Assembly (NCBI GenBank): GCA_030603365.1
Contig: JAUVXV010000004.1
Location: 224,001 to 288,000, forward strand
DNA from: Candidatus Heimdallarchaeota archaeon
Lineage (GTDB): Archaea > Asgardarchaeota > Heimdallarchaeia > Heimdallarchaeales > Heimdallarchaeaceae
Length of the DNA: 64,000 nucleotides
Reading direction: 5' to 3'
Positions 1 to 64,000 of the stretch are shown here, in pieces. Position 1 is the stretch's first letter; each line of letters begins with the position of its first letter. The notes below the pieces were generated by a model that was not told where the DNA came from, did not search any database, and worked only from the letters and a program-made list of their open reading frames with translations. The position numbers were made by a program, and so were the translations under genes.

Positions 1-872
1 GCTTGAATCAAAGAAGTCAGTTTTATAGTTACTAAGTAAAGACCAAAATATGTTACTAATGCTGGCCATATCCATAGACTAGCAAACAGTGCAAATACAA
101 GAAAGATTCCTGTTATGAAGTAAAAAGTAGGTAATAAATGCCAAAGTTCTAGGCCTGTTTTATGCTCCTTAAAAAATTGTATCTTGCCTATAGCATATTT
201 TCTTGACTTCGAGCGGAACGATCTGTGATTTTGCGGTCGTTGATGGTAAACAATGGCATCTGGTGTGAAATAAAGCTTAAAACCTTTTTTTAAGAGTTTG
301 AAATTTATGTCAGTATCTTCAGCAGTTAATAATGCTTCATTAAATGGAAGAGCTTCTTTTAACACCTCTTTTCTATAAACTACGTTACATCCCGCTGCAC
401 TCTCGACAAATCTACCTTCTTTGTTAAATATACTCCTAGCTTGTTCAGACCACCCACCTCCTAGAAAAGTATTATAGATAGCTGTAACAGCTTTGCCAAA
501 CAAGCTCTCATTTGGGTATTCAATATTGGGACCAGTGATGCAAACAACGTTTTCCTCTTTCATCTCCTCTAAAGTAGAAACTAAAATTTCCAACCAATCT
601 TCTTTTGCAATTACATCAGAATCTGTAAAAGCTATTATTTCCCCTTCAGCTATCTCAAGCGCAACATTACAAGCAGCAGCCCTCGTTCCCCCTTCTTCAT
701 ATACAATTTTACAATCAAACTCTTTTGCTATCTTAATAGTATCATCAATTGAATGACCATCAGCTATGATTATTTCTGTTGGAGCTAAAGTTTGTTTCTT
801 AATAGAATCTAAACAAGCTCTTAATGTAGGAGCGTTGTTATAGGTGGGGATTATAAGGGACACTGTGGTCAT
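1..872 (-). CDS. Glycosyltransferase family 2 protein with C-terminal TM helices (runs off the window edge)
   Basis: Not in the ORF track. My translation from ATG at 872 gives MTTVSLIIPTYNNAPTLRACLDSIKKQTLAPTEIIIADGHSIDDT, a typical GT2 N-terminus, with a DxD-type motif (FTDSD) further on. Confidence 0.9.
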   Translation of the reverse strand, partial: MTTVSLIIPTYNNAPTLRACLDSIKKQTLAPTEIIIADGHSIDDTIKIAKEFDCKIVYEEGGTRAAACNVALEIAEGEIIAFTDSDVIAKEDWLEILVSTLEEMKEENVVCITGPNIEYPNESLFGKAVTAIYNTFLGGGWSEQARSIFNKEGRFVESAAGCNVVYRKEVLKEALPFNEALLTAEDTDINFKLLKKGFKLYFTPDAIVYHQRPQNHRSFRSKSRKYAIGKIQFFKEHKTGLELWHLLPTFYFITGIFLVFALFASLWIWPALVTYFGLYLVTIKLTSLIQ

Positions 873-889
873 GATTCCGGATCACTCTC

Positions 890-1408
890 TTATATCTTTA
901 AACGTTCTTCCTTAAAGAAGTGTTTCTTTTTATACCCTTTAGAAATATGCATAGCTTCTTGATATTCAAAAATCTGATTTGGATTTTCCGAAAGCTTTGA
1001 GATTAGAAGTTTTTTAGCTTCTTTCTTAAGAGATTCAATACCCTTCTTTTCTGTTAACGGACAATACCATACCAACCATTTAACTTCATATTCTCCTCTA
1101 CTCACTTGTTTGATTTTAATGAATAAAGGAAATAACATGCAATCCAAAGGTCTGTCACTGTAAATGGCACATACCCCATCATCTGATAGAAAAAAACAAT
1201 CATCTGAGTCTTTTTGTTTTGCAACAACTAATGCTTTCTTTTGGTTTGTTTCTATAGTATTGTACCAATTGCTTTCCTTATTCTTCTCACTTATCCTTTC
1301 AAAATCAATCTTGGTTAATGCGGGAGGAGTACTTCTGCAACATTTACTCTCACAATGTTTTGAACAAATTTCAAGGCTATCAGAAGTTATTTTCATGTAT
1401 TCCCCCAA
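890..1408 (-). CDS. YkgJ-family cysteine-cluster (putative Fe-S/Zn) protein
   Basis: CSKHCESKCC...CFFL...CAIYSDRPLDCMLFP matches the YkgJ/CxxCxxCC pattern. Confidence 0.8.
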   Translation of the reverse strand: MGEYMKITSDSLEICSKHCESKCCRSTPPALTKIDFERISEKNKESNWYNTIETNQKKALVVAKQKDSDDCFFLSDDGVCAIYSDRPLDCMLFPLFIKIKQVSRGEYEVKWLVWYCPLTEKKGIESLKKEAKKLLISKLSENPNQIFEYQEAMHISKGYKKKHFFKEERLKI

Positions 1409-2667
1409 AAAGACTCTTTAACCATTTTCTCGATATCATCCGCAGGTTTGATCAATTCCATTTTCTTTTCTTGATTCAAAGCAAATACGGCAGGTCTTGG
1501 ATATCCAAATTGCTCACTCATCGATATCGTGTATGCACCGCAATTCAAAACAACTAACAGATCTTCTTCATCTATCTCAAAGTCAACTGATTCATCAGTT
1601 AATACATCTACAGGAAGACACAAAGGGCCACCAACGTTTGTATATTGACCTTTGCCTTTATATCTCTCAGGAATTACTTTGTAATGAGTATATCTCATTG
1701 GAATAAGTGTATTTGCACCAATATCTGTAAAAGCCCACTTTCTTCCCCATGATTTTTTTGTTCTCAAAACTTTTGTTATTGCAATAAAACTATCTTCTAT
1801 CAGATATCTACCGGGTTCAAGAATTATCATTTTATCTTCAATATTATCGATTAAAGATGAGATTTGTTTACCTAATTTAGTGATTTGAAATCCGCTTTCA
1901 TCTAAAGTAGACTTACTAGCCAAACCACCCCCAAGATTAAGGGTCTTAATTACAATACCTTGTTTCTTCTCTAAATCTTCAATGTATTTATTCAAAAAAA
2001 CTAATAGTTCTTCATAAAATTCATGAGATGTTAGATTCGTACCTATGTGAGTATGAACACCTACAGGATTAAGATTGACACTTTTCTTTGCATACTCAAA
2101 TAATTTAATCCCTCTTGAGTAATCTATTCCAAGTTTGCTGTTTTTCTTAATCAACATCTTTTTTTCTGTTTTTTCATCTAATAAAGGATGAATGCGAATT
2201 GTTATTGGTTGAACTATCCCCTTCATTTTTGCTATTTTTTCAATTAGAACTAGTTCATTCATTGAATCGATATTAAGATATTCGATCTCATTATTAATCG
2301 CATATTCAAGTTCTTCTTTTGTCTTAGCAGGTCCATTAAAAATTATATCCTTGTTGGAAATTCCTGCTTCATGAGCCAATTTAAGCTCAAAGAGAGACAT
2401 AACTTCTATTCCTAAACCTAATTGCTTTGCATTGTGTAAAATTCTACCCAGAAAGTTGGCCTTTATTGCATAAGATATAAACAAATTTGGTAAATTCTTC
2501 TTGAGATCTTTTTCTAACTCTAGAGCATTACTTCGAAATCTCTCCTCTAGATATACAAAAATTGGTGTTTTATTCTTTTCTAGAATTGAATCAACCATTT
2601 TGTTGTATATGTGAAGTTTATTGCTCTTGTACTCAAGATAAGGATAGTTTTTTACAGTATCTAACAT
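1393..2667 (-). CDS. Group IV (alanine racemase fold) PLP-dependent decarboxylase, LysA/ODC/NspC family; substrate probably not diaminopimelate
   Basis: YAIKAN (PLP Lys), HTHIGT, NLGGG, EPGRY, GPLCLPVD and GAY motifs. Confidence 0.85.
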   Translation of the reverse strand: MLDTVKNYPYLEYKSNKLHIYNKMVDSILEKNKTPIFVYLEERFRSNALELEKDLKKNLPNLFISYAIKANFLGRILHNAKQLGLGIEVMSLFELKLAHEAGISNKDIIFNGPAKTKEELEYAINNEIEYLNIDSMNELVLIEKIAKMKGIVQPITIRIHPLLDEKTEKKMLIKKNSKLGIDYSRGIKLFEYAKKSVNLNPVGVHTHIGTNLTSHEFYEELLVFLNKYIEDLEKKQGIVIKTLNLGGGLASKSTLDESGFQITKLGKQISSLIDNIEDKMIILEPGRYLIEDSFIAITKVLRTKKSWGRKWAFTDIGANTLIPMRYTHYKVIPERYKGKGQYTNVGGPLCLPVDVLTDESVDFEIDEEDLLVVLNCGAYTISMSEQFGYPRPAVFALNQEKKMELIKPADDIEKMVKESFWGNT

Positions 2668-2791
2668 AACGCTCTTGCTCTTACAATATTCTTTACTTTA
2701 AAAAATATTATCACTATAAAACAAATATTAAGGTAAGTGAGTTATTTGTCAATATCCAGCATATTTTTGAATATATTATGAAACTTACTTT

Positions 2792-3952
2792 ATGGATAGA
2801 GATACAGTTTTTGCTTCATTCTCTGCAATCCAAAAGAATGTTGATTTAAAGGAAGGCATAAACGGATTAGTAAAACTTTTTGCAGCAATAGACAGATTCC
2901 CTTACTCTTCAACTCAAAAATTATCACAAGAAACTGGGTTTCCAATTCCTGTATGCGTTGCAATAAGAAATGAGATTGAGAAATTAGGGTGGTGTAAACG
3001 AGAAGATAAAGGAACTATAATGACCGCCCTAGGGAAAGAAGTTATTTCTTCTATATCTATCTTAAATGAGAATTTTTCTTGCCCAAACTGTACAAAACCA
3101 GGTTTATTGTTCCCACTTGAAGCATATAAGGAACAGTTATCCATTTTAGAAAAATACTCTGATTTGCGCGGAAAACCTAATACTGTAATTGACCAATCAT
3201 TTGCTACATCAAAAACTAGTATTCTTCGAGTTCTTACTATGGGGAATAACTATGATTTGTTCTATGGTAATTATGCGCTTATTGGAGATAGTGATTTAAC
3301 CTGTATATCATTAACTCTTTTCCTTCATCCTTCCTCCCGAATTGTTGTTTTTGATATTGATCCTAAATTAAGAGAAATTATCAATTTAGTAAATAAAGAA
3401 CTAAACTGTAAAATTGAATTTGTTGAACATGATCTTAGAAAGAACATCCCAGAAGAATTTCAAAATAAATTTGATTGCTTTTTAACAGACCCACCCTATA
3501 CTGTAGATGGGGTGAAACTATTTGTCTCTCGTGGTATTCAAATGCTTTCAAGTAAAAGAAATGGCACATTCTATTTGTCGTTTGGAACAAAACCTCCAGA
3601 TGATTTGTTGGCAATTCAAAAGGACTTAACTGATATGGGTTGTTTACTTACAGATATTTTACCCCGTTTCAATGAGTATATAGGGGCTCAAAAATTAGGC
3701 GGTGTTTCAACTTTCTATAGATTTCATGTGAGTTCTTCAGCTCAACCTCTAATTCTTGGCAACTATGAAGGACGATTATATACAGGTGATATGAATCCTT
3801 TAGTCAGAACATACATTTGTACAAAATGTAAAAGAGAATTTCTTGTTGGAAAAAATCAAGATTTCATAACTATTGAATTGCTTAAGGAACATGGCTGTTC
3901 TCATTGTGATAATAATAAATTCCAAAAGATACGAGAGAAAAAGATGGAATGA
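2792..3952 (+). CDS. BpsA/DUF43-like aminopropyltransferase-family protein with Zn ribbons
   Basis: IGDSDL (BpsA GDDD-like), VFDID, HDLR, TDPPY, F..RG and FNEY motifs; CPNC and C-terminal CTKC/CSHC. Confidence 0.75.
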   Translation: MDRDTVFASFSAIQKNVDLKEGINGLVKLFAAIDRFPYSSTQKLSQETGFPIPVCVAIRNEIEKLGWCKREDKGTIMTALGKEVISSISILNENFSCPNCTKPGLLFPLEAYKEQLSILEKYSDLRGKPNTVIDQSFATSKTSILRVLTMGNNYDLFYGNYALIGDSDLTCISLTLFLHPSSRIVVFDIDPKLREIINLVNKELNCKIEFVEHDLRKNIPEEFQNKFDCFLTDPPYTVDGVKLFVSRGIQMLSSKRNGTFYLSFGTKPPDDLLAIQKDLTDMGCLLTDILPRFNEYIGAQKLGGVSTFYRFHVSSSAQPLILGNYEGRLYTGDMNPLVRTYICTKCKREFLVGKNQDFITIELLKEHGCSHCDNNKFQKIREKKME

Positions 3953-4033
3953 TTTTAAAACTGGAAATAATAATAAAAAGTAACTTGAACCTGAAAACGC
4001 CATAAAAGTTTATTTAGAATAATATAGTTAGGT

Positions 4034-5755
4034 GTGAATGTGGCTAAGAAATCCTTATTTGTTCCTACTTTGATCATTGGGAAAATTCTACTCATTTTCC
4101 TTATACTCTATTTTAATCTAGGAATGTTTGGGTTTGATTCATACATTCATTTACAGTATATTGACGCAATAATAGAAAATAAACACATATTTGAGTTCTC
4201 AATTTCTCCTTCATATTATGATTTTGCAGGTTTTCATATTCTTGCTTCTGGTATATCATTAATGACAGGTATAAGTTCAGAGATTCTTTATGAATTCATT
4301 AGTATAATAATTCCAATTCTTATATTTGATTTAACTATTGTAGCTTTCATACGTCATACTGAAAAGAAAAAAAAAGGTTACATTCCTAATAATATGAAAT
4401 CCCAATATCTAGCTCTTATCCTTCTATTTCCAGCATTAATTGGGATTCAAATGTTTTTGGGGCGTCCTAATTCTTTAGGGATTAGCTTATTCAGTTTATG
4501 TTTGTTTCTGTATCTTTGCAAAACTGAAAGTTTCAGAGCTCAAATTGTAGCAAGCATTCTTGCAGTAGTTACAGTTCAAATTCATCATTTATCGGCTTTG
4601 TTTCTAGTTCCAATTATAATATTTGTAAGTTTATTCCTGATAAAAGATTTCAAATCAATAGTCTCCCTAACATATGCAATTCCTGTAGTTTTGATCATTG
4701 ATACAATTTTAAAATCCCGTGAGTTTGAAAAAGTTAACTATTTCTTATCTCTTAATCCAGCTTATGAAAACATTTTCAACACTTTCATAAAAAATAAATT
4801 CATTTTCTTCTTTCTTTGGATGTCCTTCATCTTTGTTTCATACTTCTCACGGGTACACTTTAGAGATTACATTACCAGAAAATATCGTAATTTAGTGAAT
4901 AAATTTGAGCAAAATAAACATTATAGGGGATTTAGTAAGGTTTCAACAAAGATCAACTTAAACAGAATTGCTTATCTTGGCATAATTGGGATTTTGATAC
5001 TTGTTGAAATAATTGGTCTTTTTTCATATTCCACAAGTTTATCATCATGGTATATTTCTGTTGAATTAGTACTCCTTTTCATTCTAAGTGGACTTGCACT
5101 AATCTCAAGAAATACAGTTAAAATCTCCCTATTCATACTAGGTTTCTTCTTCTATGGAATGACTGTTGTTTTCTCGCTACTATTTTCTAGCGAACCAGAA
5201 CTTTCTTGGGTTGCTCCTAGAACTTTTATATTTACTGTTATCTTTATCTCGCTATTGGCTTATCTAGTGATATCTGATTGGTTACCAAAACTTAGGAAAT
5301 ATTGGAAGATAATCTTTCTTTCCATTCTTGTTTTCAATTCTTATCTGAGTTTTGCTTATATAGGAAGCCAATATCTTCCTAATTACAATCTTACCAATAA
5401 TTACCAGAATCTCACAATCGCAAAAACTATGGAATCATTAATAGATTTTAATGTTTCAACTTCCAGCATACCTTTTTCTATATCCAAATTCATCAATGGA
5501 ATCAATATATACACATTACCCATTATCTTAAGTTCAAGATTTACTATAGACGAAAATGCTTACCATCTTGTACACACGGGTTTCAAATACATCGTAATTG
5601 GAACTACTATGGATCAATGGTTGGGTTTGCCTTATCACTTAACTCAAGATGAGCTGACCTATCTTCTAAACATTTACTATTTTAATGACTTGTCATTTCA
5701 TGTTGTGATAAGCAATGGTAATAGTTATTTGCTTTACAATCTGTGGTGGATCTGA
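4034..5755 (+). CDS. Polytopic membrane protein, possibly GT-C-fold glycosyltransferase-like
   Basis: Many hydrophobic helices; GFDSYIH after TM1 resembles the GT-C first loop; overlaps the downstream GT4 gene. Confidence 0.55.
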   Translation: MNVAKKSLFVPTLIIGKILLIFLILYFNLGMFGFDSYIHLQYIDAIIENKHIFEFSISPSYYDFAGFHILASGISLMTGISSEILYEFISIIIPILIFDLTIVAFIRHTEKKKKGYIPNNMKSQYLALILLFPALIGIQMFLGRPNSLGISLFSLCLFLYLCKTESFRAQIVASILAVVTVQIHHLSALFLVPIIIFVSLFLIKDFKSIVSLTYAIPVVLIIDTILKSREFEKVNYFLSLNPAYENIFNTFIKNKFIFFFLWMSFIFVSYFSRVHFRDYITRKYRNLVNKFEQNKHYRGFSKVSTKINLNRIAYLGIIGILILVEIIGLFSYSTSLSSWYISVELVLLFILSGLALISRNTVKISLFILGFFFYGMTVVFSLLFSSEPELSWVAPRTFIFTVIFISLLAYLVISDWLPKLRKYWKIIFLSILVFNSYLSFAYIGSQYLPNYNLTNNYQNLTIAKTMESLIDFNVSTSSIPFSISKFINGINIYTLPIILSSRFTIDENAYHLVHTGFKYIVIGTTMDQWLGLPYHLTQDELTYLLNIYYFNDLSFHVVISNGNSYLLYNLWWI

Positions 5756-6900
5756 TGCAATCTCTCAATATAGTACAAGTTACGCCTTTCTTTGAATCGC
5801 AAAGTTATGGGGGGACTGAGAGATATGTAAGTCATTTATCGCGAGAATTGGTTAAGCGTGGTCACCATCTCGATATCTTTACCACAAAGAATAGAACTGA
5901 CATTCCATACCAGAGTTATTATGAAAATATGACTATTCATAGATTTTACAGCCCTTGGAACGTATTTGGAATTAATCCTGCATGTTTTATGCTTCATAAG
6001 ATGCTTCAACTAAAGGAAGTGGATGTATTTCATGTTCATTCATATATCTACTTTACAACAATTCAAGCAGCATTAACTAAATTTCTCAGACGTATTCCAA
6101 TGCTTTTACATGTTCATGGTGGTGTTGGGAGACCTCCTTATAAAACGGGTTTTCTTAAAGAATTTGCTAAGTTATTTTTTGATTATACTCTTGGACGTTT
6201 TGTAATTTCACAAGCTGATGCGATAGCTTCTGTGAGTAATTATGATGCTGGTTTACTCAAAGAAATTGTGCATTCTAATCCAGAAAGAATTACAATAATC
6301 AATAACGCAATAGACCCACAATTATTCAAAGAAATTGATCCAATTTTCTCAAAAGAGTGTATAATATCATATGTTGGTGATTTAGAACCATGGAAAGGCA
6401 TCCCATATTATGCTAGGGTTGTTCAAAGTCTCCTAAAACTTACAGATAAAGCTACTTTCTGGTTTGTAGGATACGGATCACTCTATGACTCATTGAAAGC
6501 AAAATTCGAAAATGAAAAACGAGTTAAGCTATTCGGTGCAGTTGAGCATTCACAAGTTCCAGATATCTTATCTCAAACCAATATACTTGTACAACCAAGT
6601 TTTTGGGAGGGTTCTCCTACTACTATTATTGAAGCAATGTCAATGGGTATTCCAGTTATTGGAGCTAGAATAGGTGATATTCCACGTTTGTTGGAGGATG
6701 GTAGAAGTGGGTTGTTGTTCAAAGCTGGGGATGAAAAAACTCTTGGGAAGTTAATTCTCGAAGCTATAGAAGATTATGATACTATAGCTAAAACTGCAAA
6801 GAAAGCTAGAACAAGAATACGAGAAGAGTTTTCTTTTGAAAGAATCACAGATAAAATTGAGCAATTGTACTTTGAACTAGCTTCAGACAAGAATGGTTGA
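5743..6900 (+). CDS. Glycosyltransferase family 4 (start probably ATG 5755)
   Basis: YGGTERYV, HVH and PSFWEGSPTTIIEAMSMG (EX7E). Confidence 0.9.
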   Translation: MVDLMQSLNIVQVTPFFESQSYGGTERYVSHLSRELVKRGHHLDIFTTKNRTDIPYQSYYENMTIHRFYSPWNVFGINPACFMLHKMLQLKEVDVFHVHSYIYFTTIQAALTKFLRRIPMLLHVHGGVGRPPYKTGFLKEFAKLFFDYTLGRFVISQADAIASVSNYDAGLLKEIVHSNPERITIINNAIDPQLFKEIDPIFSKECIISYVGDLEPWKGIPYYARVVQSLLKLTDKATFWFVGYGSLYDSLKAKFENEKRVKLFGAVEHSQVPDILSQTNILVQPSFWEGSPTTIIEAMSMGIPVIGARIGDIPRLLEDGRSGLLFKAGDEKTLGKLILEAIEDYDTIAKTAKKARTRIREEFSFERITDKIEQLYFELASDKNG

Positions 6901-6935
6901 AAATAGAATCAATTAAGTTTTTAAATAATGAATAG

Positions 6936-7126
6936 GGGAGTTCTAGTGATGGTAAAGTGTTTTCGAGGGATCAAGAAATGGACTCCCATAAAGAGATTTG
7001 AACTCTTTTTATTGAATTTGATTAATGTGAAGTTTAAACCACCTTCAAATCCGGATTCTTTCCAAAAGACACAAAAACCCTTAGTTTTTCTGAAGTCTAC
7101 AGAAGAGAATCGGTGTACCTCAATAA
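6936..7126 (+). promoter_or_regulatory. Putative structured RNA leader/ncRNA upstream of metG
   Basis: Nested complementary segments: 6936-6943/6980-6987, 6990-6995/7003-7008, 7009-7015/7120-7126, 7016-7021/7045-7050, 7054-7059/7106-7111, 7067-7070/7095-7098 and 7073-7078/7084-7089. Confidence 0.4.
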
Positions 7127-7146
7127 TATTTACTAGGTGATTAATA

Positions 7147-9198
7147 ATGTCTGAAGAAAAATGGGTAATAACGGCTGCTTGGCCATACGTAAATAACGTT
7201 CCACATTTGGGAACCTTTTCCCAATTACTCTGGGGCGATGTAATTACTCGTTATCATAAATTAAGGAAACATGATGTAGTCTATGTTAGTGGTTCTGATG
7301 CTCATGGAACCCCAATAGTGGTAGCTGCGGAATCTGAAGGTCTTACTCCTAAAGAACTTGCATTCAAATACCACAACCAAGTTCTCCATCTTTTGAATGA
7401 GTGGAACATTGAATTTGATAAATACACAGTTACACATAATCCAACCCACATATCATTTGTTCAAAACTTTCATAAGAAAATCCATGAAAATGGATATTTT
7501 AATCTAAGAGAAACAGAACAGTTCTATTGTGAACACGATAATAGATTCCTTCCAGATAGGTTTGTGGAAGGAAGATGTCCAAAATGTGGTTTTGAAGGAG
7601 CAAGAGGGGATCAATGTACTAATCCAGAATGTGAAGTAATTCTAAAACCTACAGAATTAATCAATCCTTATTGTATAACTTGTAAAAGAGAACCATCACT
7701 TAGGAAGACTAGTCATTGGTATTTTGATCTTCCAGCATTTACAGAAGAGTTACAAAAATTTCTTTCTGAAAATAAACATATTCCTCCATTCGCAAAACAA
7801 AAACTTCTGAGTATGATTGATGAAGGATTAAAAGAACGACCAATATCCAGAGATATGACTTGGGGTATTTCAATAGATCCAATTTTCGGTGAGGAATTTG
7901 CAAATAAGGTTCTTTATGTTTGGTTTGAAAATGTTCTTGGTTATATTAGCACTGTCAAATTACTTGCAGATGAACAAGGAAAACCTGAAAGATTTGAAGA
8001 ATTTTGGTTTGATAAAAATACAAAAACTGTTTTCTGTATTGGAAAAGATAATATCATCTTCCATGCTCTGCTTTTTCCAGCAATGCTTTTAGCAACAAAA
8101 GATCCTTATCCTTTACCTTATGCTGTAGCAACTACGAATTTCATAAATTTCAAAGAAGGACCTTTTTCAAAATCGCAAGGTATAGGTATCTGGTGTGATG
8201 AAGCTATTGAAATACTTCCTGCTGATTATTGGAGATATTACTTAAGTGTAAATCGGGCAGAGCTCAAAGATTTCTACTTTGATTGGGACGTCTTTGCTTC
8301 AAATGTCAATGTTGATCTAAATGATGTTACTGGGAATTTCATTCACCGAACGATTACTTTCATTAATCAACATTTTGAAGGGAAAATACCTGAGAGAGGT
8401 GATTTACTCGAAGAAGAAAAACTATTGATTAAGAACATCAAAAATAGCCTTCTCGAATACATTGAAGCCATGGATAATTTCAAGATTAAAGATGCAACAA
8501 ATATAGCCATAAATATTGCTCGTTTAGGTAATCAATATTTCTCCTCAACAGAACCCTGGCATCTAATCAAAAATAACAAGGAAAAAACAGCTACAGTTCT
8601 TAATATTTCAGCAAAAATAGCAGAAATAATATCGGTTCTACTTTGGCCAATAATTCCAGAAACATCAGAAAAAATCTGGACAGCTTTAGGATTTAATGGC
8701 AGTCCTACAAATAAAGGAATTGACCAAATAGATTTGGAAGAATTGAATGTAGGACAAAAAATTGAGAAAATTAAGCCAGTTTTCTATAAGATTAAAGCTG
8801 ACGATACTCGAAAGAAACTAGAAGAGATAAGAGCTAAAACAAAGAAGAAAAAACAAAAAAGTGATACAAAAATGGACAGGATAAGTTTCGATGAATTCAA
8901 AAAGATTAACCTCAAAGTTGCGACTGTATTAGAGGCAGAATCAATTGAAAAAAGCAAGAATCTAATAAGACTTCAGATTGATTTAGGTGATGAGAAACGT
9001 CAAATTCTTGCTGGTATAAAGAAATACTACAAACCTGAAGATTTAGTTGGTAGACAAATAATTGTTGTTGTAAATTTAGTACCTGCTACTTTAATGGGTG
9101 AAAAATCTGATGGAATGCTTCTAGCAGCTGATATTAATGGGGAACCAATTTTACTAGATGTTGACAAAGAAGTTCCACCTGGAACAGGTATACAATAG
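7147..9198 (+). CDS. metG: Methionine--tRNA ligase with C-terminal Trbp111-like OB domain
   Basis: AWPYVNNVPHLGT (HIGH), GSDAHG, Zn knuckles, YVWFE, IGKDN and PFSKS (KMSKS); SD AGGTGA at 7135-7140. Confidence 0.97.
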   Translation: MSEEKWVITAAWPYVNNVPHLGTFSQLLWGDVITRYHKLRKHDVVYVSGSDAHGTPIVVAAESEGLTPKELAFKYHNQVLHLLNEWNIEFDKYTVTHNPTHISFVQNFHKKIHENGYFNLRETEQFYCEHDNRFLPDRFVEGRCPKCGFEGARGDQCTNPECEVILKPTELINPYCITCKREPSLRKTSHWYFDLPAFTEELQKFLSENKHIPPFAKQKLLSMIDEGLKERPISRDMTWGISIDPIFGEEFANKVLYVWFENVLGYISTVKLLADEQGKPERFEEFWFDKNTKTVFCIGKDNIIFHALLFPAMLLATKDPYPLPYAVATTNFINFKEGPFSKSQGIGIWCDEAIEILPADYWRYYLSVNRAELKDFYFDWDVFASNVNVDLNDVTGNFIHRTITFINQHFEGKIPERGDLLEEEKLLIKNIKNSLLEYIEAMDNFKIKDATNIAINIARLGNQYFSSTEPWHLIKNNKEKTATVLNISAKIAEIISVLLWPIIPETSEKIWTALGFNGSPTNKGIDQIDLEELNVGQKIEKIKPVFYKIKADDTRKKLEEIRAKTKKKKQKSDTKMDRISFDEFKKINLKVATVLEAESIEKSKNLIRLQIDLGDEKRQILAGIKKYYKPEDLVGRQIIVVVNLVPATLMGEKSDGMLLAADINGEPILLDVDKEVPPGTGIQ

Positions 9199-9397
9199 AA
9201 ATAAAATTCAAGGTAATTTTGTAATATCTCTAAAACAATGACTTGTGCCAGTTATGGGATTTTTAAACCCCTTCTCTTCCGTTTTTTTCTCACAAACACT
9301 ATACCAGAAAAACACATGAAAATAGAGAAGTATATTTCCCTAATATTACATCTCCTTTAAATACAACTCGAGGTTGAAAATTCAGAGGTGTAAAAGA

Positions 9398-9553
9398 ATG
9401 AAACTGGTCACAGTACATCTACCGGATGAATTCCTTCATGATCTGGATGAGCTTGTAAGATTAAAACGATATCCTAATCGAAGTGAATGTATAAGAGTTG
9501 CAATTCGTGATTTATTAAAAGAAGAGATGTGGAATAAGACTAACGCCTTTTAG
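9398..9553 (+). CDS. Small ribbon-helix-helix regulator, CdrS/aCcr1-like (51 aa)
   Basis: Below the ORF-track cutoff. MKLVTVHLPDEFLHDLDELVRLKRYPNRSECIRVAIRDLLKEEMWNKTNAF; SD GAGGTG at 9385-9390. Confidence 0.88.
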   Translation: MKLVTVHLPDEFLHDLDELVRLKRYPNRSECIRVAIRDLLKEEMWNKTNAF

Positions 9554-9583
9554 TTCCACTTCTAATTCTTCTTTATTAGAGTA

Positions 9584-10243
9584 TTAAAAGTGAATTTGAA
9601 AAGCTCTAATGAATTTTTCAGATAAAGTTAGATGTGTTCCACCGACTTGTGTTTTTCTCTTTCGAATTTGTTCAATAACCTCATCGATGTTTCTCACTTC
9701 ATTTTCGAAAACAGTATAAGCCATACCTGTGTCCTTTACCCGGTGTGCATCTGATCCTCCGGTTATAGGTAAATTATTCTGCGCTGCCCATTTTCTTGCT
9801 TTTTCATTAAAATAATCAAATGGAGAGGAACCATTTAGTGTTTCAACAGTGATATCCTTTAAACCATAGATCTTTCTTCCAATTCCTTTTCGGGTAAAAT
9901 CAAAAGGATGGGAAGCGATTGGCAAGCCGTTCAATTCGATAATTCTTTCAACAGTTTCTTCAGTAGATAATCCTTTTTTTACAGATTCTTTAATACCCAG
10001 TCCAATGATATGACCGCTCTTTGTCGAAATCTCTACTCCTGGTAATATAAGTAATCTATCATCTTTGTAATTTTGGTGATGAAACTTTGTAGTATTGTGA
10101 TCTGTAATTGCTAATCCAGATAATTTCATCTGAATTGCTTTTTTTATGATGTCTTTTGGATGACTCTTACAATCCCTAGAATAGTGACTATGTGTGTGGA
10201 GGTCAAAAGTGTATCTTTTCATTTCAGAAGGACCTCTTCTCAA
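9584..10243 (-). CDS. PHP-domain metal-dependent phosphoesterase (start probably ATG 10222)
   Basis: DLHTHS, AITDHN, GVEI, SHPF and GGSDAH motifs. Confidence 0.9.
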   Translation of the reverse strand: MRRGPSEMKRYTFDLHTHSHYSRDCKSHPKDIIKKAIQMKLSGLAITDHNTTKFHHQNYKDDRLLILPGVEISTKSGHIIGLGIKESVKKGLSTEETVERIIELNGLPIASHPFDFTRKGIGRKIYGLKDITVETLNGSSPFDYFNEKARKWAAQNNLPITGGSDAHRVKDTGMAYTVFENEVRNIDEVIEQIRKRKTQVGGTHLTLSEKFIRAFQIHF

Positions 10244-10893
10244 TCTTGATTATCTTGATCTTCTTCTTCAAAAATCAGTCTTTCTAGTTCATCAAGATCT
10301 GTAATTCCAACTAAATCCTCTTCCTTGTCCTGAGAAACCCACAATTTATCTTTGTCTCCCTTTAAATCCCTCATTTTCTCTTCTAGATATTTGTATACAG
10401 TAGACTGCTTTGAACCGTTTATCAATCTGATAATACCCTCACGTATAATCTGTACTTTTCTTTGTTCTGAAATTATTCCAACTGTATTTCCAAAAACAGA
10501 AAGATAACATCCAGCTGTTTGTTCGATGATATGCCTTGTTCGTCCATTTTTTCCTATGAGTCTCGATTTTACTTCTCTTAGCGCATTAGGTGATGTTCCA
10601 ACAAAGTCCCTGAGTTGCAGTAAATCGAATCCAAACCCTGAAATATTTATTTGTAAAGCCTTTTGAGGACTAAATCCTCTACCAATTGCTTTAACCATAT
10701 CTCTAGATTTCCATAAGCTAATTGGATCTTCTAACTCTTCATCTTCAACTATTATAATTACGTCTCCACTTTGGCTGTCAACAAGTATTTTTGTATCTGT
10801 TAGTTCTTCGATCTTTTTCTTTGTGCTCCCCTTAGGACCGATAAGCACTGCAATTCTTTCCAAAGGAATTCGCACGAGAAACTCACTAGGCAT
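10240..10893 (-). CDS. KH-domain pre-rRNA processing protein (Dim2/Pno1/Krr1 family)
   Basis: LIGPKG, AIGRGFSPQKA and RLIGKNGRTR; conserved position after rio1. Confidence 0.92.
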   Translation of the reverse strand: MPSEFLVRIPLERIAVLIGPKGSTKKKIEELTDTKILVDSQSGDVIIIVEDEELEDPISLWKSRDMVKAIGRGFSPQKALQINISGFGFDLLQLRDFVGTSPNALREVKSRLIGKNGRTRHIIEQTAGCYLSVFGNTVGIISEQRKVQIIREGIIRLINGSKQSTVYKYLEEKMRDLKGDKDKLWVSQDKEEDLVGITDLDELERLIFEEEDQDNQD

Positions 10894-10903
10894 TTTATCA
10901 CCA

Positions 10904-11713
10904 TTAAAATTCTATAGACTTTATTTTTGGACTTGGAACTGTTCCAGTTATCTGTTCATAAAGTTCGTCATTTGGTATAACTTCAACTCTAAGAGAACTA
11001 AAATATCTATTTATATTAAGAATATCTCTATACAGAAATACGGGGGCATAAGGGTGCCCTAGAAGTACTGATTGAGAAACGTCGATAATAATTGGTTTCT
11101 TCTTGTAGAATAGAATGTTATACTCACTTAAATCAGCATGTACCATAGTAGCATCTTCATAAAGCTTGAAAAAGAAGTCAATAATATTCGAATAAATATT
11201 GTTTGGTTTACTAAGATTGACATCTTTGAGAAGAGGGGCTGCTTTTTCTTTCTTACCTATAAATTCCATAACTAAAACATTTTTCTCAACTATAATAGGA
11301 ACAGGGACTCTGATTTTTGCATTGTTCATGCGTTTTAGATTTTTATATTCTTTTCTCGCCCAAGTGTAAATAAAGGAATAAGTGCCTTTTTTATACCCTT
11401 TAAATCGTGGATCTCCTTCAACATACATCCAGTTTCTCTTGAATTCAGCTGTTGTGGTACGGTAGATTTTAATCGCTAACTCTTCTTTTTTATAACCAAC
11501 ACCATGATACACGTTAGCCTCTTTTCCAGTTGAAACACAAAAACCGATGTCTTTGATAATCCCTTTATTCATAAGTTTAACAATTAACATACTAGTTTGA
11601 AAATCGAACACACTCTCAATTACTTTAAGGGTATCCCTATCTTTTTCGCGGATACGCTGTTTATCTATTTTGTCATCTATTCTGCCAATTTCTTTGTCTG
11701 ACATTGCCTTCAC
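10904..11713 (-). CDS. rio1: RIO1 serine/threonine kinase
   Basis: STGKEANVY, AIKIY, HADLSEYNIL and IIDVSQS. Confidence 0.95.
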   Translation of the reverse strand: MKAMSDKEIGRIDDKIDKQRIREKDRDTLKVIESVFDFQTSMLIVKLMNKGIIKDIGFCVSTGKEANVYHGVGYKKEELAIKIYRTTTAEFKRNWMYVEGDPRFKGYKKGTYSFIYTWARKEYKNLKRMNNAKIRVPVPIIVEKNVLVMEFIGKKEKAAPLLKDVNLSKPNNIYSNIIDFFFKLYEDATMVHADLSEYNILFYKKKPIIIDVSQSVLLGHPYAPVFLYRDILNINRYFSSLRVEVIPNDELYEQITGTVPSPKIKSIEF

Positions 11714-11859
11714 TGAAATTTATTTTGAGAGTGAGTTTTCGTTTACATAGAGTAAATAATCTAGGGGGCGATTGAACGTTATATACCTTAAAACAATATC
11801 ATATAGAAGCTAAATAAGACTATTGTTGAAGCTTAAAGACAAGTGTAAAGATATTAATC

Positions 11860-12231
11860 TTACAGTACAAAATCTTCAGGAATATGCTTGTTATTAACTA
11901 GCCATCTTACTTCATTCCTACGGAAGCGATGTACGAGTTCACCTTTTGCATCTGGATTCATCCCATAAAATGGCATGATGATTACTATATCCCCTATTCT
12001 GCACCATAGTCTCTTTCTATACTTTCCTGGAATTCTTATTTGTCTTGTAAATCCATCTAGACACTTAACAAGAAGAATACTTGCACCTAAAATTTGGAGA
12101 ACAATACCGAATATCTCTCCTTCCTTTGGAAGTTGAGCTCTGATTGCATCGGAGTCTGCAATAACCCAGTCTTTTGCTCCGGTTCCTTTTGGTCTTTTTC
12201 TTGGCTTTGTCGGTCTTTTCCTATTGCTCAA
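11860..12231 (-). CDS. eif1a: Translation initiation factor aIF-1A (TTG start)
   Basis: GIVLQILG...CLDGFTRQIRIPGKYRKRLWCRIGDIV; head of the aIF1A-rio1-dim2 cluster. Confidence 0.93.
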   Translation of the reverse strand: MSNRKRPTKPRKRPKGTGAKDWVIADSDAIRAQLPKEGEIFGIVLQILGASILLVKCLDGFTRQIRIPGKYRKRLWCRIGDIVIIMPFYGMNPDAKGELVHRFRRNEVRWLVNNKHIPEDFVL

Positions 12232-12362
12232 ACGCTAACCTCAATTTAGAGAACTAACTTAGGTTAAAATAGTTTTTGATTAAAGGAATTCTCAAACATT
12301 TTAAAACATCCAGAACGAAACAAACAAAAAGGATAGAATGAAGAAAGGTTTGAGGTACAGAA

Positions 12363-12773
12363 ATGGACTATAAAGACTTATACGATAGAGCTAGAAATCA
12401 ACTTCCTGAGAAAGTATTTGAACAATCAAGATTAGAAATTCCTAAAATAAGCTCAGTAATTGAAGGAAATAAAACCTTTATCGTAAATATTAGAGATGTT
12501 TTAACTACAATCAATAGAGAAGCTAATCATTTTCTTAAATTCTTTGCAGGAGAGTTAGCAACATCTGTTACTATGGAAGGAGTAAGGGCAGTTTTTGCAG
12601 GAAAACATGCAAAAGTAACACTTCAGAATCTATTAGAGCGATATGTCAAAGAATATGTTATCTGTGGTGAATGCAGTAAACCAGATACAGTTCTTGTCAC
12701 CGAAGTTCGTATTCTAAGGAAGAGATGCGATGCTTGTGGAGCTTCTATGGCAGTAAAACCTCTAAGAAAGTAA
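12363..12773 (+). CDS. eif2b: Translation initiation factor aIF-2 beta subunit
   Basis: Y..LYDRA...R.EIP, ELAT, YVICGECSKPDT and CDACGA zinc ribbon. Confidence 0.95.
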   Translation: MDYKDLYDRARNQLPEKVFEQSRLEIPKISSVIEGNKTFIVNIRDVLTTINREANHFLKFFAGELATSVTMEGVRAVFAGKHAKVTLQNLLERYVKEYVICGECSKPDTVLVTEVRILRKRCDACGASMAVKPLRK

Positions 12774-12785
12774 TATGTAAAAAGA

Positions 12786-13115
12786 GTGTGCATTCATATG
12801 ACTGATTTCTTTATGAAAATAATAGAGCATCCAAGAGAGAAACTCATAGCAGCTTGTGATAAAGAAATCATAGATTTAGAGCTGCTTTTTAATGGAGTTA
12901 AAATTAAAGCAAGTTCCACGTTCTATGGTAAAGAACTCGTAACAGAAAAAGAATTTTTAGACGCAGTTAAATACTGTACCTCAGCTAATGTAATTGGAAT
13001 TAAAATTGTAAAACTACTAGTAAAGAATCGAATGATACACCAGGATGCCGTTTTGTGGATTGAACATCCTGATGATAAGAAGAAGAAGATCGGTCATGCG
13101 ATTCTAATAACTTGA
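12786..13115 (+). CDS. DUF424 family protein
   Basis: IAACDKEI...FYG...ANVIG; usual position between aIF2beta and NMD3. Confidence 0.85.
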   Translation: MCIHMTDFFMKIIEHPREKLIAACDKEIIDLELLFNGVKIKASSTFYGKELVTEKEFLDAVKYCTSANVIGIKIVKLLVKNRMIHQDAVLWIEHPDDKKKKIGHAILIT

Positions 13116-13161
13116 AGATACAAATGCTTATTTTACTGTAAGGGAAGGAATTTACTAGAAG

Positions 13162-14268
13162 GTGATTAAAATTTCGCAAAGAGGTCGTTTTTGTGCAGTA
13201 TGTGGAACCATAACTGGTCCTTTCTTAAACAATCTTTGCGAGACGTGTTATAAAAAAGAACATCCCTTGGATATTGAAATTATTAAAATAATTAATGTAG
13301 AAATTTGTCCTTTATGTGGAAATCTAAAAATACAAGGAACTAATATATCTACATGGAATAAAGAAGAAGGGTTAGAATCTATAGTCCGTGAGGTTGTTAG
13401 AAGGGCTATTATGGAAAAAATTCAAACAGAATTATTTTATGATTGCGAGTTCGAAGATACCATAGAAGAAGATAAAATTATGAACTATGGAGTAAAAGAA
13501 TTTGAGATTCGAACAACTATAACAGCAACTCCATTTGAAGAGTTCTCTAATTTTGAAAAGGAATTCATAACAAGGATAAAATTACTTCGAATGAGCTGTG
13601 GGGAGTGTTCTAAATACAAATCAGGTTATTTTGAAGGTATTTTGCAAATCAGGGCAGATAATAGAAAATTATACGAACGAGAAGTAGAAAGATTAGAAAG
13701 TCATATTGAAAAGATAATGGAAAGATATGCAGAATCTAATATGATGTATTTACTTGATTTTGAAATAGATCAAGATGGAATAACCTGTAAAACTAGTACA
13801 AAATATCTCGCTGAAACTCTTGCTAGAGAAATAAAGAGCATTACAGCTGGAAAGTTATCTGTTGCTTATGAATTGAAAACTATGGCGCGGGATGGTACTG
13901 ATGTTTATCAAAACACCTACCTAGTTAGACTGCCACAATATACTGCTGGAGATATAGTTGAATTTGAACGTATTTTTTGGGTTGTAAAACACATATCTGA
14001 AACAAAAATCAGATTAGAATCACTTGAAAATCGTGAGATAAAGAATTTTGCCAGAAAGATAGTTAAAGACCGTGGATTAAAAAAAAGCGATTCAGTTGTG
14101 AGTCGTGAGTATATGTTTGTTTCCTCTGATGGAATCAATGCCGTAATTATGGCCTTAGATAACTATGAGAATTATGATGATGTGTTAAAGCGCTTACCAC
14201 TAAACAAGGTAGCAGGAGATAACATCAAAGGATTCATCTATGAGGACAAAAACTACTATCTGGAATAG
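13162..14268 (+). CDS. nmd3: NMD3 family ribosome maturation factor
   Basis: FCAVCG, LCETC, CPLCG and CGECSKYKSGYFEGILQIR. Confidence 0.9.
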   Translation: MIKISQRGRFCAVCGTITGPFLNNLCETCYKKEHPLDIEIIKIINVEICPLCGNLKIQGTNISTWNKEEGLESIVREVVRRAIMEKIQTELFYDCEFEDTIEEDKIMNYGVKEFEIRTTITATPFEEFSNFEKEFITRIKLLRMSCGECSKYKSGYFEGILQIRADNRKLYEREVERLESHIEKIMERYAESNMMYLLDFEIDQDGITCKTSTKYLAETLAREIKSITAGKLSVAYELKTMARDGTDVYQNTYLVRLPQYTAGDIVEFERIFWVVKHISETKIRLESLENREIKNFARKIVKDRGLKKSDSVVSREYMFVSSDGINAVIMALDNYENYDDVLKRLPLNKVAGDNIKGFIYEDKNYYLE

Positions 14269-14337
14269 AAACTTACTAGACTTCTGTAAATCAGATAACT
14301 TTTTTACTTATTCATTTTCATTTCTTTTTGACTATAA

Positions 14338-16128
14338 ATGACACAAGAAGACATTGCTTGGGATTTAAGTGAAATGTTCAAAGGAGCAGAAGATCCCCAA
14401 ATAGATGAATCAATGAAGGATTTAGATAAGAGGTCGGAGGAACTTAGCTCAAGATATAAGGGAAAAATAAATACCTCTGATTTCACACCTGCAGATTTAC
14501 TTGAACTTTTTCAGAAACAAGAACTGTTTATGTCCGATCTTTTTGAGTTAAGCCAATTTGCACGATTATCTTTTGCAGGTAATATGACTAAAACAGAATA
14601 CAAAACACTTCAGAACAAAGCAGAAGAATATACAACTAAAATAAGGAAGAAAATTACTTTTCTGGATTTAGAAATCAGTAAGTATGTTTATGAACATGAC
14701 AATGTTTTACAAAATCCCATTCTGACCAATTACAAACACTCACTCGAAAGAATAAAGCGAGCATATCCTCATCAATTGACAGAAATTGAAGAACAAATTA
14801 TATTAGAAAAAGATCAACACGGTATTGTAGCGTGGCAACAACTGCAATCAAAATGGTTGAACACACGCAAATTCAATGTGGAAGTGGAAGGAGAACTCAA
14901 AGTTTTAACTTACGGAGAAGCTAATGGTTTACTTGGTCATCCTGATAAGGCTACAAGGACTTCAGCTAATAAAGCAATTTATGGTTCATTAGGTAGGGAT
15001 CAAGAAATATTCTCCTCTGCCATGAAAAGCATCTGTGGAGATTGGATGAAGATTTCAGAAAGAAGAAAATATGATTCTCCAATGCATCAGAGTTTAATTG
15101 CTAATGATGTTGATAAACAAACTATTGACAACCTTATGGTCGCAATAGAAGAACATGTGGAAATTTATCGAAGATATCTGCGACTAAAAGCAAAATTACT
15201 TGATTTACCAAAACTAGGGTGTGAAGATGTGGTTGCACCTCTTCCAGACTCTCCAAATATTAAGTACACTTGGGAACAAGCTCAAGATATAATACTAGAA
15301 GCTTATGGTAATTTTGATGAGGGTTTCCATTCGACTGTAAAGGATATGTTTGACCGTAATCATATTGATGCAAGTCCTAGATTTGGGAAAAGAAATGGTG
15401 CGTTTTGCTCAACTTGGTATAATGGAAAAACCTCGTATATTTTACAGACCTTTACAGGAGCTTTATCTAATATTTACACTCTAGCTCATGAACTAGGACA
15501 TGCTGTACATGGATACTTAGTCACAAGAGAACAGACTTTCAACAACACTCGCTATCCAATGGTAATAGCTGAAGTAGCTTCTATCTTCGGAGAGTTACTA
15601 GTTACAGATCTTCTATTATCAAAAGCTAAGTCAAACGAAGAGAAAAAGGCTATTTTGAGTAGGGTTTTAGATGGTGCAGGGATGGCTACTTTTCAAGTAA
15701 GTGCAAGAGTTTGGTTTGAGCAGAGCATGTATGAAGCAATAAAAGATGGAAAACTTTTGGATGGAAAAACAATTTCAAAACTTTGGACTACTGCAAGAGA
15801 CAGAATTTATGGAGACGAGGTGGAATGGTTTGAAGAGATGGACTGGGAATGGTCTATGAAACCTCATTATTATAAATCTAATTTCAGGTTCTACAACTAT
15901 CCCTATGTTTTTGCTCAAATGTTTGTTTATGCTATGTACCAATTATATCTTGAAGAAGGAGAAGGTTTCATTCCAAAATTGAAAGAAATCCTCGAATCTG
16001 GCAGCAGCAAATCACCAAAGGAATTTGGAGAGATAATGGGATTAGATATTACTCAACCTAATTTCTGGAAGTTAGGATTAAAGCAATACGAAAGATTTGT
16101 AGATGAACTAGAAAAAATAGTCAGTTGA
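14338..16128 (+). CDS. pepF: M3B oligoendopeptidase F
   Basis: WDLSE, GKRNGAFC, LAHELGHAVH (HEXXH), AEVAS and FYNYPY. Confidence 0.93.
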   Translation: MTQEDIAWDLSEMFKGAEDPQIDESMKDLDKRSEELSSRYKGKINTSDFTPADLLELFQKQELFMSDLFELSQFARLSFAGNMTKTEYKTLQNKAEEYTTKIRKKITFLDLEISKYVYEHDNVLQNPILTNYKHSLERIKRAYPHQLTEIEEQIILEKDQHGIVAWQQLQSKWLNTRKFNVEVEGELKVLTYGEANGLLGHPDKATRTSANKAIYGSLGRDQEIFSSAMKSICGDWMKISERRKYDSPMHQSLIANDVDKQTIDNLMVAIEEHVEIYRRYLRLKAKLLDLPKLGCEDVVAPLPDSPNIKYTWEQAQDIILEAYGNFDEGFHSTVKDMFDRNHIDASPRFGKRNGAFCSTWYNGKTSYILQTFTGALSNIYTLAHELGHAVHGYLVTREQTFNNTRYPMVIAEVASIFGELLVTDLLLSKAKSNEEKKAILSRVLDGAGMATFQVSARVWFEQSMYEAIKDGKLLDGKTISKLWTTARDRIYGDEVEWFEEMDWEWSMKPHYYKSNFRFYNYPYVFAQMFVYAMYQLYLEEGEGFIPKLKEILESGSSKSPKEFGEIMGLDITQPNFWKLGLKQYERFVDELEKIVS

Positions 16129-16174
16129 AATACTATAATCACTTGTATGATTAAGAATGTGATGTGAAACAATT

Positions 16175-16807
16175 ATGAAGTTAAAAGAACTGTATTTTAT
16201 TCAAAAGAAAGATATAGAAAAAGCTACTGAAGTATTAATACGAGCTTTTCATGAAGATCCGCTAATTCAACTAATTTATCCAGATCCTTTGGAGAGAAAG
16301 AGATATTCCTCAGTTCTGTGGAAATTCATGATAAGAGATGGAATAACTTACGGGGAAGTTTATTCCCCTACAAGTAAAATAGAAGGAGTAGCAAAGTGGT
16401 TGCCTCCAGGAAAAGAACATATGGGAATATGGAGAACAATCAGAAGTGGGGGGTTAAAAATGGGTGTTGCTCTTGCAAAACAGAAGGATGAACGAAAACT
16501 TCCCCCTAGAAAAATTCAAGAAATTACAGATTATATTTTACAATCTCATAAAGAATTAATGAAAGAACCTCACTGGTATTTGGCAAATATAGGTGTAGAC
16601 CCAGATCATCAAGGAAAAGGATATGGTAGCAAGTTAATCAAACCTATGTTAGAAAGAATAGAAAAAGAAGGATACTCTGTATTTCTCGAAACAAACTTCG
16701 AAGGAAATGTGAGTTTATATGAACATCTAGGTTTTGAATTAGTAGATGAAATGAAAATTCCTGAAACAGAAATAATAAACTGGGCTATGATTAAGAAGAT
16801 TGAATAA
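16175..16807 (+). CDS. GNAT N-acetyltransferase
   Basis: HWYLANIGVDPDHQGKGYGSKL and LYEHLGF. Confidence 0.9.
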   Translation: MKLKELYFIQKKDIEKATEVLIRAFHEDPLIQLIYPDPLERKRYSSVLWKFMIRDGITYGEVYSPTSKIEGVAKWLPPGKEHMGIWRTIRSGGLKMGVALAKQKDERKLPPRKIQEITDYILQSHKELMKEPHWYLANIGVDPDHQGKGYGSKLIKPMLERIEKEGYSVFLETNFEGNVSLYEHLGFELVDEMKIPETEIINWAMIKKIE

Positions 16808-16865
16808 GCAATAGAATAAAGAAAACCTTAAAAGAACATAAACGAGAAAAAATCGAGCACTGGTC

Positions 16866-16974
16866 GGGGACTTGGCTCAGTCCGGTAGAGTGGTTGGCTC
16901 CAGAGAACATTGCTTAGGCAATGACCACCGAAGAAACCAATTGGTCGGGTGTTCAAATCACCCAGTCCCCACCA
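16866..16974 (+). tRNA. trnW: tRNA-Trp(CCA) with 32-nt intron at 37/38 (16904-16935); CCA end encoded
   Basis: Acceptor stem GGGGACT/AGTCCCC, D arm GCTC/GAGT, anticodon stem GTTGG/CCAAT with CCA at 16900-16902, T arm GGGTG-TTCAAAT-CACCC. Confidence 0.95.
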
Positions 16975-17049
16975 ATAACACTTATTTTTTAGAACTGTTT
17001 ACAGTTAGTTAAGTGCATTCAAAATAGCTCTCAAAATGTATCTTGGTGA

Positions 17050-17103
17050 GTGATGATTTCAAATTGGTTAGATGATAAATATGATTCATCTCTGGAGAAA
17101 TGA
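17050..17103 (+). ncRNA. Box C/D guide sRNA predicted to 2'-O-methylate C34 and C39 of pre-tRNA-Trp
   Basis: C box GTGATGA 17050-56; guide AATTGGTT 17062-69; D' ATGA 17072-75; C' ATGATTC 17081-87; guide TCTCTGGAG 17089-97; D ATGA 17100-03. Both guides are complementary to the adjacent pre-tRNA, with N+5 falling on C39 and C34. Confidence 0.72.
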
Positions 17104-17156
17104 GCTCAACTAATACATGAGAAAAGCTATTTTGATTTCTACTTTTCATACATTAG

Positions 17157-17417
17157 TTATTCCACAAAAATCTTTTCACAACATTTCACAAAAGAATAAG
17201 GCATTTTTCTCTTTTCAGTATCTATCTCCCACATATAGCTGACATATTCTTGTAGTTCCTTTGGTAATAGTTTGAAAAGAGGAGCTAGTAGAGAATAACC
17301 TATTTTTCTTTGTATAATATCATCTGCCTCTAGAAAAACTACAGCATATTTGTAACAGGGAAATTTATCCTTGATTTCTTCTGATTCTAATATCTGCTTA
17401 GAAGCTTCTTCTTTCAT
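17157..17417 (-). CDS. Hypothetical protein
   Basis: 86-aa ATG ORF filling the gap; no recognised motif. Confidence 0.55.
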   Translation of the reverse strand: MKEEASKQILESEEIKDKFPCYKYAVVFLEADDIIQRKIGYSLLAPLFKLLPKELQEYVSYMWEIDTEKRKMPYSFVKCCEKIFVE

Positions 17418-17479
17418 CTACTATTAAATCTTAAAAATAGTATTTAAAGACAAAAGAAGTTAATCAGATTATCTAAAGA

Positions 17480-18316
17480 TCAAACATCTTCCTTCATTTT
17501 TTTCATCATAACCCATAAATGGTGATGAAGCCTATACCCTCTTTTATCACAGAATTCAGATAAACCCTTGTTCCTGTCAAATGTGATCCGCAGATAATCT
17601 TTCGTTTTATATTCGTTTAGTCCAACGATGAAATCATCTAAGTATTCAATATCTGTAATCTCAAAAGGCCTACAACCCGGAAATTCAGGATTAAATCTAC
17701 CATATACCATTAATCCATTTACTGTAAATAATCCAAGTGGGATAGATTCTCCACCACTCAATCCTTTTGTCTTAGGTCTGCTTAGATGAACTCTAAGCTC
17801 TTTACAATTGATGTCTGGAAAAGCTTTGACCATTGTATCAAAGTCCTCAGGAGTTAAGATTCGAATTTCTAGTTTTTCTTTATTTTGATAATTCTCTAGT
17901 ATATTTCCAAACTGTTCTTCATTTATCCAATAGTGCCAAGATTCGAATTGTTTTTCAAATCCATACTTTTTGTAGAGAGAAATAGCTGTATTGTTTTTTG
18001 TTTCAACATATAATCCAATGTTTACAACGTCTTTCTCGCTATAATACTTGATTGCATGTTCCATAAGATTATTTCCATAACCTTTGCCTCTTTCTGATTT
18101 TTCAACTGCTATTTGCCCCAGATGACCATATTCATCCATAAGTAACAATCTTAGATATCCAATCAATTTTCCATCTTTGAATGCACCAATTAAACCTTCG
18201 TCATCAAGTAACTGTAAGAAATTTTCTTTCTGAATATTCTCTCTAGCAAATGCTTCCATAGCTATCTCTTCAAAACTATTCCAATCCTTATCAGTAAACT
18301 TTCGGAAATTCAACAT
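17480..18316 (-). CDS. GNAT N-acetyltransferase (RimI-like N-domain plus C-terminal extension)
   Basis: IAVEKSERGKGYG and NNTAISLYKKYGF. Confidence 0.88.
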   Translation of the reverse strand: MLNFRKFTDKDWNSFEEIAMEAFARENIQKENFLQLLDDEGLIGAFKDGKLIGYLRLLLMDEYGHLGQIAVEKSERGKGYGNNLMEHAIKYYSEKDVVNIGLYVETKNNTAISLYKKYGFEKQFESWHYWINEEQFGNILENYQNKEKLEIRILTPEDFDTMVKAFPDINCKELRVHLSRPKTKGLSGGESIPLGLFTVNGLMVYGRFNPEFPGCRPFEITDIEYLDDFIVGLNEYKTKDYLRITFDRNKGLSEFCDKRGYRLHHHLWVMMKKMKEDV

Positions 18317-18367
18317 AACTTCAACATATAACTAGAAATAAAATAGATTTTGATTTTGAACAGAAGT

Positions 18368-18685
18368 TTATTTCATCTCAAAATCTGTAGCAAATTCAAT
18401 TTCATCATCAGTTACTTCAACCACCATATGGTGTAGTTGTTTATATAATTCAAAATATTGATATCCCCTGTTCGTACCAAGATATAATATGTTCGGACGT
18501 TTCTTAGGGTTTTCTTGTTTTAATATCAACCCTCTAGCTACCATAAATTCAACTAACCCTTTGGCTCGATCAATAGGTAGGTTTGCCCTTCTGGCAATTT
18601 GAGATATGCCTGCCTCACCATAAAATTGCACAACAGAAATTATATCTGCATAGATATCATATCTTGACCTATTAACAGCTGGCAT
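18368..18685 (-). CDS. Winged helix-turn-helix regulator
   Basis: RSRYDIYADII...ISQIARRANL...Y.GTNRG, an archaeal wHTH pattern. Confidence 0.82.
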   Translation of the reverse strand: MPAVNRSRYDIYADIISVVQFYGEAGISQIARRANLPIDRAKGLVEFMVARGLILKQENPKKRPNILYLGTNRGYQYFELYKQLHHMVVEVTDDEIEFATDFEMK

Positions 18686-18721
18686 TTTGATGACCTATAT
18701 TGTTTAGAAAAAAGGGGAATA

Positions 18722-18748
18722 TTAAGTCTCCGATTTTCAGAGACTTAA
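18722..18748 (-). terminator. Hairpin followed by a T-tract downstream of the beta-helix gene
   Basis: TTAAGTCTC (18722-30) / GAGACTTAA (18740-48) inverted repeat; CCCCTTTTTT follows on the - strand. Confidence 0.5.
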
Positions 18749-18764
18749 ATTGTTGCTTCTCCTC

Positions 18765-19961
18765 TTAAGCAGTATTGAATTTTGCTGAAGAATCAGCATC
18801 AATATTTGCAGATTTTACTGTAGTAATTTTAGCTCCAGCTTCAATCCTCACTTTATCAGCAACTACATGGTCAACTCTTGCATTTTCTTCGATGGTAACT
18901 TCTCCACCTATTAATTTTCCTCGAACTCGGGAATTCTCCTTAATTAGGATTGTTTCTCCCTTTGTCTCGGTACATTCAAGACCACCAGCAATTTCGATTT
19001 CTTTAGCTTGTATCAGATCTCCACTCAATTTACCATTTACAATTAATGCTTCATGTATTTTTAATGAGTCACTGGAAGCACAAGCGCCATTAACATGAAG
19101 ATTGTCACCTATAGCATTGCTTCCAAAAGTGAATGCTCCATTAACATGGATGGTTTTAAACAGGAAGTTATCTCCAACTTTGGTAGCACCGTTTGCTTCC
19201 AACTTATCAATTTTGGAATCATCTCCGAAAACACAAGATCCTCCACAATTAACTACGTTTGCAGAAAAACTCTCACTACATTTGAATGAACCACCAACTT
19301 TCAAGGCTTTTTGGATTTGACCAAATTCAATTTTTGCAGATCCTCCAATACCAATTTCCTCACATTTTATTTCATTGCATTTTAAGGAGCCCCCAACACT
19401 GATCTCTTGAGCTTCTAAATCTCCTTCAATTTTTGCAGAACCCGATATTTCAAAATCGGAGCTGGAAGTAACATCTCCCTCAACTTTCAGAGAACCACTT
19501 ACTTCAATATCGGTAGCAGTTAAATTCATGCCATGTTTGGCAGATCCACTTAAGTCATAGTCCTTAACATTTGTTTCTCCATGCACAATACAACTACCAC
19601 TAATTTCAACATCTCCAGCTGTAAGGTCTTTGTCTACTTCTAAGCCACCATCGATGTCTATCTCTTCACATCTTAATGAGCCTGTAATTATCAGTTTTGA
19701 TCCATTGCTTGATCTTCTACTTGAAACACGTACATGTGATGCTTCAACATCACCGCCTATCTCAAGATATCCCCAGTCATGTTTGATATTATCAACCTTA
19801 ACTGAGCCATTAATTATAATATCTCCCTTACTAATAAGATCTCCAGAAATTACTAGGGTACCAGTAGGAACAGTTATTGTTGCTCCATCTCCAACCTTTA
19901 GATTTCCATCAACCTTTGAAAGTTCGACGTTTTCATCTTCTTTTACGAGTATATCACCCAT
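18765..19961 (-). CDS. Polymer-forming (bactofilin-like) beta-helix repeat protein
   Basis: Nearly the whole protein is repeats such as (I/V)xGSLKVEGDV / ISGSAKIEGDL. Confidence 0.75.
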   Translation of the reverse strand: MGDILVKEDENVELSKVDGNLKVGDGATITVPTGTLVISGDLISKGDIIINGSVKVDNIKHDWGYLEIGGDVEASHVRVSSRRSSNGSKLIITGSLRCEEIDIDGGLEVDKDLTAGDVEISGSCIVHGETNVKDYDLSGSAKHGMNLTATDIEVSGSLKVEGDVTSSSDFEISGSAKIEGDLEAQEISVGGSLKCNEIKCEEIGIGGSAKIEFGQIQKALKVGGSFKCSESFSANVVNCGGSCVFGDDSKIDKLEANGATKVGDNFLFKTIHVNGAFTFGSNAIGDNLHVNGACASSDSLKIHEALIVNGKLSGDLIQAKEIEIAGGLECTETKGETILIKENSRVRGKLIGGEVTIEENARVDHVVADKVRIEAGAKITTVKSANIDADSSAKFNTA

Positions 19962-20028
19962 TTACTTCACCAATTTATTGTTCTATCTTCTCCTTCTCCT
20001 CCATATATAAAAAGAAAAAACACAAGTT

Positions 20029-20054
20029 GTGACCAAAAGGTGTACCTTTGTCAC
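20029..20054. promoter_or_regulatory. Imperfect inverted repeat (candidate operator) in a divergent promoter region
   Basis: GTGAC-CA-AAAGGT-GT-ACCTTT-GTCAC between the divergent starts at 19961 and 20100. Confidence 0.5.
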
Positions 20055-20099
20055 TAGTCATATAGTAAATCTTTTCAAATTTCATGAAGACTTTAACCT

Positions 20100-21920
20100 A
20101 TGTCGGCAGAGCTAATTGAGAAAATTGCTCGCATTCCCCAATTCTACCTGACCAGCTTAAATCATTCTAAAGACAAAATTGCGTTTTACTGGGATATAAC
20201 TGGTAGAGTTGAATTATATGTGATGGATCTCAAAACTAAGAAATATGATCAAATCAGTCACGGTGAGGTGCCAAGAGCTTTGAGAGCTGGTTTTGTCTGG
20301 ACACGTGATAATAAGAATATAATATTTGCAAAAGACAAAGATGGAAACGAGCAACACGATCTCTATATTATGAATTTAGAAACAAAAAAAGCAGAACAAA
20401 TAACTGAAACCCCAAATTTCCAAGAACATGTTGCTCATACAAGCCCTGATGGTAAAGAACTTCTATTTACTTCAACCAGAAACGGCCAAAGGAATATATT
20501 TAGTTATAACTTCAAGAGTAAAGAAATTCAAGAATTAACAAACTACAAACGACCGGTTCTTGGAGCAGTTTGGAGCCCCGCTAATGATTATATTGTTTTT
20601 GGGTATAATGACTCTGAAAATCTCCAAAATGGGGATATTTGGATTATGAACACAGATGGGTCAAATCAAAGAAAATTATTGAGTTTTAAGGATGGCTCTC
20701 AAGATGGAGTTACAGATATTTCAAAAGATGGAAAAATACTTGCTATAACCTCTGATTTCGATGGTAATTCAAGAGCTGGGGTTTATAATTTTGAAATTGA
20801 TGAGGTAAAATGGTTCGGAGATGGTTCATCAGAAGAGTATTCAGGTAAACTTTCCGAGGATGGGAAATTTCTAGTTTGTGCTAGGAATTCAAATGCAGCT
20901 GTATACCCTATGATCTATGATATTAAAACAGGTAAGGAAAGAAAACTTGATTTTCCACCAGGAGTTGTAGCAGGCACAGCAATTACAAAAAACGATGAAT
21001 TCTTGATTGTAACCTTGAATTCTTCTACAAGTCCAAGCAAATTAATTAAATATGATTTAAATAAAAATGCTATTGACGAACTTATTCCTGCTGAACTTGG
21101 TGAGTTAAGTCCAGATTTCTTTGTTGATGATGATTATGTAGAATATCCTTCCACTAATAATCTCACAATTGGTGCTATTTTGTATAAACCCAAGAACATA
21201 GAGCAAGGAAAGAAATTGCCAGCTCTTGTTCAAGTACATGGTGGTCCCACAGGTCAATATTTCAGAAATTTCAGTATGTTTGACCAAATTTTAGTAAATA
21301 ATGGATTTGTGGTTCTTAAGCCAAATTTCAGAGGTTCAACCGGATATGGGAGAGAGTTTCAAGATATGAACATTGAAGATATTGGTGGTGGAGACCTAGA
21401 TGACATAGTTGCTGGTGTCGAATATCTGAAAACTCTCGATTGTGTAGATCAGAACCGAATTGGGATTTTTGGAGGTTCATATGGTGGGTATATGACATTC
21501 TGGGCAACAGTTAAAAGACCGGAACTATGGAAAGCAGGTGCTGCAAGTGTAGGAATAACAGACTGGAAGTTATTATACGAAGAAAGCATGCCACACTTTA
21601 AACATTATCTCCATATGATGTTTGGCAAACCTGAAGAAAAGGAAGATTTGTATAATGAAAGATCACCAATAAATTTCGTAGAGAATCTAGATACTGCTCT
21701 ATTGATAGTTCATGGAGCCCATGATCCTAGATGTCCAATTACTCAAGCAAGAATATACAGAGATAAACTGCTGGAACTAGGTTGGAAAGAAGGTACTGAA
21801 GGAGAAAAAACCTTTGAGTATATCGAGCATACTGACATAGGTCATGGTGGATTCACAGATCAAACTTTTCGTATTAGATCCTTTAAAACCATTTTGGATT
21901 TCTTCAAAAGACGTCTTTAG
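20100..21920 (+). CDS. S9 family peptidase (acylaminoacyl/dipeptidyl aminopeptidase)
   Basis: Beta-propeller N-terminus; VHGGP, GGSYGG (Ser), HGAHDPRC (Asp) and GHG (His). Confidence 0.93.
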   Translation: MSAELIEKIARIPQFYLTSLNHSKDKIAFYWDITGRVELYVMDLKTKKYDQISHGEVPRALRAGFVWTRDNKNIIFAKDKDGNEQHDLYIMNLETKKAEQITETPNFQEHVAHTSPDGKELLFTSTRNGQRNIFSYNFKSKEIQELTNYKRPVLGAVWSPANDYIVFGYNDSENLQNGDIWIMNTDGSNQRKLLSFKDGSQDGVTDISKDGKILAITSDFDGNSRAGVYNFEIDEVKWFGDGSSEEYSGKLSEDGKFLVCARNSNAAVYPMIYDIKTGKERKLDFPPGVVAGTAITKNDEFLIVTLNSSTSPSKLIKYDLNKNAIDELIPAELGELSPDFFVDDDYVEYPSTNNLTIGAILYKPKNIEQGKKLPALVQVHGGPTGQYFRNFSMFDQILVNNGFVVLKPNFRGSTGYGREFQDMNIEDIGGGDLDDIVAGVEYLKTLDCVDQNRIGIFGGSYGGYMTFWATVKRPELWKAGAASVGITDWKLLYEESMPHFKHYLHMMFGKPEEKEDLYNERSPINFVENLDTALLIVHGAHDPRCPITQARIYRDKLLELGWKEGTEGEKTFEYIEHTDIGHGGFTDQTFRIRSFKTILDFFKRRL

Positions 21921-21944
21921 TTGGGGTGCTACCCCTTTATTTTT

Positions 21945-23762
21945 CTAATCTGTTTGGGTTGTGAGAGAATCTGTTCTTGTCTTGACAATCCTTTCTTCCC
22001 ACAACCTTCTCATTTCTGTACTGATTTCTAGTAGGTCATCGAGCTTACCTTGAGCTTCTATTCTCCCATCCTTTAGTACAATAACATTATCTGCTCTTCG
22101 CAAAGCAATGGGTCGATGAGATACTGCTAAACAAGTTGATGTTCCACTTCTTTCAAACACTCTTTTCCATAACTTTTGCTCGGTTTCAACATCTAGAGCA
22201 CTTGATAAATCATCAAAAATGAAAATCTCTGATTCATGAGCAAACATTCTTGCAGCTGCCAACCTTTGCCTCTGACCACCTGATAATTTAACACCCTTTG
22301 GTCCGATTATAGTATCCAACCCCTTCTCGAATTCTCCAACTTCTTCTTCAATTACAGCAAGTCTCAAGGCTTCTTCAATATCCACAGATTCTTCAGGTAA
22401 TCCCATAAGAATATTTTCTTTGACTGTTTCACTAAAAAGTCTAGGAACTTGGGAAGTGTAAGCTGTTATTGGAGGTACAAAGAATTCTGCTGGATCTTCA
22501 ATACTCTCACCATTCCACAATAATTTCCCTTCATCCTTGGGTAGCAAACCCAGTAATGTTCTTAGAAGTGTTGTTTTACCTGAACCAATTCTACCAGTAA
22601 TTACAGTAAATGATCCTTTTGCTATTGAAAAATTAACATCTGTGATCCCCTTATTAGAATCTTTATATGAATAGGATAGGTTTCTGATGTCAAAGTTCAC
22701 AAGCTTTTTTGAATCTTCGATTTTCAATGCAGGAATTGGTGGAAATGGTTCTTTGATATAGATGGGTCCATGTCTTACCAATTCAAACTCTGTAACTTCG
22801 ATATCTTCTCTCTTTATTAGTTTGAACATCCTTTCAAGTGAAACTTTTGTACGAATGTATCTTGGAACTAAATCTCCCATGTTCCAGATAAATTCTCCTA
22901 GTTCACCTAATAAGCTAACAAAAAAGGCTAGTTCTCCTACAGAGAATAAATTACCTTGCATATTGTTTCCAACAAGTAATAGAACAGTACCTATTCCTAA
23001 ATAGATGGTAACACGGTAAATAGAATGAAGTAATTGATGGAAAAACTCGTCCTTTACTTCTGCTATTCGTCTTTTACGATTGATTTCTCCAAAATAATCG
23101 AGCACATAATCTTCAGCTACTGCAACTTTGATTGATTGAACAGACCTGAAGATTTCTCCAATTGTTCGAGTTACTGCTCCTGCGGCTTTTCTGCGGTTTT
23201 TTCTTAGTCTGGTAAAAACCGGTCTAGTGAAAAACACCATTATCATCATAAACAGAAATGGAATACTCACGAATACTGTTACTTTCCAATTAATATTGCT
23301 CATTAAATAAAAGGAAATAGCAGTAAATATTCCCAGACTAAAGAAGGCAGTAAGATGGTAAGTAAACCACATAAACTCTTCCGTATCTCCTCTAAACCTA
23401 GAGATTGCTTCTCCTGGAGAGTCAGGAAGTGCAACTGCACCAGGTTTTTTGAAAATGCCTATTAACATGTTTTTTCGAAGTAAAACTCTACTGACCAGAG
23501 CAAAAACCCACATTGTAAAAACAAAAACAAAATCTCCAATGAGTCGCATACTGAGTGTAAGTGGAAGTATTAGAAGTACAAGAACCCAGATATTTACGTC
23601 TATTTGCCATCCAGGAAAATCTTGGAGTTTGTTGAATATTTCCATTATAATAATACTGGCTGCTAAAGGTTGTAGAAAGAATAATATATCTGAGAGGAAC
23701 CCAACAAATACCAATCCTGGCCTATATCTTATCATTCTCCAAGATAGTTTTAGCACTTTCAT
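21945..23762 (-). CDS. ABC exporter, fused TMD+NBD (heterodimer partner)
   Basis: [16 protein letters not shown] and [10 protein letters not shown]. Confidence 0.93.
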
Positions 23763-25576
23763 TTCAACAACTCCTCAATTTCACCTGTTTGTAATAACTG
23801 ATAGAACTTTGATTGTGGATTTTGGGCTAATTCTTCTCTCCTCCCGTATTCAATGGTTTTTCCTTTATCTATTATCAAAACATCATCAACTCTTTCAAGA
23901 GTTGCTAGTCGATGAGCAATTACTATCCCTGTTCTGTTAATTAGTAGTTTTTCAATTGCTAGATCAAGTAAGTTTTCAGTTGCTGGATCCAATCTTGATG
24001 ATGCTTCATCCAAAACAACTAAATTAGGACTCTTAATGAATACTCGAGCAAGAGCTAATAATTGAGCTTCACCAGCTGAAATACCGTGTTCACTTGACGA
24101 GATGATTGTATCTAGTCCTTCTGGAAGTTTTTCTAACCAATCCCCTAAACCAATATCAAGAAGAATTGATTCAATTCGAATGTCTGGTATCCTTTTATCA
24201 AATAGGGTTACATTATCTCTCACTGAAGCTTGAAATAGTTCCACATTTTGTGTTACATATGAGATTTTGTCTCTTAAGTCTAGAAGGGATAGATCTGTAA
24301 TATTTGTGTCATTCACTCTAATGGTACCATCGTTCTGTTTCGCATCATATAATCTGAAAATCAATCTAGATATGGTTGTTTTCCCACTTCCAGTGTGACC
24401 TACAATCCCTAAAGTTTGTCCTGGTTCAAGTTTGAAAGAAATATTGTTAAGCACATAATCGTCTTCATTGTAAGCGAAGCTTAATTTGTTAAATTCAATG
24501 TTAAGAGGACCAGGGGATAATTTTTCCAAACCTGTATCATGAATTTTAGTTTCTATCTCAAAAAGCTTGTTTATCCGATCAATTGATGCTCCTGCTATTT
24601 GAAGATCTTGCATTTGTCTTGTAATGACAAATATTGGTCGCAACAATATTCCAGCAAACATTTGAATTAGAAATACAGTAGGTAAATCTATCACACCGTT
24701 TCTAACTAAGGGAATGCTGGGTGCAAAAATCAATGTATTAATAATCGCAATAACTCCCCAAATTGCCATCACAAAAACTTGTCCTCTTACTAATGCTCTT
24801 TTAAAGGCTTTGAAGTCCTTTCTTGAAGCATCAAAGAATTTTCGCATAGAATTCTTGATTCCTCTATTTGCACGGATATCCTCAATTGCACTCAAACTTT
24901 CTTCTATTGTTCCATACAAATCTGCACTGGTTTGTCTTTGTTTTTCCCATGCTTTAACAGAGAAGTTTCTAAGAATATACATTATTATTATTGCTAAAAA
25001 TGTAAAAGCAGTAAATGATAAACCTATTATCCAATGTTTTGAGAACAACAAAGCTAAAGATCCGGTTATTATAAGTAATGAAGTTACTAATTGAACAGAG
25101 AATTGTGATAAGAATGTAGCTAAAGTATTTACATCTCCATCAATTCTCTCAATCATTTCTCCTGGTTTATGTTCATTATGAAATGTCATGTCCAAATTAA
25201 TACAGTGCTTAGTCAAGTCGAATCTTAACATATTTGTTGATGACCAAGATAGAGTTTGACTCAAGTATACTGAGCCTAAAGTAATTATTTGTTGGATAAC
25301 CATCAAAACAGTGAATATTGCCGCTAATAAGAGGAGTGTTTGATAGATATTACCAATGTCCAGTACTAGAATCGACTGTGACTCCCAATATATATTTGGA
25401 TCTTGTAAAGGATGGCCATTTGTTGCTAGAAATATGAATCTTTCAATGAGTAAAGGGGAAAGAATTAGTAAAACAGTTCCACTACCCAATAGGAGAGCTA
25501 ACAATAACACTCTTTTCTTGAAAGGTGCGAGGTACTTTTTCTGTACATCCCAATATTTCTGTAGTGGAATTTTCAT
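23759..25576 (-). CDS. ABC exporter, fused TMD+NBD (heterodimer partner)
   Basis: [15 protein letters not shown] (degenerate signature) and LDEASSRLD; 4-bp overlap with the partner gene. Confidence 0.93.
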
Positions 25577-25649
25577 TATTACGGGTACTTCTGCCTTAAT
25601 GCATTTATAAATTTAAGTTTAAACGATTGTGCCCACAAAATTTGAAAGT

Positions 25650-26384
25650 TTATGAAATTTCACTAGTCTCTCCTTCTGGTAATCTTGGTCTAAGTGTGAG
25701 ATAGATTAATCCTCCTATTAAAGGGATACAGAATAATATAAACAAGATATTATTTTTCCAGTTTCTTCTCTTCATGTCATCCCAAATTACGATGGGATAA
25801 AACAAACAAAGAAGTGAGAAGTCGATTGTCATTACATGAACAAAACTACTTTCCATAAACAAAGTACTATAATTAGCCCAATCACCAATTAGGCTTCCCG
25901 CTATGATTCCATACAACGCTAATCCTAAAGTTAAAGCTGCTAGAATGATACCAAGAATACGAGAATCCATAATTTTTGTAAACCAAGTTTTTTTTGTTTT
26001 AGGATTCTCTTTCCATACACCTCTTAAGGCAAAATATGGCATCAAAACATACATCCCCAAACCAAAGGCAGCTAAAACAAAAATCCAAGCAGGAATGAAT
26101 CTCTCTCTACTTTCTATGAAGAGTATAGCGGCATATAACAGAGCCATTGCTCCAACAAGGTTAAACAAGCTCCAAGATACTGGTCCGACTACACTGATTT
26201 TGAAATCACCAAAGGAAAGACCTCGTTGATCTTCTGGTGCCCAAACGAATGAATACAGGAGGAAAAAAGTCCAGATAACGAGAAACAGTAAGTTAAAACT
26301 AAGAAATTCCTTCCAAGGTATTTTTATTTCTTTGATTGAAGCCAAGATTCCACTTTGTTTTTTTTCAGATTCATTATTTTCCAT
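25650..26384 (-). CDS. Membrane protein (DUF2834-like)
   Basis: Several TM helices; VHVMTIDF...DDMKRR...YLTLRPRLP. Confidence 0.6.
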   Translation of the reverse strand: MENNESEKKQSGILASIKEIKIPWKEFLSFNLLFLVIWTFFLLYSFVWAPEDQRGLSFGDFKISVVGPVSWSLFNLVGAMALLYAAILFIESRERFIPAWIFVLAAFGLGMYVLMPYFALRGVWKENPKTKKTWFTKIMDSRILGIILAALTLGLALYGIIAGSLIGDWANYSTLFMESSFVHVMTIDFSLLCLFYPIVIWDDMKRRNWKNNILFILFCIPLIGGLIYLTLRPRLPEGETSEIS

Positions 26385-26404
26385 TTGTTCTCACGCCTTT
26401 GTTT

Positions 26405-27067
26405 TTATGTGTTAAATGCTCTATCCCCGGCATCACCCAAACCAGGTACAATGTATCCCTTCTCATCAAGTACCTGATCAATATCACCAGCGATAATTAT
26501 CGTTTGAGGATATTTTTCTAAAATTCTATTTATAGCGTATTCTGTAGCAATTGCACACAGTACGATTATACGTAAAGGCTTCTGATTTTTCAATTGCTGT
26601 AGCGTAAATAATAATGTTGAACCACTTGCTAACATTGGATCAACTACAATTGCTATTCTATTTTCAAGATAGGGTACTTTAAAGTAGTCACTATCTATTC
26701 TAAAATCCCTACCATTTTCTTGAATCATTTTACCTCGTGCAGCAGATACGATTCCTACTTTTGCATTGGGGATTACTTCTAGAACACCTTCAGACATAGG
26801 TAAAGCTGCTCTAAGGATGGTTATGATTACAATCTCCTCGCTTATAGTTTCATATTCAGCCTCACCCAATGGAGTTTCAGTTTTTACGCTAGATTTTCCA
26901 AAATACTTTGCAGCTTCATAAGTCAAAAAATTACCCAAACGTCGGAGATATTCTCTAAAATCTGCTGGAATTGTTTTTTTATCTCTTAATTTCCCAACAA
27001 TCTCTGAAATGAGAACATTTGCTTCACTTGCATTAATACACATTCCAACTAAAGAAAGAGAGAACAT
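26405..27067 (-). CDS. upp: Uracil phosphoribosyltransferase (start probably ATG 27043)
   Basis: ETPLG, ILRAALPM, VDPMLASGST and GYIVPGLGDAGDR. Confidence 0.95.
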   Translation of the reverse strand: MFSLSLVGMCINASEANVLISEIVGKLRDKKTIPADFREYLRRLGNFLTYEAAKYFGKSSVKTETPLGEAEYETISEEIVIITILRAALPMSEGVLEVIPNAKVGIVSAARGKMIQENGRDFRIDSDYFKVPYLENRIAIVVDPMLASGSTLLFTLQQLKNQKPLRIIVLCAIATEYAINRILEKYPQTIIIAGDIDQVLDEKGYIVPGLGDAGDRAFNT

Positions 27068-27207
27068 AATTAAATATGTTATTCACTGCCAAATTTACAA
27101 ACAAGGCAAGCGAAATTGCGCTATCTATTAAATATGGGCAAGATATATGAGTGTCAGTTATAAAAACAATGCATGTTTAAGTCAAGATTTTTCATATTAT
27201 TTTTGTT

Positions 27208-27399
27208 ATGATTATATTTTATTTCTTACTTCCAATTCAGAACAATCTTTCCTCAAACATCACTAAGAATGATATTCAAACTCTAAAAGAAGAAGATTTC
27301 TTTGTGGATATTGTTTTTGTGGGATTTGATGAAGATATAGTCCTGGGAAATAATATCGAGTTTATAATGGGAAGTATTATTTCGGATCCGTTGCTGTAG
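27208..27399 (+). pseudogene. Possible fragment of a secreted protein
   Basis: Hydrophobic N-terminus, then VDIVFVGFDE, then an early stop; sits alone in a 440-bp gap. Confidence 0.25.
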
Positions 27400-27506
27400 C
27401 TACTGTGGTATTTATTATGATTAAATTTGTTAAGTTTCCAATAAAGAAGAAGTAAATGCATACCTATATAGAGACAAAAATGATAGATGGATATTAGGTA
27501 ATCAGA

Positions 27507-28580
27507 ATGAAAGATGATTTTGATATCAATAGAATTGAAATAAATCCTGCAGATTTGCTGAATTATTCAAAAGAAGATTGGAGTTTGTATCATGAATTTA
27601 GAAAGAAAAGACACTTTCAGATATATCCAGATGATCCTTTTATAGACAATGATGCTTCTGAAAAATCCTTGAAAATGCAAGTAACTCATCCTGAATTTGT
27701 ACTACACTTTTTTACTGTTATCGATAATTCAACCAAAAAGCTTGTAGGTCAATTTGTCTATGGCGGTTTTCGTGAAACATCTCCATCGTACGAAGGAAAT
27801 AAACATCTCATTCAATTTGATTTAGCCCTTCTACCAGAGTATCGGAAGAAAGGAATAGGAACTTTAGTGCTGAAACAAGTATATGATTTTGCTAAAAAAA
27901 ACAGTTATTCTCTTGTAATTTCAGGTTCTGAAGAAGAAGATGGTAAAGCTTTTCTAAAGGCTATTGGTGCTCAAACAGCTTTATCCGGTGTTGAAAATCG
28001 TTTAAAACTCGATGATGTTGATTGGGTTATGGTTGAAACTTGGGCTAAGGAGGGACCAGAACGTTCTCCCGAGTCAGAACTTAAGCTAGTTGATTCAATA
28101 CCTGACAATATTATAGAAAAATATTGCAATGTTTACACTGAAACCCTTAATCAACAACCCTTAGGAGATTTGGATATAAGCAATATGGTTTACTCTCCAG
28201 AGCTATTTAGAGAAATGGAGAAACGAAGAGCATCGCTAGGAAGAACACATATAACCTATTATACTCAAGAACCAAACGGAGATATTTCTGGTTTAACAGA
28301 GATGCTTTATATTCCAGAAAGAGACCATTTGATTGAACAACTACTTACAGGTGTTCAACAAGAGTACAGAGGTCGTGGTCTTGGGAAGTGGTTAAAAGCT
28401 GAAATGCTTCTAAAAACAAAAGAACAATTTCCGCAAGTAAAAATAATCTCTACAGGAAATGCTACAACCAATAAACCCATGCTTTCTATCAATGATCGAC
28501 TTGGATTTAAGCCACATAAAGAAGGAATAACTGCTCAACTTAAGCTAGAAGATTTAGAAAAATACTTGGCTGGAAAATAA
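27507..28580 (+). CDS. Tandem-domain GNAT acetyltransferase
   Basis: Two acetyl-CoA motifs (PEYRKKGIGT and TGVQQEYRGRGLG) plus NKPMLSINDRLGF. Confidence 0.88.
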   Translation: MKDDFDINRIEINPADLLNYSKEDWSLYHEFRKKRHFQIYPDDPFIDNDASEKSLKMQVTHPEFVLHFFTVIDNSTKKLVGQFVYGGFRETSPSYEGNKHLIQFDLALLPEYRKKGIGTLVLKQVYDFAKKNSYSLVISGSEEEDGKAFLKAIGAQTALSGVENRLKLDDVDWVMVETWAKEGPERSPESELKLVDSIPDNIIEKYCNVYTETLNQQPLGDLDISNMVYSPELFREMEKRRASLGRTHITYYTQEPNGDISGLTEMLYIPERDHLIEQLLTGVQQEYRGRGLGKWLKAEMLLKTKEQFPQVKIISTGNATTNKPMLSINDRLGFKPHKEGITAQLKLEDLEKYLAGK

Positions 28581-28740
28581 CCTTCTGTCCCCTTTTCTCT
28601 TTATTTTTTATGAATAGTGCATTCAAAGCTCTAAATTTGGGGAATTACGCTCCAGTAGCCCTTTGATACTTTAACAGAATAAGATTTAACCACTCATTTA
28701 AAATTTATTAGAGATTGGGATAGAAGCTTACAGGTTGTAT

Positions 28741-29742
28741 TTAATTCTTGACTTTAACTTTCCCAAATTTTGAAAGCCAATCATCTTCATCATATAAATC
28801 TAAGAAGAACAGATTCTCTAAATAATCTCTGAGAAAATATACTTCTTTACCGAGCTCCTCAGCAAATTTCACTTCTATATATGCCCCTTTGCCAACAAAA
28901 TACTCATTATTATACTCCATCGCAGAGAAAATAACAATGTCGCTTTTACTCAAAAGATCAAGACATCTCTTCATAATTTCGTTTCTCGAAACATCTTTCC
29001 ATTTCTTCTCATACTTGGCTGGATTTATGATTTCAGCTTCAGGAAAAGTTTTTTTAATTATCTTCAGTTCTCGTTTTTCGTGTTTTGTGCTATATATTTT
29101 CATTGAATGAGCATAATATATCTGAGGAATGATTCTATATTGCTTCCGCTTATACAGTTCTAGAAGTATGCACGCAGTATAAAACGCATCATAGCTCGCT
29201 CGGTGTTCTTCGAACTCTCCAATTTTTTCTTCAAGTTCTTTGTTAGTAATAATGCTTTCCGTATTCTCACTAAGAAGATTTTTTCTGGAATAAGCTAAAC
29301 TGTAAATTCTCTTTTTGTATTTTCTACCTGAAGGTCTAAGATAATCTGAAGCTACCAACATGATACAGGGAGCTGTTTTTGTTTTACTACTTTTCTTGTT
29401 AATGTTCCATGGATCATGATTCAGAAACTTATCGAAATCAAATGCGTTGTTATATGCAGCAATATACTTACCTGAAAGAATTTGACGTACTTCCTCAACT
29501 ACAGTAGGTAAATCTTTCTCAGCGTTTTGAATATCTTCAACTGACAGAACACCTTTGCGAAATATCCATGAGTTATGAAGGTTGTCATCCCAAGTATCGG
29601 TTTCATAATGAATCAGTGAATGATAAACTTGACTAATTTTCTGTTTCAACACATTAGCTCGCATAATTGATATCTCAACAATAAGATCCTTTGGAAACCC
29701 ATCAAGTCCCGTTGTTTCAATATCCAACACATAAATATCCAT
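28741..29742 (-). CDS. DEDDh 3'-5' exonuclease fused to a nucleoside 2-deoxyribosyltransferase-like domain
   Basis: LDIETTG, YNNAFD and HRASYDA; C-terminal IYYAHS...IINP...SDIVIF...GKGAYIEVKFAEELGKEVY. Confidence 0.75.
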   Translation of the reverse strand: MDIYVLDIETTGLDGFPKDLIVEISIMRANVLKQKISQVYHSLIHYETDTWDDNLHNSWIFRKGVLSVEDIQNAEKDLPTVVEEVRQILSGKYIAAYNNAFDFDKFLNHDPWNINKKSSKTKTAPCIMLVASDYLRPSGRKYKKRIYSLAYSRKNLLSENTESIITNKELEEKIGEFEEHRASYDAFYTACILLELYKRKQYRIIPQIYYAHSMKIYSTKHEKRELKIIKKTFPEAEIINPAKYEKKWKDVSRNEIMKRCLDLLSKSDIVIFSAMEYNNEYFVGKGAYIEVKFAEELGKEVYFLRDYLENLFFLDLYDEDDWLSKFGKVKVKN

Positions 29743-29816
29743 TAAGTTACAAAATATGCTAATCCTTTAAGTTTTTACCCCACCTAAAACAAAGTGAAAA
29801 AAACGATGAAGTATTA

Positions 29817-30359
29817 TTACGATGCTCTGTAGTCATCATATTTCTTTAATCCAGCAGGAATAGGAGTTTGTAGTATGTTTTCCTCGGGTACTTTGGTGCA
29901 GTTCCACAGATCATTGTATGCACATAACGGATTGTAAGCTTGATTGAAGTCCACTTCATATTTTCCTTTTGATACTCTTTCTATCTCTAAATACCTTCCC
30001 ACGTAGTAGGTTTCTTCACCAGTAGTTGTGTCTTTGAATGGTAAGTAATAATAGTCACCTTCAAGAGGTTTGAAGACCGTAAGTTTATGCATTTGACCAT
30101 CAATTTCAAATTCTATAGACGCAAATCTAGTATAATGTCTTATTTCATTCAGTGTCGTGGGAATTGCTACTTCCTCTTGATTTTCGAATTCTTTTAACTC
30201 AACAATGAATCTATATTTCTCATCCATCGGAAAATAGGACAATCCTTTGAAATCTACTTTCTGTTCTGGAGTCAGAGGAGAATTTGGGGATTTTAGATAG
30301 AGTATATCTGTACGTTCTCTAATCCTGTCTATTTTCTCCTTATAGGTTTTCTCTGCCAT
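29817..30359 (-). CDS. DUF1684 family protein
   Basis: SPL...F.GL.YFP, PFKDTTTGEETY, GRYL and DFNQAYNPLCAYN. Confidence 0.9.
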   Translation of the reverse strand: MAEKTYKEKIDRIRERTDILYLKSPNSPLTPEQKVDFKGLSYFPMDEKYRFIVELKEFENQEEVAIPTTLNEIRHYTRFASIEFEIDGQMHKLTVFKPLEGDYYYLPFKDTTTGEETYYVGRYLEIERVSKGKYEVDFNQAYNPLCAYNDLWNCTKVPEENILQTPIPAGLKKYDDYRAS

Positions 30360-30405
30360 AATGTAACTAGCGGTTCATTCTATTTTAAAGATGAGTTTGA
30401 ACAAT

Positions 30406-30693
30406 TTATTCAGGCTTGTAATCCTTGTTGATTATTTCGAATATTTCATTTGCTAATTCTTGAGAACCACTTGAATCATCCCAAACACCTGTTGGCGCAA
30501 AAATATACCATAACTTTGAAAGTTCTTCTAATTTTCCCCCTCTTGCCCTATCAGCTGCTTCTTTGATATAATTACCCACATCAGCACAAGAGTCAAAAAA
30601 TGTTAATGTGGATCTGTCTCCATAGGAAATCATCTCAGCTGCTGCTTTGTCTAGAAGTGAAAGAAGGCGTTGTATTTCTTCGTTGTTTGTCAC
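30406..30693 (-). CDS. Hypothetical protein
   Basis: 95-aa ORF with SD-like GGAGA upstream; LWYIFAPTGVWDD motif. Confidence 0.6.
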   Translation of the reverse strand: MTNNEEIQRLLSLLDKAAAEMISYGDRSTLTFFDSCADVGNYIKEAADRARGGKLEELSKLWYIFAPTGVWDDSSGSQELANEIFEIINKDYKPE

Positions 30694-30793
30694 TGGTATC
30701 AGTTATCTCCAAAGTATATTGATACTTATAAGGATAATCTATTAGAAACAATCTACATAGCTTTAAATATGCTTTTTCGCAAATATAATGTGA

Positions 30794-31687
30794 TTGCTCA
30801 TGAGAGCAGCTTTGAAAAATTACTCTTATGGAATAGTACTAGTTTTGTTTTTGGTTTGTTCTAGTGGTATTCAAACCCAAGGTGCTACTTGGGATAGTTA
30901 TGCTTCAGAGTATGAATATACTCAATTGACAAAAGGAATCCTTTATCCAGGTGGAGAACCTCATGAGGTAACAATAGAGGATACATTCAAAGTGTGGAAT
31001 GTAACTACAGTTAGTGATAAAGTGTATTTCAGAACGAATTTTACTCCTTACTTTATGGGATTGATGCATTTTGAAAATCAAGAGGAGTATGATACTTATT
31101 TATCAGAACATTATTGGTACGATAATGATACCGATAGTATGTCCCTTGCATATTCAGTTGTAGGAACAAATTTCTACTTTGTAGATATGTTAGATTCTAC
31201 TCTTCATTATAATGGAACAATGTCTGATTTTGATATTAGGTTAATTAAACATCATATGTATGGTTTGTTTTTACCTGTTAATCATCCATCTTTCAACTTC
31301 AAAACTGTTTATGCAACGAGTTTTCCTATTGAAGAACCACTACATGATGTAAACTTTCAGCAAAAAGACACATTCACACTGGATAAGATGAGATATAATG
31401 GATATTATTTGTATTTGGAATATTCTTATTTCTCTACATTTATTCGAATTGATTATAGTATAGAGCTGATGTATTCTTCTATAGGCGAGTTATATTTCTC
31501 CAAAATTACTATTTTTATGTATAATGAAGACTTTGAACAACCTGTGGAAGATTTTGAAGTTACATTTTCACTGAATCCAGAATACAGATTTAATGGTACT
31601 GAAGTTACTTGGGCAAGTTCATTAGTTATTCTAAGTTCACTCATGATTGTGACTTATGCATACATCAGATTCAGAAGAGATCATTAG
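30794..31687 (+). CDS. Secreted/surface protein with C-terminal membrane anchor
   Basis: Signal-like N-terminus; C-terminal hydrophobic helix followed by RFRR. Confidence 0.7.
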   Translation: MLMRAALKNYSYGIVLVLFLVCSSGIQTQGATWDSYASEYEYTQLTKGILYPGGEPHEVTIEDTFKVWNVTTVSDKVYFRTNFTPYFMGLMHFENQEEYDTYLSEHYWYDNDTDSMSLAYSVVGTNFYFVDMLDSTLHYNGTMSDFDIRLIKHHMYGLFLPVNHPSFNFKTVYATSFPIEEPLHDVNFQQKDTFTLDKMRYNGYYLYLEYSYFSTFIRIDYSIELMYSSIGELYFSKITIFMYNEDFEQPVEDFEVTFSLNPEYRFNGTEVTWASSLVILSSLMIVTYAYIRFRRDH

Positions 31688-31954
31688 AACTCTTCTTTTC
31701 TATTTTTAATCCTATTTTAAACTGATTAAGAGAGCCTTGTATCTTTGCAGCAAGGTTATCTTCTTGTAAGTGCATCCTTTTTGGAAGAGTAATAAAACTC
31801 TTGTTTCTGAAGGGCTCTTTCTACCTTTTAGAAATTTGCACTATTGATATCTAACGACTTTAATTTGCACTTTTAATACCTAAACAAAATACAAATTAGG
31901 TTTCGGCTACTGTAATTACTTAATTTATATAAGGAAATACTAAGCTATAAGTAT

Positions 31955-32407
31955 ATGTCATCCGAAGAGGCTAGAACAGGGTGGCACTATCGCGAAAAAG
32001 ATCCACCAAATGATGATGCATATTTTGAGAATATGTCGAGGATAACTTTCAAAGCAAGTTTAAATTGGCAATTTATTGAAGACCGATGGTCAGCTTTTAG
32101 GAAAGCCTTTCACAATTTCAATATTGGTATTGTCAGTGATTTTGATGAAGAAGATATTGAAGAATTAATGTCTAACACAAAAATCATTAGAAGTAGAGCA
32201 AGAATAGAAGCAACTTTGTATAATGCAATAATTTTTCAGAAGATTATTGAAGAACATGGTTCTTTCAGAGATTATTTAGATAGTCTCGATAAATCAGAAG
32301 ATTACAAGTATACTAAAGAAGAATTATGTAGGAAATTTGAAAGACTTACTGATGAAACTTCTACAATCTTCCTATATAGTGTTGGTGAAGATATTATTTT
32401 AACTTAA
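31955..32407 (+). CDS. DNA-3-methyladenine glycosylase I (Tag)-like, short form, copy 1
   Basis: DDAYFENM, F.ASL.W, FRKAFHNF and IIRSRARIEAT..NA. Confidence 0.82.
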   Translation: MSSEEARTGWHYREKDPPNDDAYFENMSRITFKASLNWQFIEDRWSAFRKAFHNFNIGIVSDFDEEDIEELMSNTKIIRSRARIEATLYNAIIFQKIIEEHGSFRDYLDSLDKSEDYKYTKEELCRKFERLTDETSTIFLYSVGEDIILT

Positions 32408-32442
32408 CAAATATTGATATATGCTTTAGGGTATCTAGAACC

Positions 32443-32898
32443 ATGCCAGAAGATAATGCTCGAACTGGTTGGTTCTTTAGGGATGGAGCACCTCCAGATG
32501 ATAATGCTTATTTTGAAAACATGACAAGATGTGTTTTTCAAGCTAGTTTAACTTGGAAACTTATTGCAGATCGTTGGCCTAATTTCAAAAAGGCATTCAA
32601 AGATTTCAACATTGAAATTGTAGCAGATTTTGATGAGGATGATATTGGGAGACTGTTGTCAGATTCAAGTATCTTAAGGAACAGAGCGAAAATAGAAGCT
32701 ACTCTTGTTAATGCAATAGTATTTGTGAAGATAAAAGAGGAAATTGACACGTTCAGAAATTACATGGATACTTTGGATAAATCTGAAAACTATAGATTTG
32801 TAAAGAAGGAGCTGGCAAAAAGATTTTCACGAATGGGTCCAAAATCAGCGATGGTTTTTCTCTATAGTATTGGCGAAGATATAAAACACGAAGATTAA
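32443..32898 (+). CDS. DNA-3-methyladenine glycosylase I (Tag)-like, short form, copy 2
   Basis: DNAYFENM, FQASLTW, ILRNRAKIEAT..NA and RMGPKSA..FL.SIG. Confidence 0.85.
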   Translation: MPEDNARTGWFFRDGAPPDDNAYFENMTRCVFQASLTWKLIADRWPNFKKAFKDFNIEIVADFDEDDIGRLLSDSSILRNRAKIEATLVNAIVFVKIKEEIDTFRNYMDTLDKSENYRFVKKELAKRFSRMGPKSAMVFLYSIGEDIKHED

Positions 32899-33956
32899 AT
32901 TGATTCCTTAATCTTCTTCAAGAGCTTTTGTGTATTCTTTCGAAGGCTTTGTTCAATCTTTTTCATATTGGGTAATACTGGCCAAATATCTTCCTCGAGT
33001 CCTTTAAAATCACTTTTTATTTGTTTCTTAGATGTTTCCTCGAAAATGATTCTATAAATCCAATCTGTTAAATCTTCTAGAGTTCTATAGTAAAACAGGA
33101 AAATAATAATATCTTCATTTAGTGTATTTATTTTACGGACATCTAAGTAGCTAGTGATGAGTTCAATACTGTTTTTTTCATTTATATAGAACCAGATATC
33201 TTTCTCAAATGGTGCTAGCATTGCACCGTCCCAATCTATTAAGTGGATTTTTTCATTGTTATCAATTATGATGTTGTGTCTTATTGAATCAGTATGACAG
33301 ATTACAAGCTCAAGGTTTTTTTCTTTTTTCAGTTTCTCTGATAGTTCTTCTAAATATACTAAGGATGGTAAGATATAGTTCATATTTGATTTAATCAGTT
33401 TCTGGAGTTTGTTATAGTTCTTATCTTTAGAATCAGTGCACGCTGTTGCTTCTTTTATACAAATAAGCAGTTCCTTTCTAAAGTCAAGGTCAAAATTAAA
33501 TTCCTGACCTCCTTCCAATTTCATTAAATCTGTTGCAGTATGGATCTTGCCCAATAATTCTCCTAGTTGAGTAAGAAAGTCTTCTGAACGACTTTGCACT
33601 TCGTTCACTATTTTTCCCTCAACAAAAGTCCATATCACCAGATCCATATCTTCAAATTTGGTTCTAAAATCTCCTTTTCTTGATTTTATTGGATAAGTAA
33701 CTTGATCAATGTTAGCTGTCTGATTTAATTGATAAGCAATGTCTAAAGAAAAATCTAATGTAGTTATTTTTGTTTTAGTTAAACGTGATTTCTCATAGAA
33801 CTTAACCAAAAACCTATGTGATTTATCAGTTTGTAAAATATATGAATATGCAAATTCTCCTTCTGGAACGAAAGTTAGTTTTTTGGTTTCTATTCCATAT
33901 TCTAGTTTGATAAACTCTCTTAGCTTATCCATGTTGAGAGAAAGTTCTTGTTTCAT
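32895..33956 (-). CDS. Aminoglycoside phosphotransferase/choline kinase family protein
   Basis: LLGKIH, CHTDSIRHNI, LIDWD and APFEKD. Confidence 0.85.
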   Translation of the reverse strand: MKQELSLNMDKLREFIKLEYGIETKKLTFVPEGEFAYSYILQTDKSHRFLVKFYEKSRLTKTKITTLDFSLDIAYQLNQTANIDQVTYPIKSRKGDFRTKFEDMDLVIWTFVEGKIVNEVQSRSEDFLTQLGELLGKIHTATDLMKLEGGQEFNFDLDFRKELLICIKEATACTDSKDKNYNKLQKLIKSNMNYILPSLVYLEELSEKLKKEKNLELVICHTDSIRHNIIIDNNEKIHLIDWDGAMLAPFEKDIWFYINEKNSIELITSYLDVRKINTLNEDIIIFLFYYRTLEDLTDWIYRIIFEETSKKQIKSDFKGLEEDIWPVLPNMKKIEQSLRKNTQKLLKKIKESI

Positions 33957-34074
33957 GAATCACACACAATACTGATTTTGTAAAGTTTTAAACTGTTATA
34001 TGTAAGGCAAACATGCTAGTTTTAAATATGTTTAGCATTTTCAATTTCTATTCAAGAATATTTTTGGTGATGAT

Positions 34075-34500
34075 ATGAGTTCAACAAAATTTTGTACAAA
34101 ATGTGGTGGTTCATTAAAAGAAACTGATAAGCTATGTGCGAACTGCGGTGTAACAATAGAAGAAACACCTGTAAAAGCAGAAGAATCTGTTCAACAAGAA
34201 GGAGTTGCGACTCCTGCATCCAAATACAATCCACCTACTAAAGAAGAAAAAAACAAGCTAATTTTGTGGATGGTTTTATCTATTATAATACCCATAATTG
34301 GTATTGTTTTAGGTATTGTAATGTATAGTAAAAAAGATAAGACATCTGGGATGCATTATCTTCTATGTGGGTTCTCTAGTATAGCTTTTGCTTCTGGCGC
34401 ATATTACTGGGCAGGATTCATTATTGGTGCTTTACTTATTTCAAGTGCAATTTATAATGGGCTAAGACAGATTAATAGCGAGGAGATTAAGTTACCTTAA
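34075..34500 (+). CDS. Zinc-ribbon membrane protein
   Basis: FCTKCG...CANCG followed by hydrophobic helices. Confidence 0.8.
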   Translation: MSSTKFCTKCGGSLKETDKLCANCGVTIEETPVKAEESVQQEGVATPASKYNPPTKEEKNKLILWMVLSIIIPIIGIVLGIVMYSKKDKTSGMHYLLCGFSSIAFASGAYYWAGFIIGALLISSAIYNGLRQINSEEIKLP

Positions 34501-35945
34501 ACAATCTCTCTTTCTTCTTTTTTTTCCTTATTTTTGTTTCCTATAAAACGATAAACCAAGTAGATTATCAAAACCGCTGAAATAATTACAATTGCTGTTA
34601 TAAGAAAAATTCTTGGTAAAACATGACCCCAATCAATAGCTCCGTTGACTTCATTTGAGCTGATACTAACTGGGATGAAGCTTATTGTTGAAACTGATCT
34701 TGATAATGAAACATAAAATCCCAACGCACCAAGAGCCATTCCTCTTTGCGTAGCTATTGCTTCTCGTGTTGTTCCTGTATTTACACCAATATAACTAGTC
34801 AAACTACTTGCACTGTAAATCATATAGACTACTATTAACCAGGGTAAAGATTTCACATAAATAAAAAGAATCAACATACAAGATGAGATTAGTAGTGTAA
34901 AGAATATAGGTCCTTTATAACCGATTTTATCTACAATCTTGCCTAGATAAGGTTTAAAGAAAATTAGTACTCCCGATGTAATCCATGCTATCTGTGCAAC
35001 CGTATCATACGGGAGACCTTTAACTTCTGATACCAGTATTGGCCAAAATGCAGTTACTGTATATTCAAGAAATGCAACAGCTAATTGTATCATATAAATA
35101 AAACTTAATTTTTTCTGTTTTGTGACAGTTGCAAGGGACTTGAACATTGAAATAAAAGATTCACCAAAAGCCTTCATTTTGGATTCGGTTTTTAATCTGT
35201 CCTCTTTCTTGAGTACTTCAGGCATGAATATCGCTATGCTAATTACACCAATGAGAGATATTCCTGCCCCCCATGCAAAGAGTATACGGAGTGGTGACAA
35301 AATATTTGCCATCTCTGGAATTATGGTTATGACTTTGATATTTGTAGTTAAGGTTTTACTAATTTGAAGGTTAGAAATTTTCAAGAGTAAAAATGCTAGT
35401 AAAGCTCCTGAGATGACTCCTAAATCAGTTCCTTGAAATAATCTTCCTTGAACTTTGCCGAGATTTGTTTCTTCTTCAACATCTCCAATATATGCAAAAA
35501 TTATTGGCCAGAAACAGGACATACCGATAGCCATGAAAAACATAGCCGCAATTACTAAAGCCCAATGTGAAGATATAGCTAGAAAGACCAGACTTATTGT
35601 ATAGAAACTAATTCCTGTTATAAGTAAAGGTTTCCTTCCAATCATTTGTGATAAGTTTCCCAATGGAACTCTTAGGAATAATTGTGGGATATTCCTCAAC
35701 GCAAAGATAAACAATATTAACCAAAAAACTGTATTTATATTTTCTAGATGCAAACCAACATAAGACATGAAAATGGTCATGGAAAAACTACCTACTATGC
35801 CTAGAAGTATAGGTGAAAGACGTCGACGGTCATCTAGATATAATCGTGTCTTCACTTCCTTAAGTGTTCTAGGAAAAAGTTTACCATTATTATTCAACAG
35901 CTTCATGCCTTTTTTGCTAAAACTATGCAAAAACAATATAAACAT
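34497..35945 (-). CDS. MFS transporter (start uncertain)
   Basis: About 12 TM helices; GNLSQMIGRK and GKIVDKIGYK motif-A-like loops. Confidence 0.88.
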   Translation of the reverse strand: MFILFLHSFSKKGMKLLNNNGKLFPRTLKEVKTRLYLDDRRRLSPILLGIVGSFSMTIFMSYVGLHLENINTVFWLILFIFALRNIPQLFLRVPLGNLSQMIGRKPLLITGISFYTISLVFLAISSHWALVIAAMFFMAIGMSCFWPIIFAYIGDVEEETNLGKVQGRLFQGTDLGVISGALLAFLLLKISNLQISKTLTTNIKVITIIPEMANILSPLRILFAWGAGISLIGVISIAIFMPEVLKKEDRLKTESKMKAFGESFISMFKSLATVTKQKKLSFIYMIQLAVAFLEYTVTAFWPILVSEVKGLPYDTVAQIAWITSGVLIFFKPYLGKIVDKIGYKGPIFFTLLISSCMLILFIYVKSLPWLIVVYMIYSASSLTSYIGVNTGTTREAIATQRGMALGALGFYVSLSRSVSTISFIPVSISSNEVNGAIDWGHVLPRIFLITAIVIISAVLIIYLVYRFIGNKNKEKKEEREIV

Positions 35946-36054
35946 AATGGAACGAGCTGTAGGACTGAATAGAACTCCTTTCCAGCAATGTGAATTGCCT
36001 TTTCCTTTTCCACAATTTTAAAATAATCTCTCTCCATAACTGACATAGGTAACT

Positions 36055-36744
36055 ATGTTTCCACATTCACCCCAATCCTCGGTACCACCTGACAAACTTG
36101 TTCAGCAGATGATAGTTCAAGCTATTCAGGCATTCTATATTCAAGACTTTGAAACAGGAAAATATTTTCTTGAGCAGATTCGTTCAAATCTCCCAAGATT
36201 CATGTATCAACTAAATCCTCAACTAAGAAATCTTTGTAAAGAGATAGTTAAGTTGCTTCAAGATGGTAGTTTGGTACCAGATAGATCATCTGAAGAAGGA
36301 GTAGGTTCAGTAGCTGATACTCATCCAGGATTTGCAGAAACACCTTCAGAACAACTAGACCAACCAGTTCGTTCTGCACCTACAAGTTCTGAATCAGCTC
36401 GTGCTGAATCAGACCGACCCGAGATTTTTGAAGAAAGGGTTCAAGTAGCAGAAGAATTTGCTCAAATGGTTAAGGGTGAACCTGCTGTGGATATAGGAGA
36501 TATTGAAGGAACTGAAATTGACACTTCAGAAGATCTTGAGTATGAGCCTCAATCGGAATCTCTCGATACACCAGTGGAGGACATTCCTTCAGATAACTTT
36601 GATCCTGTGAGGGGAGAATTACCAAGTGATTTTGTTAGTGAGTTATCTTCCGCAGTAAATACCGTTAAAGACAAAAAGAAGAAAAAGAAAGATGATGGAA
36701 AAATGGTTGGTTCCATGGACGAGTTAGATGAGTTTGATTTCTAA
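36055..36744 (+). CDS. Hypothetical protein: helical N-domain, acidic disordered linker, basic/acidic C-tail
   Basis: Composition of the translation; no recognised family. Confidence 0.7.
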   Translation: MFPHSPQSSVPPDKLVQQMIVQAIQAFYIQDFETGKYFLEQIRSNLPRFMYQLNPQLRNLCKEIVKLLQDGSLVPDRSSEEGVGSVADTHPGFAETPSEQLDQPVRSAPTSSESARAESDRPEIFEERVQVAEEFAQMVKGEPAVDIGDIEGTEIDTSEDLEYEPQSESLDTPVEDIPSDNFDPVRGELPSDFVSELSSAVNTVKDKKKKKKDDGKMVGSMDELDEFDF

Positions 36745-36749
36745 CCTTC

Positions 36750-37178
36750 TTAATTATTTATAACCTTAACAACAGTCCAATCTTGTTTGATTAGTGAATC
36801 AATCGCAGCTTCTACATCGCTCAAAGTTTCTTTTAACTTTTCTTTTAAAATTTCTTGAGGTATAGCCCCATAAATGTGCCTTATACCTCCATTAGGAAGC
36901 ATTTCTTGCTCCTTATTGATCAATCCTTGTTTTATCATACTTTGTACTAATCTGACAGCGGTAGTACGGTCTCTTTTCACTCTTTCTGCAATCTCTTTTA
37001 TTGTTCTGTTTTTTTGGAGTGTGTAGAAGTAGATGTTTACATGCGTGCATTTTAAACCAAAAAGAAATTCAAATATTGGACAAACCTTAAACTCACATTC
37101 AAGAAACTCACATTTGCAAAAACCACTACTTAGGCTCTTTGAAATACTGTCAGACATATCTACTAAACAAGGCTGCAT
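36750..37178 (-). CDS. TrmB-like HTH transcriptional regulator with Cys-rich N-terminus
   Basis: TIKEIAERVKRDRTTAVRLVQSMIKQGLI...GGIRHIY. Confidence 0.82.
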   Translation of the reverse strand: MQPCLVDMSDSISKSLSSGFCKCEFLECEFKVCPIFEFLFGLKCTHVNIYFYTLQKNRTIKEIAERVKRDRTTAVRLVQSMIKQGLINKEQEMLPNGGIRHIYGAIPQEILKEKLKETLSDVEAAIDSLIKQDWTVVKVINN

Positions 37179-37302
37179 TCGTCTGTGTATTTTCCTTACA
37201 CATAATAAATGTTATGTTTTTACAGAATCGCTCGATAGAACAATTTAAAACTATGTGTGATAATAACACACATAGCCTTTATCTACATTGTGGTGAATAA
37301 AA

Positions 37303-37740
37303 ATGGATGAAGAATTAGAACGTATAAAGAAGGAAAAGATGCTAAAGCTCATTAAAGAAGATGTACCAACTGTTGGAAATTTCCCAGTTGCAGACGTTAC
37401 AGAACTTGATGATAATTCAATGGAACCATTTGTAAAACAACAAGGAATTGTAGTAATAGACTGCTGGGCTGTTTGGTGTGGTCCTTGTAGAACCATGGAA
37501 CCTATAATGCAACAACTTGCAAAAGAGTGGGTTGGTAAAGTTACTATTGGAAAACTCAATGTTGATCAGAATCCTCGCGCTTCAATGAAATATGGTATTT
37601 CTTCCATTCCTAATTTCTTAGTTTTTCAAGATGGTAAGTTCCTTGGTAATGTTGTTGGTGCCGTTGGAAAGAAACCTTTTGAAAAATTGTTTAAGAAATT
37701 ATTATCAGATGATAAAGATAAAAAAGAGGGTTATACATAA
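37303..37740 (+). CDS. trxA: Thioredoxin
   Basis: DCWAVWCGPC, KLNVDQN and SIP. Confidence 0.95.
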   Translation: MDEELERIKKEKMLKLIKEDVPTVGNFPVADVTELDDNSMEPFVKQQGIVVIDCWAVWCGPCRTMEPIMQQLAKEWVGKVTIGKLNVDQNPRASMKYGISSIPNFLVFQDGKFLGNVVGAVGKKPFEKLFKKLLSDDKDKKEGYT

Positions 37741-37745
37741 CCTCT

Positions 37746-40247
<2,502 letters not shown>

Positions 40248-40251
40248 TTAT

Positions 40252-42417
<2,166 letters not shown>

Positions 42418-42583
42418 TTATTGTCGGGTTATTTCTTGGAAATAATATATTATAAAAAAATAGAGTTTACCCTTTAAAAAGACATTGGTTCAACCTACCA
42501 GAAGTAAATAGAACGGCAAAAGAGCCTTTTTTTGCCTTTTTGTCTAGTTATCTTTCTCTTTGTTGAATTAAGTGCATCTTTTA

Positions 42584-43000
42584 TTAAGAAATAATTATTG
42601 TTCCTTCTTCACCTTCAACTGCTCTGAAAGCATGTTTTGGGTTAGTAATTATCGTTTTTCCTTGGGTTTTTTTTACAAAATTAATACTTGCTTCAATTTT
42701 AGAACCCATACTACCTTTAATGAAATGCCCTTCATTTGCAATTTGCATAGCCAATGCAAAATTTATTTCTCCAAGAATTTCTTGATTTTCTTTATTACAA
42801 TTGAAATAAGCATTTGTAACATCTATTAAAATTAGAAGATTTTTTGCTTTAATCTGAGCAGCTAATACAGCTGATGCATAATCTTTATCAATAACTGCCA
42901 TTGCTCCTTCCAACTCTCCGTTTCCGCTAGTTAAAACTATGTTGTAACCTTGTTCAAGTAAATCAACGATAACTTTAGCTGCTGGACTTGTATTTTGCAT
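42584..43000 (-). pseudogene. arcC: C-terminal fragment of carbamate kinase
   Basis: AVIDKDYASAVLA, GHF..GSMGSKIEA..F and EGTII match the ArcC C-terminal half; the N-terminal half is absent. Confidence 0.65.
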
Positions 43001-43045
43001 TATAGAATCTTTTTTCTTTTACTCAAAAAATAGTAATCGCTTAAG

Positions 43046-44371
<1,326 letters not shown>

Positions 44372-44486
44372 TCACTTAAAAAGTGCATTGTTTCATGAGA
44401 ATTTTTCATTTCTTTTTTACAATTAAAATTATATTATAAGGTATTTTTATACCATAACAACTGTTTAAAATTACTAAATTACATAG

Positions 44487-45185
<699 letters not shown>

Positions 45186-45190
45186 GAGAA

Positions 45191-45592
<402 letters not shown>

Positions 45593-45756
45593 TTATGCTT
45601 AAAAGAATAATAAAAAGCCAAGTTTGAGCTAGAGCAAGCCAGATTCTAGTCAATATCCGACATAAATGATTTGAGAAATAGAAGAAATAATTAAGAAGGT
45701 TTTTAAGATTGGAGATTAATCCTTTTATCAAAAATCAACAATAAAACGAATTATAA

Positions 45757-46140
<384 letters not shown>

Positions 46141-46150
46141 ATATAAATGG

Positions 46151-46663
46151 TTGATTAACATGGTTAAAGCGATTGTATTGTTTAACTCTAAAGGCGGAAA
46201 TACAAAGAAAGTAGCAATGAAAATTGCTGAAGGTTTAGAAACTGAAAGTCGAAGTAACAAGGAACTTCCAGACTTAACAGAATATGATCTGGTTGTCGTT
46301 GGATCCTGGGTCATCATGGGTCGAATAAGTTTTGCTGGAGCAAGATATTTGAGGAAACTAAAAAGAAAAGGTATTGACGGAAAGAAAGTAGCATTGTTCT
46401 TTACAAGTGGTGGACCAGACGAAGACCATCCATTTTCAAAGGATAAAGAAAATCCCAAGAAAATAAAAGAAGTAATGTTCGAAAAAATGGAAAATATCAT
46501 AGCTAAGAATAAGCAGGTGACTATTATTCCTGAACGATTCTATTGCAAAGGCGCTATAAGGATGATGGGTGAAGTAAAGGATAATATTGGTCATCCCACA
46601 GAAGAAGAACTAGAACAAGCAAGATTATTTGGAGAACAATTGAAAACGCAATTAGAAGTATAA
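46151..46663 (+). CDS. Flavodoxin-like protein
   Basis: SKGGNTKKVA, YDLVVVGS and ALFFTSG. Confidence 0.85.
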   Translation: MINMVKAIVLFNSKGGNTKKVAMKIAEGLETESRSNKELPDLTEYDLVVVGSWVIMGRISFAGARYLRKLKRKGIDGKKVALFFTSGGPDEDHPFSKDKENPKKIKEVMFEKMENIIAKNKQVTIIPERFYCKGAIRMMGEVKDNIGHPTEEELEQARLFGEQLKTQLEV

Positions 46664-46728
46664 TCTATAAATTAAAACTAAGGTTATAGATAGAACCAAA
46701 CATCTTCTATTCTTTTTCTTGTAAACGC

Positions 46729-46957
<229 letters not shown>

Positions 46958-47043
46958 GGACTAATCTACTGCCATAAATATTTGATTTAATTCGAAATAT
47001 TTAAATTAAAAATTGATAGGGAAGTAGATAGAATATAATATAG

Positions 47044-47128
47044 GCCACGATACTCAAGCCTGGTATGAGGATAGATTGCTAATCTATTGTCGATAGACTC
47101 CGGGGTTCAAATCCCCGTCGTGGCTCCA
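47044..47128 (+). tRNA. trnS: tRNA-Ser(GCT), long variable arm, CCA encoded
   Basis: GCCACGA/TCGTGGC acceptor stem, ATAGA-TTGCTAA-TCTAT anticodon arm, GTC-GATA-GAC variable arm, CGGGG-TTCAAAT-CCCCG T arm. Confidence 0.95.
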
Positions 47129-47229
47129 AATTATTCAACTTATTAGTTATTTCAATAGATTATTAGAAAAAATAAAAGGTCACCTAAAATAACTATTTAA
47201 CTTTTTCATTAAATCAATTATGAAATTCC

Positions 47230-47781
<552 letters not shown>

Positions 47782-47881
47782 CTACACCAAAGATATATTA
47801 CTCGTGAGAGGATATAAGTTTTATTCTTAAAATTACAAATTCCTTATTTTATAAGCTAATCTTCATCTTTAAAAAGACTAA

Positions 47882-51307
<3,426 letters not shown>

Positions 51308-51493
51308 CCTATAGATATTTGAAACTTAAATTTTCTATTTATATCATTTTTTTTGAGTTTAAAATGCTAATTCTTTAATTTATTTTCCCAACTACCCACG
51401 ATAAACCTTAAGAATTACTAGTCTTGTTTCTCAATATCGCGACTGTTATTCCTATATAGGTATAACAAGAAAGATAATAGAAAACAATCCTAA

Positions 51494-52528
<1,035 letters not shown>

Positions 52529-52533
52529 AGTAA

Positions 52534-53431
<898 letters not shown>

Positions 53432-53432
<1 letters not shown>

Positions 53433-53746
53433 TGTTAGAACAACTACATTTTATGATTCTTGGTATAGTCCTATTTTGTGTAGGATTATATGCATTGCTG
53501 AGTAAAAGAAATGTTATCAAGATTCTTATGGGAATCGAAATAATGACAATAGCTATCAACATTGTCTTTGTTTCATTAGGTAAGAACATTGCTAACGAGA
53601 CATTTCTAGAATTTGCTCAGATCTTCCCATTGATTTCTATAGCAATAGGTGCAGCTGTTATGGCAGTAGGTTTAGCAATAGTCATTAACAACTATCGTCA
53701 TGCAAAAAGCGTGGATAGCGATGAAATGGCTACATTGAAAAGGTGA
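53432..53746 (+). CDS. NuoK-like subunit
   Basis: LF.VGLY..L.KRN.IKILMGIEIM...A...AVGLAI. Confidence 0.9.
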
Positions 53747-55596
53747 TTATGATGGCAGATCCAATATTTATATACGCAATAATCGCAGTATTAACTCCAA
53801 TAGGTGGAGCATTTTTATCTCTCCTATTGAAGAAATGGAAAGAAATCAGAAACATCTTCAGTGTCAGTACTATTGCTGTTTCTGCACTGATGTCAATTTT
53901 GATTTTTGCTACTTATGGTGGAACAGCTGTAGCTTATGATTTCTCATGGGCAAATTGGTTGGCAAATTCATCAACTAACACAATGGAATCAGGATTCTAT
54001 TTCGATTCACTATCAACAATGATGGTTCTAATAGTATCTATACTAAGTATGCTGATTGCATTCTTCTCACTTGAATATATGAAGGAAGACAAGAACTTAC
54101 TCCGTTATTGGTTCTTTATTCAACTATTCGTAGGTGGAATGCTTTTACTAGTACTAGCACATGATATGGTTTTGCTATTCGTAGGCTGGGAAATTGTCGG
54201 TCTATGTTCTTGTTTCCTCATAGGTCATTACTTTATGAAGAAAGGAGAAGAAGGTACCAAACCAGCTAAAAGTGGAATAAAAGCTCTTATTATGACAGGT
54301 ATAGGTGATGTTGGTTTCTTAGCATTCTTAGCATGGTCATACTCTTTGAACATAGGTGCTGGAGTAACAAACCCACTACTGATTGATACATCTACCTTTG
54401 GTGGTGTATATCCAGTTTTCATGAGCATCTTGCTACTATTAGCTCCAATTACAAAATCTGCTCAATTCCCACTACAATCATGGTTGAGTTCGGGTGATAC
54501 AGTAGATATTGATGCTATGCAAGGTCCAACAACTGTTTCTGCACTTATTCATGCTGCAACAATGGTTAAAGCTGGTGTATATTTAGTCGCACGATTTAGC
54601 CCATACTGGGATAGTGACTTCTTCTATATTGCACTAATGATAATTGCTGGAATTTCCTGTGTAGCAGCTGCTATTGGTGCTCTAGTAACAACAGATCTGA
54701 AAAGAATTCTGGCTTACAGTACAATTTCACAACTGAGTTACATGTTTCTAGCTTTTACTATAAGAGAAGAGCATGCTAATGGTCTAATTCCAGGTCAAGC
54801 TCATTTGTTATCTCACTCAATATTCAAAGCTCTACTGTTCTTGTCAGCAGGGGCAATAATTCATTCTGTTGCTCAAGAGCGAGACATTAAGAAGATGGGT
54901 GGATTGCGAAAAGAGATACCATGGACTTATGGATTCATGTTAGTTGGTGTTGTTGGTCTAATGGGTATTCCTGTCATTTCAAATGGAGGTTTTTCAAAAG
55001 AAATGATAATTACAACTTCCTTTGAAGCAGCAGCTGAAAATCCAATGCACTGGTTTACCTTCATTGTAGCAGTATTGACGGCATTCATAACAACACTATA
55101 TGCCGCAAGAATGTTCTTGATGATTTTCCACGGAAAGAACAGAGGAGCTAAAGTACATAAACCAAAATACATAATGAGAATTACTCTAGGAATTCTAGCT
55201 GTTCTTGTTGTTGCAACTGGTTTCATAATTGAAGGTCCTGTAAGTAACTTCTTCTCTGGAGAAACAGGTTATACATTCATGCACGTTGAAATTGTACCAT
55301 TCCTTTGCGCAATTGGAGCAATAATATTTGGATTACTTGTTGCATACTTACTATATGGTAAGGGACAAACTGAAGTGAAGTTTGTTGAAAACAATAAAGT
55401 ATTCAAATCTCTAAGCACAGTTGTAGCAAATGGTTTCTATATAGATCATCTGTATAGCATGGTGTTTGTTAAACCTGTATTCTGGATTGGTCAGAAAATT
55501 GCCTTCCTTAAAACTGGAAAAATTAACTGGAACATGATTTTAGGATCCGTAGTAGCGGTAGCAACTATCGTTATTCTAGTGATGGTGATTGTCTAA
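53743..55596 (+). CDS. NuoL/MrpA-like antiporter subunit
   Basis: GWEIVG, KSAQFPL, AMQGPTTVSALIHAATMVKAGVYL, AYSTISQLSYM, HSIFKALLFL and KMGGL. Confidence 0.93.
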   Translation: MIMMADPIFIYAIIAVLTPIGGAFLSLLLKKWKEIRNIFSVSTIAVSALMSILIFATYGGTAVAYDFSWANWLANSSTNTMESGFYFDSLSTMMVLIVSILSMLIAFFSLEYMKEDKNLLRYWFFIQLFVGGMLLLVLAHDMVLLFVGWEIVGLCSCFLIGHYFMKKGEEGTKPAKSGIKALIMTGIGDVGFLAFLAWSYSLNIGAGVTNPLLIDTSTFGGVYPVFMSILLLLAPITKSAQFPLQSWLSSGDTVDIDAMQGPTTVSALIHAATMVKAGVYLVARFSPYWDSDFFYIALMIIAGISCVAAAIGALVTTDLKRILAYSTISQLSYMFLAFTIREEHANGLIPGQAHLLSHSIFKALLFLSAGAIIHSVAQERDIKKMGGLRKEIPWTYGFMLVGVVGLMGIPVISNGGFSKEMIITTSFEAAAENPMHWFTFIVAVLTAFITTLYAARMFLMIFHGKNRGAKVHKPKYIMRITLGILAVLVVATGFIIEGPVSNFFSGETGYTFMHVEIVPFLCAIGAIIFGLLVAYLLYGKGQTEVKFVENNKVFKSLSTVVANGFYIDHLYSMVFVKPVFWIGQKIAFLKTGKINWNMILGSVVAVATIVILVMVIV

Positions 55597-57074
55597 TGGC
55601 ACTTAGTACTTATCTCTCTCTACTCATGCTTGTACCTATCGCTGGTGCAGGTTTGATTGCGTTGTTTGAACAACTGAAGAAGCACTTGACTAAAATAAAG
55701 ATATGCTCAGATTGTGTTAATCATGCATTAGCTAATCTTGTAGCACTAGGTACTTTCCTTCTTGGAATCGTATCTGTATTCAATCAAGGGTGGCAAACTT
55801 ATCTGAATGATAATTCTGGTTTACTCTTGGAATATGGTATGATACAAGCAGTTCTAGTAACTATCTTCAGTTTCCTAGTTTGGATGGCTGTACTTTTCAG
55901 TGTTAATTACATGAAAGGTAAGAGTGGCTTAGGCTATTATTATGCACTAATCCTAACATTACTAACAGGTTTGATTGTTGTAATCATGGCAAATAACTTC
56001 ATCACTCTATTCATTGGGTGGGAAATGTTTGCTTTAAGTGGTTATGTGCTAGTTGCATTCGAAAGAATGAAACGTGGTGCAGTAGAAGCTTCTCTTAAGT
56101 ACTTTATCATGTCAACTGCTGGAAGTATGCTAGTCTTACTGGCAACAGCATTAACATATGGTTACTTTGGTACAGTAAACTTCGCATTAATAGCAACTAG
56201 AGTACATTGGATTAGTGGTGGAGTTTTAGGATTGATTATTGCATTGTTTATTACTGGTTTTTCAGTAACAGCTGCAATGTTGTTCCTAAATGCCTGGTTA
56301 CCAGATGCCCACAGTTCGGCTCCTTCAACCATTTCAGCTTTACTATCTGGAATTGTTGTTAAAGCCGGTGCTTTTGGTATCTACAGAACTCTCTACTCTG
56401 CTTATCCCAATATGGTACCTGCAGGTGTAGTTCTCTCTTGGATTGGTGTCTTGACCATGTTTGAAGGAAACTTCTTAGTGTTCTCTCAATTCTGGCGAAA
56501 AGATATCATAGACTTCAAGAGAATATTAGCTTATTCAACAACCGTACATCTAGGGTATATCATTCTAGGTATAGGTTCTAATACTATGCTAGGAGTTCAT
56601 GCATCTGTGTTCCATATACTAACACATTCAATTGCTAAAGGATCTCTGTTTTTGCTCAGCGGCACACTAATTGCAGCTGTAAGCTCAAGGGATATACGTG
56701 ATATGAAAGGAATTGGAAGAAGATCACCATTCATTGGTGTCATTCTGACTATAGCTCTCCTCTCTCTTGGTGGTATTCCAATAACCGCTGGTTTTATCTC
56801 AAAACTGATGGTTGTTTTGGCTACTTTTAATGGAGCTGGAGCATTAGGTAATAACATAGCATTAGTTGTTATGGCTATAATCAACTCCTTGTTAGCTTTA
56901 GGAGGTTATCTATACATTCTCAAGATAATGTTGTTCGATGAACCTGAAGCTAAATCTGAGGAGAAGGTAAAAATACCAATATTCCAAGCAATATCTCTAA
57001 CTATCTTAGCAGTTGTAATATTACTACTAGGATTTTGGCCAGACCTTATTCTACAACCAATAATTGGAATTTAA
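55596..57074 (+). CDS. NuoM/NuoN/MrpD-like antiporter subunit
   Basis: FIGWEM, EASLKYF, WLPDAHSSAP, SALLSG, KRILAYST and GIP..AGF.SK. Confidence 0.9.
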   Translation: MALSTYLSLLMLVPIAGAGLIALFEQLKKHLTKIKICSDCVNHALANLVALGTFLLGIVSVFNQGWQTYLNDNSGLLLEYGMIQAVLVTIFSFLVWMAVLFSVNYMKGKSGLGYYYALILTLLTGLIVVIMANNFITLFIGWEMFALSGYVLVAFERMKRGAVEASLKYFIMSTAGSMLVLLATALTYGYFGTVNFALIATRVHWISGGVLGLIIALFITGFSVTAAMLFLNAWLPDAHSSAPSTISALLSGIVVKAGAFGIYRTLYSAYPNMVPAGVVLSWIGVLTMFEGNFLVFSQFWRKDIIDFKRILAYSTTVHLGYIILGIGSNTMLGVHASVFHILTHSIAKGSLFLLSGTLIAAVSSRDIRDMKGIGRRSPFIGVILTIALLSLGGIPITAGFISKLMVVLATFNGAGALGNNIALVVMAIINSLLALGGYLYILKIMLFDEPEAKSEEKVKIPIFQAISLTILAVVILLLGFWPDLILQPIIGI

Positions 57075-57185
57075 TCATTCCAACCTTTTCTTTTTCTTTT
57101 TCTTTTCTTGTTAAACACAGAAATATAAAATGCACATCAGAGATTTTTTCAATAGATTTTTTAAGCAGTCAAATTCTTTACATGT

Positions 57186-57554
57186 ATGATCTTGGAGATA
57201 ATTGATGGGGTATTTGTTATCTGCGCAGGAATAATCACTGCTATGTTGTGGGTTGTTGTGTTAGTAAAGAAATTAGAACACAAATTCATAGAAAAGAAAT
57301 TTGAAAGGGTTTTTCATATTGCAGCAGAATTTCTGATGTCTTCTATAGCAATTATTGCAGGAATTATATTGCTGTTAAAGCATTTCTTAGGTGTGCCATT
57401 GTTTTATCTTGCTATGGGATTAATTCTTTATGCATTAGTTAATGCTATTGGAATATATTGGGAGAAAAGATACAGGTTACTGGTCTTAATACTAATAATA
57501 TCTACTTTGATTACCATAGTGCTAATAGCTGTCTCTCTTGCTTTACTAGTTTAA
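57186..57554 (+). CDS. Small 4-TM membrane protein
   Basis: Hydrophobic ORF containing FHIAAEF. Confidence 0.7.
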   Translation: MILEIIDGVFVICAGIITAMLWVVVLVKKLEHKFIEKKFERVFHIAAEFLMSSIAIIAGIILLLKHFLGVPLFYLAMGLILYALVNAIGIYWEKRYRLLVLILIISTLITIVLIAVSLALLV

Positions 57555-57607
57555 CATGAAACATAGAAACAAAAATAGAATAAACAAAAAATAAAAAGAA
57601 AAGGAAA

Positions 57608-58090
57608 TTATTCCTCTTGAGGAATTTCTTTCTTCTCTACACCAATAAGATCTTCTTTTAATTTTCCTAGAAGTGTAGCTATTGCATGAACAATATTCTC
57701 TGGTCTTGGTGGGCATCCATATACCCAAGCATCAATTGGGAGAACATGATCAATACCACCTAAAACAAATGGACATTCTTGGAATACACCGCCTGATGTA
57801 CAACAATTGCCAACTGCTACCACAAATTTTGGTAAGGGCATCTGCTCATATACTCGTTTTACTCGTTCTGCTACTTGAACAGTAACTGGACCAGTGATAA
57901 CTAGAACATCTGCTTGTCTTGGAGTTCCTCTAAGAGTTATACCATATTGCTCAAGATCATGCCGGGGAGTTAAAGCATCAACAATTTCAATGTCACAACC
58001 ATTACATCCTCCAGCATTCATGTGAATAATCCATGGGGATTTTAATGCACAGAATACACCAAATTTCTTTAGCCAACCCATTTTAATCAA
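57608..58090 (-). CDS. Group 4 [NiFe]-hydrogenase small subunit (NuoB/MbhJ-like)
   Basis: GGCNGCDIE, PRQADVL, VGNC and GCPPRP. Confidence 0.95.
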   Translation of the reverse strand: MIKMGWLKKFGVFCALKSPWIIHMNAGGCNGCDIEIVDALTPRHDLEQYGITLRGTPRQADVLVITGPVTVQVAERVKRVYEQMPLPKFVVAVGNCCTSGGVFQECPFVLGGIDHVLPIDAWVYGCPPRPENIVHAIATLLGKLKEDLIGVEKKEIPQEE

Positions 58091-58560
58091 CCTCTAAACT
58101 CCTCTATTTCTTTAATCTTCTTGCCACCTTCTTCAATAAGTTCCTGCAATTTCTTGTCAGCAGTATCTCCTTTGTAACTACCTTTGGCAACTAACATATC
58201 ATAGTCTTGTCGAACATTGAAGGAGAATAGTGAATTGGATAAGCTGGGTTCTCTGTCTATGTGGATAGCATCCTTTGGACAGTATGTTTGGCAATGACCG
58301 CACCACATACATTGAGGACGTAGAATCCAAATCATTCCATTATCTTTGTTTTCTTTATCCATCCCTAAACAGTGTGAAGGGCAGACATTGACACATGTTC
58401 CACACATGATACATCTATCCTCGATAATAGCGGGGATAGTTCTGATATCTTCAGGAGGAGGATTCTCTGCAATTCTCTTAAGAACATGTTTTGTTACAGG
58501 TCCTTTAGCTTGATTTTTGAGAGCTTCTCCACCCATTACTAATACTTTCTTCATCTTCAT
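58087..58560 (-). CDS. 2x[4Fe-4S] ferredoxin-like subunit (NuoI/MbhN-like)
   Basis: CIMCGTCVNVCP and CMWCGHCQTYCP. Confidence 0.92.
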   Translation of the reverse strand: MKMKKVLVMGGEALKNQAKGPVTKHVLKRIAENPPPEDIRTIPAIIEDRCIMCGTCVNVCPSHCLGMDKENKDNGMIWILRPQCMWCGHCQTYCPKDAIHIDREPSLSNSLFSFNVRQDYDMLVAKGSYKGDTADKKLQELIEEGGKKIKEIEEFRG

Positions 58561-58566
58561 TTCACC

Positions 58567-59820
58567 TCAGAAAAATGGCCGATTATACTTCTTAGCTTTG
58601 ATAGCTTTACGAGCAAATTCGTCCTGATTTAGTATCATTTTTTCACCAGTATTTTCGTTAATTAACATAACCCTATTTGTACAAGAGAAACAAGGGTCAT
58701 AGCTTCGTAGAATAACTGGCATATCAGCAATATATTCTCCATCCATTCTCTTTAAAGTCGCATCAATGTTTCCTAACGATGGTGCTCTTATTTTATATCT
58801 ATCTGGCTTATCAGTACCATTTGCAATTGCATAATGGACATCTTCTCCTCTTGGAGCTTCTGCTCTAGCCATATATGTTCCTTCTGGAATTCTTTGTTTA
58901 ACTCTTACAAGTAGCTCTCCTTGTGTAGATTCTAGTTGATCTAAAATCTGTTTGCACATTTGCAATGATTCTAGTGTTTCATCAACTCTTACAAGTGTAG
59001 TTGCTAATACATCCCCTTCAGGATAACAAACTAAATTCCAGTCTATTTTATCATATAGCTCATAGGGAGTTGATTTTCGAACATCGAAAGGTAATCCAGA
59101 AGCTCTTGCTGTTGGGCCATTAGGTGTTGTTTTCTTGGCTTCATCCTTTGTTAATACACCAACATCTTTCAAACGATTTGTAATTGAAGCTTCTTCAACG
59201 AATACTTTTCTATGATATTGTACTTTCTTTATTAATTCATCAAGAAGAGGTCTAGCCCAGTCAGCTTTCTCTTTAGGAATATCTCTTTTTACTCCACCTG
59301 GAAGCATTAAAGCAGGATTAACTCTGTTGCCACTCAATTTCTCTACAATATCCATTATTATCTCACGATCTCTCCATGAGATGTGCAGCAATGTATCGAA
59401 TCCAGCATCATGTGCAAGAATTCCATACCAAAGAATATGGGAATGAATACGTTCTGCTTCACAACTGAACATACGAATCAACCTTGCTCTTTCAGAAATC
59501 TGATCTTCAACACCAGCTAACCTATCCACAACACGCACATACACGTTTTGATGAACAGCACTGCAAATTCCACAAGCTCTGGGTATTAACATGGTGTTTT
59601 GTCTCCATGTTCTGTTTTCCATAGCTTTTTCAATACCTCTCAAATTGAACCCAATTCGTATATCAGCTTCAACTACCCTTTCACCTTTAAGATGAATGAT
59701 AAAGTGTGCTGGTTCTTCACACCAAGGGTGTTGGGGTCCTATAAAGATATGATGATCAGCATCTTCAGGGCCATCACTACCATCTGTTAGTGTTCTAAAT
59801 CTTGATCTGTATTCAGTCAT
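58567..59820 (-). CDS. Group 4 [NiFe]-hydrogenase large subunit (NuoD/MbhL-like)
   Basis: GPQHP, L1 RACGIC, EAPRGE and L2 DPCFSCTNR followed by a C-terminal extension. Confidence 0.95.
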   Translation of the reverse strand: MTEYRSRFRTLTDGSDGPEDADHHIFIGPQHPWCEEPAHFIIHLKGERVVEADIRIGFNLRGIEKAMENRTWRQNTMLIPRACGICSAVHQNVYVRVVDRLAGVEDQISERARLIRMFSCEAERIHSHILWYGILAHDAGFDTLLHISWRDREIIMDIVEKLSGNRVNPALMLPGGVKRDIPKEKADWARPLLDELIKKVQYHRKVFVEEASITNRLKDVGVLTKDEAKKTTPNGPTARASGLPFDVRKSTPYELYDKIDWNLVCYPEGDVLATTLVRVDETLESLQMCKQILDQLESTQGELLVRVKQRIPEGTYMARAEAPRGEDVHYAIANGTDKPDRYKIRAPSLGNIDATLKRMDGEYIADMPVILRSYDPCFSCTNRVMLINENTGEKMILNQDEFARKAIKAKKYNRPFF

Positions 59821-59821
59821 T

Positions 59822-60343
59822 TTATTTCTCCTCCAAACTCTCTTTGGCTATTTTCATGGTTATCTCTTTAATTTGTTCCCATGAATATTCTTTGCGCATT
59901 GGTTTGACATCATCTGGCCATTTTTCAGGTAGAATTATTCTCTGAAGGAATGGATGATTCTCGAAGTAAACTCCATAGAAATCATAGATCTCTCTTTCAT
60001 AGTAGTCAGCTGCAACAAAAAAGTCCACCATACTTGGAGACTTTGGATTTTTCTTATCAACTTTTGTAATAATGAAGTTTATTGGAACTTCTCTAAACTC
60101 CTCCTCTATTCTATGTTGAATATGGTAACAAATGTTGAATCCGTCTTCCTTTTCAAAACCACTTACGGTTGAAAGGTGATAAATACCGGCCTCTTCATGA
60201 AGAATTTTCATAAGGTTATAGGCATTTTTTGTGTTAACCAAGAGGTCAAAATGACCCTCTTCAACCTTAACTGTTTCTTCAACAAGATTTTCTGGTAAAG
60301 TTACGTTTAAAATACTTTCTAGTTCTTTGAGTTCATCACTCAT
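59822..60343 (-). CDS. NuoC/MbhK-like subunit
   Basis: HLSTVSG, PS, YYEREIYDFYGVYFENHP and WP....PMRK. Confidence 0.92.
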   Translation of the reverse strand: MSDELKELESILNVTLPENLVEETVKVEEGHFDLLVNTKNAYNLMKILHEEAGIYHLSTVSGFEKEDGFNICYHIQHRIEEEFREVPINFIITKVDKKNPKSPSMVDFFVAADYYEREIYDFYGVYFENHPFLQRIILPEKWPDDVKPMRKEYSWEQIKEITMKIAKESLEEK

Positions 60344-60459
60344 AAGAAGTCCTCACATAGCATTTTATTTAATCTTTATACAGTAATAAAAAAAGGTTGT
60401 GCTGTATAGATGTGAATTTTATAGAAGAATAGTTGTTTATATTACTCTTTACTGAAGTA

Positions 60460-61143
60460 TTAATTCTTGATAAAAATATAATCATTGCCTTTGAATTTTT
60501 CTGGAATTTCTTGCAAATGCCATCCCCTAACCTGTAACGCTAAGAAATTACCTATCATCCAAGGTGTTATACTACTGTCTCCATATCTGAAATTCTCTTC
60601 AGAAATCCAAGTGCCCTCCTTCTCCTTCAGTTCCAACCATTGATTAATAGAAAGAAAACGACCTGTGTATCTAACGCCATAAGATCTCTCTAGTAATTCG
60701 GGGATTGACCTAATTAACGTTTGAGCTATCTCTACATTGTCTATATCTTGGCACTCAGCTATAGCATTCAGCACAGCAGTTTTTGTATTAAAATTGTCTG
60801 AAATTCTAGGTTTGGCAGGAGTAAAATACTCAAACGATGGATTGATTGCATTCTCTTCACAAAGAAAAACCCTTTCAGTGATTATTCTAAACTTATAGCC
60901 TCTAGTAGCAAGAGAAAGAAGGTAAGCTATATCTATATTGTTTAGTTTATATTTCCTTCTAAGAAGTTTTATTCCATCAACAACCCCTACTTTGCTTTTT
61001 GCATCTCCCATACACTCATGGTCATCCAAAACATCAGGAATTGAACGCTTTAAATTAGTTAAGAAATACTGGTTTGGTTTATTAGAAAAGTCTATGAAAT
61101 TTCTTAAAATTTGCGCATTAGCATCCTTTTCTCTGAGTACCAT
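60460..61143 (-). CDS. Hypothetical protein within the hydrogenase cluster
   Basis: 227-aa ATG ORF co-oriented between hypC and the NuoC-like gene. Confidence 0.7.
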   Translation of the reverse strand: MVLREKDANAQILRNFIDFSNKPNQYFLTNLKRSIPDVLDDHECMGDAKSKVGVVDGIKLLRRKYKLNNIDIAYLLSLATRGYKFRIITERVFLCEENAINPSFEYFTPAKPRISDNFNTKTAVLNAIAECQDIDNVEIAQTLIRSIPELLERSYGVRYTGRFLSINQWLELKEKEGTWISEENFRYGDSSITPWMIGNFLALQVRGWHLQEIPEKFKGNDYIFIKN

Positions 61144-61220
61144 TCTGATATTATTTACTAGAATTAATCTATTTAACTTATTCGATATTTCTCGATAAAA
61201 TAAAAGAAAACTAAAGAGAT

Positions 61221-61442
61221 TTATGAACTCAGAATCTCATCCCATAGTTTCAAATCTTCTTTTGCTTGTTCTGGGTCTAATTTAGAGATAATAAAACCTG
61301 TATGAACTAGAACATAGTCCCCTACTTCCAAAGGTTCTTCCAGTAATGAAGTGTCTGCTTCTCTTCTGACACCAGTAATGTCCACCATGACTCTTTTCTT
61401 ACTTACAATTTCACAAATTAAACCTGGAATTGCTAAACACAT
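61221..61442 (-). CDS. hypC: Hydrogenase chaperone HypC
   Basis: Start corrected to MCLAIPG (ATG 61442); GDYVLVHTGF. Confidence 0.95.
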   Translation of the reverse strand: MCLAIPGLICEIVSKKRVMVDITGVRREADTSLLEEPLEVGDYVLVHTGFIISKLDPEQAKEDLKLWDEILSS

Positions 61443-61495
61443 GTTGTTCACATCTACTTTTCTTATTAGATAATTAACTCTTTTTATTCGGCAAA

Positions 61496-62599
61496 TTATT
61501 CTTCCCACATTATCTCTTCGTATGTAGCTGCTACATTACAAGTTCCTTCATGACTAACCATACATGCACCAATTGGGTGATCAGGTCTACATGCTTTTTT
61601 AAAGAGCTTGCATTGGTGTGGTTTGGATTTACCAATTAGAATTTCATCACAGATGCAACCACCTTGGAGATCTGTAGATGGTAATTCCGGAATATTGTAC
61701 TTCTTCTTTGCGTCAATGTAACTATACTTTGCACTAATTTCATGACCAGTATCCGGCCATACGCCTAATCCCCTCCATCTTGCCTCTGAAACTTGGTAAG
61801 CTTCCTCTAAAGTTCTAAGAGCTGCAACATTTCCTTCATATTTTACATATCGTTTGTAATCATTATCAACGCGTGCTGTGCCTTCTTTGATTTGCTTTAA
61901 TAGCGAATAGATACCCATTAGTATATCTACGGGTTCAAAACCAGCAATAGATACTGGAAAGTTGTATTTTTCTGCAATAAAGCCATAGGGCTTAGCTCCA
62001 ATAATTGTAGAAACATGTCCTGGGGCAAGAAAACCTTGGAACTCTAAATCATCACGTTGAACCAATAATTCCATCGCTGGAGGGACAAGCTTGTGAGAAG
62101 AATAGATGCTGAAATTTGGTAATTTAGTTCGAATAACTTCTGCAGCTGTTACACAAGATGTAGTTTCAAATCCAACACTGAAGAAAAGAAAATCTCTATC
62201 CGGTGTTTGTTCAGCTAGTTTTAATGCATCAGACACACTATAAACAACACGAACATCCACACCTCTTCCTTGAGCTTGATAGAGTGACTCTTTTGAACCT
62301 GGGACGCGCATCATATCACCAAAAGTGGTGATAATAACATTATGATTATCAGCAACCCAAAGAACTTCATCTACATCTCGGGCAGAACTCACGCACACTG
62401 GACAGCCAGGACCTGCAATCAAATCAATCTCTTTCGGTAACAACGAACGTAATCCAGCTTTTACTAAATCATGTTCATGAGTTCCACAAACATGCATAAT
62501 ACGTATTTTTTCACCTATTTCTTCTGTTAACTGTGTAATTTTTTTAATCAGAGCATCAACTATTTTTTTATCTCTGTATTTTTGTGTAGGTTCTGACAT
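61496..62599 (-). CDS. hypD: Hydrogenase maturation protein HypD
   Basis: MHVCGTH, GPGCPVC, GFETT, PGHVS and GACMVSHEGTC. Confidence 0.96.
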   Translation of the reverse strand: MSEPTQKYRDKKIVDALIKKITQLTEEIGEKIRIMHVCGTHEHDLVKAGLRSLLPKEIDLIAGPGCPVCVSSARDVDEVLWVADNHNVIITTFGDMMRVPGSKESLYQAQGRGVDVRVVYSVSDALKLAEQTPDRDFLFFSVGFETTSCVTAAEVIRTKLPNFSIYSSHKLVPPAMELLVQRDDLEFQGFLAPGHVSTIIGAKPYGFIAEKYNFPVSIAGFEPVDILMGIYSLLKQIKEGTARVDNDYKRYVKYEGNVAALRTLEEAYQVSEARWRGLGVWPDTGHEISAKYSYIDAKKKYNIPELPSTDLQGGCICDEILIGKSKPHQCKLFKKACRPDHPIGACMVSHEGTCNVAATYEEIMWEE

Positions 62600-62806
62600 T
62601 TAAATGACACCTTAATGCTCTTTGAGGATGCACAAATAGTATAAATAAATAACTTCTTCTCTTGGACAAAATGTCCTTTACATATACAATAAATTTCTAA
62701 TAGAATTGAAATTCTTCTGAAAATGATTTATTTTTAGATATTATCTCATCTAGCAATTCTTCTGAAAAGCATTTCATTAGTTTTAAATAATATTTAATGA
62801 AGGGTA

Positions 62807-63361
62807 GTGCATATGAAGATTCTTGTAACTTACTTCAGTCAAACAGGAAACACAAAGAAAATTGCAGAAGCAATTCATGAAACTATATCACAAAATCATG
62901 ATTCATTTTTAAAAGATTTTAATGAAATAACTATAGATGAGTTGGACCTTTATGATCTAGTTTTTCTAGGGTCTGCTTGTCATCATGCTAATCTAGCACC
63001 ACCAGTTCTGAAGTTTATTGAAAATATACCTAAATCACCAAAATTCAAACTTGCTGGTTTTGTAACACACTCTACATATCCTCCTGAAGGTTCAGAAAGA
63101 CATGCTGAAATGTTCGAGCAATGGGGGAGTAAATGCGCTAAAACCTATGAACGACTTCAGAATGAGAAAGGCATAGATTACAAAGGTTACTTCCGATGCA
63201 TGGGGATACCTTCGAAACCAATTGAACAATTCATAAATAAACAAATCATTCCTGATGAGGATGAATGGGCTGAATACATAGATGTAATTGTTAAACATCT
63301 TGATGAATCAGATATAGAAAATGCGAAAAAGTTTGCAAAAGAAGTTCTTGACAAATGCTAG
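62807..63361 (+). CDS. Flavodoxin-like protein
   Basis: YFSQTGNTKKIAEAI and YDLVFLGS. Confidence 0.85.
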   Translation: MHMKILVTYFSQTGNTKKIAEAIHETISQNHDSFLKDFNEITIDELDLYDLVFLGSACHHANLAPPVLKFIENIPKSPKFKLAGFVTHSTYPPEGSERHAEMFEQWGSKCAKTYERLQNEKGIDYKGYFRCMGIPSKPIEQFINKQIIPDEDEWAEYIDVIVKHLDESDIENAKKFAKEVLDKC

Positions 63362-63511
63362 ATTACTCAATAAAACTTTTCATGATTATAAACAGTTTAT
63401 TATTTCCTTGGCACCTTAAAGGATGAATCGTAAATAGTTTATAGATTACTTTGTATACGTTTATTAATGTGAAAATGTATTTTTATTTTTGAGATTAAAA
63501 GGTTTATATCA

Positions 63512-64000
63512 ATGAAATTAAAGGATTATCTTCTAGTAACAATAACTTGGATATCTATATTGATACAGATTATTCTAACATTTGTTCTATGGGATAACTA
63601 CTATGATATTTATGGTTTGGTTATCGTGGGATACATTTTTTGGTGCTTATCAATTGTTTTTGGTGTTTTACCAATCATCTCATTTCGAAGGAAGGGGAGA
63701 GTTCCAAAAAAAACTAGCTATATACATACTACTCAAATGGTTGATACTGGAATATATGCAATTGTTAGACATCCGCAATTTCTTGCTGGAATCCTGTGGA
63801 GTATTGCTTTAGCGCTAATCTCACAGCATTGGGTTGTCGATGTTTTGCTAATTCCTGTTATAATTACTACATATTTTGATACCCTTGAAGCAAATAAAAA
63901 ACTTATTGAAAAGTTTGGAGAGGATTATATCGAATATATGAAGAGAGTACCAAATCTAAATGCACTTTGGGGAATTATTCTGTTGTTTTATCAGAAGATT
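63512..64000 (+). CDS. Isoprenylcysteine carboxyl methyltransferase/PEMT-family membrane protein (runs off the window edge)
   Basis: Not in the ORF track. My translation from ATG 63512 includes TTQMVDTGIYAIVRHPQFLAG...LIEKFGEDYIEYMKRVP. Confidence 0.85.
   Translation, partial: MKLKDYLLVTITWISILIQIILTFVLWDNYYDIYGLVIVGYIFWCLSIVFGVLPIISFRRKGRVPKKTSYIHTTQMVDTGIYAIVRHPQFLAGILWSIALALISQHWVVDVLLIPVIITTYFDTLEANKKLIEKFGEDYIEYMKRVPNLNALWGIILLFYQKI

Follow-up and report, generated by a model that had tools for sequence, protein, structure and literature searches.

A predicted box C/D guide RNA for C34 and C39 of tRNA-Trp in Heimdallarchaeaceae: a bulge-helix-bulge frame outside the intron and an intronic state within one genus

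Introduction

The intron of tRNA-Trp is the textbook example of an RNA carrying its own modification guide. In two papers (PMC7994747, PMC7714728, citing Clouet d'Orval 2001 and Singh 2004), the euryarchaeal pre-tRNA-Trp intron is described as holding a box C/D guide in Haloferax volcanii and in Pyrococcus (sR50). In the window considered here (64,000 nt of DNA from a Heimdallarchaeaceae genome), a guide-like element with the same two targets lies behind the tRNA-Trp gene instead of inside its intron. The questions raised by this locus are whether the element is a guide, whether it belongs to the transcript of the tRNA or is a gene of its own, how its RNA could be released, and how the free and intronic arrangements are related.

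Box structure of the guide

The dual box C/D guide unit occupies positions 17053-17103 and possesses internal C' and D' boxes and spacers of about 12 nt (Table 1). The C and D boxes can form a k-turn with a 5-bp stem, a 3-nt bulge and the invariant GA dinucleotides 17055-17056 and 17102-17103. The earlier note had placed the C box at 17050 (GTGATGA). In the alignment of 21 genus copies this motif is not conserved, whereas RTGAWT at 17053 is; the shifted box is adopted here because it is the only conserved one and gives 12-nt spacers and the 3-nt bulge of the k-turn.

Table 1. Features of the tRNA-Trp gene and the guide region (positions in the window)
Feature	Positions	Strand	Remarks
tRNA-Trp(CCA) gene with encoded CCA end, guide target	16866..16974	+	Rfam RF00005, 53.9 bits; ARAGORN with introns
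D-guide target, C32-G37 and three intron bases	16898..16906	+	C34 = 16900
tRNA-Trp intron, 32 nt, at 37/38	16904..16935	+	simple hairpin without C/D boxes
D'-guide target, last intron base and A38-U44	16935..16942	+	C39 = 16937
BRE/TATA-like motif directly after tRNA CCA, predicted guide promoter	16975..16990	+	overlaps T6 tract
BHB 5' arm	17019..17041	+	outer stem 17019-17029; central helix CTCA 17030-17033; bulge AAA 17034-17036; inner helix 17037-17041
Predicted released RNA, 88 nt	17036..17123	+	EndA would cut after the second base of each bulge
k-turn terminal stem, 5' strand	17047..17051	+	pairs with 17104-17108; 3-nt bulge 17052-17054
C box, variant RUGAWU (ATGATTT)	17053..17059	+	U at position 6 pairs with A1 of the D box; U-A in 20/21
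D' spacer, 12 nt	17060..17071	+	antisense element 17062-17069; G17067 selects C39
D' box AUGA	17072..17075	+
C' box ATGATTC	17081..17087	+	U at position 6 opposite A1 of D'
D spacer, 12 nt	17088..17099	+	antisense element 17089-17097; G17095 selects C34
D box AUGA	17100..17103	+	invariant in 21 genus copies
BHB 3' arm	17113..17135	+	inner helix 17113-17117; central helix TGAG 17118-17121; bulge AAA 17122-17124; outer stem 17125-17135

The boxes are RUGAWU/AUGA and deviate from the consensus RUGAUGA/CUGA, which is present in the homologues of another family. Next to the sheared G-A pairs, U-A replaces G-C in 20 of the 21 genus copies, and between families the first D-box base (C1 or A1) covaries with the sixth base of the C box (G6 or U6). 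Since U at position 6 of both C and C' stands opposite AUGA, the deviation is a compensated change, not decay, and the former reservation that the D box reads ATGA instead of CTGA is dissolved. The terminal stem, previously called weak, consists of the 5-bp k-turn stem and, further out, a bulge-helix-bulge (BHB) with an 11-bp outer stem; the fold has a z-score of -3.4. The U-A-type k-turn may be expected to bind L7Ae, and k-turns of Pyrobaculum are known to vary (PMC6009581). The C' box is poorly kept in one distant copy (G044). A search against Rfam yielded no family at threshold for the guide, only sub-threshold C/D matches.

Pairing with tRNA-Trp and guide-target covariation

Positions 17089-17097 are the reverse complement of 16898-16906 (9 bp), and G17095, the fifth base before the ATGA at 17100-17103, pairs with C34. 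Positions 17062-17069 are the reverse complement of 16935-16942 (8 bp), and G17067, the fifth base before the ATGA at 17072-17075, pairs with C39. A Watson-Crick pair is thereby found at the fifth base before D and before D', and all complementarities and registers given in the earlier note are present in the sequence. Its statement that both duplexes cross an exon-intron junction holds for the D duplex, which includes three intron bases; the D' duplex reaches just a single base into the intron. The D duplex is longer on the precursor than on mature tRNA-Trp (9 vs 7), and the D' duplex is equally long on both forms (8 vs 8), so a preference for the precursor is limited to the D duplex.

In relatives the D guide tracks the first intron bases through three states (AGA/TCT, ATT/AAT, TGA or TGT/TCA), and in all of the 34 cases it forms a longer duplex with the precursor than with the mature form. 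The D' guide follows changes of the anticodon stem, for example ACCTGTT/AATAGGT and ACCAG/CTGGT. It is decayed in three genus copies (L047, L040 and L048, of genomes G001, G011 and G017), where the plus-five G or most of the pairing is lost, so methylation of C39 may be dispensable, with that of C34 being kept.

The element could be a chance look-alike in an AT-rich genome with many TGA words, a relic without function, or a guide whose target is another RNA; all Rfam families are sub-threshold, and nine nucleotides of the D' spacer match 23S rRNA (contig C14, 569-577). Across 7.3 million genome positions, one of the 7-nt guide-plus-box halves is found 15 times, the other 32 times and the two together once, against 0.002 expected genome-wide under independence for a pattern chosen after the fact, which argues that the pairing is not due to chance. 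Conservation and covariation across two families speak against a chance or relic origin as well. The 23S rRNA was rejected as a second D' target because the match site varies in relatives (sequences compared by eye) while the guide is constant. These readings are largely refuted by the genome counts and the non-conservation of the 23S site, and hardly any weight is left to them. The guide very probably targets C34 and C39 of tRNA-Trp, as judged from sequence comparison.

The BHB of the pre-tRNA-Trp itself (16898-16935) is relaxed, with a C34-A mismatch in the central helix. Most relatives likewise have the mismatch exactly at C34, and the BHB around the guide is free of mismatches; the C34 mismatch may aid invasion by the guide. 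Extra tRNA-Trp introns are found at differing sites (T loop, 3' side of the anticodon stem, D arm) in L039, L043, L044, L046 and L233, which points to frequent intron gain at this gene. A tRNA-Trp-like gene with an insert of about 115 nt outside the usual guide register is located around position 1500 of L122 (G053). A contig of a 2024 sediment metatranscriptome contains a relative's unspliced tRNA-Trp with leader and trailer (corresponding to 16815-16974); it stops short of the guide and could derive from DNA.

Conservation of the free guide

A free copy of the guide is present in 21 of 25 genomes of the genus. In the other four, one copy is cut by a contig end, two genomes have no guide in their assembled DNA and one has an intronic guide. 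Four other genera of the family, with six genomes in all, have a free copy in every genome, and another family has one in five genomes. In these relatives, where the earlier note had suggested looking, boxes and guides are kept and the guides follow their targets. Its main proposal, a guide for Cm34 and Cm39 of tRNA-Trp located outside the intron, is upheld by complementarity, conservation and covariation, with methylation itself predicted. No guide was detected when five genomes from a distant family that has short introns were searched by pattern. One of two metagenome matches (L232) lies inside a protein gene and was discarded as a chance match; the other (L233) is discussed below.

Two observations concern the surroundings of the guide. 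An ORF of 86 aa (17157-17417, minus strand), with no Pfam or NCBIfam match, ends about 20 nt from the guide's outer stem and occupies the same place in L233. In G011 a decayed 5' guide half with its own clade's flank and a promoter-like motif is situated directly before the full copy (L040:2260-2520), and the flank of this full copy resembles that of another clade, which suggests replacement.

Own gene or 3' trailer

The earlier note had left a choice between a neighbouring gene and a 3'-trailer element. The distance between guide and tRNA-Trp is 74-78 nt in five genomes of the genus (this one and four relatives), 2.4-4.9 kb in most genomes and about 8 kb in one. The two lie on opposite strands in three relatives: divergent in two complete genomes and convergent in one. 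In relatives, also where the guide is kilobases away from the tRNA, the BRE/TATA-like motif precedes the central helix of the BHB by about 48-55 nt, a spacing that resembles that of tRNA genes in the genome of the window. The motif at 16975-16990 is T-rich and, in this genome taken alone, could be the tRNA terminator. A sigma-70 promoter scan was set aside, its model being unsuited to archaea.

Several distant guide copies retain CACCA before the BRE/TATA-like motif. In L044 (G022) a second partial tRNA-Trp, beginning at about position 26 and including the intron, is found about 3.7 kb downstream of tRNA-Trp, of the kind that an island leaves behind on integration, and the guide lies beyond this partial copy. 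The retained CACCA and the second partial tRNA-Trp indicate that islands inserting at the tRNA explain the spacing.

Co-transcription as a 3' trailer of tRNA-Trp, with release by tRNase Z, would fit the same-strand position of the guide, the 44 nt from the tRNA CCA to the outer stem, the short spacing kept in the five genomes and the tRNA-sRNA dicistrons described elsewhere (PMC7994747, PMC3491384). It is nevertheless an unlikely reading, considering the separation of 2.4-8 kb in most relatives, the opposite strands in three, the T6 tract between tRNA and guide, and the motif that travels with the guide. Distant and opposite-strand copies together with the travelling promoter-like motif favour the gene over the trailer, and a transcription unit of its own is the simpler reading for the guide, whose transcription is predicted from these arrangements. 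Read-through from tRNA-Trp may add to guide expression here.

Bulge-helix-bulge frame and predicted release

The earlier note missed a conserved BHB around the guide unit. It has the hBHBh' form: an 11-bp outer stem, AAA, the central helix CTCA/TGAG, AAA and a 5-bp inner stem. The strict motif is present in 19 of the 21 genus copies, and the other two have one mismatch. The central helix is paired in all 21 copies and includes a U-A/C-G switch, a covariation of one pair among related genomes. Changes on both sides of the BHB exceed those in all 500 shuffles, a comparison inflated by kinship. In a background test, 16 of 3000 random sites pass as BHB. The same frame is found in two complete genomes (Ca. 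Heimdallarchaeum) of the family's earliest-branching genus; three of the family's genera, as well as the other family, lack it or have a doubtful one. Since free guides occur in those lineages, a BHB is not needed for a free guide.

Cleavage in the register of Table 1 would yield an RNA close in length to the 85-86 nt of the intronic form described below; a register one base over gives 90 nt. The frame could also be a stabiliser or a relic around a genuine trans guide for C34 and C39 that is matured by ordinary trimming without EndA. The free guides lacking a canonical BHB in three other genera and the other family are compatible with this, as are three other C/D candidates of the genome that have no BHB frame (C1:514275, plus strand; C14:94469, minus strand; C15:349840, plus strand). 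A plain stem would not keep bulges, yet 19 of 21 genus copies, and a distant genus as well, retain the two 3-nt bulges and the 4-bp helix although the sequence of the outer stem changes, and the first bulge base is mostly A. Maturation without EndA is accordingly judged rather improbable, and cutting of the BHB-framed guide by EndA, predicted from the motif, is likely.

The three other C/D candidates have complementarity to rRNA, and the one on C14 has U at position 6 of its C box opposite a UUGA D box. The C/D scans of the genome missed at least one guide.

Free and intronic states within the genus

The guide is located inside the tRNA-Trp intron only in two relatives, the isolate RS_9_2 (G014) and the independent metagenome contig L233, which have a long tRNA-Trp intron containing it. 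These intronic guides have AUGA boxes and are fitted to the ends of the introns that hold them. The two contigs share synteny with the window. L233 spans the syntenic site and has no free guide copy there; the G014 contig ends 1.5 kb past tRNA-Trp, and the absence of a free copy is judged on L233 only.

G014 and L233 are sisters (support 100/99) inside the genus. The depth of G014 within the genus varies by tree: it is nested in the MutS tree (98/98), placed in the genus (100/100) at a less well supported depth (80/96) in a five-protein tree, and open in others. A clade made up of the rest of the genus, with G014 outside it, is rejected by the MutS data (p-AU 0.002). The proteins used (MutS, MutL, eIF2-beta, DUF424 and NMD3) come from the same G014 contig and were chosen because G014 is without an RpoB gene.

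The intronic state could be ancestral, with several exits from the intron or with coexistence and differential loss, for example via islands that duplicate tRNA sequences. A classic intronic guide exists in euryarchaea and in another Asgard class, the island of G022 duplicated an intron-bearing part of tRNA-Trp and would offer an easy way out, CU stands at the beginning of the free BHB's central helix as in tRNA C32-U33, and the depth of G014 is not fully resolved. Against this, the tRNA-Trp intron is short in every other lineage of the order for which data exist, at least five separate exits would be required, and a single homologous BHB frame is common to the free copies of the genus and those of the earliest-branching genus. 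Family-type AUGA boxes are present in the intronic core, which scores closest to the family's free copies, and the MutS result also counts against this reading. An ancestral intronic state is therefore regarded as doubtful.

One return against at least five exits, together with the shared frame and the family-type boxes, favours a return into the intron, which is moderately probable. Both ends of the short introns are retained in the long one, so capture at the DNA level appears likelier than reverse splicing. The classic guide mentioned above (L152:1500-1720, G110) is intron-borne, with a CUGA D' box and a CCGA D box, and makes an older exit, before the ancestor of the order, plausible. The locus had been regarded as a possible intermediate between intronic and independent guides. 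The free state is common to the family and another family and the intronic state is nested in the genus, a distribution explained more simply by a return than by a transitional stage.

Enzymes and proposed course of events

The genome encodes fibrillarin, Nop5 and L7Ae, two EndA subunits, one of them with the Tyr-His-Lys triad, and RtcB. An Rnl ligase was not found in the assembly, which is 89 percent complete. In Thermococcus, Rnl circularises ordinary C/D RNAs, and the Trp intron is circularised by EndA and RtcB (PMC9014305).

In the proposed course, the guide gene would be transcribed independently and the flanks of the precursor would fold into the canonical BHB. Cutting of both bulges by an (alpha-beta)2 tRNA splicing endonuclease would release the 88-nt RNA, in the manner of a tRNA intron without exons, and RtcB would probably close it into a ring. 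L7Ae would bind the C/D k-turn, with its U-A pair beside the sheared G-A pairs, and the C'/D' k-loop, and Nop5 and fibrillarin would then join. The resulting RNP could act in trans on unspliced pre-tRNA-Trp, giving Cm34 by the D guide and Cm39 by the D' guide. The free BHB-framed gene would be at least as old as the ancestor of the family, and in the clade of G014 and L233 the guide module would have come into the tRNA-Trp intron. This account as a whole, from an independent BHB-framed gene through EndA release and trans methylation to later intron entry, is reasonably probable. The stricter version, in which the Heimdallarchaeaceae guide is a tRNA-less intron that is enzymatically excised and circularised and that re-entered the tRNA-Trp intron in one lineage by capture of the neighbouring guide gene, is put forward tentatively, somewhat short of an even chance.

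Comparison with known systems

The euryarchaeal Trp intron guide is likewise a dual guide for positions 34 (D) and 39 (D') in the same register, with pairing across the splice junctions. That intron is released by EndA at its BHB and circularised by RtcB (PMC9014305), and action in trans is reported. The Heimdallarchaeaceae guide differs in that it forms a gene apart, has a BHB to itself and is without tRNA exons, while its tRNA-Trp keeps a 32-nt intron without boxes. It also differs in its RUGAWU/AUGA boxes, as opposed to RUGAUGA/CUGA, and in the occurrence of both states within one genus. Being outside the intron, the guide is not a member of the intron-encoded sR50 type despite the same targets.

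Free sRNAs for the wobble base are described in two papers: Pyrobaculum sR26:C34Trp is listed as a guide for C34 of tRNA-Trp (PMC6009581), and Pyrococcus guides exist for C34 of tRNA-Leu and tRNA-Met (PMC7994747). A non-intronic Trp guide is, given this listing of sR26, probably not new in itself. These sRNAs are similar in targeting C34, that of Trp included, and in their core of about 50 nt with k-turn and k-loop; in contrast, dual guides to one tRNA are called rare there, and neither a BHB frame nor linkage to the target gene is mentioned alongside them.

Processing at a BHB is known for non-tRNA RNAs: pre-16S and pre-23S rRNA, the permuted SRP RNA of Thermoproteus (PMC4731332) and the 5' UTR intron of HVO_1309 (PMC7714728). 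In a Haloferax circRNA survey no free C/D RNA was reported at a BHB (PMC7714728). The likeness consists in a leader and trailer that pair into a BHB, cutting by EndA, joining by RtcB and an excised ring; the product in Heimdallarchaeaceae would, unlike these, be a methylation guide. Many archaeal C/D RNAs reportedly lie near BHB-like elements, as computed by Berkemer et al. in 2015.

Dicistronic precursors of a tRNA and a C/D sRNA also have the sRNA gene directly behind the tRNA gene, as in tRNA-Val/sRNA8 of Nanoarchaeum equitans (PMC3491384) and in others (PMC7994747). In those precursors tRNase Z releases the sRNA, which directly adjoins the tRNA. Here it is the target tRNA that lies next to the guide, spacing and strand vary, and the guide has its own promoter-like motif and BHB. 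A literature search, mostly outside subscription papers, found none on C/D RNAs of Asgard archaea and none on a switch between intronic and free Trp guides.

Significance

Mobility of archaeal guide RNAs has been proposed, with the route left open (PMC3491384, PMC4731332). The locus is of interest mainly because the splice-site frame is conserved and because one genus shows both states. Both arrangements at the same locus form a natural pair for the movement of guides between intron and free gene, which the two states point to. The same pair bears on the maturation of free guides by the splicing endonuclease and on the activity of RNPs with U-A-type k-turns. The host belongs to an archaeal group that is often positioned near the eukaryotes, and eukaryotic snoRNAs commonly reside in introns; descent is not implied. 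If the stricter version of the proposed course is true, a self-guiding intron would have arisen again in this genus via capture of a neighbouring guide gene.
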